Source: Octopus vulgaris
Taxonomy: Eukaryota
DNA length: 64,000 nucleotides
Direction: 5' to 3'
Assembly (NCBI GenBank): GCA_951406725.2
Contig: OX597837.1
Location: 22,568,001-22,632,000 of the forward strand
Shown: one piece after another, positions 1-64,000 of the stretch
How positions within the stretch are numbered: position 1 is the first letter of the stretch
How the letters are laid out: each line of letters opens with the position of its first letter
Position numbers and translations under genes: made by a program
Notes under the pieces: generated by a model
Told to the model about the DNA's origin: nothing
What the model saw: the letters and a program-made list of their open reading frames with translations, nothing else
Databases searched by the model: none

Positions 1-557
1 CTGTGGGGGGTAAGAACACAGGAATAATCCACTGGAATGATCAACAAGCATTACCTATTGACATGATTCACTGGTAAGTTCCAAATTTTGGCTTCGGAAT
101 GGTTTGTGTTGTAATGAAATTGAATTCTTGAGATTTAATTATAAATTGAAAGTTTAAGGAGAGCCATTTGGCTCAAAGATTTCGATTGGTGTAAGGATGT
201 CGACTGCTGCTATCAAAAGATCGATAGTCTCAAAGAATGCTTATTTCAAACTTGAGGACAGTTTTACCATAAAAGAATTACAACTTTGAGAATCAAAAAT
301 AGAATTGGTAGCTATATGGCAACTACAGAATTTCAGGATGCACCAAATCTTCAGGTTGTCTTTGCAAAGTGCATAGCTATTAGTATACAGCAGTAATAGT
401 TATATATGCTCTTAATAACTGAGACAAGAAACTTCAAAGAAACATCAATGCTTACCACTGACTCTCAACAAGATCTTTCATTATATTCTGCTTTATTCTG
501 GTTGTGCAGATGGCCAGCAAATCAGACCAGTGGTAAACAATGGTTAGTCCACATTAC

Positions 558-935
558 TTTATTCTCTAGAATAAAACGATGCCGCTGTGGTGATCTCATT
601 CTTGCTCACAACATCATAAGCGGAAAGTGTAACCTCTCAAAAGAGCTGTTCTTCACTCCTGCTCCAGAGCGTAGGCTGCAGGGTCACTCTGAAAAGCTCT
701 ATCTGCGACGATTTCATCTCAATCGAAAGAGGGGCTTTCTCCATCCGGGTTGCGGATCCGTGGAATAAGCTGCCGGACGAGATAGTGAAGATGCCGACGA
801 CCGCTCGGTTCAAAGTCTCTCTTGACCAGAAATGGCCTGAACTCTTTGCATGAACACCCTCCCTGTACATAACTTCATGACCCCCAACCTGGCCTTGCTT
901 TTTGCTTTTTGAGCCAAAAAATTAACTTAACTTAC
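558..935 (+). mobile_element. 5'-truncated CR1/L2-type LINE 3' end
   Basis: RCRGDLI...LFF...RGH...F..RV..WN.LP C-terminal ORF2 motifs; TTAAC-repeat tail; near-identical to copies at 42327 and 58185. Confidence 0.85.
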
Positions 936-1289
936 TTGGTAAGGATCAAAAGGCTGGTTTCCTGGTTTTTCTGGTGTATATAATTCCTCCCTTGAAGGGA
1001 TATTGGTCTGTCACAGGATTATTCAGTTTTACCATCTGAATGAACTGGAACAACATGAAATGAAGTGTTTTGCTCAAGGACACAATGCATCGCCCAGTGC
1101 AGGAATTGAAACCACAATCTTATGATCACAAGTCCAACACCCTAACTACTGAGCCATGCACCTTAACAAGTCAAAAACAATAAAGGAACAATTTACAGAT
1201 AATCTTCAGTCAATATTCAATACATTTCTTTAATCTGTGAGTTAGAATTAAATAAATATTTACACTGTGTATGTTTTTGTGGTCACTTG

Positions 1290-1423
1290 TCACTCCACGG
1301 TTGGTGGAACAGTCAATTCATATTCAATATTTAGGTTAACATCTGTTAAGTTATCTTTCACCATTTTCTCAACTCTTCGACTGAAAAATGGTGTCAAATA
1401 ATGCTTCCAATCTCCGACTTTAC
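1290..1423 (-). CDS. Sulfotransferase exon 6 (terminal)
   Basis: Acceptor tttgcag; GKVGDWKHYLTPFFSRRVEKMVKDNL...TVE then TGA. Confidence 0.93.
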
Positions 1424-2034
1424 CTGCAAATATAAAAGAAACAAACATGAGGCAAGGCAGGAAAAACACTACATAGTCACTCAACCTGTGAGAAATAACA
1501 GCCAAATCTTACTCAAGTTACATCCCATTCATCCATCCATCTTCTCTGCTCACAATTCCTGGGATGACTATGTGGGTAGAGTCTTCAGGCACTTCCTCTA
1601 GAAGGTCCTTTCAGAAGCAACCATCATTACGCTTTCTGACTGGAATCCCAAGCCCAACCAACTGAGACTATGGATATTACCGAACTGTCTCATTTATGGT
1701 CTACCCCCGAGGTCTCTTACTGATTGGCTTGCCTTGAAGAATTTGTCTTGTGATTCCTTCTTGCAACATTCTAATCACATGCCCAATGTTTTCTCAGTGC
1801 AGAGAAGTAAAAGCTAAACTTGGAGAGATTCCCTGATCTCTGGTTTATGCACCCTGTTGAACAATGTTACTTCTTTGGAAGAACCCTCATTTTGGATACT
1901 TATGTTCTTGATAGAACGCAAGAGGCTGAATTGGACGCTAGAATTGCAGGTTCTGGCACAGTAATGTACCATCTCAAGCATTTGAACTTCACCCCAGAAG
2001 AGGTGAAGTTAGCATAAAAAGCCAACCTTACATA

Positions 2035-2450
2035 GGCGCAGGAGTGGCTGTGTGGTAAGTAGCTTGCTAACCAACCACATGGTTCCGGGTTCAGTCCCAC
2101 TGCGTGGCATCTTGGGCAAGTGTCTTCTGCTATAGCCCCGGGCCGACCAATGCCTTGTGAGTGGATTTGGTAGACGGAAACTGAAAGAAGCCTGTCGTAT
2201 ATATGTATATATATATATATATGTGTGTGTGTGTGCGTGTTTGTGTTTGTCCCCCTCAACATCGCTTGACAACCGATGCTGGTGTGTTTACGTCCCCGTC
2301 ACTTAGCGGTTCGGCAAAAGAGACCGATAGAATAAGTACTGGGCTTACAAAGAATAAGTCCCGGGGTCGATTTGCTCGACTAAAGGCGGTGCTCCAGCAT
2401 GGCCGCAGTCAAATGACTGAAACAAGTAAAAGAGTAAAAGAGTAAAAGAG
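2035..2450 (+). mobile_element. tRNA-derived SINE, family A (full length)
   Basis: A-box TGGCTGTGTGG, B-box GGTTCAGTCCC, internal (TA)/(TG) microsatellite, GTAAAAGA-repeat tail; many copies in the window. Confidence 0.85.
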
Positions 2451-2839
2451 TTACTATTTTCATTTTGGTTTTCATGCCTATCATCACGTATGTGCAGGCA
2501 AAAAAAAATTATTATTATTATTAAGGTGGCAAGCTGGTAGAATCTTTAGCAGCATTTCAACTCACAATGTTCTGAGTTCAAATTCCACTAAGGTCGACTT
2601 TGCCTTTCATCCTTTCAGGGTTGCTAAAGTAATACCAGTTGACCACTGGGGTCAATGCAATCAATTTACCCCTCACCTGAAGTTGCTTGCCTTATGCCAA
2701 AATTTGAAATCAGTTTTATTTCATTTCCCTTTTGTTCTTCAAGTTACGATAGATAATATAACAGACATCATTTTTAGTGACAACACAATCATATCTGCAG
2801 AAATGTTGGGTAATGACTGAAACAATACAATCATGAATA

Positions 2840-3190
2840 CAGGCAGCCAAAATGGGGTTCCTCTTAAGGGTCTTTGGAGTAATGTTACTTGACAGGGTGC
2901 ATAGCTAAGCAATCAGGGAGTTTCTACAGATCAAGCCACTACTTCTCTGCACTGAGATGTCACAGCTCCAGTCCTATGGACATGTAATTAGAATGTCACA
3001 GGAACGAACTGCAAAGAGACCAAGAATGGAATGGTTGGATTACATCCAAAGCTTCATTCGGTCACACTTGGGAATCCAGCAAGAAAGTGTTATAACAGTT
3101 GCTTCAGATAGGACCCTAGAGAGGAGATACCTGAGGACTCTACCTCAACAGCTCTCCCAGGAATAGTCGGTGGAGAAGATTGATGGCTGG
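2840..3190 (+). mobile_element. Degraded RTE-type LINE 3' fragment
   Basis: Translation contains YGHVIRM...RPRMEWLDYI. Confidence 0.6.
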
Positions 3191-3227
3191 AGAGATCATA
3201 GTCTTTCTTTATTCCTTAGTAGCTTAA

Positions 3228-3281
3228 CCCTTTCGTTACTGTATTTATTTTGAGATGCTCTGTGTTTCTTTCAGTTACTTT

Positions 3282-3312
<31 letters not shown>

Positions 3313-3698
3313 TTAACGTCCGCTTTCCATGCTAGCATGGGTTGGACGGTTCAACTGGGGTCTGGTGAGCCCGAAGGCTGCACCAGGCCAGTCAGATCTG
3401 GCAGTGTTTCTACAGCTGGATGCCCTTCCTAATGCCAACCACTCCGAGAGTGTAGTGGGTGATTTTATGTGCCACCGACACAGGTGCCAGACGAGGCTGG
3501 CGAACGGCCACACTCGGATGGTGTTTTTTTTTTTTTATAACAAAGAATTTAGCAAAATAACTTAGTTATCATTCAGCTAGTGTTAGGAACATAAATTGTG
3601 ACTAAGGTTTAGTGGAACATTTTAATTCAGAACTTATGAAAATAAGACATTTGAACTCAGAGCCAGAGCCGGTTTCAGCAGGGTTGGTAACGAAAGGG
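3228..3698. mobile_element. TTAA-flanked piggyBac-type MITE, interrupted by an RTE 3'-end fragment (~3286-3530)
   Basis: TTAA-CCCTTTCGTTAC ... GTAACGAAAGGG-TTAA. Confidence 0.85.
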
Positions 3699-5369
3699 TT
3701 AAAAGCTGCACCCTGGGTGGACTTTTAAGCTAGCTCCTGTAGAGGACTAATTGGGCTTGTGGCCCAGAACTAAAGAGAGCAATATCATTTATTGGTACCC
3801 TACCAATATAGTATTACTTTAAATTTAGTTTAAATGAAAAACTTGTAAGTTCACAAATTTTTGGATTTTTTAAAAAATTTGAATTTTCATCTGTTAGCAT
3901 ATAACAAATCCTCGTCCAGACCTGATCCCAATGGTGGATGTACAAGAACCTAATGTAGGGCATTTTCAATTCAAGGATCATCTTGGTTTCAAAAAGGTAT
4001 CATATGTCTTTGGAGAGCAAATGTAGACTGAAATACAGGGGACCTGGATGGACGGACAGACAGAATTTTTTTCGTGTTTATTATTATAGATTTCTGTTCC
4101 TAGTGAAGGCACATGGTCTGGTTGTTAGTATGTTGCACTCATAATAGCCAGATTGTGGGTTTGATTCCTGGACTGGGTGACATATTGTGCTCCTGAGCAA
4201 AACACGTTTCATTTCATGTTGCTCTAGTGCTGTGGAGGAACCAGCACGCCAAAGAATAGACCCAATATTTCCTCTGAATGTCATGAAAGGTGACTAAAAG
4301 AGGTCGATATAGGATTTGTACTCCAACCCCATAAAACCTCACCAGCAACGACTACCCAAACAGACCTATAGGTTGGTGAGTTGTCAGCTGAGTGGTGCAA
4401 AGCCATCATCTGTCAGGAGTAGTAGGGAATCACCAACACATGGTGGATGCAGCGATGTGCTGTTAGAGCACATGCCCCTATATTACAATTAGCTATGCTG
4501 CACAAAGGGCTGTTCTTGGATAGTTCTAGAGGTCAGGGCCTATAAAAGGGGTTTTCAGCTGGTACACCGATTGGTGCAGACATGTAGAAATAACCACATG
4601 TATGCACACAGACATTCACATGGAGAATGCTTAGGAGAAAGAGAGTCTTCCCAGTGTGGACCCAACAGAGTGATCAGCCATTCTGCAACACAGTAGTATG
4701 ACAGAGAAAACAAATATCTAATGTGGTAGGATACAGCTGAATCTATAGAGTCAAAGAGAAGTCAATGAGATTGTACAGGAAGGTGCCATACCCAATGACT
4801 GGCACAGTAGCATTATAGCCAACTGTTACAAGGGGACACAAGAGCAACCAGATCATGACAGTTACAGAGAGAACTTTAGGTCAATTATTTAGGAAGAGGA
4901 ACAGACCAAATGAAATGCAGTTCAGTTTTGTGCCAGAGAGAAGTACTTTTGATGTTCTTTGCCCAGTGAGACAGATATAGAAGTATTTAGTTAAAAGTAA
5001 GCTAGTCTTATTTGTCAATCCAAAGAAAGGCCTTTGACAGGGTGTATGTGAACAATGGAGTGCAGATTGTAGTGAATGGTGAACAAGAGTGGAGGAGGGG
5101 TCAGTGGTAAATACGAGTTGGGTAAGAGGAGGTGATGACTGGCAGTACAGAAAAGGTGGAGAGTAACAAAACAAGGATAAAACAGAAAACAGGTGAAGGA
5201 TGAGAGACAAGATGATGCATGGGATAGGTAAAAGTTGCAAGAGTGTGGACATGTAAACTATGTTGTTGTTGATGATGATGATGTTATTGATGATGGTGGT
5301 GGTAATGGTAGTAGTGGTGGTGATGGTGGTGGTGATGATGATGTAGAAGATGACAATGTTTCTACTCAC

Positions 5370-5553
5370 CTTGCCGAAGAAATTCTGTCTGGGTTTGATC
5401 CCGGATCCCATAGCCGTCCCACCACGAGTAGTTGACACTTTTATTCTGGCGCATATTCTTAAACAGACATCGATGGCAAATAGTCAACAGTTGTTCCGGT
5501 GTTAACTCCTTACCAAGAAATTTGGCAATACGCTGCACATTTCCAGCAAGGTC
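5370..5553 (-). CDS. Sulfotransferase exon 5
   Basis: Acceptor ggcag; DLAGNVQRIAKFLGKELT...TEFLRQ-G; donor GTGAGT. Confidence 0.95.
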
Positions 5554-5746
5554 CTGCCAAATAACAAACAAAACTTTTATTATTGGTACTTAATTTATCG
5601 ACCCTGAAAGGATGAAAGGCAGAGTTGATCTCAGCAGAATTTGAACTCAGAATGTAAAGACAGATGAAATGTTGCTAAGTGTTTTGTCCGGCATGCTAAC
5701 TATTCTGCCAGCTCACTGCTTGATATGCAAACATACTAAAAAGATA

Positions 5747-6287
5747 CAGTAATACCTTACTTTATGAGGACCTACTTTACAAGGCCCCAGGTTTACGAGT
5801 TTCATTTTTCAAGCACAAAATCTAGATTTTGAATGAGGTGCAAAAGTTTCTACTACCATAACAAATGCTTCTGCGTGTTACTGAGAAATTTATAGAGAGC
5901 AAGAAAACATTTTTTCAAAGCAAACAACTCTAGACTTGTTTTTTAAAAAGAAATCTACAAGTCTGTCTATGAGTGCTTGTGAATCAGCAATTGTGTCTGC
6001 AAGTCTAGTGCAAGTAAAATTGATTCATAAAATGATTATAATAATTTTTTTTTATTATAAATGATTTTGACATTCTTTTTACTTTACATAAAATATTCTT
6101 TACATTCTACTGTTGTTTTATTGCCATTTATTTATGAGTATTACAAATTTTATATGTAAAATATTTTTCTGGGAACAAATTACAATTTATAACATTGCTA
6201 CTATGAGAAATTATTGCTCTGCTTTATGAATTTTCGCTTACAAGTGGACTCCGGGAACAAATTAACTTGTATATCGATGCATTACTG
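5747..6287. mobile_element. Tc1/mariner (Tigger/pogo-like) non-autonomous element
   Basis: TA-CAGTAAT ... ATTACTG-TA termini with degenerate longer TIRs. Confidence 0.6.
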
Positions 6288-7155
6288 TATATTGGTTATT
6301 GATCCATTCAAAATATACCCAAATTGGCATGTAGGATTTGAATGCATGCCCAAGCCATTCTCTTCATGATTTTGAAATAAAAATACGAAAGCCAGAGAAG
6401 GAAGAAAGAGAAAGATAAAAAGACATTTTATTGACCTCGAAAGGATGAAAAGCAAAGTTGACCTTGGCAGAATGGGAACTCAGAACATAAAGACGAATGA
6501 AATGCCGCTAAGCATTTTGACTGACCCTCTAACAATTCTGCATCTACACTCCTGAAAGAACTGGTCAGAAATTGAACATTATCTAGATGTGTTGCATGCA
6601 ACCAATGGCATCGATATAGAAGTGTTCTGATGTTTCTAATAAAACTTTGTTTGCTTATATTTTTCAATAAACTCTACTAAATTATTCTTATTTTTCACTT
6701 TTTTCTGAATTTTTCAAATTGTTATGGTAATTTATGGACACAAATGGATCAGTCTATATAACGTTCTTTTTTTCAAGTATCCTTTTCCCCCATATAAACC
6801 TCATTCACTCATATAAGATCCATTAACCCATATAATTTCCTCATTCATCAGTGTAATCCCCTATCATCCTCATAACTCTTCTATTCTCCCATGTAAACTG
6901 TAATGTTTTTTTCATGTGCCTCAAGCATAAGTGCTAGTAAGGCGAAGCAGGTAACAATCACGCACAAATGGTGCTTTTTAACGTGCTATCGGCACAGAGG
7001 TCAGCTTGTTGCTCTGGCAACGATCTCACCTGTATGGTACTCTTAGCACTCCACTAGTATGGATGCCAGTCATCGAGTTTGATTTCGATTTCCTCCTCTA
7101 ATATTAAGAACTACATAAAAATAAACAGAAGCAAAAAAAAAACAAAAAAACTTAC

Positions 7156-7253
7156 CTTATGTAAATCTTCATACTGAACAATGAGGATGTTATGATGTTG
7201 TTGGTTCAAATCCACAGCAGTTCTCACATGTTTACCCCATGGGGAATAATACA
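7156..7253 (-). CDS. Sulfotransferase exon 4 (absent from the ORF track)
   Basis: Acceptor ttgcag; VYYSPWGKHVRTAVDLNQQHHNILIVQYEDLHK; donor GTAAGT; phases match both neighbours. Confidence 0.93.
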
Positions 7254-7444
7254 CTGCAATCAGAAATAAACAGGACTCTTGAGATGGTAAAGGTATGGTT
7301 TGAAGGCAATTTTAGCTGCTACTTTAAAGTGGCACTCTGCCAGTTACAATGACAAGTGTTTCAGTTGAGCTGATCAATGGAATAGCCTGCTCATGAAGTT
7401 AACGTGTAAGTGGCTAAGCACTCCGTAAACACATATAACCTTAA

Positions 7445-7961
7445 CCCTTTCATTACTGTATTTATTTTGAGATGCTCTGTGTTTCTTTCAATTATTTTAA
7501 ATATAACAAAGAATTTAGTAAAATAACTTAGTTATCATTCAGCTAGTGTTAGGAACATAAATTGTGACTAAGGTTTGGAGGAAGATTTTAATTCAGAACT
7601 TTTGAAAACAAGACATTTGTACTACAGAGCCAGAGGTGGTTTCAGGTGGGTTGGTATCAAAATGGTTAAGACAGGAAGAACTAGCAGTGGCCCAAGGTGT
7701 CTTCATATTTATGTATCATTCATTTTTACATCTGTTTTAACACTTTTGTTACCATATTTCTGTTGAGAGACTCTGTGTTTCTTTCAATTAATTTTAAATG
7801 TAACAAAGAATTTAGTAAAATAACTTCGTTATCATTCAGCTAGTGTTAAGAACATAAATTGTGACTAAGGTTTGGTGGAAGATTTTAATTCAAAACTTAT
7901 GGAAACAAGACATTTGTACTCAGAGCCAGAACCGGTTTCAGCCAGGTTGGTAATGAAAGGG
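7445..7961. mobile_element. Two tandem piggyBac-type MITEs plus spacer, inserted at one TTAA inside a family C SINE
   Basis: Outer ends TTAA-CCCTTT and AAAGGG-TTAA; host SINE (~7330-8165) resumes exactly after the second TTAA. Confidence 0.8.
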
Positions 7962-9630
7962 TTAATGCAGTTTTCAGGGAAATTCAGCAAGAAACAGAAT
8001 GTAACAAGGTTGGCCCTTTGAATTACAGGTACTATTAATTTTTATCAGCTGATTAGATTGGAGCAATATGAAATAAAATGTCTTGCTCAAGGATACAATG
8101 CACCAGCAGGTATTGAACTCAGGAGCTTACGATTGTGAGCCAATGGCCCTAACCACTAAGCTGTGCACATGTCAAATAGGACACTGCTGGGAAATATAAC
8201 ATACAACTCAAACTACTTCCCTGAGTACCACACAATAAATGACAGCACATCAAAATATGGAAGGTGTTTGTCATTAAGACAAAGACATGGACAATCAGAT
8301 GTACTGGATCTGTAAATACATAAAAGTATTTGACAAGTTATCTCCACACCCCAGCCTGTTTGGGCAGAGCAAACTCTGCTGTTGAGGAATACACAACAGC
8401 AACCACTGTAGAAATGTTTGATTTATAAGAAAGGTTCATTACTTATAAGGGTTTTTATAGGGGCTGTTTCTTCAAAGTTATAAGAATATTTGCTTAGCCC
8501 CATGCTGGTCCTGACTGAGCAGCCCTATTATCAAAGACCATTTCAACTTCACAGCTCTCTTTTTCTACATATAATACATACCCTGGAATCATCACCATCA
8601 TCATCATCATCATCGTTTAACGTCTGCTTTCCATGCTAGCATGGGTTGGACGATTTTGACTGAGGGCTGGCGAACCAGATGGCTGCACCAGGCTCCAATC
8701 TTGATTTGGCAGAGTTTCTACAGCTGGATGCCCTTCCTAACGCCAACCACTCTAATGTGGTTTTCCTATATTTTAAAGATTTTATGGGTGTGATCTAAGA
8801 GAGATGAAGCTGTTATTTTTAGCTAGTTGAGTGATTGCATAGAAACTCCCTTGTTAGTTCAAGCTTTATAGAAGTTTCTAATAAGGGTGGTTATTACTGC
8901 TATAAGGTAGGGAATTCTCATAAGGATGATCTGTGAAGGTATAATAAAAATGTTGTGAAATAAAGGTGGTTTGTGACAGGATGTTGTAGTCAGGAACTAG
9001 AAAATAGTATTATTTTCTGTAACTAAAAACTTTTTACATCTATTTTTTCCTTATAAATATGGCTTCTAAAACTTCGATAATTTGGATATGGAAGGGCTGA
9101 TGATGGTAAGAATGATAAAACATTCATAGATACATTCAATACTAAATAAATTTTAAGTTTCAGATTTTGAATTATTACAATTATAAGCATACCTTAGAGA
9201 TCATGGAATCTCTCTATTTCTCCACATTGAGAAGTAACAGCCCTAGTCCATTGAAAACAATGTTGGGTGGAATTCTGGTTTAAGAACCCCATAGAGCCCC
9301 TCATAACATTTTAATTTTTTGAAATTTTTAGAAAACTTTTGTGAATATGTCTTTTATACATTGGAATTCATATGATTGTGAAAAAATTTTTTTATTTAAA
9401 AAATTTTTTAAGACCCCATTCCTCCATAAATCCTAAAATTTTCACTCATTTTCAAATTTCTTGCTTAAATTCAGCAATGGATCACCCTTGGGTGCACCAT
9501 CATTCCATTAAATGTGTTTATGGGGAGAAGAATATTGAAAAACATCAATACATTTCAGAGTATCAAAGAGACAAGCTAAAAATAAAAATAAAAATAAATA
9601 AAACATGTTTAGATACTGAGTTATACTCAC

Positions 9631-9757
9631 CTTTATCTTTGGTAAACCTATCGCAGAATTCTTCAAATGTTCCAACAAATTTCAAAGGTGTCAACATTTT
9701 TAGGAAGTTGTAGTATGAAATTAGTATATCCTTTGGATTTCTAACAACATAAATTAT
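9631..9757 (-). CDS. Sulfotransferase exon 3
   Basis: Acceptor cttcag; IIYVVRNPKDILISYYNF...DK; donor GTGAGT; 127 nt. Confidence 0.95.
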
Positions 9758-11559
9758 CTGAAGAAGAAATACCATAATCACCACCATCATAATTACCAGC
9801 AGTTTTCACTACTCCATAGGTAAATTATCAGCATTTTTAAGAACTATAACAGTTTGCAAGAAACAAATGCAACAAAAATTTTAGTTACAGAAAATAGCAG
9901 AATTCTCTCTGTTATAACTAGCATCAGCCCTAATCATATATATATATATATATATGTATGTACGTATGTACGTATGTATACACACACACACACGCAGAGG
10001 TGGTGCTCCAACTTGGCCACAGTGAAATGAGTGTAGCAAGTGAAATAATATATATATATTAAGGAACAAAATGCAAGTTGTCCTTGATATAAAGAAAGAC
10101 AACCCATTTGGAACTAAATGCAGCAAGTTTTGATGTACCAAGTTGTTTACTTCATGTGTGTGAGTATATATGATATATATCATCATCATCATCATTTAAT
10201 GTCTGTTTTCCATGCTGGCATGGGTTGGATGCTTCAACAAGAGCTGGCAAGACAAACCATGCAGCTCATGCCAGCATGAAAATCAGACATTAAATGATGA
10301 CAATTATGATGATGTAAATATATGGATGAGGACAGCTGTATAAAGAAGGGCCAAGCTCTAATTGAGGAGGGAACCTGATGAAGGGGTAGACCGAGGAAGA
10401 CGTGGGATGAAGTGGTGAGGAAGGATCTTCAAATGCTGGACCTCACTGAGGAAATGACAAGGGGCCAGGAGATGTGGCGGTTTGCTGAGCGAGGTCGTTG
10501 CCAGTGCTGCTGGACTGGCTCCTGTGCAGGTGGCACGTAAAAAGCACCATTTGAGCGTGGCCGTTGCCAGTACCGCCTGACTGGCCCTTGTGCTGGTGGC
10601 ACGTAAAACCACCCACTACACTCTCGGAGTGGTTGGCGTTAGGAAGGGCATCCAGCTGTAGAAACTCTGCCAGATCAGATCGGAGTCTGGTGCAGCCATC
10701 TGGTTCGCCAGACCACAGTTAAATCGTCCAACCCATGCTAGCATGGAAAGCGGACGTTAATTGATGATGATGATGATGATGATGATAAGATGCATCAAGT
10801 TAAGTAAAATTGCTGTCTTCCACACATACAGGCATGTCTTTGAAGTGCTGTATTAATGTACCCATGTCAGTGCAACATAAACACACACACTCTCTTAAGC
10901 GGTTGGCATTAGAAAAGGCATCCAACCATAGAAACCATGCCTCAACAGACAGCAGGAATCTGGACAGCTCCCTGCTAGCCAGCTCCAAGCCGTCCAACCC
11001 ATGCCATCATAGAAAGGGGACGCTAAACAATGATGATGATATATATATCTTCATCTCCCACTTAACATGGATGTTGTGTAAGAACATAGAATACTGTGTT
11101 ATTTACCTTAAGAGGATCTCTCATATGGACACGTGGTGCATAAAAGCACTCGTATTTATATCAATGACAGGTGAGAAATGTCTACTACAGCTGCTGAAGA
11201 TCACATGATTTTGCCCTGCCAGAGCTCCTCAGAGGCAGATGCCCTGTAGCCTGTTGCAACATAACAGCAGAATCTCACAACAATGATGTATAGAATTTCG
11301 GTGTCTGTTCAGGAACTAATGTAGTAAATAACCATGAAATCATGCGATCTTGCAGTTCTGGTAGCTATAGCAGATGGTTCTCAGCTGTCGATGATATAAA
11401 TACAAGTGCTTTTATGAATCACAAGGTTGCGTTTTGTGACCTAGCTTCAGGATTCAGTTCCATGGCATGATATATTGGGCAAGTTTCTTCTACTATAACT
11501 TAGGGCTGACCAAAGCTTTGCAAGTGGATTTGGCATAGGGAAACTGAAAGAAGCTCATC

Positions 11560-12545
11560 ATCATCATCATTGTCGTTTAACATCTGTTTTCCATGCTGGC
11601 ATGGGTTGGGCAGTTTGATTGAGAACTGGCAAGATGGGAGGCTGCACCAGGGCTCAGTCTGATTTGACAAGGTTTCTACAGCTAGATGCCCTTCCTGATG
11701 CCAACCACTCTGAGAGTGTAGTGGGTACTTTTACGTGCCACCAGCACAGGAGCCAGTCAGGCACACTAGCAACAGCCACACTTGAATGGTGCATTATACA
11801 TGTCGCCAACACGGGTGCCAGTCAGGTGGCACTGGCATTGGTCACAATCAAATGGTGCTTTTAAATGCCACTGGCACAGGTGCCAGTCAGGCAGCACTGC
11901 ATCAGTCACACTCGAATGGTGCATTTTACATGCCACTGGCACAGGTGGTAATCAGGCAGCATTGGCATCGGCCACACTCGAATGGTGGAACGGTGCTTTT
12001 TATGTGCCACCAGCATGGGTGCCAGTCAGGCGGCACTGTCATCGGCCACGACTATGATTTCACTTGGTCCAATGTCTTCACATGCACAGCATATCGCCCA
12101 ACGATTAAAAGGTGCTTTTTTTAAACAGTCCAGTCAGGTAACACTGGCACTGGCCACAACTACCATCTCACTAGGCTTGCTGGGTCTTCTCTAGCATGGC
12201 ACATCTCCAAAAGTCTCAGTCACTTGTCATTGTCTCTGTCAGGTCCAACGTTCAAAAGTCATGCTTTACCACCTTCCAGTAGCTATAGGTCTACCTCTTC
12301 CATAGGTTCCCCCCAATTAGGGTGTGACACTTCTACACACAGCTCTCCTCATCCATATGCATCACATGACCATACTAGCACAGTCATGTCTCTTGCGCAC
12401 CATGTCTGATGCTTCTTATGTCCAACTTTTGTCTCAGGGTGCTTACACTCTCTCGTGTATGCACACTAACATTACACATCAAGTGGAGCATACTAGCTTA
12501 ATTTCTTTTAAGCCTACACATGTCTTCCACTCACGAGCCTGAGAC
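11560..12545 (-). mobile_element. RTE-type LINE 3' region with internal ~60-bp repeats
   Basis: Reverse complement matches the ORF end and 3' UTR of the element at 61400-62820; (GAT)n tail. Confidence 0.75.
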
Positions 12546-12839
12546 TGCAATAAAAGAGACTTGCCAAAGGTGCTACACAATGGCACTGAACCTGGAATCA
12601 TGTGGTTGGGAAGCAAATTTCTTATCACAAAACTCACATAGCATATCTAAGAAAAAAAATTACTTTGAATTTTTTGGGGTAGTACTGCCTGTCTGATGAT
12701 GAGTCATGTCTTGAGAAAGCTTACCCATGCTTGCTCTGCAGAATAATATTACCCTGGCACATCACATTATTCCTTACAGAATCTTTTTTTTCTTTTTACT
12801 GTGATGATTCTATTGTCTCCTTTAGATTAAACAAACCTA

Positions 12840-14035
12840 GGGTAACATGGTGGTGGAATAATGTATTAGACAAGGCCATTAGAGCAGAGAAACAGTCCTG
12901 GAAAACCTGAAAGAGAAGGGGTAGCAGGGAACTATACCAGATAGCCAGAAGGGAGGCTGGGAGACAGGTATATATAGCCAAAGGAGAAGCAGAAAAGAAG
13001 TTTACCAATGTTCAGCGACATGAGGACCAAAGAACTGAAGTATTTCGGATTGCTAGACAGTGTGTGAGAGAAAATTGTGATGTTACAGGAGAGAAATGTA
13101 TCCACGTGGATGATGGTGCACTTGCTTTTAATGATTCTACAAAGAAAGAGGCACAGATATGCCATTATGAAAGGCTGCTGAATGTGGAGAATGAATGGGA
13201 GGAGGAGAGGACCAGCTACCCAAATTGATAGCACCCTGGTAGATAGAGCAATTAAGTAAGTAGGAAGGTGAACAAATCACAAACCCCTTCAGGTAGATGG
13301 ACCTGCTCAATCTATAGAAAAGGTGTAGGTAGAAACACCATAAGATGTACTCAATGCAAGCTATGGACACATAAGAGGTGCAGCAACATCAAAGGAAGGT
13401 TAACCAGGAAGATAGTTTTTGTGTGTGGCAGATGCACAGGGGCAATAAACACCGAAGATGCACAGAAAACAGATTCCATCACATGCCAGGGGAAGAAACT
13501 AGAAGTGGTTGATAGCTTCCGCTACCTAGGTGACCAGGTCTGTAGTGGGGGTGGATGCTCTGAGAGTGTTGCCACTAGAATAAGAATAGCCTGGGCAAAG
13601 TTCAGAAAGCTCCTACCTCTGCTGGTGACAAAGGGCCTCTTGCTCAGAGTGAAAGGTAGACTGTATGATGCATGTGTGCAAACTGCCATGCTACACGGTA
13701 GTGAAACATGGACCATGACTGTTGAGGAAATATGTAGGCTTGAAAGAAATGAAACTAGTATGATCCACTGGATGTGTAATGTCAGTGTGCACACACAACA
13801 GAGTGTAAGCGCCCTCAGAGAAATGTTAGACATAAGAAGCATCGGATGAGGTGTGCAAGAGAGACGACTGCGCTAGTATGGTTATGTGCTGCATATGGAT
13901 GAGGAGAGCTGTGTGAAGAAGTGTCACTCCCTAACAGTGAAAGGAACCCGTGGAAGAGGGAGACCCAGAAAGACATGGGATGTGGTGTTGAAGCACGACC
14001 TTTGAATGTTGGACCTCACAGAAGCAACGACAAGG
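12840..14035 (+). mobile_element. Internally deleted RTE-type LINE ORF2 fragment with a PHD-like finger
   Basis: ORF 13268-13849: ...CTQCKLWTHKRC...CGRC...VDSFRYLGD...RIRIAWAKF...MLHGSETW. Confidence 0.85.
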
Positions 14036-14464
14036 AAATTTAGGTTAGAGGGCTAGTTGAATACATTGGCCCTAGAGCATGACTGGTACTTATTTCATTG
14101 ACCCTAAAAGGGTGAAAGGCAACTAATCAACTAAAGTACTTATTTTTCTTTTTTTTTTCAAGCTTGGTACTTATTCAATTGGTATCTTTTGCTTAACCAC
14201 TAAGTTATGGGGACATAAACAAACCAACACTGGATGGTGGGGGACAAACACAGATACATATATATACAATGGGCTTCTTTTGGTTTCTGTCTACCAAATC
14301 CACTCACAAGGTTTTGGTTGGCCAGAAGCTATATTAGAAGAGATTTGCCCAAGGTGCCATGCAGTAGGACTGAACCTGGAACCATGTGATTGGGAAGCAA
14401 ACTTCTTACCACAGAGCCATACCTGCATCTCTAATAAAAATAATAATAGTACTCAAATATAAAC

Positions 14465-15756
14465 TCAAGTCGACTTCGGCAGAGTTTGAACTCAGAACAT
14501 AGAGATAGACAAAATGCTGCTTAGCATTTTGCCTGGCGTGCTAACAATTCCTATTTCTTTATTGGCCACAAGGGGCTAAACATTGAGGGGACAAACAAGG
14601 ACAGACAAAAGGATTAAGCTGATTACATCGACCCCAGTGCGTAACTGGTACTTAATTTATCGACTCCGAGAGGATGAAAGGCAAAGTCGACCTCGGCGGA
14701 ATTTGAACTCAGAACGTAACAGCAGACAAAATGCCGCTAAGCATTTCGCCCGGCGTGCTAACGTTTCTGCCAGCTCGCCGCCTTAGATATATTAATAACA
14801 AAACAGAAAAAGAACATTTACTTTTGGTTTGACTGTTGAAAGCTGTTCTGGAAGGAGTTGAAAGGGCAAATGGCTTTTGATCAGTCGAGGTGATTCCTTA
14901 GCAGCTATAGCAGGTAGTCCAGGATAAATATTTTCAAGAAAATGGAATCGTTGTTCAATGTTTTTCTCTTCTTCTTGTGAAATGTCAAGATCTGAATGGA
15001 TGAGGTAGACAATTTCTTGAACCCATGTAGTTCCTGGAAAAGACAAACCATTACACACATATATTTTAATAATAATAATAATAATAATAATGGTTTCAAA
15101 TTTTAGCACAAGGCCAGTAAGTTAGTGGGAGGGCATAAGTTGATAACATCAACCCCAGTGCTCAATATCTTGTTGATCCTGAAAGGAAGTAAGGCAAAAA
15201 TGACCTTGGCAGAATTCGAACTCAGAACGTAAAGACACATATTGTCACTAAGTATTTTAACCAGCATACTAATGATACTGCCAGCTCGCAGCCTTAATAA
15301 TAATAATAATTATAATCCTTCTTACTATAGGCACAAGGCCTGAAATTTGTGGGAGGGGCTAGTCAATTACCTCAACCCCAGTACTTGACTGGTGCTTATT
15401 TTATCAACCCTGAAAGGATTAAAGGCAAAGTCAACCTCAGTGGAATTTGAACTCACAACATAGCGACAGATGAAATGCCACTAAGCACTTCCCCTGATGT
15501 GTTAATGATTCTGCCAGCTTGTTGCCTTATATAATAATAATAATTCTTTCTACTATAGGTACAAGGCCTGAAATTTGTGGGAAGGGTGTAAGTTGATTAT
15601 GCCAACCCCAGTGCTCAACTGGTGCCTATTTCATTGATCCTGAAAGGATGAAAAGCAAAGCCAACCTTGGCGGAATTTGAACTCAGAATGTAGAGATGGA
15701 TGAAATGCTGCTAAGCATTTTGCCCAGCGTGCTAATAATTCTGCCAGCTTGCTGCC

Positions 15757-15806
<50 letters not shown>

Positions 15807-16062
15807 CATTTCTACTATAGGCACAAGGTCAGGAATTTAAGGGGAGGGGATAGTTGATCTCATCAAGCCCCAGTACTTGACTGGTACTTAATTTATTGAC
15901 CTTGAAAGGTGAAAGGCAAAGTTGACTGCAGTGGAATTTGAACTCAGAATGTAGAAGCAGACGAAATACTGCTAAGCATTTCGCCCAGCATACTACCGAT
16001 TCTGCCAGCTTGCCACCATAATAATAACAATAACAATAATAATAATAATAATAATAATAATA

Positions 16063-16108
<46 letters not shown>

Positions 16109-17820
16109 TCATCATCATCATCATCGTTTAACATCTGCTTTCCATGCTGGCATGAATTGGACGATTTGACTGAGGACTGGCAAGCCAGATGGCTGCACCA
16201 AGCTCCAATCTGATCTGGCAGAGTTTCTACAGCTGGATGCCCTTCCTAACACCAACCACTCCGAGAGTGTAGTGGGTGCTTTTACATGCCACCTGCACAA
16301 GGGCCAATCAGGCAGTACTGGCAATGGCCATGCTCAAATGGTGCTTTTTACATGCCACCTGCACAGGAGCAAGTCCAGCGGCACTGGCAACGACATCGCT
16401 TGAATGTTGTTTTCCATGTACCACTGGTACAAGTGCCAGTAAGGTGACACTAGTAACGATCAAACTCAAATAATCTTTTCTACTCTAAGTACAAGGCCTG
16501 AAATTTTTGGGGAGGAGGCCAGTCGATTAGATCAACCCCAGTATGCAACTAGTACTTAATTTATCAACCCTGAAAGGATGAAAGGCAAAATCGACCTTGG
16601 CGGAATTTGAACTTACGTCATAAAGACGGGAGAAATACCTATTTCTTTACTACCCACAAGGGGCTAAACACAGAGGAGACAAACAAGGACAGACAGACGG
16701 ATTAAGTTGATTATATCGACCCCAGTGTGTAACTGGTCCTTAATTTATCGACCCCGAATAGATGAAAGGCAAAGTCGACCTTGGCAGAATTTGAACTGAG
16801 AATGTAACGGCAGATGAAATACCGCTAAGCATTTTGCCCAGCATGCTAACGATTCTACCATTTCACTGCCTTAATAATAATAATAATAATAATGATCTTT
16901 TCTACTAAAGGCACAAGGCCTGAAATTGGTGGGGGGAGATAGTCAATTACATCAACCCCAGTACTCAACTGATACTTAATTTATCGACCCCAAAAGGATG
17001 AAAGTCAAAGTCGACCTTGGTGGAGGCATAAGGTATGAAATTTTGTTAAGGTGTAGGGTAGTCAATTATATTGACCTCAGTACCCAACCAGTATTTATTT
17101 TATTGACCAAGACAGAATGAAAAGTAAAGATGACCTTGTTGAAAGGTCAATAATTAAGGAGGTAAAAAAATTGATGAAATACCTATTTCTTTATTACCCA
17201 CAAAGGGGCTAAACACCGATGGGACAAACAAGGACAGATATAGGTATTAAGTCGATTACATCGACCCCAGTGCGTAACTGGTACTTAATTTATCGACCCC
17301 GAAAGGATGAAAGGCAAAGTTGACCTCGGCGGAATTTGAACTCACAATGTAACGCAGACGAAATACCGCTAAGCATTTCGCCCGGCGTGCTAACGTTTCT
17401 GCCAGCTCGCCGCCTTCTTGATGAAATACCACTAAGCATTTTGCCTGGCATGCTAATGATTCTTTCAGCTCACTGCCTTAATAATAGTAATTCTGAAATT
17501 TTGAGGGAGGGTGCTTGTTGATTACATTGACCCCAGTTTTCCACTGGTACTTATTTCATTGACCCCGAAGCATGAAATGCAATAGCAGAATATGAACCCA
17601 GAATGTAACGAGCTGCAAGAAATCCAACACATTTTTCAAATGCTATAATGTTTCTGCCAGCTTGTTATCTTAATGATGATAATGTTTCTGATTTTGGCAC
17701 AAGGACAGCAATTCTGAGGTGAAGGGACAAGATACTAACACAAAACTGATGCTTTAGTTTATTGACCCTGAAAGGATGACAGGTTAAGTCAACTACAATG
17801 GGATTTGAACTCATAGAGTT
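14465..17820 (-). repeat. Cluster/head-to-tail array of family B tRNA-like SINEs around sulfotransferase exon 2
   Basis: More than ten ~190-230-bp units (GGCGAGCTGGCAGAA...GAGTTCAAATTC...TTTCATCCTTTCGGGGTCGATAAA on the minus strand), many separated by (AAT)n. Confidence 0.85.
14822..15033 (-). CDS. Sulfotransferase exon 2
   Basis: Acceptor tttccag; GTTWVQEIVYLI...PRLIKSHLPFQLLPEQLSTVKPK; donor GTAAAT, phase 0. Confidence 0.95.
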
Positions 17821-17830
17821 AAGATTTGGA

Positions 17831-18214
17831 AGAGTGGCTGTGTGGTAAGTAGCTTGCTAACCAACCACATGGTTCCGGGTTCAGTCCCACTGCGTGGCAT
17901 CTTGGGCAAGTGTCTTCTGCTATAGTCCCGAGCCGACCAATGCCTTGTGAGTGGATTTGGTAGACGGAAACTGAAAGAAGCCTGTCGTATATATGTATAT
18001 ATATATAAGTGTGTGTGTGTATATGTTTGTCCCCCTAGCATTGCTTGACAACCGATGCTGGTGTGTTTACGTCCCCGTCACTTAGTGGTTCGGCAAAAGA
18101 GACCGATAAAATAAGTACTGGGCTTACAAAAGAATAAGTCCTGGGGTCGAGTTGCTCGATTAAAGGCGGTGCTCCAGCATGGCTGCAGTCAAATGACTGA
18201 AACAAGTAAAAGAG
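17831..18214 (+). mobile_element. SINE family A copy
   Basis: Near-identical to 2035-2450. Confidence 0.85.
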
Positions 18215-19277
18215 TATCACTTTAATGATTCTGCTAGCTCACTATTTACATACAAGGCCTGCAATCAGTATTTAATTGGTATTTTATTTTAATGAGAATA
18301 TTAGATAGTACCATCACGTCTGGCATGGGTTGGATGGTTTGACTGAGGACTGGCAAGCCAGAAGGCTGCACCAGGCTCCAATCTGATTTGGCAAGGTTTC
18401 TACAGCTGGATGTCTTTTCTAATGCAAACTACTCCGGGAGTGTAGTGGGTGCTTTTTACGTGCCACTGGTACCAGGTCCCAGTTGTTTGTTTTGGCATGG
18501 TTTCAACAGTTAGATGCTCTTCTTAACACCAACCACTTTACAGAGTAGACTGCTTACCTTCATGCGGTGCCGACACAGATGCTTTACATGTGAAGCCAAC
18601 ATTGTAGTTCTTTTACATGGTGCTGATACAGGCATTTTTTTTGCATGGCATCAATGGATTTAATTCTGCTTGAAGTGTTCTGTGGATATCAACTCCAGAA
18701 AAAAAATCCTCTCTATTACACTTCAGGTAATCTATTGTTATTTCCACTACAGCTTTAACAAACTGAATTCATACTATTTCACGAGTAAATAGTTCTTATT
18801 AGCGAGCTGTTAAAAAAAAAGAGGCGATGCTTCGGTATAGGTACACACGTGACTTTGTTTACATTTCTGAAGATTACAGAAACCCTTTCTCCCACCCCTA
18901 ACCCCAACTCCCCCATATATATAAAAAAACACTTTCTTGAAGATGTATCCGGTACTTACACAGGTACATATACCGAAGGTTCGCCAAAAAAGATTATATA
19001 GATATCTGATGAGAGGTACTGAACAATATATAGTGTATCAGCGTGTATGTGTGTGCGCAACCACAATGTTTAACCACTGGGGTCGATATAATCGACTTAC
19101 CCCTCCCCCAAAATTTGAAACTGATATTTCTGAAGGCGTTTTTTTTTCCAACTTTCTTATCCACCATTCTATGTGCATAATACGGAAGATTGCCGAAGTC
19201 ATCTTTCTAGAAATCGAAAGTGTGGGCAAACTACACCACGAAAACTTACGTTAATTACCTGACTGGAACCGACTTAC

Positions 19278-19806
19278 CTGACCGTGGCCAAGACACTACC
19301 CACACATCGTCTGGTCTAACGTCAAAGTCTCGAATCTTAGGTAAATCGTTTTCTAACATTGCGGGTAGGACAACCCCTTTGTATTGTATCAGTTTCTGTC
19401 GTCGACCGAAAGGTGCATCGTAATAAGTGTGAATATCATGAACATATTTTTTGTAAATAAGTTTCAGACGAGAAAACAAAATAGTGCCGAGGAGTAAAGC
19501 ACCAATGGTTATGGAAGCGTAAACCATGTAAATGATCCTTGGATCCATCTTTTCCTGAGAACTCTTTCTTCTGTAAGGTGGTGCCGGTTTCCACCTTGTC
19601 TGTTGGTGTCCCCGGGAAAACAAACCTTGTTGAGATGACGAACGTTTTGGCGTCAAACACGAAAGGGGTTGCACGAAAACACATGCATGAGGGCGTAAAG
19701 ATTGTGTTAAAACAGGGCGAAGTGAGACGGTGGGATTAAAACGAATCAAAGTGCCGAGTTGCCGGCTTAATAGTCGAGGAAGAAAGAAGGAGTTCATTAT
19801 TGACAT
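19278..19806 (-). CDS. Sulfotransferase exon 1 (N-terminal extension, hydrophobic helix, start of catalytic domain)
   Basis: ATG in AAACA-ATG context; encodes ...FDVRPDDVWVVSWPRS-G; donor G|GTAAGT, phase 1. An alternative start Met87 (ATG 19548-19546) is possible. Confidence 0.88.
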
Positions 19807-19945
19807 TGTTTTTGACTTTCACATGTGGGAAATTTTAGTTTTACCGCCGGAAGTTGAATAGATTCAAGGGAAATCACTCTGAACAAACTATCAAGAAATC
19901 ACCCTGAATAAACCACCCCAAGAAATAAAATTCCGGCAGAACTGA
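19807..19945 (-). promoter_or_regulatory. Putative proximal promoter/5' UTR of the sulfotransferase gene with an ETS-type site
   Basis: CCGGAAGT at 19847-19854, about 40 nt upstream of the ATG; exon 1 is visibly CpG-richer than the rest of the window. Confidence 0.4.
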
Positions 19946-20058
19946 GTTTTAACAGTTTAAAACATCTTTACGAACTCGATAAAAGTACCTAGTCCATTCT
20001 ATCATATACTTACTATAATTAATTACAAAAACAGTCTGTAACGAAAAGATAACTAATT

Positions 20059-20978
20059 TGGCATAACTACAGATGTGTACCCCATCCCTCATTTGTTGCC
20101 TCACAACTTCCTCTCTCTCTCTATTCGCTCAGCCGAAGTCGACTTTCGGTTACTTGATGGATCAGTGTCTTCCAGTCAGTTCTATCCTGGGCCGCTTCTT
20201 TCAGACTGGCTATGTCCATTCCGGTATCACTCTTGATGGTGGCAAGCCAGTGGGTTCTTGGTCGGCCTCTTCCTCTCTTGCCACTGACCATTCCGAGCAT
20301 GATGTCCTTCTCCAGGGATTCTCTCCACATAATATGACCGAAATATGCCAATCTACGCTTGGTGATCCCAGCTTCTAGCGACATTTTCGGCCTTATCTGC
20401 TTAAGTACTTCTCCATTGGTGAGCCTTGCTGTCCATGGAATCCGCAAAAGTCTTCTCCAACACCAAAGCTCGAATGCATTGATTCTCTTCATAACTTCCA
20501 GAAAATGGATATTTTTTAATGAAATTTTCAAATGCCGCTTAGATGCTGTAAATTCAGAGTATATAGGGATTCGTTGCAGAGAATTTTTACCGAGGGCTTT
20601 CGAAAAATTTTTTTTACCTTCATAGCTTTCAGGAAAATGGGTATTTTTAATGAAAGTTGATGCAGATACCTTTTAAACGGCATAGCTTACGGTTATAAAT
20701 TCCAACTTATGTGGTCTTCTTGATCCGAAACTTCTCCCCCTCATCCCGTCGGAAAAACATTTTTCCTACAAATTTCTTTATAATCGTAATCTATGCCGTT
20801 TGAAAGGTATTTGCATAAACTTTCATAAAAAGATACCCATTTTCCTGAAAGTTATGAGGGAAAAAAGTCGGGTTGTGTGAATTTTCCGAAACTCCTCCCC
20901 ACACCCCTTTGGAAAAATTTGTCTGGAAGTTATGAGGCAACAAAATCGGGAGTGGGGTACCCATCTGTAGTTATGCCA
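20059..20978. mobile_element. Foldback-like element with ~55-bp terminal inverted repeats and internal sub-repeats
   Basis: TGGCATAACTACAGATG...AACTTCC versus GGAAGTTATGAGG...CATCTGTAGTTATGCCA; a related partial copy lies at ~21031-21277. Confidence 0.7.
20110..20487 (-). mobile_element. RTE (BovB-like) LINE 3' fragment
   Basis: INAFELWCWRRLLRIPWTAR...YFGHIM...LEKDIMLG...RGRPR; (GA)n tail; nested in the foldback element. Confidence 0.85.
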
Positions 20979-21937
20979 CTAATTTTAACGTCTGCTGAAA
21001 TCACTATCTAACTTTTATGTATGGACCTTTTTTGGCATAACTACACAAGCGCACTCCTCTTCCGACTTTGTTTCCTCCTAACTCCCAGAAAAATTGATTT
21101 TTTTTTAAAGGAAATTTTCTACAAATAAGTTGCTGATGACGTACGTTCTGATTATACCGGATTTATTGTGAAAACATTTTCTGTGGGAGGGAAGAGGAGT
21201 TTCGGAAAATTTACACGAGTCAGTTTTGTTCCGTCTTAATTTTCAGAAAAATGGATACTTTTTGATGAAATTTTTTATAGGCATAAGAGTGGCTGTGTGG
21301 TAAGTAGCTTGCTTACGAACCACATGGTTCTGGGTTCAGTTCCACTGCGTGGCACCTTGGGCAAGTGTCTTCTACTATAGCCTTGTGAGTGGATTTGGTA
21401 GACGGAAACTGAAAGAAGCCCGTCGTATATATGTGTGTGTGTGTGTATATGTTGGTCCTTGTTAAGTTAGCTCTGGATGAAAACAGTGCACTGATTTTCC
21501 TCCATTTATCTGACAACAATGTGGAGATCTCAAATGATTTTATTGCTCTTTTGTCATTTTGTAATCTAATCATCATCTCCACTTTCTATTCTGGCATGGG
21601 TTGGATGGTTTGACTGAAGACTGGTAAACCGGGAGCTGCACCAGGTTCCAATCTGATTTGGCATGGTTTCTGTGGCTTGATGCCCTTCCTAACACCAACC
21701 ATTCCAAGAGTGTAGTGGGTGATTTTTATGTGCCATTGATGTGGCACTGGCATTGGCCATGATTATGATCTCACTTGGCTTGACAGGTCTTCTGAAGCAC
21801 AGCATATTGTCCAACATTCGAAGGGTACTTTTTACATGCCAGTTACACGACACTAGCATCGGCCACAAGTACGATATCACTTAACTTGAGAAGAGTGTTA
21901 AAATATATTATTTTCATAGTTTTTTGTACTTATTTAA

Positions 21938-22142
21938 ACCCTTTAGCATTCAGATTACTCTGTCAAATGTAATGCTTATTTATTCACATTGTTTTGAATT
22001 AATCATGCAGTGTTTGAATGATATGATTGTTTAATTTTAGAATGACATTGTAGGGTAGATGCAAAAAGTCATATCTGGCCAGTCTGAAAATAAAGCAGGT
22101 AGAATATTTGGGCCAGATATGGTCAGTTTAAATGTTAAAGGG
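21938..22142. mobile_element. piggyBac-type MITE family 2
   Basis: CCCTTTAGCATT ... AATGTTAAAGGG-TTA; related copies near 35722, 46726, 52868 and 58620. Confidence 0.75.
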
Positions 22143-22144
22143 TT

Positions 22145-22452
22145 AGAAAACAGCACAGCTCCCATGACTTTAGGAAACATTTTTTCATGCTGAGAGTTGC
22201 TGAAGCATGGAACAAACTGCCGGCATCAGTTGTTAGTTGTCGGAGCACTGCATCCTTCAAAACTTCCATGCTTTCTGAGATTCGCCAACACTACACCTGA
22301 TTTCCTCCCCTCCATACACACGCAAGCATGTATCTGACTCATGCATTGTTCGCTTTCCAGACATTTGTACATTACAGCATATACTTTATATGCACTTTCT
22401 GACAAGTTGTGGTGCACCTGAGCACTGTATACAATAATTTCATTATTATTAT
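22145..22452 (+). mobile_element. CR1/L2-type LINE 3' fragment (second family)
   Basis: FRKHFF.LRVAEAWNKLP; (ATT)n tail; inverse copy at 37503-37800. Confidence 0.8.
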
Positions 22453-24064
22453 TAAGTGTAAAAATTACTCTTAAGAAAATAAAATGAAAAAAAAAATTTT
22501 TTTGCCTATCAGTACACACAATCATGCAACATATTTTCTACCATTTAAAGGTTAATCAAAGAAATTAAAGAACAAAAACTTGTTTCAGAATGACATTTTT
22601 ATTAGGTGACAATAAATGCAGTTCTTTGGTAAAAATTTGATCAAATAGTCAAATGTGAAAAGTAGAATAAGATTAATTTAAATCTTTGGAAACACCAGTT
22701 ATTTTCCCCTTGACAAAGTGCATATTCATAATTTTTGACAGTTACATACAAGAAAATAAAATATCGCTAGACAAAACAATTTCTTTGTCAAATAGATTTC
22801 AATTTACATTTTTTCATTTATTATTAATTTTTAAACTTTAATCAGAGAGAAAAGTGGTGGGGGGTGAGGAGAAAAGAGTCAAATCTTCAATAAATATTCA
22901 CCCAGTAATCAATACTATGGCACAGATACTGCAAATAAATAATTTTGTTTTATGAAATACATCTTCAAAAATCCTTACCATTTCATTTGATATTGAAATT
23001 AAGTCAATGCTTTTACATATATATATATATGTAAACACACACACACATGCATGCACACTTACGCAATACACAAACATATATATCTCCTGTATGTCTTAGT
23101 TGTTTTGAATGGTGTTCAGTTTGTTATGTCGGAGCATGGCAGTGTAGCAACTATTCTTGTTCCAATGAACAAACAAGCTCAATAATCTCTATGGCAGTGT
23201 TTATAGTACGTTAAAGCTAAACATATCACTTGCTCCTGTCAAAAGATTTCTCTATCAAAACAACCAGAACAGCTGGTTTAGCACCAACAAAAAACAGTTA
23301 TCATCAAAAATTATGGTCCGTTTAAATATTTAATTTATTTCATGAATAACATAATGTTACATGGGGTCCTATTGTACAGTTTAAGGTAAAATACTTAAGA
23401 ATGAGAAACAAAGAAGAAAAAATTAAAACCAACAAAAAACAGAAATTTAGTACTTGCATAAGCTTCCTAGGTCTTATAATAGTCTAGACTGCTTGTGATA
23501 TAAATATCATACTGGATAGAACACAAATCCCATAGCAGGTAACATTCCTACATGCTCTATATCCACTATTACACAGCTAAGTGAAGTGAGAGGTAGAGTT
23601 GAGAATTTTGCTGCAGAGACACAAATACTGAAATATTGTCTGCAATGGGCAATGGACCCAAGATTTGGGGCTATAAAGTGTTCGTCACTGCATTACCCAA
23701 TCTACGATTTCAAGTCTAAAGCAGCTAAAAATTAAATGAATTAACTGAATTGAAAAGCTAGTAACAGCAGTAAGCAAATTTCATAATATACACAGACATT
23801 TCAAAAGTAAAGAGACACCTCTTATATATATATATATATGACACCTCTTATATATATATATATATGAACAACCACTGGTTTCATGTTAAAGAATACCTTA
23901 GCAATTATCAAGTCTACCACATGATACATTGGTATTTGCCACCATTTTGGATTAAATTTAATCCAAAATGGAGATGAACCCTAATATTCCATGTAATAGG
24001 CTTGATAATTGTTAAGGTATTTCTTAACATAAAAGCAATGGTAGCCTTACTACACAAATAAAGT

Positions 24065-24091
24065 ATTATACATACATATATATTTATATAT

Positions 24092-24124
<33 letters not shown>

Positions 24125-24195
24125 CATATACTCATATATATATATATACACACATATATACATATATATACACACACACACATATACATACTTAT

Positions 24196-24226
<31 letters not shown>

Positions 24227-24262
24227 CACACACACATATACACTCACAAACATATACATATA
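24065..24262. repeat. Compound (TA)n/(CA)n microsatellite
   Basis: Directly visible. Confidence 0.95.
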
Positions 24263-24719
24263 TTAATATCAGGAAACTGTAATTAATTAATTACTTTCAT
24301 GAAATGAATTCAGAAGACTGGGGGAGAAAAAAGAAAAACAAAAAAAAAAAAGTGCACTATTCACTGTAAGTGTGGTGTGTTTTTGTGTAATATTATAAAA
24401 CCTTACAAGCAATCCCCACCCTCCCAGGCACCGGGATATTCCATTCAATTTTTATTTTGTTTGTTTTGCTTTGTTGCTTTTGTTTTTTGTTGCAATAATA
24501 ATAATAATAATAATAATAATAGTAATAGTAATAATATTAATGATAATAGTAATATAATAGGCAGCCATAAGAAGTAGCGTTTCAGTGAAAGACGTCAAAG
24601 TTTGTGAAAGTGGAACATTTAATGATGTTCCCAGTAGAGAAGGTTGGCAATTTAAAAAAAAAAAAAGAAAAAAAAAGAAGAAAAGAAAAAGAAACAAAAA
24701 AAAACTCCAGCAATAGTAA

Positions 24720-27130
24720 TTTCTTACATAGACACAAAGCCAGGAATTCTAGGGAGAAGGTGGGAAACAGTGATACAAACCGTAGTATTTGACTGGGACT
24801 TCATTTTTATCAATCCACCCCCACTGCACAGAAGGAAGAAAACTCTGAGTCGAGCTCAGTGTAACGAAACCCTGAAATAAATATTTATTGATTTCAAATT
24901 TTGGCACAAGGCCATCAATTTCAGAGGAGGGTTGGTGTGAGAGACCAGATCTAGCCAGTTTGAACATAAAACAGGCAGAATACTTTTGGCCGGATATGGC
25001 CGGTTTAAATGCTAAAGGGTTAAATCCTTAAAAATGTTTTAGCCTGAAGGCTGCGGCCATGCTGGGGCACCACCGCTGATTGTTTAATTTTAGAATGACA
25101 TTCTAGGGTAGGTGCAAAAAGTCATATCTGGCCAGTCTGAAAATAAAGCAGGTAGAATATTTGGGTCAGATATGATCAGTTTAAATGCTAAAGGGTTAAA
25201 ATGAAAATAAGTGTAAAAATTACTAAGTTGACTACATGGGACCCCCACCCCATACTCAACTGGTACTTATTTTATCGACTCCGAAAGGATGAAAGGCAAA
25301 GCTGACCTTGGTGGAATTTGAAAGCAGAACAAGAAGACTGATGAAATGCCGCTAAGCATTTTGCCCAGTGTGCACTAATGATTCTATCAGCCCACCGCCT
25401 TAATCACTCGCTAATATTGGTCTTGAATTTAGGCACAAAGCCAGAAATTTCAAGGGAAGGAGAAAGTCGATCACATCGACCCCAGTGCTCCACTGGTACT
25501 TATTTGATCAACTGCAAAAGGATGAAAGGCAGAGTCGACCTTGGTGGAATTTGAACATAAAAGACGGACAAAATGCCATGATGCACTTTACTCAGTGTGC
25601 TAACAGTCCTGCCAGCTTACTGCCTTGAAACCTGAAGCAAATATTGCAAGGTGTGGTGTCTGATGCTCTAATCAATCAGCTAATAATAATAATAATAATA
25701 ATAATAATGGTTTCAAATTTTGTCACAAGGGCAGTAATTTTGGAGGAGGGAATAAATCAATTACATTGACCCTAATACTCAACTGGTACTTACTTTATCG
25801 ACCGCAAAAGGATGAAAGGCAAAGGTGACCTTGGCAGAATTTGAACTCAGAATGTAATGACAGACAAAATGCCACTAAGGGTGCTGATGATTCTACTAGC
25901 TTGCTGCCTTAATAATGATGATGATGATGATAATAATTCTTTCTAATTTTGACACAAGGCCAGCAATTTTAAGAAAAGAGGGTATGTTGATTACATTGAC
26001 CTCCAGTGCTCCACTGGTACATATTTTATTGACCCCTAAAAAGATGGAAAGTAAAGTCAGCTTTGACAGCATTTGAATTCAGAATGTAAAGAGCCAGAAA
26101 AAATGCCACTAAACATTTTGTCCAAAATAGTAACAATTCTGCTACCTCAAGGCAAAAGGCCTAAAATTTGGGGGAAGAGGGTTAGCTGATATCATTAACC
26201 CCAGTTCTTCTTTTATTTTACTGGCCTTGGAGGGAGAAACGGTTAAGTTGACCATGACAAGTTTTGAACTCAAAATGTCACCATCTGGAAAAAAATACCA
26301 CAAAGTATTTAATCCAACACTTTAACAATTCTGCCAATCCACAGCCTAGGTAGAAAACCAAAAGTTTGTAGGAGAGAGCTTATAGCTGAGTGAAATGACC
26401 TCAATATAATACTAGTATTTCTTTTATACAGGGATCTGAACTCTCAATGTACATACAAGAGCATAAGAAGATATGTTAATCCAGTACTGATATTTCTGTC
26501 AACTCATTGGTCAAAAGAATATATTAATAAACTTTTCAACTATAGGCACAAGGCCTGAAATTTTGGTGGAGGAGGGTTTACTGAATTACATCAACTTCCA
26601 GTGCTTCAGCGGTACTTATTTTATCAACCCCAAAAGCACAAATGGCCAAGTGAGCCTCGGCATAATTTGAACTCAGAATGTAAAAACAGACGAAATACTG
26701 CTAAGCATTTTGTCTAGTGTGCTAATGGTTCTGCTAGCTCACCACCTTAATAATAATATTAATAATAAAAATACTAATCCTTTCTATTAAAGGCACAAGG
26801 CCCGAAATTTTGGGGGAGGGGTTAAATTGATTACATTGACCCTGACAGGATGAAAGGCAAAGTCGACTTCAGTGGAATTTGAACTCGGAACATAACGACA
26901 GATGAAATGCAACTAAGCATTTCGCCCGGCATGCTAACAATTCTGCCAGCTCACCGTATTAATAATAATAATAATGATAATAGTGGTTTCAGGTGTAGGT
27001 AAGACACCAACAGTTTTGAGAGAAGGGGTTTAGTCAATGTCATCAATCTCAGTACATGACTGAAAGTTTATTTTATCAACCTGGGAATGATGAAAGGCAA
27101 AGTTGATCTTGGTGGAATTTTGAAATCAAA
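24720..27130 (-). repeat. Second head-to-tail array of family B SINE units (intergenic or 3' region)
   Basis: About ten diverged co-oriented units, several with (AAT)n spacers. Confidence 0.8.
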
Positions 27131-27359
27131 ACAAAGTGCCAAAACTAGATACCACGGGGTATGCTTTTTGCCACAGTTTGTGTGAACTAATCAGTACTTA
27201 ACAACAATTAATTACATAAGCATGGAACTTTCCATCAATATTTTTATGCTTCCTTTTTCCAAGTAGAATGAGTTGGATGAGACTTGCTGAGGCAGTATTC
27301 TACAAGTGGATGCTCCTTTCGAGATGCTAACTGCAACTCATTTTTCGAATAAGTTGTAA

Positions 27360-27637
27360 AAAGCACCATCTGACCGTGGCCGTTGCCAGCTTCGTCTGGT
27401 CTCCGTGCCGGTGGCACGTAAAAAGCACCATCCGAGCGTGGCCGTTCGCCAGCCTCGTCTGGCACGTAAAAAGCACCCACTACACTCACAGAGTGGTTGG
27501 CGTTAAGAAGGGCATCCAGCTGTAGAAACACTGCCAGATCAGACTGGGCCTGGTGCAGCCTTCTGGATTCCCAGACCCCAGTTGAACCGTCCAACCCATG
27601 CTAGCATGGAAAGCGGACGTTAAACAACGATGATGAT
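27360..27637 (+). mobile_element. RTE-type LINE 3'-UTR fragment
   Basis: GGCACGTAAAAAGCACC repeats, ending GGAAAGCGGACGTTAAAC(GAT)n. Confidence 0.75.
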
Positions 27638-30600
27638 CAATCCAAGCCCTCACAGATGAACTGCATGCTGCTGGGCATTCTGTTTATGCAGGTTGCAAAC
27701 ATCATTAGCACAGCAAAAGAGTATCTGATCCAAAGGTAAGTGGAGACGAACACAAACACACGAATGTACGTACATGATGGCTTTTGTACACTTTCTGGCA
27801 ATCAAATTTCACCAACAAGGCAGTGGCTTACCCAATGTTGTAATAGTAGCAGCACCAGCAGTAGACACTTGACCAAGATGCCATGCAGTTAAATGAAACT
27901 CCAAAACCAGAGCCTTGCCCCACTCCACGCACACAAAGATATAGACACGGATGTGAGGTTAAAAAGTTCACTTCCCAATCTTGTGCCTTCAGGTTGTGCA
28001 AGCAAGCATCTTCAACTATAGTAACATGCTGGCCAAAGTTTTGTGAGTTGCTTTGGTAGATGAAAAGCAAAAGAAAGCAGTTGTGTATTTGTGTATATAT
28101 TCTTTTACTTATTTCTGTCATTTGATTGCAGCCTTGAATCTGTTTATATATATATCTTTAATTAAATATATTCTATGAGAATATGATATACTGAATTTAA
28201 AATGAGTGCTCTTTGTATACAATGGTCTAAAAAAACATAAGGTACTAGCAGAGTAATTTTGCTCATTGTCTACTCATATGTGTGCGCACACACACATATA
28301 TATAGTCATGAAAGTGCAGGTCTTAGTGGTTAAGGTATTTGGCCCATAATCATAAAGTCATGTTGTGTCCTTGAGCAAGACACTTTATTTCACATTGCTT
28401 CACTCCACTCAGCTGGCAAAAATAAGTTGTACCTGTATTTCAAAGAGTCAGCCTTTTCACATTGTGTGCCATGCTGAATCTCCCTGAGAAACTTAAGGGT
28501 ACACATGTTTGTGGAGTGCTCAGCCACTTGCACATTAATTTCATGAGAAGGCTGTTCCGTTGATCAGATCGACTGGAAACATCATAGTAAGTGATAGAGT
28601 GCCAGTTATATATTGTCACCAATACATTTATATGGTATTCAACTGACGTACCAGTGAATTGGATGTTTAACAGACCCCTTTGAAGGAACTCTTACCCTCA
28701 GTTTGATACTTTATATTCTTTTACCTGTTTCAGTCATTTGACTGCAGCCATGTAGGAGCACCACCTTTATATATATATATTGGTGACAATATTACTGAGA
28801 TTATTCCAAGCTAGCTTTTACACTGGACCAATAGTCAGTGTAAAGGAATGGTAGAGAAAATATTGTATGCAATGTGGCTGCAGTTAAAGAGATGTCTTGG
28901 CAAGAAAAGGGTGAGAGAAATCCATGTTAGAAAAAGAAAAAGTGAAAAAGAGGGAGGAAATAATTTCTGATATAGGCACTAGGCCACAAATTTTGTGGGA
29001 AGAGCTTAGTTGATGGCACTAACTCCAGCAGTCTTTTGGTACTTATTTTATCACTGCAGAAGGATGAAAGTCAAAAAACATAAGCAAGGCTTGACAATCG
29101 GAATGCAAAGGGACGTAACTAAAACTAGTAATGATAACAACGACAGTTTGTAACAGGCACAAGGCCACAACTTTTGTGGAAGGAAGTATAGTTGATTGGT
29201 ATACTTATTTTTACTCAACCCACCAAGAAAGATGAAAGGAAAAGCCAGCCTCTGTGAGTACGGAATGAAAAACATAAAGGGACATAATTAAAATATTACA
29301 GGATGTTTTGTCGTGTACTTTACAGATCCTGCCATGGCATAGCTTTCGTAATACAGGGAGTAGAGAGCGGAAGTACAGTTGATTGTATCAATACAGGTAC
29401 TTGACTGCTACTTGTTTTTATTGACTAACATTATCCAAGAAGACAAATAGTAAAAGTTGAGTTTGACCAGATGTGAATGCTAATTTTTACGGGACATAGC
29501 TGCTCTACCAATTCCACTAAATAACCAACAAGGATAAATATTTAATACCCCTTTCTTTGATGTGAATCCAACCAACTTTAATCTATACAAAAGTTTTCAT
29601 TGCATTATCAGTCTCAATCATGTGCTACCAATGACAGAGCCTCTTTAGGGTTGCTTAATGTGCTAGTAATAGCAGCTGAAATCCCTTCTCAAATCACATC
29701 CCACAATCTTGAAGAAAAAAAAAAAGGTTACATTGGATAATGTAATCTCAGACATATCTGAATAAATAACAGGCTGGTCACAACTGTAAGGGCCTTTCAT
29801 CATAAGTCTACTGGATCAGGACTGGCCTGGGTTTAAACAACAACAATAACAACTGGACTCTGAAATGATGAGAAAATTTACAGAGAGAGTCTCTTCACAG
29901 GTCTACCAGTACAAAACAAAAACAATAAGCATTAATACAATAGCTGTACTGCTGAAGTCAACACACTCTTTAAGATAAGATCAGGCAGTACAAAATATAT
30001 AATAATAATAATAATGATAAAAAGACACCATCAAAATAAATAATTTAGCAAGGGGTACAGGAGAAAACTGCAAGAAACAATGGGTGACGTCAATACAATG
30101 AATGTGTACATGTCTCACAGAGAGCATATTATGCTGGGGCATAGCTCTGGTTCAATGGTGTTAACCAGGATGACAAATAAAACCTTCAGCTGGATAGGAA
30201 ACCAGTCCATTTTAGACAAACACTCTCACAAGACCTGGTAGATATCTCCTTGCAGTAAGATGAACTGAGGTCCACAAAAAGTAAACTGTCCAAGATCAGA
30301 GGAGACACATGGAAATATGTTTTGGAGCATGGTTTATGGAAAACAAGTAGAGAGGCATGTAGGGAACAAAATACAGTAGGGAAAAAAAAGAAACCCCAGA
30401 AATAATGTTAAAATAAATGAACACAGAATGAAGAGGAACAAATAAAAATATAGTCATTTCTTAAATTAGGCATCTCGTCAATGCAATGCCAACACCGGGA
30501 GAGAATTCTAGAATCAAAGTGTAAGCTGTGCGGAATATTTATCCAAACACTGTCGCTTGTAGGCAAGGTATAAAGTCTTAGGAAGATGAAGTAATTTCAC

Positions 30601-31775
30601 TCAACATGATTGACCAGTTTGCCAAATTAATTTTTCAATTAAGTGAAGTTTGTATCTTGCTACATGACACAATTCACAGAATATAGACATTGGCCACAAG
30701 TCACAATACACATGGTAATACGGATGCATGTATCTGACCCTGTGATGCAATACAGAACATGAATATGTGAGTCTTGCCACATGATACAATGCAGAAACCA
30801 GAGTGATATGGCCATTAGAACTTATAGTTGAATGTAGCAAAAGAACACTAGCTCTATCTCATGGCTAAAACATTGGCAGATCCCACAATATCATATACTA
30901 TTGCTTATCAGGTATTGTGATGCGTTGGTGCTTATCCCTGTTTTTAAGGTGTTAAACAGTTCAGAGATAGTTGTCTTTTCTCTCTGTCTCCTGAGATAGG
31001 CAAACAGATTATAGTAAACCTTGCCTTATATAAGTAAAACACCCGTTGATTATACAGTGCTCCCGACTCCACGGCTTAATAGAGTGAGAGCTACCTTCCC
31101 ATGGAAACTATTTAAAGCAAGTTGAACTGGGCCTTTGAGAGTCAAGTGTCTTTGCCACAGAAATAGTACAGCACCAGTGATTGGATACTAATCATTGATC
31201 CTTTGGCAGTTTGGCCAGTGCTGTACCAACTATGACAAATGCTACTCAAACACGCAGCGATAGGCATTTATCTAAATGACTTTTACGTTGTGTCACATCA
31301 AGCAGGCAAACAGGAGGTGGAAAATTCCCACCCAAACGTTCATACAGTTTCCATTATAAAAATATATTTTGCAGCTTTCTGTATAAAGATTACAGTGCCA
31401 GAGTCCTGACATGCCAGTCTTTAGTTCAACAGCTTTAACAAAACCACAAGAATAGCAATGAAGTTTTCAGTTGCTAAACCGGTTTTTTTTTTTTGCGTTT
31501 TTCCTCCCAAGAAATATATCACTGTAAATACCCAATTCTCTTCATACCCAACTGAAGAAAAAAGAATTGTTAATTATTCAGAGGAAAAACCATTAAAATC
31601 TGTGACGATATTTAGTCAACATAGCCAGGACTGAAAGAACACAAGAAATAAATAGAAGTCTTGTGTTGGAGGTATTTCTTTTGTGTTTGCAACTCACTGT
31701 CTCTTTGAGTTAACATCTGGAATGGAATTGTAGCAAAATTTACACCTAACGAATCAGATGTGTGGACACTGGTCA

Positions 31776-31940
31776 TCATTCTAGGTCTTGTAGATTGATG
31801 GTAGTTCCAGTAAATTCTGTTGATGATGCACCGTGTTCAGAAGCTGAATCAGCTGCTGTGTTTGAACTTGCATCATGCAAAGCCAGATCAGTGACAAGAC
31901 TACCATCTCCGGGATACATCTCTGGATTTGGTGGATCGTC
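31776..31940 (-). CDS. ZXDC: ZXD-like terminal coding exon
   Basis: Acceptor ttccag; DDPPNPEMY...FTGTTINLQDLE then TGA TGA. Confidence 0.9.
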   Translation of the reverse strand, partial: DDPPNPEMYPGDGSLVTDLALHDASSNTAADSASEHGASSTEFTGTTINLQDLE

Positions 31941-33079
31941 CTGGAAAATAAATAACAAGCAAACAAAATTATAACAGCTGTTAAAATACTGACCTGTCTT
32001 CTTATGTTTAATATAGCTATATGCAATAACCTTATATTATATCTAAGTGTGAAGGCGCATGGCTCTGTGGTCAGAGTGTTGGGCTCACAATAATCAGGTG
32101 GTGAGTTCGATTTCTGGACTGGGCTATGTGCTGTGTTCTTAAGCAAGACCCTTTATTTCACATTGTTCCAATTCACTCAGCTGTAAAAATGAGTTGCAAT
32201 GTCACTGGTGTTAAGCTGTATTGGCCTTTGCTTTTCCTATGGCCATTCATGACCGAAGGGGTTCTTTACTTTATATCTAACAAGACTGAGTTTGCTCAGT
32301 TGCAAATGAGTACAAATGGCAGCTGGGGTGGTATTTAAGGTGTGGTTACGTGGTAAGAAGTTTGCTTCTAAATCACATGGTTCCAAGTGTCTTCTACTAT
32401 GTGTGATGTGTGACCTCCTTCGGTCATGAATGACCATGGAATTGCACCTAGAAAGTTACCCTCCGAGGTACAAGTCTGGGCAAGGTTGTTTATGGAAGAC
32501 CAGCAGTCGTCCATGCATACCAGTCTCCCCTCTCCACGCTACCGATGTTATCCAAGGGAAAGGCAACAGCCGATACAGCTTGGCACCAGTGACGTCGCAA
32601 CTCATTTATTAACGTGCAAGTGGCTGAGCACTCCAAAGACATGTGTACCCTTAACGTAGTTCTCGGGGAGATTCAGCGTGACACAGAGTGTGACAAGGCT
32701 GGCCCTTTGAAATACAGGTACAACAGAAACAGGAAGAAAGAGTGAGAGAAAGTTGTGGTGAAAGAGTACAGAAGGGTTCACCACCACCCCCTGCCGGAGC
32801 CTCGTGGAGCTTTAGGTGTTTTCGCTCAGTCTTCTACTATAGCCTTAGATCAACCAAATCCTTGTGAATTTATTTGGCAGACAAAAACTGAAAAAACCCC
32901 ATAGTATAATAATGCGTGCACACACACGTCTGTGTGTGTGTGTCTTTGCCTTGACATTGTGTAATAGTTGGAGATGAATGGAACTGTCATGCAGTCAGTG
33001 ACCTTTGTCCCCAAATTTCCATGAAAAGCTCTTCTGGCCTAATGAGTCTGAAGACTCAAGACAGATTTTTGACATAGAA

Positions 33080-33520
33080 CATCATCATCATCATCATCAT
33101 TTAGCGTCCGCTTTCCATGCTAGCATGGGTTGGACGGGTCAACTGGGGTCTGTGAAGCTGGAAGGCTTCGTCAGGCCCAGTCAAATCTGGCAGTGTTTCT
33201 ACGGCTGGATGCCCTTCCTAACACCAACCACTCCGCGAGTGTAGTGGGTGTTTTTTACGTGCCACCTGCACAGGTGCCAGACAGAGCTGGCGAACGGCCA
33301 CGAACGGATGGTGCTTTTACGTGTCACCGGCACGGGGCCAGGCGATGCTGGCAACGGACACGAACGGATGGTGCTTTTACGTGCCACCGACACGGGGCCA
33401 GACAGAGCTGGCAAACGGCCACGAACGGACGGTGTTTTTACGTGTCACCGGCACGGGGGCCAGCCGAGGCTGGCAACGGACGCGAACGGATGGTGCTTTT
33501 ACGTGCCACCGACACGGTTG
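33080..33520 (-). mobile_element. RTE-type LINE 3' UTR with a ~60-bp tandem repeat (about 4.5 units)
   Basis: Unit TGCTTTTACGTGCCACCGACACGGGGCCAG...GCTGGCAACGGCCACGAACGGATGG. Confidence 0.8.
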
Positions 33521-34656
33521 CCATAATACCTATCAAAAAAGCCCAGTAAAACTATGTATGTGATGGTTGTTTTTTTTTGTTCTGAAAGTCAGAGGAACAA
33601 CATTTTTAGAGAAAAGAATTTGCAATTCTGATGCATTTTTTGACAGCATAAGAGATGCTAGCAAAAAGAGCTCCATCTGTCTCTCTAACTCTCTTCCACT
33701 GTCTTTCTCCTTCATTGTCCTATAGGGGTGGTCAGGTATCTCCTCTATATTATGACAACTACCTCTGTTCCTCTACCATACTCTAACCTCTCACACAGCC
33801 AATTCCCTCGGTTCCACTCTTTTTACTAAGAGGTCTTTGTTATGCAAGTTACTTGTTACTTGGCCTGCTGGTGCTGGTGCCACACAGTCCACTCTGTAGG
33901 ATGGTTGGCATTAGGAAGGGCATCTAGCCACAAAAAACCATATCAAAACAAACAATGGAACTTGGTATGGCTCCTGGGCTTGCCAGCTCCTGTCAAACAT
34001 TCCAGACTATGCCAGCATGGACAACAGATATTAAATTATGATGATGATATATATATATAAGTAATGCTTATTGTCACATCAATATGATTGTTCCACAGGA
34101 ACCGATGCCACTACCATTTTTAACCCCAGTCCCCTGGCACCTGTGCCAGTGGCACGTAAAAAGCACATTCCATACGTGGTCAATGCCAGCGCCACCTTGA
34201 CTGGCTTCCATGCCAGTGGCACGTAAAAAGCACCAACTGATCGTGGCTGCTGCCAGTGTCCCCTGGCATCTGTGCCGGAGGCACGTAAAAAGCACCCACT
34301 ACACTTATGGAGTGGTTGGTGTTAGGAAGGGAATCCAGCTGTAGAAACACTGAATATCTCTCATTGCAAGATTTGCAAATAGTAATTTTCTACGGTTATT
34401 ACCTGTTCAAATATACTTGAGGCATATTTGAACCCATAAGAAAGCCATTCATTGTGTTTTGTCAAGGAGAAAATTTTCTCACTGTAGACAAATGGTGTAA
34501 ATATACCTAAAATCAGCTCATAGTGCCACCCATTCAGACTGTGAGATGCAAGCATTTAGGAGTGGTTATCTTTTCTTCAGTCACTGAAACTGGGCAGAGC
34601 GCACTTCATGCTGATAAGAGAAATTGTCTGTCTCATGATATTCCTGTCACTGTATA

Positions 34657-34864
34657 AGGCGGCGAGCTGGCAGAAACGTTAGCACACTGGGCGAAATGCG
34701 TAGCCGTATTTCGTCTGCCGTTATGGTCCGAGTTCAAATTCCGCCGAGGTTGACTTTGCCTTTCATCCTTTCGGGGTCGATAAATTAAGTACCAGTTGCG
34801 CACTGGGGTCGATGTAATTGAATTAATCCGTTTGTCTGTCCCCTTGTGGGTAGTAAAGAAATAG
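34657..34864 (+). mobile_element. SINE family B, single copy with target-site duplication
   Basis: Flanked by the direct repeat GATATTCCTGTCACTGTA; B-box-like GAGTTCAAATTC. Confidence 0.85.
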
Positions 34865-35347
34865 ATATTCCTGTCACTGTACTAATCAGTAGCACTGTAC
34901 TAATTGGTAGCACTAATCGGAAGTTCACCATAAACACTCCACAATGCCAGCATCACTTATTCTGGGTAGGTGGCACTGAGAGCAGGTTTGAATGTGCCCT
35001 CAACACACTTATAGTGCATAATCTATTGAATCCTTTTCTTCTCTCATTTGTAAATCCAAAACAACAAACATATCCACACACACACATATAGTGCATGTAC
35101 GTTTTAAGCAACATGGTTAGACTACTTAGTCCTTGGGTGCTTTTAGCAAAGTTCAGTTTGTGACAATTATCTGGATCAGTTCTGCACTCCAACCTGTTCC
35201 TGAGGTTCAGTATCTGTCGCAACAATTTTTCCAATGTTGGGCCCTAACTACAAAGATGTAGGTGGTTCGTGTATATCATTCTCTGGTTAAACTTATTAAA
35301 ACAACAAACAAAAATGAGAGAAAGAGAAACTCCAGTTGTTTTCTTAC

Positions 35348-35481
35348 CTGCAGTAGTTGTGTTTGGACATACGTCACACCTGTTTCTGGATCTCGTAATG
35401 TAATGCCATGAGGAGGGAGATTATCAGAGGAACTGAACAAAGACGCAGAATTTACTGCTACTGATAACAATTTTTCAGAGT
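35348..35481 (-). CDS. ZXDC: ZXD-like penultimate exon
   Basis: Poly-T plus acag acceptor; SEKLLSV...GITLRDPETGVTYVQTQLLQ; donor GTAAGA. Confidence 0.88.
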
Positions 35482-36456
35482 CTGTAAAAAAAAAAAAGAA
35501 GACAAAATAAGAATAATAATAATCCTTTCTACTAAAGGCAAAAGGCCTGAAACTTTGGGGGAGGGGATTAATCGATTACATCGATTCCAGTACTTTACTG
35601 ACCCTGAAAGGATGAAATGCAAAGCCAACTTCAGTGGAATTTGAACTCAGAATGCAAAGACATAAAATGCTGCCAAACATTTGCCTGCTGCGGTAATAAT
35701 TCTACCAGCTTGCTGCCTTAACCCTTTAGCATTTAAACCGGCCAAAAGTATTCTGCCTGTTTTATGTTCAAACTGGCCAGATCTGGTCTCTCACACCAAC
35801 CCTACAATATTGTTTAAAAAATTAACAGCTACCTCATCAAAATCTCAAAGCTACAAGATAAGGCATGATTAGTTCAAAACAATGTGGATAAAAAAGGATT
35901 AATTTTGGGAAAATAATGTGAACACTAAAGGGTTAAGAATAATAGTAATCCTTTCTGCCGGAAGCACAAGGCCTAGAATTTTGGGGCAGAGGACAAGTGT
36001 TTCACTGGTACTTAATTTATCGACTGCGAAACGATGAAAATTAAAGTTGACCTCGGTGACATTCAGACTCAGAATGTAAAGACAGACAAAAATGGCACTA
36101 GGCATTTTGTCCGGCATGCTAACAATTCTGCCAGCTCACTGTTTTAAGAGTAAGAGCAATAATAATAATAATAATAATCCTTTCTACTAAAGGCACAAGG
36201 CCTGAAATTTGGGGGAAGGGAATAGTCTATTACACTGACCCCATTGCTCAACTAGTACTTATTTTACCGTCCCTGAAAGGATGAAAGGCGAAGTTGACCT
36301 CAGTGGAATTTGAACTCAGAACGTAGTGACAGATGAAATACTGCTAAGCATTTCTCCCAGCGTACCAACAATTCTGCCAGTTCCAATTTAAGCACAAAAC
36401 CAACAATCTCTGATATCATCTCTCCTGTTTTCAAGCAAAGTAATATTCCCCTAGTC

Positions 36457-37243
36457 CAGTGGTTCTCAACCAGGGTCCACATAAGATTTTATTGTTAAAA
36501 TTTATGAGCATTAAATTGTTTGTACTTCTACAATACACAAAGTATTTTATCAATTTTTGTTATGCAATTGCTAAAAGTATTTAAAACCCTTTGAGCATTC
36601 AGATTACTCTGCCAAATTTAATGCTTAGTTTATTCTTTTCTTTAATCTTGTTTCAGTCATTTGACTGCGACCATGCTGGAGCTCTGCCTTGAAGGGTTTT
36701 AGCCAAACAAATTGACCCCAAAACATTTTTTTTTAAAGCTTAATACTTATTCTATTGGTCTCTTTTGCTGAACTGCTAAGTTACAGGGACGTAAACATGC
36801 CAACACCGGTTATCAAGCTGTGAAAAGGTGACAAAACACAGACACAAAGATACACACACAGATATATATATGACAAGCTCCTTTCAGTTTCTATCTACAA
36901 CATCCACTCACAAGGCTTTGGTTGACCTGAGGCTATAGTTGAAGACACTTCCTGAAAGTGCCATGTAGTGGGACTGAACCCAAAACCTGTTTTGAATTAA
37001 TCAAGTATCTTGTAGAGATTTTGATGATGCGTTTATTTTACGAACGACATTATAGGACAGGTGTGAGAGGACAGACCTGGCCAGTTTGAACATAAAACTG
37101 ATAGAATATTTGGGCTGGAATAAATACCAAAGGATTAAATATAAAAATATGACAGAATTTTATTCAACACGGATAGAGGAGGGGGTTTAGAGTAAAATAG
37201 GAATCAAAAGGGTCCACAAGCAAAAAATGGTTGGGAACGAATG
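36457..37243. mobile_element. hAT-like MITE containing a nested piggyBac-type MITE and an antisense family A SINE
   Basis: CAGTGGTTCTCAACC ... GGTTGGGAAC ends; uninterrupted relative at 48104-48353. Confidence 0.65.
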
Positions 37244-37500
37244 ATACAGCTTATGTGATGGTGGAAGTTTGATTACAATTAGCCCGCAATGTCAAGACAA
37301 AGAGACACAAATATACATACTCATGTGCACACACATACACACACTTTTCAGTTTGTCTACCAAACACGCTCACAAGATTTGATTGGCTGGGGCCTATAAT
37401 AGAGACACTTGACTGAACCTGAAAATACATAGCTGCAAAGCAAACCACCTAAGCACACAGTCATAGTCTGAGAATTTACCATTTCAACAAATTTGTCAGT

Positions 37501-37502
<2 letters not shown>

Positions 37503-37535
<33 letters not shown>

Positions 37536-37800
37536 CATTGTGTACAGTGCTCAGGTGCACTACAACTCATCTAAAGTGCATATATAATCAGGTGTAGTTT
37601 CGACGGATTTCGGAAAGCATGAGGGCCTTAAAGGATGCAGTGTTATGGCAGTCAACAACTGACGCAGGCAGTTTATTCCATGCTTCAGCAACTCTGAGCG
37701 TGAAGAAATGTTTCCGAAAGTCATGGGAGCTGTGTTGTTTTCTGACTTTGTAGGCATGTCCACGTGTGTTAGACACATGGAGATCAAAATGTTCAAAATA
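37503..37800 (-). mobile_element. CR1/L2-type LINE 3' fragment
   Basis: TRGHAYKV...FRKHFFTLRVAEAWNKLP; (ATT)n tail. Confidence 0.85.
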
Positions 37801-37833
37801 ATCAAAGGACAAATTGAAGGTAAAGACACTTAC

Positions 37834-37920
37834 CTGTTGACATATAATCTGAAGGACCAACTAATACTGGATCAGTAGAACCAAGGATGGAATTAGATAA
37901 AGAATTGGTGAGGTTTACTC
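37834..37920 (-). CDS. ZXDC: ZXD-like exon, Ser-rich region
   Basis: Acceptor tttcag; VNLTNSLSNSILGSTDPVLVGPSDYMST; donor GTAAGT; phase 1-1. Confidence 0.78.
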
Positions 37921-38282
37921 CTGAAATATACACATAATTATACAGTCAGACAGGAATATAAGCTTTATGATGACAAAGATAACCAACAATGAAGGAACCT
38001 GTATGTGGTTTACTCAACTTCTTAGAGCACAACACCACACAACACACAAGCTAAGACATCTTAGACAAGTATTAATCTTTCTTTCACCTTCTTTTTCTTC
38101 TAAGCAGTTACGACAGCGAAAGCTGATTACGTCATTTTACCTAAACTGAAACGAATGTTTTCCACGTTCATATTTGAATTTTTTCCCTTTCTACATTATT
38201 TTTTACTTTTATATATTCTCAAACTGGATGAGCATATAACAAGCCAGCTGGCACAAAAAATATCCAGTGAGACTTCTTTATC

Positions 38283-38333
38283 AATGTACTTGAAGAGACA
38301 CAGACTGATGGCTTGAAACATATGTTGTACCTT
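38283..38333 (+). ncRNA. Degenerate minimal type I hammerhead ribozyme-like motif
   Basis: AATGTAC-TTGAAGA-(weak stem II)-GAAA-CATATG-TT-GTACCTT. Confidence 0.4.
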
Positions 38334-38880
38334 ATAAAGGTCTAATACAAAATCCATTTCCTACTATCAATCTCTTATTATAAAAGGCAGATTTTATCTG
38401 CCTCCCTTTGGGAGTTATACAAATCTACAATATAGGATTTCTTCAATTACAATTTACCTTGCATTTTTGAGAGTACAATGCATCGCGTCATGCCAGGTCC
38501 AGTTTTTAAAATTTAAACTCCAATTAAGCAAAATTTACAGAAAACTCACATTCTGGTGTGTGTCAAATGCTTTTCTTAGTCTGGTTTACAGCACACGCAA
38601 ACGCACACACACAGTGGGCAACGAATAAAATGAAAGTAATTGACTTACTGTAGTGAGTGATTCTTTCACTCTGCCTCCCACTTCCTCTTTCAACACATAG
38701 ACACGCAAATATATAAATAAAATTGTAAGCTAACGTGCGTGTGTGTGAGTGGGTGTGTGTGGGTGTGCGCGCGTGTGTGTGTGTGTGTGTGAGGGTGCGT
38801 GTGTGTGTGTGCGTGTGCGTGAGTGTGTGACAGGAAAGTTTTTTACTACGAATATAACACCTATATCCAAGTAGCAGAAA

Positions 38881-39252
38881 GATAAGACAGTAAGGTGTGA
38901 TTTGAGGGAGATTTGGCTGCTATTTCTACCATGTCTAGCTGCCACGTAGGGGTCTCCCTCATAGGCTCATACATACATATATACATAGATAAGACAGTAA
39001 GGTGTGATTTGGGGGAAATTTGGCTGCTATTTCTACCAGGTCTAGCTGCCATGTAGGGGTCTCCCTCATAGGCTCATACATACATATATACATAGATAAG
39101 ACAGTAAGGTGTGATTTGGGGGAAATTTGGCTGCTATTTCTACCAGGTCTAGCTACCATGTAGAGGTCCCCCTCATTGGCTCATATATATATACATACAT
39201 AAGACAGTAAGGTGTGATTTGAGGGAGATTTGGCTGCTGTTTCTACCAGGTC
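38881..39252 (+). repeat. Minisatellite, 107-bp unit, about 3.5 copies
   Basis: GATAAGACAGTAAGGTGTGATTTG starts at 38881, 38988, 39095 and ~39198. Confidence 0.92.
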
Positions 39253-39581
39253 TGTTAGGCCTTCTCATGTAAACTCAAGCTTTCTCATGCCTTGAACATA
39301 AGACCAAAGCAGATAATGTATTCTTTTATTCTGCTTTTTCCAGCCATTGGTCTGTGGCCATGCTGGGGCAATGCCTTGAAGAATTGTAGTTTAATGAATC
39401 AACTCCACTTTTATTTTTGTAAGCATTGTACTTATTCTATCTGTTTCCTTTGTCAAACCACTAGGTGACAGGGATGTAAACAAACCAACATTCGTTGTCA
39501 AGCAGTGGTGGAGGACAATCACAAGCACAGACACGCACACACATACATGCATACACATATATATATGTGTGTATATATATA

Positions 39582-39846
39582 TTGCAGCGTGGAAGGTGTT
39601 TGTAAGCCATTTAAGAAACACACAAAAACCGTTACATTCACTTCAACATTTAAATTTAATTTGCCAAAATATTTTCGTCGCTTTGAGACCGCGACCTGTT
39701 CACTGACAAAAATATCGTGCTAACAGGTCGCGGTCTCAAAGCGATGAAAATATTTTGACAAATTAAATTTAAATGTTGAAGTGAATCTAACGGTTTTTGT
39801 GTGTTTCTTAAATGGCTTATAAACCATTGTACCTTCAACGCTGCAA
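39582..39846. repeat. Long palindrome (~120-bp arms, 21-nt spacer), probably an inverted pseudo-LTR of a Penelope-like element
   Basis: 39582-39700 is the reverse complement of 39722-39846 with few differences; (TA)n tracts lie on both sides of the element. Confidence 0.85.
39660..39710 (-). ncRNA. Candidate minimal type I hammerhead ribozyme (G3-C8 core variant)
   Basis: UUUGUCA-GUGAACA-G-GUCGC(GGUCUCAAA)GCGAC-GAAA-AUAU-UU-UGGCAAA, folded by eye. Confidence 0.55.
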
Positions 39847-40008
39847 CTGTTTTCGTTCCAGCACACGATCTCAGATCAAGTCACTTGCTATGCAAGTACA
39901 TCTCTGTAACTATATATATATTTATATATATATATATATGTATATTGGTAAAAACAGTAAGATAACAAAAGAAAGAAAGAGACCTCAATATTATGTAAAT
40001 AGAGGAAA

Positions 40009-40403
40009 TCTTTATATATAAAAGTGAGGTTGTGTGTCTGTCTCCTACGATTTAGATTCCTAACTACTCCCACATTTTGCGGTGCAGTTTAACCAAAACC
40101 GGGTATCTTATAGTCGTGATTCATATCGAGACCGTCTGGGTATTAGCGCGCGTCTACGATGAGTCTACGATTTTAAAAAAAATTTAACATAAATTTTTCC
40201 CATTTTTAATCCATTTTTGACATATATAAGGGAAGTAACTCTCTAAAATGTATTATTAAATCTCAGAACGTAAAAAGCTACAGTAACACCCCTCCCCCTT
40301 TGTGGTTAGCCATATTGAGATGGCTATTATACTTTACATCTCTAAAAATGCTTATATAATTATTTCCCTTACAAACCTGAGCAACGCCGGGCGATACTGC
40401 TAG
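40009..40403 (+). mobile_element. Non-autonomous Helitron-like element
   Basis: Sits between A and T, begins TC, ends CTAG, has a GC-rich subterminal hairpin-like CCTGAGCAACGCCGGG and no TSD. Confidence 0.75.
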
Positions 40404-40425
40404 TTAATATATAAATACACACACA

Positions 40426-40817
40426 CAGGAGTGGCTGTGTGGTAAGTAGCTTGCTAACCAACCACATGGTTCCGGGTTCAGTTCCACTGTGTGGCATCTT
40501 GGGCAAGTGTCTTCTGCTATAGCATCGGGCCGACCAAAGCCTTGTGAGTGGATTTGGTAGACGGAAACTGAAAGAAGCCTGTCATATATATATATGTATG
40601 TGTGTGTTTGCGTGTCTGTGTTTGTCCCTCTAGCATTGCTTGACAACCGATGCTGGTGTGTTTACGTCCCCGTCACTTAGCGGTTCGGCAAACGAGACCG
40701 ATAGAATAAGTACTGGGATTTAAAAAAATAAGTCCCCCGGTCGATTTGCTCGATTAAAGGCGGTGCTCCAGCATGGCTGCAGTCAAATGACTGAAACAAG
40801 TAAAAGAGTAAAGAGAG
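40426..40817 (+). mobile_element. SINE family A copy
   Basis: Matches 2035-2450. Confidence 0.85.
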
Positions 40818-40919
40818 CACATGTCTGTGTGTGTGTGTGTGCATGTGAGCATGCATATATCTAACAGAGTTTTATCTGACACATACGTGACATAAGACAA
40901 ATAAGAGTAAAGAACTTAC

Positions 40920-41039
40920 CTGATACAGGTGTTGTTTGATTCTCAGACTGAGAATGCTGCCCAAGAGACTCAAGACCAGCATCGGAAATATCATCTGAGC
41001 CAAGGAGGGGCACTAAATCAAAGTGAGGACTGTCAGAAG
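40920..41039 (-). CDS. ZXDC: ZXD-like exon, acidic Ser-rich region
   Basis: Acceptor cccag; SDSPHFDLVPLLGSDDISDAGLESLGQ...; donor GTAAGT; phase 1-1. Confidence 0.82.
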
Positions 41040-42326
41040 CTGGGTAGAGCAAGAAATATAGCAAGAGGTAAGTATTTTATATAACTCTTTCTACTTTAGG
41101 CACAAGGCCTGAAATTTTCAGGGAATGGGGTACTAGTGGGTACTTTATTTTAAGAACCTTGAAAGGATGAAAGGCAAAGTCAACCCCTGTGGAATTTGAA
41201 CTCAGAATGTGAAACCAGAAGAATTGCCACTTAAGCATTTTGCACACGAACAATTCTGCTAGCTTGCTGCCTTTTATAATTCTAATTTTGGTACAAGGCC
41301 AGTAATTCTTAAGAGGTCAGATGGACATGATCAGCCTCAGTATTTAACTAGCACTTTTATTTTATCAACCCTGAAAAGAGGAAAGGCAATGTTGACCACA
41401 GCAAGATTTTAACTCAGAATGTAAAGAGATAGAAAAAATGATGCCACAAGACCTTTTTTCCAACACACTAATGATTTTGCCAATCCATTGCTCACAGTAT
41501 TCAAAGAATAGTGAGGGTGAAAAATGTGTTGGTGCCACATTAAAAGTACTTGTGCTGGTGTCAAAATAAAAAGCCCCCAGTATATTCTGTAGAGTAGTTG
41601 GCATTAGGAAGGGCATAAAGCTGTAGAAACCATGCCAGAGCAGACAGTGGAGATTGGTATGGCCCCTGACCTTACCAGCTCTGGTCAAACTGTCCAACCC
41701 ATGCCAACATATAAAAAGGAAGTTAAATGATGGTGATAATGAATAAAACTGTGTAATTAAATGTTCATAAGTTCAAACTTCAGATTCAGAGTGATCCCCC
41801 AGAGTTTATTGTGCAGTGGTCACTAAGAACTGTGCTCTATTATAAGCCACCAGAAGTTATAGTAAATAAGTCACTAACAGCTATGTTCTATAAAAAAATC
41901 TACCAGTAATTAACTTGAAAGGTGATTTCTGTTAATATCTTTAATATCTATAATTAACAATGCAATTACTTTTCAAGTTGACATTTCTAAGATTAATTAA
42001 ATGTTTCTGGGTTAGACACAAGGCTAACAATTCTGAAAGGCGGGTGCTAATTGATATCATCAACCAAAGAACTTGTATGGTACTTTATCAATCTTGAAAG
42101 TAAGAGAGGCACAGAAGACCTCAGCTGGATTTGAAAACCAAATGTAGGGAGCTATAAGAGATACAACAAAATGTTTCTTTTTGTGCTTTAGTGATTCTAC
42201 CAGCTCACTGCCTTAGACTAATTAACTGTCACTCTGTCAGTTACAATGTCGAGGGTTCCAGTTGATCTGATCAAAAGTACAGCCTGCTCATGAAATTAAT
42301 GTAGAAGTGGTTGTGCATTTGTCTTA

Positions 42327-42732
42327 TGAAGAAAGGCTGAAGACGCTCAACCTTTATTCTCTAGAAAAACGACGATGCCGTGGAGATCTCATTCTCGCTC
42401 ACAACATCATAAGCAGAAAGTGTAACCTCTCGAAAGAGCTGTTCTTCACTCCTGCTCCAGAGCGTCAGCTGCGGGGTCACTCCGAAAAGCTCTATCTGCG
42501 ACGATTTCATCTCAATCGAAGGAGAGGGGCTTTCTCCATCCGGGTTGCGGATATGTGGAATAATCTGCCGGACAAGATAGTGAAGATGCCGACAACCGCT
42601 CAGTTCAAAGTCTCTCTTGACCAGAAATGGCCTGAACTCTTTGCATGAACACCCTCCCTGTACATAACTTCATGTCTCCCCTACATGGCCTTGCTTTATG
42701 CTTTTTGAGCCAAAAAATTAACTTAACTTAAC
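42327..42732 (+). mobile_element. CR1/L2-type LINE 3' fragment inserted in a family C SINE
   Basis: LSYEERLKTLNLYSLEKRRCRGDLI...RVADMWNNLP; TTAAC tail; SINE sequence on both sides. Confidence 0.88.
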
Positions 42733-43371
42733 TCCACAGACATGCATACCCTTAATGTAGTTCTCAGGGAGATTCAGGAGGACACAGAATATGACATGGC
42801 TGGCTCCCTTTTAAGTACAGGTACTACTCATTTTTGCCAGTTGAGTGGACTGGAACAACATTAAATAAAGTGTCATGCACAAGGACACAACATGACACCA
42901 AGAATCGAAACTCATTACCATATGACCATGAGCCAAATATCCTAACTATTAAGTTATGTACTTTCACTTTGACTAATTATAAATAATAACATAAATACTC
43001 TAAACAGCATTGAAACCACTGCAATCTCTGATTATAGTCAAGATCCTTATTCCACTTATTCCTATACACACACAAACAAATAAATATATATACAGTATCA
43101 AAGTTCTTAACAGCCACCATGCTATACTGTGGTTAACAAAGTTACTAAAAGTTATAATAGAGTGTTAAGTAACCTCCTCTGATTGTGAATATTTGATCAG
43201 TTTCCCCCACAACACAAAATATAAAGACATTACACCTTATTTCATAAAATCGAAGTACTGTCCCTTTGAGAGAAGAGTGAAAAAATGTGACAAACTCCTA
43301 TTTTGAAGGAACCCAAATTATGAAGAATATATCCTTCTTCATACTGGCATGGCAAACAAATTAAATGTAAT

Positions 43372-43746
43372 GGTGGAAGCACTCCGTCGGTTACGACGAT
43401 GAGGGTTCTGGTTGATCCGAATCAACGGAACAGCCTGCTCGTGAAATTAACGTGTAAGTGGCTGAGCACTCCACAGACACGTGTACCCTTAACGTAGTTC
43501 TCGGGGATATTCAGTGTGACACAGAGAGTGACAAGGCCGGTCCCTTGAAATACAGGTACAACAGAAACAGGAAGTAAGAGTGAGAGAAAGTTGCGGTGAA
43601 AGAGTATAGCAGGGATCACCACCATCCCCTGCCGGAGCCTCGTGGAGCTTTTAGGTGTTTTCGCTCAATAAACACTCACAATGCCCGGTCTGGGAATCAA
43701 AACCGCGATCCTATGACCGCGAGTCCGCTGCCCTAACCACTGGGCA
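43372..43746 (-). mobile_element. tRNA-derived SINE family C
   Basis: Minus-strand head GCCCAGTGGTTAGGG...GGTTTTGATTCCC; body shared with copies near 7330, 28315, 32610 and 42225. Confidence 0.75.
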
Positions 43747-43933
43747 ACAAATGTAATACCACTACCCCCCAAAAAACAAAAAACATGAAGCCTCACACCA
43801 TGGGGTTGATATCCAATGACCCAACCAATTGCCACTTTATCTATAGTGTTTGCTACGTATTCAGTATAGCCTTAAAGAAGACAGAACAATAGATTTCTTT
43901 AAAAAATGGTAAATGAAAGTTAGGAAAATATAC

Positions 43934-44110
43934 CAGAAATGGTGCTGTTGTTGTAATGTTTCATAATGTGATTGCGCAGACTGACTTTGGTAGAATATTT
44001 CTTCTCACAGCCTTCCATAGGACAATGGTAAGTAATCTTCTTTCCAGAATGGTCATGTTTCTTCAAGTGTATGTACAAACTACTTTTAGCAGTGAAACGA
44101 GTCTTGCAAC
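43934..44110 (-). CDS. ZXDC: ZXD-like exon, fingers 9-10
   Basis: GCKTRFTAKSSLYIHLKKH...CPMEGCEKKYSTKVSLRNHIMKH; phase 1-1. Confidence 0.92.
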
Positions 44111-44232
44111 CTAAAAACAAAATGGGAAGAGAGAGAGAGAGAAAAAAAACGGTAGTAGTCAAGTTTTTGAATGATTTTAATGAATGATATTACACACATG
44201 CAGAAATCAGTTGCTATATAAAGTAGTCATCC

Positions 44233-44399
44233 AGTAGGCTAGCACCGACAAGGGTCGGCGGGCACTTTCTGTCTTCTCCCATCCTTATCATTCTTGTATC
44301 ATTATCATTCATTTCATCAAAGTCTTGTCCAGCCCACAAAGCTACCTAATCTTTGTACTGTCTTTATGACAAATTTAATAAAATAAGTAGGCTAGCACC
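44233..44399 (+). mobile_element. Short retro-insertion with a 14-bp target-site duplication
   Basis: AGTAGGCTAGCACC at 44233-44246 and 44386-44399; insert ends AATAAAATA. Confidence 0.7.
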
Positions 44400-45597
44400 A
44401 AAATGGATACCTAATTTGCATATTTGCAATTATGACAATTCATAATTAATCCTTTTGCATTCAATGGCACTGTAGGGTTGGTGTGAGAGGCTGATCTGGT
44501 CAATTTAAACATAAGACAAGTAGAATATTTTGGCATGTATGTATGTATCAATGAATGATTTTTCTTTTTTTGGTGTTGCTTCAGTTCTTCTTAAGAGAGT
44601 TCAAGCTGGTTGATTACAAAGCATCAAAACTCTTTGAATTAAGAGAGTTTGCAGTGTTTGTAAATATGTGGTCAAGTTGGTGTGTTGGTTGAACTGCTTC
44701 ATGCCCAAGTGTGCATCTATTCATCTAAAGAACCTCAGATGGAGAATTTTGGGAATGTCTTGTGAATACAAGCAGCATTACTGATAAAACAATCTCTCAG
44801 GAATATGCCTGTTGATAGTGCATGTGTGTGTGTGCGCACACGTGCATAAACACTGTGGAAGAAACTGAACAAAAAAAAAAATGCACACAATAGACAAATT
44901 CTTTTGTCTCTGATGCTACCAGAAATACAGTGAACTTGTTTCACTGGCTTCTTTGGAAATCTTTAACTAACAATCCTAACACCAGTTGTGATAAAAAATT
45001 AGTAAAATAATTGTCTAACTAATTATTATTAACTGTGATGAACAGAGATATGTTAATGGGGAGCTAATCCAGTATTTTTCAAAGTGGGAGAGCTGGGAGG
45101 ACTGAGAAGGGTGCAGACGGTGTCATGTTTGAAAAAATTAAAAGATAGTTTTTAATCTTTGTAAATTTGTCCAATGTCATGGTGAAGAATGAAGAATTAT
45201 TGCTACTGTTTATCTGACTCCCCAGACCAGTCATAACCTCTCAAACATATGAGGAAAGCAGTTTCAGTAATGAGCATCCTGTTTCTAATTCAGAAATAGC
45301 ATATTAAATACATCATTTTGTTTTTTCCATTTAAAAAAAAAAGCCACTATATCTAGCAAGTCTATATGTAGACCAGTCATGGACAAAGTGCAGCCACGGG
45401 ACTTTCTGAATGGTACCTTCAGTTTTCTTAGTAGTGCAACCCACTTCTTGATGAAGGCTGCCTATACCTGATGTAGAGGATGCTTCCCCCACCAACATCT
45501 ACTGGTTCATTTGTAAATTATATACATTAGCAGCTTATGGTGTTGAACTCAAAACCTTCCCATGAGATGGCAGAGACAAATCTCTCAACTGTTTAAA

Positions 45598-46170
45598 ACA
45601 GTAATCATATAAATAAGATAAGCTCCATCTAACAGACATCAACACCATCATCATCGTCATTGTTTTTACATTTACCTTTTCCAAAGTGGAAAGAGTTGGA
45701 TGAGACTTACTGAGGCCATATTCTAGAGTTGAATTGTTAAAGTCTAAGGAGACACCTGCTAAAGATGCCAAGCAGTGGGATGGTACCTGAAATCATTTTG
45801 TTATGAAAACAGACTTCTTAACCACAAAGCCACACCTGTGACTAAACATTAAGAAAATAATAATAATTGTGATTGCAATGGATGTTGAAGCGATCCAGCA
45901 AGTTACTTACCATCTACTGGACACTGGAATGGTTTTGTTCCACTGTGAGTTACTAAATGACCTTTCAGATGTTCAGCTCGCAAGAATGCTTTGCCACATG
46001 CATTGCACAGCCATTTTCGAACACCAGTATGTTTGCTCATGTGGCGTTTTAATTTACTGGCTGTTGCAAAGGCCCAAGAACAACCCTGGAAAAAGACAAA
46101 AGGAAATAAGGATGAAGGATTAAGTTAAACAGGAAATATCTAATGTGTAGGGTCTTTTACATACATCGGG

Positions 46171-46239
<69 letters not shown>

Positions 46240-46639
46240 ATGTATGTATGTGTGTTTGTTTCATCATCATTGTTTAGCATCCGCTTTCCATGCTGGCATG
46301 GGTTGAACGGTTCAACTGGGGTCTGGGAAGCCAGAAGGCTGCACCAGGCCCAGTGTCTGATCTGGCAATGTTTCTACGGCTGGATGCCCTTCCTAACGCC
46401 AACCACTCCATGAGTGTAGTGGGTGCTTTTTACGTGCCACCAGCACTGGTATCATAGCTACGATTTCCATTGATGCTGATCGATTTTGATTTTGTTTTTG
46501 TTTTTCACTTGCCTCAACAGGTCTTGACCTGTTGACCTGTTGAGGCAAGTGTTTATACAATGTAAATGTAAAAACAATGACGATGATGATGGTGATGATG
46601 TCTGTTAGATGGAGCTTATCTTATTTATATGATTACTGT
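45598..46639. repeat. 78-bp inverted repeat pair (45598-45675 and 46562-46639) flanking a ZXD exon
   Basis: 77 of 78 positions identical after reverse complementing. Confidence 0.92.
45911..46085 (-). CDS. ZXDC: ZXD-like exon, fingers 7-8 (absent from the ORF track in this frame)
   Basis: GCSWAFATASKLKRHMSKHTGVRKWLCNACGKAFLRAEHLKGHLVTHSGTKPFQCPVD; acceptor ttccag, donor GTAAGT. Confidence 0.93.
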
Positions 46640-47579
46640 GTTATAATGTAATTAATAAGGCATCAAGGGAAGTGGGGCACCACAGAAATGGTAAATGGTT
46701 TACAGAAAAAAAGAAATCCCTTTAACCCTTTAGTGTTCAGATTAATCTGTTAGATGTAATACTTTTATCAATCGAATTGTTTTGAATTAATCATACATTA
46801 TCTTACAGCTTTGAAGTTTCAATGATGTGATTGTTTATTCTTAGAATGTCAATGTAGGTAAGGTGTAAGGGGCTGGATATGGCCAGTTTGAATGTAAAAC
46901 ATGTAGGATATTTGGGCCGGATATGGCCGGCTTAAACACCAAAGGGTTAAACTTGCTAAACTAATATTTGCAGTGGTTTACTTGAACAGAAACATAATTT
47001 CAAAGTGTATATGGTGTCATAGCGAGGAGCAGATCAAAGACTTTGTAATTAAAAAAGCAGCAGAACACTTTTCAAATATAAATAAAGTGGAAGTATATAT
47101 AAAAATAAACATTATTTTCCATCTTACTGTTAGTTTTGTTTTATTTTCATCATCATCATCGTTTATCGTCCGCTTTCCATGCTAGCATGGGTTGAACGGT
47201 ATAACTGGGGTCTGGGAAGCCCGAAGGCTGCACCAGGCCAGCCAGATCTGGCAGTGCTTCTACAGCTGGATGCCCTTCCTAACACCAACCACTCCGTGAG
47301 TGTAGTGGGTGCTTTAACGTGCCACCGACACAGGTGCCAGACGAGGCTGGCGAATGGCCACGCTTGGATAGTGCTTTTTACATGCCACTGGCACGATGGT
47401 TTATTATTGTTCATATTTTGAATTACATACGTATGGGGTCACCAGAATCTTTTAAGTGCTCAGGGCCTCTATGGGTAGTAAACCAGCCCTAAATACAGTA
47501 GCTGTTTGGACATTTGACTATTGGTTGGTAGCTTGATACTTTATAACTGACACAAATTGTACTGGTTAAAAATACTTAC

Positions 47580-47775
47580 ATCAACACGACACTGATATGG
47601 TTTCTCGCCAGTGTGACAGCGCATGTGTTGTTTAAGACGACAGACTTTATTGAAAACTTTACCACAGCCATCATACTTGCAGACCAGGTCATCTCGGTCC
47701 TGTTGATGAACACGGGCATGAGACCCCATGCAGTTAGGAGAAAGGAAAACTTTGTTACAGCCATCAACAGGACAT
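47580..47775 (-). CDS. ZXDC: ZXD-like exon, fingers 5-6 and start of 7
   Basis: CPVDGCNKVFLSPNCMGSHARVH...CKYDGCGKVFNKVCRLKQHMRCHTGEKPYQCRVD. Confidence 0.93.
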
Positions 47776-48103
47776 CTGAATAGAAGAAAGTTGATTAGAA
47801 AATTTTATTTCTTTGGCAATTAGCACTAAAGGGAGAATTAAAGGAAAAATTAATTTAGTTTTTAATTACAAATAAATTTAAATATTTTGATGCTGAAGGA
47901 ATCAGTGCAAAAACTAGAAAATTGATGCAAGAGTTAAGAACCTACTTTGGTCTGTTATGGTCTGAGCCAGATTAGATTTAGTCATTTTTAAGCTATGTGT
48001 GAGGTCATAAAAGATATTTAAAATCCTGGAAGATGACCCTTACTCTTGAGAATGTCAACAGAATTACTGGATAAAGATTAACAGTGATCTGAAACATTTA
48101 AAT

Positions 48104-48353
48104 CAGTGGTTCTCAACCGGGACATATATGGTTCTTGGTGGTCCATATAAGATTTTGTTGTAAAAATTTAGGTACAATAAATTGCTTATATTCTACAAAA
48201 CACAAGATATTTTAACAACAATTCCTAATAATATTTAATTATAAAAATACTGTAGGATTTTTTAAATATATACATTAAAAAGCTATGGAGGCCCAGTAGA
48301 TTAAAATAGGAATCAAAGGGGTCCATTAGGCAAAAAATGGTTGAAAACCACTG
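48104..48353. mobile_element. hAT-like MITE
   Basis: TIRs CAGTGGTTCTCAACC / GGTTGAAAACCACTG; TSD not preserved. Confidence 0.7.
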
Positions 48354-49594
48354 AAATAAAACACTGATGTCAAACTAGTATGATAATTAAAAAGATAATT
48401 AAAGCAAATTTTATCCATTAGACTGCAGCCCACTTTCACTAATTGTTTTTGGCACCTATGTAGTTGTGAGGAGACAAAGACCTGCCTAATTATTGACCCT
48501 GCAGCACATTGAGGACATGGCAACTGGAGAAAGGGCAGCACTGTTGCACCAACAGTCAGCTGGTACTCATCTCCAGCTGAGCTGACTAGAGCAACAAGAA
48601 ATGATGTGCCCAGTTTAAGGACAGGGATGCATGATCCAGACACTTTATGATTGCAAGCCCAACACTCTAACCACTATGCTATGCACCTTCACATATTTAA
48701 AAAAAATTTTTTTTTAAATCAAAGTTTGAAATACAGTCCAAATTTTTTGCCTAAATTCTAACAATGGACTACTCTTGGGTGCATCATCATTGTGTTCATG
48801 AGATATGGTAAAAAATAACAGCTAAATCAGCCATAAATCACACAGAAAAAGTTTTTTTTGCCTAATTGTATGGAGAAAACAGATTCACAAAGTGAGGTAT
48901 GCTTGCCATCTCAATATGGCTAATCACTAAGGGTGGGTGTTACTGTAGCTTGTAGCCCCAAGAGAACATCGTCCCCAGCTGGCTTTAGGCACACTTTCTG
49001 TGCCCTTATGGTATTTGCAAAGGGAGGTCACCCTTCCCTTGTCAACCTAAGTGATACGCACGGACTGCAGTTTCTAGGTTTTGACCTGTCATCAGTGTAC
49101 GACAATCACCGGTTTTCGATGAAAAGGTGTTCGTTCAGAGATTTATTAGAGATTCACAAAAATTGTCTGAAAAGTCCAAAAATATATAGAAAAGTTATGA
49201 TGAGTTATAAAGGATGCTTAAACCAGAATTCTGCCATAAATAGTTAGTTAACTCTTATTAACAGAGGCTTTAGAAAAACTGAGACATAAATAAAAACATC
49301 CCACTAATCAATAAGCTAACCAAATCAATACCAGAGTTGTATTTGTAACCAGTTTATATTCCGTACCTAGCACTCTGCTAATTAAATATTATTAGGAATT
49401 GTTGTTAAAATATCTTTTGTAAGTAGAGGAGAAAGAGAAATACTCCTTTGGATCAGTGAGGTTGGTTTGGCCGATACCCATCCTAAACAACTGGTAATCA
49501 AGATCTACAGGTAAAAAAACATGGCTGAGTAAGGAAACAAGGTGCTTAAAGCCAACTGGACCTGAATGGGGTGGGAAAGAGATAGTGGACTTAC

Positions 49595-49776
49595 TTATAA
49601 GTTTTCTCCACATCAGCATGATTCTTTAAATGCAAATCAAGTTGCCGTTTTGTTGGATACCTCTGGTTACAGTTGGGTTTGGGGCAAACTTCATTACATG
49701 GACGTTCATGGAGTTTCTTGTGAGAATTTAAGTTGTAGATTGTTGTAAACTTTCTACCACAACCATCAATGTCACA
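49595..49776 (-). CDS. ZXDC: ZXD-like exon, fingers 3-4
   Basis: CDIDGCGRKFTTIYNLNSHKKLH...CPKPNCNQRYPTKRQLDLHLKNH; donor GTAAGT, phase 2. Confidence 0.93.
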
Positions 49777-50399
49777 CTTAAAAAAAAAGAAAAAAGTGGT
49801 AACGATGAGTGGAGCAAGAACATAAACCAACAAACATTTAATTTTGTTTAACACTTTAGCATTCAGATTACTCTGGCAAATATAATGCTTATTTATTAAC
49901 ACACACGATGCCGGTGGCACACAAAAAGCACCATCCGATCGTGGTCGTTGTCAGCCTCGTCTGGCACCTGTGCCGGTGGCACGTAAAAAGCACCCACTAC
50001 ACTCATGGAGCGGTTGACGTTAGGAAGGGCATCCAGCTTTAGAAACACTGTCAGATCAGACTGGAGCCTGGTGCAGCCTTCTGGCTTCCCAGACCCCAGT
50101 TGAACCAGCCAACCCATGCCAGCATGGAAAGCAGACGCTAAACGATGATGATGATGATGGGCTTTCAGTTTATATACACAAAGATTTGGTTGACCCGAGT
50201 CTATAGTAGAAGACTCCAACCCAAGGTGCCAACGCAGTGGGACTGAACCAAGAACCATGTGGTTGGGAAGCAAGCTTCTTACCACACAGCCACACCTGCA
50301 CCTTGTTAATCTGTTAAAAATAGTTCTGTTAAAGATTTTAGAAGTAATACAGTCCCAAACGATAATTGGAAGTGAGAAAGAAAATGATTTCTTACTTAC

Positions 50400-50489
50400 A
50401 ATGTAGTCTTTTCTTCCCTGATGTGACTCAACATGTCTCTTCAGTTTGTATGCTGTAGTGAAAGCCCAGTCACAGCCAGGCTGGTTACA
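50400..50489 (-). CDS. ZXDC: ZXD-like exon, finger 2
   Basis: CNQPGCDWAFTTAYKLKRHVESHQGRKDYI; acceptor ttaag, donor GTAAGT. Confidence 0.92.
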
Positions 50490-50593
50490 CTTAAATAGAA
50501 AGACATATACACACATATAAGAATATATGTTAGCGACAGAGGCAGTTTTAAAGACAGCTAGGACTATATATTCTACTTGTATATATGAAGGTA

Positions 50594-50634
<41 letters not shown>

Positions 50635-50637
50635 GGT

Positions 50638-50669
<32 letters not shown>

Positions 50670-50973
50670 TCTCAAAAGTAAATAGACATCCCTCAATGCA
50701 CCACTTTGTCTTTGCAGACACTACTTGGTGCTTCAAACTTGTTAATGTATCATGCATAAGGAATGTACACTAAATAGTTAATTAAATATCTAAATGCACC
50801 AAATGACATTATTTTGTTTCTAGAAATAAATCTTTCAACAACGATGCCTATTTATTTTTGAAGTGTCTGTGTACATATGCATGAACAGTTTCTTTCAGTT
50901 TTCATCAACCAAATACCCAGCCACAAGGCTTTAGTCAGCTAGCCAGGGTTTACAGTAGAAAACTCTTGCCCAA

Positions 50974-51355
50974 GGTGCAGGAGTGGCTGTGTGGTAAGTA
51001 GCCTGCTTACTGACCACACGGTCCTGGGTTCAGTCCCACTGCGTGGCACCTTGGGCAAGTGTCTTCTACTACAGCCTTAGGCCGACCAAAGCCTTGTGAG
51101 TGGATTTGGTAGATGGAAGCTGGAAGAAGCCCGTCGTATATGTATATATATGTATGTGTTTGTCCTCCCAGCATCGCTTGACAACCGATGCTGGTGTGTT
51201 TACGTCCCTGTAACTTAGCGGTTCGGCAAAAGTGACCGATAGAATAAGTACTGGGCTTACAAAGAATAAGCTCGGGGGTCGATTTACTCGACTATAAAGG
51301 CGGTGCTCCAGCATGGCCACAGTCAAATGACTGAAACAAGTAAAAGAAAAGAAAA
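50974..51355 (+). mobile_element. SINE family A copy inserted into an older antisense copy
   Basis: AAGGTGC is duplicated at both junctions and the older SINE sequence continues on each side. Confidence 0.8.
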
Positions 51356-51528
51356 GGTGCTGTGAAGTGGGATTGATGTGAAACCAGATAGATGGGAAGT
51401 AAACTTTTTAACCATTTGGCCACGCCTATGGCTAAAATAGAAATTATAAAACTGAAAGTTTGTTCAATGGAAGTTAAAAAAAAACAAAAACAAATAATCA
51501 AATTAGCAAAAGACTAAAAGATCGTTAC

Positions 51529-51645
51529 CCGGAATGGTCGTTCGCCAGTATGTCTCATCAAATGTATCTTTAATTTTGATAACTTCTTGAAAACCTGTTC
51601 ACATCCGGCTTGTTGGCATGACCATAGCTTCTTTACAGGAGTGTT
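51529..51645 (-). CDS. ZXDC: ZXD-like exon, finger 1
   Basis: NTPVKKLWSCQQAGCEQVFKKLSKLKIHLMRHTGERPFR; AG/GT boundaries. Confidence 0.92.
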
Positions 51646-54268
51646 CTGATAGAAAAATACAAAAGAATTGTGGCATGAAAAGGCTATGGGCATTGCTCTA
51701 CCAGCACACACACACACACCTTTTATCATTTTTTTTTTTATTTTTACATGGACTACAGCTATGCTGTATCACTGCCTTGAAAGGTTTTAGACAAACAAAT
51801 TGACCTTTGTGCTTGAGAAGACAAGTCAAGCCAAGCGAAATCATAGTCATCGGCAGTGCTGGTGTCACATGTGAAGCACCTCTGCTGATGACATGTGTGA
51901 GGCACCTGTGCCAGTGACACGTAAAAGACACACAGTATATCTACAGAGTAGTTGGCATTATCAAGGACATCCAGCCATAGAAACCAAGCCAAAACAGACT
52001 GAAGCCTGGTGCCTGAAGCAGCTCTCTGGCTTGCCAGTTCCAGTCAAACTACCCCCATGCTAGCATGGAAAACAGATACTAAATACGATGATGATGATGT
52101 ACTTTTTTTTTTGTTTCTTTTGTCAAACTGTCAAGTTACAGGAATGTAAGCAAACCAGCATTAGCTGTCAAGCAGTGACTGTTCAAACACAGACACACAA
52201 AATGAGCTTCTTTCAGTTTCTGCCAACCAAATCCGCTCAGAAGGCTTTGGTCAGCTCGAGGCTATAGTAAAAGACACTTGCCCCAAGTGTCAAGCAGAGG
52301 GACTGAACCCAGAACTATGTGGTTGGGAAGTAAACTTCTTATCACACAGCTATACCTGTGCCTATATAAAAATAATAAATAACTTTAGTGAGTAAAAGTG
52401 TAGCTAAATCCATTTTTGGTTTCCCTTTGAAATAATCTGAGCCACTTATTAAAAATGAAACAAGTTTGATCAATTCTTCCATACTTTAACGGATCTATAA
52501 TTTATGTAGCTTAACTGAATCACATCATAAGCAGTAACTTCCATGTGTCTGAAAGAAAAGGTCTTCAACCATTGTGTGCTGCCTTCCATGCATCAGAAAT
52601 AAGGACAAGAGCATTGCAAATAAATGAAGATCAACACAAAGCGCCATGGAAAGGAGACTGCTGAAGATTAACAAAACAGATAAGTGGACAAGTAATAGGA
52701 TAAGAGTGGAAACAGTTCAGGAAAATAAAAACTCTAAAATGGTCTTTCGTGAAACACGTGTCCAGAGGAAAGGACAATAGATGGAATAGCAAATTGACAG
52801 AGTGGACACTACATCCAAAAAAAAGGAGGGGAAGACCATGCAAAAGTTGGAATGAAGACTTTATTAACCCTTTAGTATTTAAACCGACCATATCCGGCCA
52901 AAATATTTAATCTGTTTTATGTTCAAACTGACCAGATCCAGGCTCTCACACCTACCCTACAATGTTATTCTACATTAGGTAATTACACCATCAAAATCTT
53001 GAAGTTATGAGATAATGCATGATTAAATCAAATCAATGTGAATCAATTAGCATTATGTTTGATAGAATAATCAGAACACTAAAGGGTTAAATTCTTTGGC
53101 ACCTAAATATGGAAGAAGAAAACATCAGACCATGATCGATAGAGAGAACATGCTGAGACATTCGTCCAACAGTAGACAGAACATGTGCAAAGATGAAGTG
53201 AATGAGAGACTACTGTCTTTTCCAGGACAGTCAAGCATAGACTAATCCTCTAGTATTCATATTACTCAAGACCCATCCTCTACAGCAGAAGTGCTAAGGC
53301 TGCTACCCTTGATGAAGAGGATTGGCCTATGCTGGTGCCCTGTAAAAAAACACTTGTGTCGGTGCAACGGAAAAGCACTTGTGCCCCTGCCACGTTAAAA
53401 GCACACAGCACACACTGTAAAGTGGTTGGCAGCATTAGGAAGGGCATCCAGCTGCAGAAACCAAGCCAAATCAAACTGGAACCTGGTGCAGCTCTCCAGC
53501 TGCCACCTTTAAGATTTCAATGATGCGATTGTTTATTTTTAGAATGACACTGTAGGGCAGAGGTGAGAGGCCAGACCTAGCCACTTTGGACATAAAACAA
53601 GTAGAATATTTGAACCAAATATGGCTAGTTTAAATTCTAAAAGGTTAAATTTCTCTAGCTAGAAAAAGAAGCAAATAAAATTAAGAATCTTATCTAAGAA
53701 TACAATTCAACGTTTGAAGGAAATATATAATTCACAGAGACTGTATAGCTTCTTCAGTTAGGTTCACTTCCAATAAAGAAAGACCATGGAGATATATCCA
53801 ACTTAAATTACCAACAGTGCCATAACCAGTCACAACCATTTTACAGAGTGTACTAGGTACATCGTATCAGATCATAGGCAGTAGAATGGTTGCCCTATTA
53901 CAGAAAGACTAACAACTCTACCTTGTGTAGGTTTTTATTCAGAGTTACTGCCTTCCTACAAGGGTAACCTGTTACGTGGTTTCCAGATTTCATACCTCAC
54001 TAGTCTTAAAAATCAAAGAACATCACAAGTAGAAGGAAAATGAGGCTATGTCTTCTATCCATTCAAGCATCCGTATACTGGAACAGCATTCAAAAAATGA
54101 CAAGATGCATAGATATAGTAATTTCTTATAGTGGAGGATGTTGTAGGACATTCCTGCTACTGCTGGGTTTTTGTTTAGAGAGGAAGTATGTGGAAATCAT
54201 TAATGGTCAAAAGTTCATCAGAAATAAAAGATGGGTGGTGGTGGTGGTGGATTGCTATGACAACTTAC

Positions 54269-54349
54269 CTCTGATGGAGAGTCAGATTTACTGCCAGTAT
54301 CATCATCACTTTCTTCTTTCACAACACTTGACCATTCAACTTTACTGGG
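54269..54349 (-). CDS. ZXDC: ZXD-like exon, acidic linker
   Basis: Acceptor tttcag; PSKVEWSSVVKEESDDDTGSKSDSPSE; donor GTAAGT; phase 0-0. Confidence 0.75.
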
Positions 54350-55254
54350 CTGAAATAATAATAAAAATAATAACAACAACAACAACAATAATAATAATAA
54401 TCCTTTCTACTATTGACACAAGGCTTGAAATTTGGGGGAGGGGATAGTCAATTACATCGATCCCAGTACTCAGCCAGTACTTCTTTTTATCAACCACAAA
54501 AGTATGGAAAGGCAAAGTCAACATCAGTAGAATTTGAACTCAGAATGTAATGATAGGTGAAGCATGCTGGACGAAGCATTTCGTCCAGCATGCTAAATAA
54601 TAACAATCCTTTCTACAGGAAGCACAAGGCCTCAAATTTGGGGAAAGAGATTAAGTTGATTATATCAACCTCAGTGCATAACTGGTACTTATTTAATCGA
54701 CCCTGAAGGGATGAAAGGCAAAGTTGACCTTTGTGGAATTTGAACTCAGAACGTAACAACAGGCAAAATACCAAGCATTTTGTCCAGCATGCTAACACTT
54801 CTGCCAGCTTGTCACCTTAAATAATAATAATAATAATTTTTACATTGTTGCATTCCCCATCAATTTGACATGTGAATACTGATTGTAAACAAAAGCCTCA
54901 TCATTCATACAAATGGTGATGTTTGTTTGCAGTCCATTGAAAAGCATGTCTGGTCTTCTTGACACGAGTGCACAGAGTGTAAAGAAAAGCCTCACCATCA
55001 ATAGTGTTGTTAGCTTGCAGTACTTAAAAAAAATCATGCCTAGGCTGTTCATTATTCTACAGACTGGAGGAGTGAGGGGGCAAATGATTATTACTTTGTT
55101 TGGAAATAGGTGAAGGTTGGCAACAGGGAGGGAATCCAGGCAAAGAAAATTATGCCACAACAAAGTCTCATCCGACCCCTTCAAGTATGAAAAATGTGAT
55201 GTTAAAATGTTGATGATGACGATGACGACATCATGGTAAGAGAGGAACACTAAC

Positions 55255-55343
55255 CTGCTGTTTGACATTTCCATTGGTCATTGGTACTGTCATTAAGAAA
55301 CTGTTTCCATTCTCAGCTGGGTTAACTGGTAACAATAGATAAC
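55255..55343 (-). CDS. ZXDC: ZXD-like exon, N-terminal region
   Basis: Pyrimidine tract plus ttgcag; YLLLPVNPAENGNSFLMTVPMTNGNVKQQ; donor GTTAGT. Confidence 0.7.
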
Positions 55344-58184
55344 CTGCAAGAGAAGTAGGGTTAGAGTGAAGAGCAGTTGTAAATCACGATGGGTTCAATC
55401 CTAACTGAAACTAATTCTACTCACTCAAAAAAACCTCCCAAAAAACCTGTTACTTTGATGTTATTTCCTTTTGAGTTCTTATGTATATAAAAATGTGCAT
55501 ATGTATGTGCGAGTGTTTGTATGTTTATGTCGCCTTGTTTTGCCATCATATGATAGTTGTAAATGAGTTTCACTGTCATACAAGCAGTGTAATCTACTCC
55601 AATATTCTATGAAAAATATGTCTAACCATGTCACCTTGCTTGGAAGCAGATGTCAGTTGGGGACAGGAATAGCCATAGAATATCTTCCTCAATAAACTCC
55701 ATCCAGCCTATGTAAGCACGGACAAGTGGAAATTAAAATGATAATGACGATGTCTTTGGAATACTCAGCCACTTACACACTAATTCAATAAGTTGGTAGT
55801 TCAGTTGAAAGTGGTGAACATTCATTTATAAGTGTAACCATTTTCTCATTGCAGACTTATGTCTTCAATGAGAAATTGGTATATATGATAGACTTCCCTG
55901 CAATTTCAATCAACCAAATTCCACTACTTACAAGATGAAGCAATAATAGATGAGATTTTACCTAAAGTACAATGGATTGAACACAGAACCACATGGCTGA
56001 CAAAGTTCTTAAATACATACAGTCATGAATTATACCAAGCAGTGAGTTTGATGAAGGAGATCTGAGTATCACATCAAGTTGGTCAAATAATTACACTAGT
56101 TTCAAATTTTGGCACAAGGCAGCAAGTTCAGGGGAAGGAGTAAGTCAATTACATTGACCCCGGTGCTTAACTGGTACTTATTTTATTGACCCTGAAAAGC
56201 ATGAAAGCCAAAGTTGACTTCAGTGGAACAAAGGGCGTTTGGCATTGGGAAGGGCATCCAGCTGTAGAAACCATACCAAATCAGATTGGAACCTGGTGCA
56301 ACTCTCTAGCTTATCCATTTCAGTCAAATTAAGCCAGTGGTGCACAGATTTTTCAAAAAAATTTTACATGCTGGTCCCCTTAGTTTTTCTGTTGATTTGC
56401 AGTTCCCTATTAATTGCAGGATAATTAACATGGAAAAAATGACATACATTTTATGTACCATAATTTCCAGACTATCAACCACACTAACCATACATGCACA
56501 ACTTAATCCACACAATATCTCATTGAGATACAATAAATACACATGAAAATATGGGGAATCATTTGATCAACTGGTTACAAAACAAATGAAGAATAAAAAC
56601 AGCCTGAAAATATCCTCAGCATCTGGTATTAACAACTGCATAAGACCCATTTATGCCCATTTTGTAGAAAGAAACCATGGTTCATACACTGAAAACTATG
56701 GTGTATATACATACATAACTATGGTTCTTGAACTTTTGGCATCACCTTCCCCATTCACCATGTTTGGGATGCTATTCCTCCCCATTGTCAGGTCATGCCT
56801 CATAGTGATTATCCACGAGGTGTATTTCAACCAATTTAGCTATTTTCAGCAGAAGAATTTTAATAGCATTCCAAAATGTACAGAAGTTTCTGCCAACTGG
56901 ACCACTAGTAATCATGGAAAAACCATAACTTTAGTAGAAACACTGTCTTCTCCTCAACTGAAGGTCTGCCATCCCTTTTCCTGAATCCCTGATACATAAC
57001 ATGACAACAACAAAAATCATACAAGAAATTAACTATTCACAAAAGCAAACCATCTCTTCTATGTTTGGCTCTATTTTGGAGAGGGCAATTCTCATTTCTG
57101 ATGTAACATCCAATCGATTTCATGACTTTGTCTTGATGGCAAAAAGAGTGGAAAATGCAGTCTCACACTCATGGGTGGTTGGAAATGGCACCAGTACTTT
57201 AAGAGACATCTTTGCAATATCAAGATATGACTGTGCTATGGCTGAGTATAGAAATATTTTGTTTATAAGGTTTTTGTGTGGGGTGTTATTTTTTGGGGGT
57301 GGATTTTTAAGGATTTTAGAATATTGGGTTATACAAGTTGATTAGCTATTATGTGGGATGAGAAAGGGTGTCTGGCAAAGGGCACGGTCATGCAGAAACA
57401 TGCACCAATGAGGATAACAATGGTGAGAGAAATGTAAATGTGTGGATTGCAATAGTGGAGTGGTAAATCACGTGAGCATTGAACACTGACAAGCACATGC
57501 ACGATCAACTGTTACACCTGCATATTTTCCATCGGCCAATCACATTTGTTGTTGTTGATTAGCAAATGTGTGTGTAAGAGTGGATGGGGTTTTGAGATCA
57601 ATGACAAAAAAGGATGATAGTGTGAAAATATTTGAAAGTCTTGAAATTTTAAACTTAACTGTCTCAAGCCACTTGTTTTTACAAAACTTCAGCATCCCCT
57701 CGTGGTCCCCTAAGGGATTTTGAGAACAACTTTTCTAACCCATGCCAGCATGGAAGGCAGACACATGATGATGTTTATGAATGTAAAGACAGAGGAAATG
57801 CCATTAAGCATTTTGCTTGGTGTACTAATGAATCTGCCATCTCACTACCTTAGCCAATCAAATAATTACATTAAAAGCTCCCTCTGTTAACAATGAATAG
57901 TTATAATAATAGTTATAATAATGTGACTTTAAATGTGGAGCTATTGATGTGAGACATGTATGTTGAAGTCACTTGGAAGCATGTGTTCTATACAATTATT
58001 CTCTCACATCCAAAAAGCTCTAAAACACAGATAAACAAAAATAGAAGCATGGCAATTGAATATTCAAATCTGTAGCAGATATTTCAATGTTTTAACCAAA
58101 GCACTCTATCCTACATTGTCTTAAGGTACCTGTCAACAATAGGTATAATGAGATCATAACGGCAATATTATATGTGATAAACTA

Positions 58185-58568
58185 AGGCTGAAGACGCTCG
58201 ACCTTTATTCTCTAGAAAAACGATGACGCCGTGGTGATCTCATTTTCGCTCACAACATCATAAGCAGAAAGTGTAACCTCTTGAAAGAGCTGTTCTTTAC
58301 TCCTGCTCCAGAGCGTCGGCTGCGGGGTCACTCCGAAAAGCTCTATCTGCGACGATTTCATCTCAATCGAAGGAGAGGGGCTTTCTCTGTCCGGGTTGCG
58401 GATCTGTGGAATAAGCTGCTGGACGAGATAGTGAAGATGCTGACGACCGCTCGGTTCAAAGTCTCTCTTGACCAGAAATGGCCTGAACTCTTTGTATGAC
58501 CACCCTCCCTGTACATAACTCCATGTCCCCAAACATGGCCTTGCTTTTTGAGCCAAAAAATTAACTTA
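58185..58568 (+). mobile_element. CR1/L2-type LINE 3' fragment
   Basis: Near-identical to 558-935 and 42327-42732. Confidence 0.85.
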
Positions 58569-60169
58569 TCTAGAACATTTATTTCATTTTACGACAATCA
58601 CGTAAGTGGTCCCCTTTAATCCTTTAGCATTCAAACCGGCCGTATCTGGCCAAAATATTTAACCTGTTTTATATTGAAACTGACCAGATCTCGCCTCTCA
58701 CCTCAGCCCTACCATGTCATTCTAAAACTAAAAAATCACATCACTGAAATCTCTAAACTACAAGATTATGCATGATTAATTAAAACCATTTTAAATAGAC
58801 AAACATCACATTTGACAGAATAATCTGAACACTAAAGAGTTAAATATATCTTTACAGTAGTTTGTATGTATTTCATAAGTTCCATTCTTTTCAATATCTC
58901 TAGCTGATTTTAGATAATTCATGCAACCTATAATACCTATATTGTCTATTGATTATAGACTTTTCAGAAATACTTAAATAAAAAAACTCTATAAACTATT
59001 AATCGATCTCACTTGGTAGTTCTAACTTGCAATTTACTTAAAAACATAGCAGGTATGATAGATGATGATTAAGAAATTTTTGAATATGAATTTGAAATAA
59101 CATTTAGCTCCTTATTTGGTATTTCTGAATGTACATGCACATACATCTTGACCAGTATTTTATTTAGCGGTTTTTTTAAAATAGATATTTATTAGATTTC
59201 TTAGTGAGATAGTCAAGAATTAACTATTAGATATTTAAACAGCCAAGTCCTTTAATTTTTTAGTCTTGATTCAAATTTTGTGAGTGGAAGAATGCATATA
59301 CTAATACCTATATAATAATGATAACTAAGAAAATATTCACAGCATATTTTAAACGTCTTTTTGTATATTTTCCTTTATATCTCACTATAGAAGAGTACAA
59401 ATTTGACCTTCATGATGTCCCTTTATGGACATCTTGGTCCTTTTTGTCAGAAACAATTGTCTAGGATTATGGAATAAAAGGATAATCCATTTTAACATCT
59501 AATCTGCTTCATATCATTTATTTGATGAAATTTATTGAACTTTGTTGCATAAATTAAGTCTTATATTATTTGTTTACTTACATTCATACCTATACAATTT
59601 AAAAATTCGTAAATAACATATGAAAAGGCATTAGAAAAAATTCCTATTAAAGGACGAAGATATATTCATCCAGATGAATATAATTTATATATATTTATTC
59701 TCTTCCTCTATTCTTTTATTTGTTTCAGTTGTTTAACTGTGGCCGTGCTAAAGTAACACCTTTGGTTGAACAAATTGACTCCAGGACTTATTCTTTGTAA
59801 GCCTAGTACTTATTCTATTGGTATCTTACTGAACCGCTAAGTTACAGGGAGCTAAACACACCAACATCAGTTGTCAAGTAATAGTGGTGGGGCAAACAGA
59901 CACACAAACACATATATATCATCATCATCGTTTAACGTCCGCTTTCCATGATGATGATGATGATATATATGTGCTTATATATATATATATATATATATAC
60001 ATATATACACATATGACGGACTTCTTTCAGTTTCTGTCAACCAAATCCACTCACAAGGCTTTGATTGGCCCAAGGCTACAGTAGAAGACACTTGCCGAAG
60101 GTGCCACACAGTGGGACTGAACCCGGAACCATGTGGTTGGCAAGTTGTCTCTTTCTTTCTCCAACAAAA

Positions 60170-60510
60170 TGTAAGTACCTGGTTCAGAGGGAAGCTATTA
60201 TGCTATTGCGTCATTTGTCTCAACATAAATTATGCAATGGTACAACACTAATTGTGCACAGACCCATGAGGAACTACACTGAGGCAAATATTCTCAGTGG
60301 CTGTGGTAAAGGTTAAGACCATCTTCATTCCTGTTATACCAATTATACTATCTAATGTCCCATTCCAGTTTAAGTGGTTACAATTTCTCATCTGTGTTTC
60401 TTTTGCCATGAGCATTCATAAAAGTCAGGGTCAAACACTAAAAGTGCTGGATTGCAATTTGAACAACTATGCTTTGCACATGGCCAACATTGTGTAGGAG
60501 CATCACATGC
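60170..60510 (+). pseudogene. Frameshifted Helitron RepHel / PIF1-helicase C-terminal fragment
   Basis: IMLLRHL...LCNGT.LIV...ILSGCGKG, then IFIP.IP...PFQFK.LQF...FAMSIHKSQGQTL. Confidence 0.85.
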
Positions 60511-60558
60511 GGGACCAAAAGCAAAATAAAATGAAAACATTGTTTATAAAGAAATATA

Positions 60559-60721
60559 GGCGCAGGAGTGGCTGTGTGGTAAGTAGCTTGCTAACCAACC
60601 ACATGGTTCCGGGTTCAGTCCCACTGTGTGGCACCTTGGGCAAGTGTCTTCTGCTATAGCCCCGGGCCGACCAAAGCCTTGTGAGCGGATTTGGTAGACG
60701 GAAACTGAAAGAAGCCTGTCG

Positions 60722-60758
<37 letters not shown>

Positions 60759-60953
60759 TTGTCCCGCAACATCGCTTGACAACCGATGCTGGTGTGTTTA
60801 CGTCCCCGTAACTTAGCGGTTCGGCAATAGAGACCAATAGAATAAGTACTAGGCTTACAAAGAATAAGTCCCGGGGTCGATTTGCTCGACTAAAAGGCGG
60901 TGCTCCAGCATGGCCACAGTCAAATGACTGAAACAAGTAAAAGAGTAAAGAGT
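60559..60953 (+). mobile_element. SINE family A copy
   Basis: Matches 2035-2450. Confidence 0.85.
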
Positions 60954-61322
60954 ATTCACTCTTAATGCAACATGAATACTTCAATAACTTAATTTACCAT
61001 TACTACCATTACATTCAAGAATGACTAAATTACCTATTTAAATGAACTGTATCATATAAATGCCATTACTGTATTGATAAATAAAATAACACATACAGCT
61101 CACTTATTACTGTCATATAATAAACAAACACAAGTTCATGTATGAAACTGTTCTTTCTAATTCAATTGTAACATATTTATCTCTTATAAAAATACACACA
61201 TACAGGAGGAGTAAATTATATATATAATAATACTTTGAATGTGGCAACTGAGAAACAGTAAAAGTAATTACCCAATCAATGATGGGTATTACAGCTAGAA
61301 GACACACACACGTGTGTGTGTG

Positions 61323-61394
<72 letters not shown>

Positions 61395-61399
61395 ATGTT

Positions 61400-62820
61400 A
61401 TCAGAACTAGTGTGGAAACAAGGATTAGAATCGAAGGGCCTTAGAGTCAACCTAGCTAAAACCAAAGTCCTAATAAGTAGGAAGGCAGGCAAACCACAAA
61501 TCCCTTCAGGTAGATGGCCCTGCTCGATCTGTAGTAGAGGCGTAGATAGAAACTCTATAAGATGTACCCAGTGTAAGCTATGGACACATAAGAGGTGCAG
61601 TAATATCAAAGGAAGGCTAACCGGGAAGATAGTTTTTGTATGTGGCAGATGCTCGGGAGCAATAAACACTGAAAATGCGCAGAGACCAGCTTCCGCCTCA
61701 TTCCAGGGAGAAAAACTAGAAGTAGTTGATAGCTTCCATTACCTAGGTGACCAAGTCAGTAGTAGGGGAGGGTGCGCTGAAAGTGTAGCTGCTAGAATAA
61801 GAATAGCCTGGGCAAAGTACAGAGAGCTCTTACTCTGCTGGTGACAAAGTGCCTCACGCTCAGAGTAAAAGGTAGACAGTATGATGCATGTGTACGAACA
61901 GCCATGCTACATGGCAGTGAAACATGGGCTGTGACTGCTGAGGACATGCATAAGCTTGCAAGGAATGAAGCCAGTATGATCCGACGGATGTGTAATGTCA
62001 GTGTGCATAATTGACAGACTGTAAGTACCTTGAGAGAAAAGTTGAACCTAAGAAGCATCAGATGTGGTGTGCAAGAGAGACGACTGTGCTGGTATGGTCA
62101 TGTGGCGAGAATGGATGAGGATAGCTGTGTGAAAAAGTGCCACAGCCAAGCAGTTGAGGGAACCTGTGAAAGAGATAGACCCAGGAAGACCTGGGATGAA
62201 GTGGTGAAGCACAACCTTTGAACTATAGGCCTCACCAAGGAAATGACCAGTGACCGAGAGACTTTTGGAAATATGCTGTGCTTGAGAAGACCTGGCAAGC
62301 CAAATGAGACCATAACCTCATGGCCTATGCCAACCAGCCCACTTGTACATATCTTTTCCTTCTTTGGACACTAAACTCTGCTTGTGAAGACCTGTTGAGG
62401 CAAGTAAAATCAAAATCGATGACTGGCATCCATGCTAGTGGGGTGCAAAGAGCACCATATGAGTGTGATTGTTGACAGAGCGGCTAGCCGGCTTCCATGC
62501 CAGTGGCACATAAAAGGCACCATTCGAGTGTGATCATTACCAGCGTCGCCTTACTGGCACTTGTGCCCCGTGCTAGTAGGGTGCTAAGAGCACCATCCGA
62601 GCATGATTGTTGCCAGTACCGCCTGACTGGCCACCGTGCTGGTGGCATGAAAAAGCACCCACTACACTCTCAGAGTGGTTGGCATTAGGAAGGGCATCCA
62701 GCTGTAGAAACTCTGCCAGATCAAGATTGGAGCCTGGTGCAGCCATCTGGTTTGCCAGCCCTCAGTCAAATCGTCCAACCCATGCTAGCATGGAAAGCAG
62801 ACGTTAAACGATGCTGATGA
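61400..62820 (+). mobile_element. 5'-truncated RTE-type LINE (RT C-terminal half with PHD-like finger, 3' UTR, GAT tail)
   Basis: WKQGLESKGLRVNLAKTKVL...CSIC...CTQC...H..C...CGRC...VDSFHYLGD...WYGHVARM...RPRKTW; contains frameshifts and stops. Confidence 0.88.
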
Positions 62821-63068
62821 CGACGTGTGAAATCAAAATTGCTGACGTGGCCAATAACAGTACCGCCTGATTGGCACTTGTGCCAGTGGAACATTAAAAG
62901 CATATCCGAGTATGATCGTTGCCAGAGTCATGGATAGGCTCCCATACCGGTGGCACACGAAAAACAACATTCAAGTGTGGTCATTGCCAGTGCCACATCT
63001 GGCTCACCAGTCCTCAGTCAAACCGTCCAACCCATGCCAGCAGCGGACGTTAAACGATGATTATGATG

Positions 63069-63101
<33 letters not shown>

Positions 63102-63967
63102 CATCATCATTTAGCGTCCGCTTTTCCATGCTAGCATGGGTTGGACGGTTCAACTGGGGTCTGGGAAGCCAGAAGGCTGCACCAGGCCCCGTCTGATCTG
63201 GCAATGTTTCTATGGCTGGATGCCCTTCCTAACGCCAACCACTCCATGAGTGTAGTGGGTGCTTTTACGTGCCACCAGCACAGGTGCCAGACGAGGCTGG
63301 CAAACGGTCACAATCGGTTGGTGCTTTTTACGTGCCACCAACACAAAAATTTTATATTATATAAAACAATACCATTAAGGATTAATACAACCACATCCAG
63401 ATTAAAAGTCCAGTGCCTATTTGGCTTCAGCCACTTAACAAGGTTAATTGATAACAACCATGTTATGAACCTCATCAATACACAAAAGTATATAAGAACA
63501 ATCATACTACGTCCACAAAATGTCAGCATCAAGCCGCGGCTTCAAAACCAAAGTGGTGTGAAGAGGAAAATATATGTACACACACACACATACTGATGCT
63601 TTACTTGAATCAGAGAGCATTACCAGTTTCATAGCTGAGTATGTCTGGAAGAATCTTTCACTCCCAACATCTTGGCAATGTCTGTAAACTGGTTTGGCAA
63701 CTCTTCCTCATCCTGTATTTTGAACTTTTCCAGCAGTTATTTGCATGAAAAGATGCACTGAAATGTTTTGACTAATTTGTGTTCTTGTATAATTCTGGAA
63801 CACTGAATTCCAAACCAGTCTCCTCACAGTGAAAATTGAAACTGCTTGTTATCATAGCAACTCCAGTGAATCGTTGCTGTGGGTGAAAGAATTGACAGCT
63901 ATTAGATTTCGTAAGGAGGAATTAGGGGCTGATATCACTATCACCGTACACTATTGAATTTGTTTAA

Positions 63968-64000
63968 CCCTTTCGATACCAACCCGGCTGAAACCGGCTC
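63968..64000. mobile_element. Start of a piggyBac-type MITE, cut by the window edge
   Basis: TTAA-CCCTTTCGATACCAACC, reverse complement of the right end of 3228-3698. Confidence 0.7.

Follow-up and report, generated by a model that had tools for sequence, protein, structure and literature searches.

Animal sulfotransferases are usually divided into soluble cytosolic enzymes that act on small molecules and Golgi membrane enzymes that act on macromolecules, according to passages of PMC9072122. The gene described here raises the question whether a sulfotransferase (SULT) of the cytosolic type could be imported into mitochondria and held there by a membrane helix. It lies in a 64,000-nucleotide stretch of Octopus vulgaris DNA (the window, to which all positions refer), and the first-pass annotation, made from the letters of this stretch, had proposed that a mitochondrial presequence and a stop-transfer helix precede a small-molecule SULT domain. 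If this is true, a SULT for small molecules that brings along its own anchor and mitochondrial import signal, retained from octopus to ticks and lobsters, would represent a third class, and a dedicated sulfation reaction at the mitochondrion would be implied.

Gene structure and transcription of the 5' end

The gene is encoded on the minus strand of the window in six exons, which together specify a protein of 427 aa and are separated exclusively by GT-AG introns. The coding part of exon 1 (19278..19806) comprises the leader, the helix, a stalk and the beginning of the SULT domain as far as the PAPS loop; the corresponding open reading frame extends from 19806 to 19255 on the minus strand and begins with MSIMNSFF. 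The remainder of the PAPS loop and the catalytic His231 are encoded in exon 2 (14822..15033), and Arg253 and Ser261, which bind the 3'-phosphate, in exon 3 (9631..9757), followed by exon 4 (7156..7253), exon 5 (5370..5553) and exon 6 (1290..1423), which ends at the stop codon. A protein of equal length from Octopus bimaculoides (P0001) is identical at 402 of 427 positions. The differences are distributed unevenly, with 13 in the 86 residues of the leader, none in the 29 residues of the helix region and 12 in the remaining 312, and none of the 13 leader substitutions introduces an acid.

For a transcript check, four of 24 listed sequencing runs were compared over 19150-20110, none of which is on record as RNA. 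On contigs from three of the four runs (three studies) the sequence leaves exon 1 at 19277 and continues into exon 2, with loose ends matching 15003-15032, and the first ATG is reached. While the runs were only guessed to be RNA, a joint across a 4.2-kb intron identifies these contigs as cDNA, and since they reach the first ATG the leader is part of the mRNA. The longest 5' UTR (19807..19932, minus strand) comes from run X1, whose contig spans 19932-19277 with zero differences; the contig of run X10 extends to 19816 and that of run X2 to 19807, where an adapter-like end follows. The contig of run X16 covers 19150-19306 only, which is mostly intron, and the leader region is outside it. Two of the three results that the first-pass annotation had named as refuting its proposal did not occur: contigs reach or pass 19806 instead of starting downstream of it, and related species show an open frame, which in O. 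bimaculoides and in Argonauta runs from Met1 onwards. Within the contig of run X1 only, an in-frame ATG-TGA start-stop element (19819..19824, minus strand) is found 18 nt 5' of Met1. This element closes the upstream frame at 19824, which leaves Met1 as the first usable start, and it could dampen translation. The octopus gene is an intact, spliced gene for a cytosolic-type sulfotransferase.

The sulfotransferase domain

A Pfam search with the exon-1 reading frame alone gave no match. When scored on the 94%-identical O. bimaculoides protein, PF00685 (Sulfotransfer_1) is found at E=1e-72 over residues 165-411, and similarity to solved SULTs starts at residue 132-139 approximately. The extension ahead of the domain noted in the first pass is therefore real, with a length of about 135 rather than about 120 residues. 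The predicted structure of the O. bimaculoides protein has a SULT fold (pTM 0.71), and a Foldseek search with this model returned E values of about 1e-25 and a target-normalised TM of about 0.9 to SULT1 structures. The 48 sequence matches obtained among solved structures all belong to cytosolic or microbial SULTs.

The signature residues of SULTs could all be located in the octopus protein (PRSGTTW, H231, R253, S261, RQG and Trp180), with two substitutions, an Arg for the PAPS-loop Lys, which is also seen in 16 of the 71 anchored homologs described below, and a Gln in the RKG motif, which is seen in three of them. The equivalents of the residues that we take to be His108, Lys106, Arg130, Ser138 and Trp53 in the standard numbering are retained in 68-71 of the 71. 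Judged by these residues, the octopus domain is likely to be PAPS-dependent and active. The C-terminal dimerisation motif of SULTs, in the definition that we assume for it, was matched loosely in only two of the 71 family members. Measured against the norm of soluble cytosolic SULTs, the octopus protein is not of the soluble type, as it carries a conserved hydrophobic helix at residues 91-112.

Leader, helix and the downstream methionine

The leader (residues 1-86; 19549..19806, minus strand) is predicted from its composition to consist of a mitochondrial presequence and a spacer. Its description in the first pass as free of acids and rich in Arg, Ser and Leu over the first 84 residues was confirmed by counting (0 D/E, 10 R, 12 S and 11 L), the first acid being E85. 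The hydrophobic segment had been read correctly as well: the best 19-residue hydropathy window begins at residue 91 (KD 2.0), and the predicted transmembrane helix (residues 91-112; 19471..19536, minus strand), which contains no proline, is directly followed by the basic flank RLKLIYKK (residues 113-120; 19447..19470, minus strand). The charges flanking the helix in octopus, +2 and +3, are near balance. The leader is identical to that of O. bimaculoides at 73 of 86 positions and alignable with that of Argonauta from Met1, and the helix region (residues 87-115) is identical at 29/29 positions in the two octopus species. The predicted structure of the O. bimaculoides protein is disordered over residues 1-81 (pLDDT <50) and contains a helix at residues 89-123 (pLDDT about 87-93) that continues into the stalk.

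An acid-free run of at least 84 codons is present in eight of 93 such stop-free stretches in the window, the octopus leader being one of these eight, and the run by itself was therefore dropped as proof of a presequence. It is the occurrence of the leader on spliced contigs, together with its conservation in homologs, that sets it apart from chance. The motif R-x-[FYL]-[SA] occurs in the octopus leader at Arg11 only, distant from the helix, and the amphipathic moment of 0.55 (residues 10-27) does not stand out from shuffled sequences (P=0.12). A query of a language-model atlas with residues 1-125 returned zero usable matches.

Initiation at Met87 (19546..19548, minus strand) had been put forward as a possible source of a differently targeted isoform. 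Its context is AAG-ATG-G, as originally read, and the isoform itself is poorly supported: five AUGs lie 5' of Met87 on the longest contig, and the residue is an octopod feature, retained only in Octopus and Argonauta and replaced by Val in two other cephalopod-like proteins. A Met near the helix is found in 15 of 56 leader-bearing proteins of the full homolog set, against 7.6 expected, and after lineage thinning in 6 of 31 against 4.5, i.e., without enrichment. With this excess gone and several Met residues at the helix edge, we rejected the idea that the Met87 isoform is conserved. By analogy with helix-first paralogs elsewhere, a form of the Met87 type is possible.

An anchored family across protostomes

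Three homolog searches and one profile search yielded 327 proteins including cluster members; 20 near-copies, isoforms and fragments were left out, as were proteins longer than 530 aa and those in which no PAPS loop could be recognised. As anchored we counted proteins in which a hydrophobic helix precedes the PAPS loop by 72-95 residues. There are 71 homologs of this kind, from molluscs, annelids, chelicerates, crustaceans and further protostomes, and 176 without a helix, and a small number whose helix lies at a different distance were assigned to neither group. Molluscan carriers include, besides Octopus and Argonauta, the snails Elysia, Bradybaena, Babylonia, Biomphalaria, Haliotis and Gigantopelta, the bivalves Ostrea, Mytilus, Dreissena, Mactra and Ylistrum, and a chiton. 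Among worms the helix is found in Lamellibrachia and Macrostomum, and a rotifer protein also has leader and helix. The arthropod carriers are a horseshoe crab, a scorpion, spiders, ticks, mites, Homarus, Palaemon, Artemia, Caligus and the springtail Orchesella. Among the matches listed, no named insect row and no deuterostome row has a helix at this spacing. The recurrence of one layout in these 71 protostome proteins supports the original proposal of a presequence and a stop-transfer helix on a small-molecule SULT, and it points to a likely overlooked subfamily of enzymes, predicted to be anchored in mitochondria, in molluscs, worms, crustaceans, spiders and ticks.

Of the 71 proteins, 56 begin with Met and possess leaders 26-177 residues long; in 13 the helix is preceded by fewer than 25 residues, and two are without a start. 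Helix-first forms occur in Priapulus and in a nemertean, and members without a long leader include P0086 and P0113 (Priapulus and its sister), P0015, P0078 and P0073. Some of the short-leader homologs look like truncated models, while those of Priapulus, P0015 and P0113 look like true helix-first proteins, in which the helix may act as a signal anchor alone.

The presequence character of the leaders was assessed from composition and motif counts, in comparison with shuffled sequences and with helix-less SULTs. The first 30 residues are net positive in all 56 full-leader homologs, compared to 37 of 108 helix-less SULTs, and contain at most one D/E in 44 of 56, compared to 7 of 108. The motif R-x-[FYL]-[SA], which we take to be the cleavage motif of the matrix peptidase, occurs in 26 of 56 leaders against 9.5 in shuffles (16 of 31 against 5.1 after lineage thinning), and in 13 of 56 it is located 12-35 residues before the helix, against 3.9. 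Acids make up 7.6% of the last 22 leader residues and 2.9% of the residues upstream of these, a rise that one would expect where a clipped presequence gives way to the mature N-terminus. Distant leaders align no better than shuffled ones (median score 20 vs. 20 in 465 pairs), which is typical of targeting peptides. None of the leaders contains a strong signal-peptide core (best 11-residue KD <=1.9), and the amphipathic moment of the family is not above that of shuffles (P=0.22). The helix is free of proline in 68 of 71 homologs, its C-flank is net positive in 68 of 71, and the C-flank carries at least as much positive charge as the N-flank in 59 of 71.

Variants of the layout were also observed. 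In Homarus, isoform model X2 (P0090) joins the leader to the domain without helix and stalk, both of which are present in model X1 (P0214). As a gene model, the layout of P0090 would predict a soluble matrix form arising by alternative splicing. Helix-less SULTs were found in sea slug, clam, millipede, centipede and spider (P0272 and P0274, the sea-slug rows, and P0022, P0089, P0111 and P0288), of which P0022, P0089, P0111 and P0288 branch among the anchored proteins in a 46-row mixture tree. The position of such helix-less rows among anchored proteins suggests that duplicates have lost the anchor repeatedly. P0299 from Styela and P0196 have a strongly hydrophobic helix at the extreme N-terminus without any leader and are placed outside the clade A group; they possibly represent a second case, of independent origin, in which a cytosolic-type SULT became anchored in a membrane.

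A literature search, largely confined to listings of open-access papers, returned no account of an anchored or presequence-bearing cytosolic-type SULT, and database gene models already include the leader without comment. We regard the family as a real, conserved variant of a known enzyme family that has apparently gone unremarked, with a mitochondrial location predicted from its sequences.

Phylogenetic position and relation to SULT4A1

Trees were built on the domain only, so that leader and helix did not shape the topology. A 60-row LG+G4 tree separates a 17-row group containing SULT1-like rows from SULT4A1, insect SULTs and anchored proteins with support of 99/99. Members of SULT1 and SULT2 (SULT1C2, SULT1A1) have the fold and the active-site residues in common with the octopus protein, but they are soluble and have no leader, and SULT1-like rows make up this separate branch. 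SULT1C2 is reported in part of PMC11411706 to sulfate cholesterol of the mitochondrial membrane, which is a precedent for sulfation at mitochondria. In the 46-row mixture tree all 22 anchored rows are contained, together with SULT4A1 and the insect type, in a 34-row group (81/96), while the branches of SULT4A1, Priapulus, the insect group and the anchored group meet in an open fork. Constraining SULT4A1 to the SULT1 group was rejected (p-AU 0.0038, for rows picked after seeing the trees), and an anchored clade excluding SULT4A1 was not (p-AU 0.149); SULT4A1 is represented in the trees by one row, a truncated sheep variant of 222 columns. Strict monophyly of the anchored family is not claimed, as the 53-row anchored clade of a FastTree analysis (95) was not recovered as a starred group in the more careful trees. 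From these trees the anchored family probably sits on the SULT4A1 branch, and its link to SULT4A1 would be co-orthology at best.

Passages of a 2024 review (PMC11275347) describe SULT4A1 as vertebrate-specific, substrate-less, associated with mitochondria and without anchor features, and the words "invertebrate" and "transmembrane" have 0 occurrences in the consulted part of that review. In yeast, SULT4A1 sits on the cytosolic face of the outer membrane (part of PMC8803991). Its solved structure (PDB 1zd1) is the best match for exon 1, with a near-gapless alignment over residues 136-351, and it has in common with the anchored family a spacing of 52 residues between PAPS loop and catalytic His (51 of 69 members), compared to 56 in SULT1. 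A coral SULT and the row sister to it also have a spacing of 51-52 residues, and the 52-residue spacing may be ancestral. In other respects the two differ: SULT4A1 has neither leader nor anchor, is peripheral on the outer membrane and without shown activity, whereas the anchored family has leader and helix; SULT4A1 has a Leu in place of the PAPS-loop Trp and a shortened lid, whereas the Trp is retained in 68 of 71 anchored proteins along with the full RKG region. SULT4A1 is itself very highly conserved, and its identity to the octopus protein or the family is at most about 42%. An identification of the octopus protein as SULT4A1 was rejected on account of Trp180, the full lid and the RQG region, and the database name is a best-hit label.

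Our trees agree with a tick genome study whose clade A brings human SULT4A1 together with Drosophila St1-4 and just one tick gene, SFT-142 (sections of PMC11752866), which encodes 388 aa in six coding exons (part of the PMC11752866 supplement). Tick-like anchored proteins have 390-400 aa with leader and helix, close to the length given there for SFT-142, and the octopus gene likewise has six exons. The clade section of PMC11752866 makes no mention of leader, helix or targeting for SFT-142, and from its published length, its exon number and its tree position this gene is probably a member of the anchored family. Insect SULTs (Drosophila St1-4, luciferin sulfotransferase-like proteins and Anopheles AGAP001425) belong to the same broad branch and are catalytically complete, but no named insect row among the matches listed has the helix at the spacing of the anchored family, and in two insect rows the loop before the catalytic His is longer (72 and 81 residues). 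A link to luciferin sulfation in the firefly squid was dropped, as "sulfotransferase" has 0 occurrences in PMC7708342.

SULT4A1 is an essential neuronal protein lacking a known substrate and probably lies on the same branch as the anchored family. An intact, mitochondria-directed relative would offer a direct route to a substrate search and to the rescue of SULT4A1 loss; active insect relatives of SULT4A1 already exist. With considerable doubt, one may speculate that the ancestral bilaterian clade A SULT worked as an enzyme in a mitochondrial membrane and carried an import signal of its own, that it was kept by most protostomes (in single copy in ticks) and freed to the cytosol in insects, and that vertebrate SULT4A1 is its de-anchored descendant, still clinging to mitochondria. 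The enzyme of octopus, snail or tick would then reveal both a mitochondrial sulfation reaction and a substrate of SULT4A1 that has been lost or has stayed hidden.

Predicted membrane topology and alternative locations

The sequence features of leader and helix make mitochondrial targeting of some kind very probable. The reading that we favour, in which the inner membrane holds the anchor and the active site faces the intermembrane space, is given a probability of roughly 0.55. A proline-free helix with a basic C-flank is the pattern for stop-transfer into the inner membrane. The basic leader would carry the protein through TOM/TIM23 and would be clipped by the matrix peptidase, and the helix would stop the transfer and exit sideways, leaving the N-terminus in the matrix and the C-terminus outside. 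PAPS and PAP pass through the outer-membrane porin; PAPS made outside mitochondria would thus enter by this route and PAP would exit the same way, no carrier being needed. At the membrane the enzyme would sulfate a lipophilic hydroxyl compound of the sterol, phenol or catechol type, most likely inactivating or mobilising it, and the nature of this substrate is a tentative guess that could easily be wrong.

The evidence for a presequence would serve equally well for a protein in another mitochondrial compartment, either a soluble enzyme of the intermembrane space from which the helix is cut off, as with bipartite presequences, or one with its domain in the matrix. Arthropod helices are indeed weakly hydrophobic (Hessa sums of 4.9 in lobster and 5.4 in tick, compared to -0.1 in octopus), and the lobster isoform model P0090 joins the leader directly to the domain. 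We consider such locations unlikely, given a helix region that is invariant in the two octopus species (29/29), unbroken into the stalk and Pro-free in 68/71, and given that a sulfotransferase in the matrix requires a PAPS carrier. Outer-membrane signal anchors, too, combine a helix of moderate hydrophobicity with a basic C-flank, so that TOM arrest or a helix-first form beginning at Met87 could leave the domain facing the cytosol. This arrangement would agree with the 13 of 71 homologs that are helix-first and would place the domain on the side that SULT4A1 occupies in yeast (part of PMC8803991). It appears somewhat less probable still, as 56 of 71 homologs retain a long leader in which the cleavage motif is enriched, and as translation would have to begin after five AUGs at a Met that is unconserved.

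Golgi sulfotransferases, a different sequence family acting on glycans and proteins, have a single helix near the N-terminus, then a stalk and then a domain of SULT fold that depends on PAPS, and the octopus protein follows the same plan. Together with the nearly balanced flank charges in octopus (+2 and +3), this layout would suit a secretory type II or III membrane protein of ER or Golgi with the leader as its cytosolic tail. The Golgi enzymes, however, have no presequence-like leader and are absent from the 48 solved-structure matches, all 48 of which are cytosolic or microbial; the leaders of 26-177 residues are unalignable, acid-depleted and equipped with a peptidase motif; and the positive charge of the C-flank, which equals or exceeds that of the N-flank in 59 of 71 proteins, disfavours a lumenal domain. 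A secretory location is thus rather improbable, and membership of the octopus domain in the glycan/protein sulfotransferase family was rejected because all sequence matches and the listed fold matches are cytosolic-type or microbial. Finally, the leader might be an untranslated or neutral extension of an ordinary soluble SULT that starts further downstream, which would agree with the similar acid-free runs in seven other stop-free stretches of the window and with several database homolog models that begin after the helix. Its presence on spliced contigs with an in-frame stop upstream, the open and acid-poor leaders of 56 homologs across phyla and the fixed spacing of the helix largely refute this explanation, and we give it very little credence.

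Genomic surroundings

On the same strand, a neighbouring upstream gene contributes an exon with a C2H2 zinc finger (49896-50516, minus strand; E=1.6e-4, below the Pfam cut-off). Two further reading frames resemble, by eye, remnants of LINE retroelements. One of them (20121-20492, minus strand), for which Pfam gave no match, lies upstream of the sulfotransferase transcript, about 200 nt from its longest 5' end, and the other (61395-61844, plus strand) has a PHD-like Pfam match.

What the first reader, a model, noticed from the sequence alone, without database searches (positions are those of the whole stretch)
39660..39710. Variant hammerhead ribozyme at the centre of a long palindrome
Seen: the minus strand folds by eye into a complete minimal type I hammerhead. 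Stem I is 7 bp (UUUGUCA/UGGCAAA; the other arm reads the perfect complement UGACAAA), stem II is GUCGC/GCGAC followed directly by GAAA, and stem III is the self-complementary AAAUAUUU. The core reads GUGAACA rather than CUGANGA, a compensatory G3-C8 swap, with one extra G after A9 and a UUU cleavage triplet. Established: Penelope-like elements carry minimal hammerheads that dimerise through a palindromic stem III, and positions 3-8 covary. Inference: a divergent ribozyme family that canonical CUGANGA searches would miss. On this strand it lies in the ZXD pre-mRNA (intron).
Basis: partly seen in the sequence, partly recalled or inferred. Interest (0 to 1): 0.8.

Follow-up and report, generated by a model that had tools for sequence, protein, structure and literature searches.

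The report
Swapped-core hammerhead in octopus retrotransposon
This is the hammerhead RNA motif of a Penelope-like jumping gene, present in about 5,500 genomic copies with two core bases swapped (G3-C8, a pairing I found in print only as a lab-made mutant); it likely self-cleaves weakly in the full element, but this copy is a fossil carried by a second transposon and is predicted to be locked in a long hairpin.

Summary
The motif is real and as described. It is the only hit of a relaxed hammerhead descriptor in the window (0.03-0.07 expected). It is the pLTR hammerhead of a Neptune-type Penelope-like element (family A): a 4.26-kb pLTR-ORF-pLTR unit with RT and GIY-YIG domains exists elsewhere in the genome. 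G3-C8 is the family state (5,497 of 5,938 pattern matches). Sister families B and C and a metagenomic relative carry C3-G8 hammerheads in their pLTRs or just behind the ORF, with unalignable flanks (A vs B) and compensatory stem changes, so the swap is natural 3/8 covariation. The palindrome is a typical Penelope insertion: two 5'-truncated copies head to head, plus a tail, in (TA)n. It was captured inside a young 2.03-kb non-autonomous Helitron (about 720 copies), which lies in an intron of a minus-strand zinc-finger gene. In that palindrome the fold is predicted to be fully sequestered, so cleavage of the host pre-mRNA is unlikely. Cleavage was not tested. The youngest family B lineage fixed A9C and is still amplifying, which suggests the catalytic constraint may be relaxed. 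Verdict: new variant of a known kind.

The parts
39660..39710 (-). Minimal type I hammerhead motif with G3-C8 core, extra G, 5-bp stem II, palindromic stem III and U17; predicted cleavage site between 39667 and 39666
39582..39721 (-). 5'-truncated pLTR copy of Penelope-like family A: complete hammerhead, ORF start codon at 39610, ends at the inner 3' end next to (TA)n
   Evidence: 89-90% identical to the L148 unit
39722..39909 (+). Second, inverted pLTR copy, truncated inside the core (no complete hammerhead); runs on through the ~60-nt tail to the outer 3' end, then (TA)n
39812..39909 (+). First ~33 codons of the element's RT-endonuclease ORF (MAYK...STRSQIK.LA), homologous to the N-terminus of family B
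38371..40403 (+). Non-autonomous Helitron, 2,033 bp, A|TC ... CTAG|T, carrying the palindrome as cargo; about 720 copies share its junction
40381..40403 (+). Helitron 3' hairpin and CTAG end
40008..40403 (+). Nested ~400-bp Helitron with its own TC start; occurs free elsewhere (80-91% identical) and supplies the 3' end
   Evidence: L032, L047, L235
38880..39253 (+). 107-bp tandem repeat inside the Helitron; unit number varies between copies
37921..40919 (-). Intron of a minus-strand C2H2 zinc-finger gene that hosts the Helitron (flanking exons 41039-40920 and 37920-37834, in frame, GT-AG)

Best explanation
The motif is the pLTR hammerhead of a Neptune-type Penelope-like retrotransposon, with the 3-8 core pair flipped to G3-C8 throughout the family; in tandem elements it likely self-cleaves slowly as a dimer, while the window's copy is a Helitron-borne fossil predicted to be inactive. 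Shown: the motif lies about 1 kb after the RT-GIY-YIG ORF stop and 56 nt before the next ORF start; sister families B and C and an outgroup have C3-G8 motifs, B and C at the matching position before the ORF start; stems covary. Inferred: two motifs of a tandem pLTR-ORF-pLTR transcript pair through AAUAUU to complete stem III and cut after U17, perhaps helped by the element's protein as reported for PAc. Inferred: reverse transcription starts about 87 or 148 nt downstream of the cut site, giving the two 3' ends. Inferred: one such event left two truncated copies head to head in (TA)n, and a Helitron later took up that DNA and multiplied it.
For: Full tandem unit in L148: motifs at +5238 and +9499, read-through into the ORF, plus an inverted copy. 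ORF with RT (YVDD) and GIY-YIG (PF01541, 25.4 bits, cut-off 22.6), linker CX3CX2C and CCHH. G3-C8 in 5,497 of 5,938 matches; 0 C3-G8 among the first 100 of 144 non-G3 matches. Family B (54% protein identity): older copies read CUGAUGA...UC (556 non-C9 matches, mostly A9 with C17 among the first 100). Family C reads CUGAAGA (19 of 30 loci fetched, 6 with protein hits to A or B). Outgroup L136 (41% identity) has a canonical motif behind its ORF. A vs old B: 9 of 9 invariant core bases and G10.1-C11.1 identical, but flanks only 18/60 and 20/60 identical. Across 11 motifs from 3 families, 98% of cells pair and 4 pairs change on both sides, including 3-8. Engineered C3G/G8C partly restores cleavage of a Penelope hammerhead (PMC11167929). 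U17 and UUU occur among published PLE motifs (PMC4209133 Fig. S3). Helitron ends: CTAG|T in 30 of 30, A|TC in 21 of 25 5' ends found. Palindrome fold -197 kcal/mol with hammerhead stem probability about 0.
Against: No cleavage data. Published metazoan minimal hammerheads cleave poorly even as dimers (PMC4209133), and the swap restores activity only partly. A 10-bp extended palindrome that buries A13, A14 and U17 is predicted 2.4 kcal/mol more stable than the catalytic double hammerhead (nearest-neighbour model, no tertiary terms). Family B's youngest, ORF-intact lineage has fixed A9C (3,029 matches), so a canonical core is not needed for amplification there. The covariation rests on only three lineages, and the tool warns that related sequences can beat its shuffles. 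None of the 4 family A copies read from the pLTR start codon gave a full-length frame.
Confidence: 0.62

Rival explanations
1. The motif descends from a hammerhead but no longer cleaves. The fold is kept as a protein-binding or structural element of the pLTR (for RT loading, or splicing or translation control), and G3-C8 in family A and A9C in family B are steps of catalytic decay.
For: Family B shows a series from A9/C17 to C9/C17 to C9/U17, with the last state in the ORF-intact copies. Catalytic mutants of the PAc hammerhead did not affect insertion in vitro, and no RNA-seq reads began or ended at its site (PMC11167929). Naiad elements amplify without hammerheads (10.1101/2021.04.23.441226). 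A competing extended duplex is predicted.
Against: Family A keeps every other catalytic base and a Watson-Crick 3-8 pair. Shared changes among 51 copies hit 6 of 9 loop II positions, but in the core only position 8, in 4 copies. Decay would not be expected to spare single-stranded core bases.
Confidence: 0.3
2. The window's intronic copy, or other Helitron-borne copies, cleave host pre-mRNA or act as a co-opted regulatory ribozyme.
For: The complete motif lies on the sense strand of the host intron, and about 720 copies share this form.
Against: The complementary arm lies 5' of the motif on that strand and forms a ~110-bp duplex, with hammerhead stem probability about 0. There is no second complete motif nearby to pair with. 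The copy is 97-98% identical to dispersed Helitron copies, so it is young cargo.
Confidence: 0.04
3. Chance resemblance produced by the palindrome itself, such as a MITE or foldback centre whose self-complementary words mimic stems.
For: The stem I words are near-palindromic (TTTG-N-CAAA); Rfam gives no hammerhead match.
Against: The motif occurs complete outside palindromes, in pLTRs next to RT-endonuclease ORFs. Canonical counterparts sit in families B and C and in L136. Rfam also misses those canonical B and C motifs. The repeat unit's ends are Helitron ends, not terminal inverted repeats.
Confidence: 0.02

Closest known systems
[quoted passage not shown]
   Same: Type I topology, extra nucleotide after A9, G10.1-C11.1, short palindromic stem III needing a dimer, H17 including U, position in the pLTR, opposite-strand pairs from truncated insertions.
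   Different: G3-C8 core. The representative motifs of its Fig. S3 (56 by the legend; read as text) start CUGA or UUGA, none GUGA. The extra base is G, where their consensus is H (one listed example has G).
Natural U3-A8 core variants (PMC3088659; S. mansoni Cercyon PLEs in PMC4209133)
   Same: Natural covariation of the 3-8 pair.
   Different: Here the pair is inverted purine-pyrimidine (two transversions), not a double transition.
PAc Poseidon element of Anolis (Frangieh 2024, PMC11167929)
   Same: Hammerhead near the ORF start; two 3' ends inside the ORF giving a tail; AT-rich targets; C3G/G8C is partly active.
   Different: There G3-C8 is an engineered mutant. PAc is Poseidon clade with the ORF starting in stem II; here the ORF starts 56 nt after the cut site and the protein has the Neptune/Nematis linker zinc finger.
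Non-LTR retrozymes (10.64898/2026.07.22.740005)
   Same: Type I hammerhead related to PLE pLTRs.
   Different: No tandem array of short hammerhead-bearing units here; copies are truncated PLE insertions or Helitron cargo.
Non-autonomous Helitrons with captured DNA (own knowledge of the family)
   Same: 5' TC, 3' hairpin plus CTAG, A|T target, head-to-tail tandems, mosaic cargo, nested element supplying the terminator.
   Different: The cargo includes a complete Penelope insertion with a ribozyme motif.

Membership tests
PLE minimal type I hammerhead | Invariant core U4 G5 A6, A9, G12 A13 A14, A15.1-U16.1 | tested here: met
PLE minimal type I hammerhead | Literal C3-G8 (CUGANGA) | tested here: not met
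   G3-C8 in 5,497 of 5,938 matches
PLE minimal type I hammerhead | Watson-Crick 3-8 pair | tested here: met
   G-C in 5 family A rows, C-G in 6 family B and C rows
PLE minimal type I hammerhead | Stems I and II, G10.1-C11.1, extra base after A9, palindromic stem III, H17 | tested here: met
   consensus in PMC4209133 Fig. S3
PLE minimal type I hammerhead | Covariation, and core conserved above flanks | tested here: met
   only three lineages plus one outgroup
PLE minimal type I hammerhead | Located in the pLTR of a PLE | tested here: met
   (L148, L116, L117)
PLE minimal type I hammerhead | Site-specific self-cleavage | not testable with these tools
   only assembled contigs were available
Rfam hammerhead families | Covariance-model match | tested here: inconclusive
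   no match in the window, but none for canonical B and C motifs either
EN+ Penelope-like element | Single ORF with RT and C-terminal GIY-YIG with CCHH | tested here: met
   Pfam gave no RT family hit, so RT rests on motifs and a homologue named RT domain
EN+ Penelope-like element | Tandem pLTR-ORF-pLTR, inverted 5'-truncated copy, tail, AT-rich target | tested here: met
Neptune clade | CX2-5CxxC zinc finger in the linker before the endonuclease | tested here: met
   definition from 10.1101/2021.04.23.441226; shared with Nematis
Neptune clade | Placement in an RT tree with reference clades | not tested
   no named reference sequences were on hand
Helitron (non-autonomous) | 5' TC, 3' hairpin plus CTRR, insertion between A and T, tandem arrays | tested here: met
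Helitron (non-autonomous) | Autonomous Rep/helicase partner with matching ends | not tested
MITE / foldback DNA transposon | Inverted repeats form the element's termini | tested here: not met
   shared sequence runs about 1.2 kb left and 0.55 kb right of the arms
Non-LTR retrozyme | Tandem short units each with a complete hammerhead | tested here: not met
   one complete motif in the window; tandem spacing in the family is 4,261 bp

The most novel reading that the evidence does not exclude
This is the first natural hammerhead family with an inverted G3-C8 core pair, fixed in more than 5,000 copies and catalytically active. Together with its sisters (canonical C, canonical old B, A9C/U17 young B) it forms a natural mutational series in one genome, showing how far a retrotransposon can drift from the hammerhead core, and whether cleavage matters at all, while still transposing.
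Probability: 0.5. Interest if true: 0.68.

Novelty: new variant of a known kind. Interest (0 to 1): 0.52.

Why it matters
The role of hammerheads in Penelope-like elements is an open question: they are almost always present, yet cleave poorly and were dispensable for insertion in vitro. Here one genome holds related families with a canonical core, a flipped 3-8 pair and an A9C core, and the A9C family has intact ORFs. That makes the link between cleavage rate and transposition directly testable with natural sequences. It also shows that CUGANGA or UUGANAA descriptors miss whole families of thousands of copies. The window's own copy is ordinary transposon cargo.

Tried and rejected
Rfam: no hammerhead match in the window or in three loci, two with canonical motifs; uninformative. 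L031 seemed to continue into an ORF but was flanking DNA. L092, with two matches 3.5 kb apart, is a local duplication with no ORF of 150 aa or more. G3/G8 copies as an evolutionary intermediate: rejected, because the G8 copies examined lie on several subfamily backgrounds and have the same divergence as C8 copies (0.051, n=30, vs 0.052, n=94). Stem I as a by-product of the palindrome: rejected. Sequencing runs: no RNA holder listed on record; four runs laid were all contigs, so start and end sites, strand and expression could not be read, and no splice joint appeared in the stretch laid, which held only the last 33 bases of the putative intron. The metagenome scan gave 2 relatives from 25 candidates; only L136 had sequence far enough behind the ORF. 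Earlier findings: two look-ups, nothing. Pfam PF26215 is not in the library. Lunse et al. 2017 (small PLE hammerhead variants) and a 2012 hammerhead review could not be opened, so a prior natural G3-C8 report there is not excluded. The host gene name ZXD was not tested beyond C2H2 matches.

Full report
Observation. It lies in an inverted repeat with 103-nt arms at 96% complementarity, extending to 39582/39846. A relaxed hammerhead descriptor finds this site alone in the window; 60 shuffles give 0.07, 0.03 and 0 hits at rising stringency. Rfam has no match, but it also misses canonical relatives found later.

The immediate container is a Helitron. A DNA search of the genome (2.8 Gb) gave 1,822 candidates; the 40 scored were 97-100% identical. 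In the 30 loci fetched, shared sequence spans window 38371-40403. All 30 end in hairpin + CTAG|T. Of 25 5' ends found, 21 follow an A, 2 follow the CTAG of another copy and 2 were fuzzy matches. Head-to-tail or closely spaced tandem copies occur. The palindrome's unique junction occurs 720 times (control 0). The interior is a mosaic: a 107-bp tandem repeat, an interspersed repeat fragment, the palindrome, and a nested 400-bp Helitron that also occurs free. The Helitron lies in an intron of a minus-strand C2H2 zinc-finger gene. The host is probably an octopus: the top named homologue of the element's protein is an Octopus vulgaris RT-domain protein at 57%.

The palindrome is a Penelope insertion. 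A pattern requiring the complete core and the right-hand extension on one strand gave 78 loci (control 0). The 30 fetched show variable 5' truncation, a sharp 3' end into AT-rich DNA, a second 3' end about 60 nt earlier, and inverted truncated copies; one of the 30 (L059) was a rearranged Helitron copy. An upstream motif shaped like a 3' splice site occurs 1,009 times. 25 of 30 fetched have the GUGAACA core behind it and none has C3-G8; several have a GIY-YIG ORF end upstream. Protein searches found near-complete ORFs. L148 holds a tandem unit of 4,261 bp with the motif in both pLTRs, read-through into the ORF and an inverted copy. The protein has GxKF/Y-like, DKS, YVDD, linker CX3CX2C and CCHH motifs and a GIY-YIG hit above cut-off. 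This fits the Neptune/Nematis definition (10.1101/2021.04.23.441226, passages). The ORF starts 56 nt after the predicted cut site, and the two 3' ends lie 87 and 148 nt after it, as with the two initiation sites of PAc (PMC11167929, parts 1-2 of 4 read). The window's right arm encodes the first ~33 codons. None of 4 family A copies read from this start gave a full frame; the youngest copies are 97-99.7% identical to L148.

The swap is the family state and is derived. Exact patterns give 5,497 G3-C8, 144 non-G3 and 297 G3/non-C8 matches (controls 0). These include the Helitron copies. Among the first 100 non-G3 matches, counted by eye, 9 have C3, all with C8. Family B (54% protein identity; intact 1,309-aa ORF) has a hammerhead at the same position, 101 nt before its start codon. 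Its older copies are fully canonical (556 non-C9 matches, mostly A9 with C17 in the first 100); 3,029 have C9, with C17 or U17. A survey for canonical cores gave 1,623 matches against 195 in the control. 19 of 30 fetched are a third family, C, with core CUGAAGA and a stem I resembling A's; 6 of the 19 hit the A or B protein. A metagenomic relative at 41% identity has a canonical motif behind its ORF. Between A and old B all 9 invariant core bases, the extra G and G10.1-C11.1 are identical, while 60 nt on either side match at 18 and 20 positions, and blastn aligns only the ORF's first codons, at E = 0.03. On 11 chosen motifs, 98.2% of cells pair (0 of 500 shuffles reach it; slid controls 21-54%), and four pairs change on both sides: 3-8, stem I first pair, stem II fourth pair and 15.2-16.2. 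Two of the five measures did not beat the shuffles (65 and 500 of 500), and only three lineages are sampled. Within A, among 51 copies not selected on the core, alleles shared by 4 or more copies fall on 6 of 9 loop II positions, on a CpG in stem II, on a wobble-keeping stem I site and on flanks; in the core only G8 in 4 copies.

Mechanism. Shown: position, homology and covariation. Inferred: in a tandem transcript two motifs pair through AAUAUU to form stem III and cut after U17, slowly. Support: metazoan minimal hammerheads cleave only as multimers and weakly (PMC4209133, parts 1-2 of 4 and supplement parts 1-2 of 3 read; one supplementary file could not be searched). The C3G/G8C mutant partly restores cleavage (PMC11167929; PMC8495972, one passage; PMC3884650, passages). 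U17, and a UUU triplet in Crassostrea, appear in the published PLE alignment. Against: a 10-bp extended palindrome scores -29.6 versus -27.2 kcal/mol for the catalytic dimer, and other inactive pairings score lower still at -31.3. I put homology to the PLE hammerhead at about 0.97 and detectable cleavage by family A at about 0.6. For the window's copy, the complementary arm is transcribed first on the host's sense strand; the fold is -197 kcal/mol with hammerhead stem probabilities of 0.0. Cleavage of the host pre-mRNA is unlikely.

Novelty. Natural 3/8 covariation is known as U3-A8 (PMC3088659, section 8 and passages; PMC4209133). Full-text searches for a natural G3-C8 gave: 'G3C8' 0 papers; 'C3G'+'G8C' 2 papers, both engineered; 'G3-C8' 1 paper, an engineered variant; five further spellings 2 papers that looked unrelated by their listings. 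A search for hammerhead + octopus + Penelope listed only the Naiad paper. An O. vulgaris repeat annotation mentions Penelope and Helitron families but not hammerheads or ribozymes (PMC13282606, passages). Two reviews were checked by passages (PMC6765202, PMC6155905), and part 1 of 5 of the retrozyme preprint was read. Lunse et al. 2017 could not be opened, and most subscription papers are not searched, so 'first natural G3-C8' is likely but not established.

Verdict. A real feature, correctly recognised: a new core variant of the known PLE hammerhead, in a large family with natural control families in the same genome. The particular copy is inert cargo. Interest 0.52.

Noticed in passing
L118-L125, L130-L134, L146, L182-L193 (family B): Family B shows a stepwise drift of the hammerhead core: A9/C17, then C9/C17, then C9/U17, the last in copies with intact ~1,310-aa ORFs. 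An apparently active PLE with a non-canonical A9C core (3,029 matches).
   Followed up: partly
L148:5200-5222; L062-L091: A branch-point, pyrimidine tract and AG motif ends 18 nt before the pattern start in stem I of family A (1,009 matches). About 11 of 30 truncated copies begin within 2 nt of this AG, hinting at spliced templates or a start site there, as with the D. virilis Penelope intron. No 5' splice site was identified.
   Followed up: partly
genome-wide: Among the first 100 non-C8 copies about 37 have G8 (47 T, 16 A, by eye), far more than the 9 G-to-C changes at position 3. They lie on several subfamily backgrounds; unexplained mutation hotspot.
   Followed up: partly
L218, L219, L225 and other rows: Further canonical minimal hammerheads with palindromic stem III (TATA, CCGG, CATA types), probably other PLE families of this genome.
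   Followed up: no
window 39822-39832: The window's Helitron has a 6-nt insertion in the right arm, absent from the other copies viewed, that creates an 11-nt match to 39421-39431 within the same element.
   Followed up: no
window 39582-39846, about 720 copies: Each Helitron copy carries a ~110-bp near-perfect hairpin; intronic copies would be long dsRNA, plausible ADAR or small-RNA substrates in a cephalopod (inference).
   Followed up: no
window 5362-19818 (-): Exon-like frames resembling cytosolic sulfotransferases (for example ...VRPDDVWVVSWPRSG, ...RLIKSHLPFQLLP, ...YVVRNPKDILISYY) form a second minus-strand gene; identification is from recall.
   Followed up: no
   Followed up: partly
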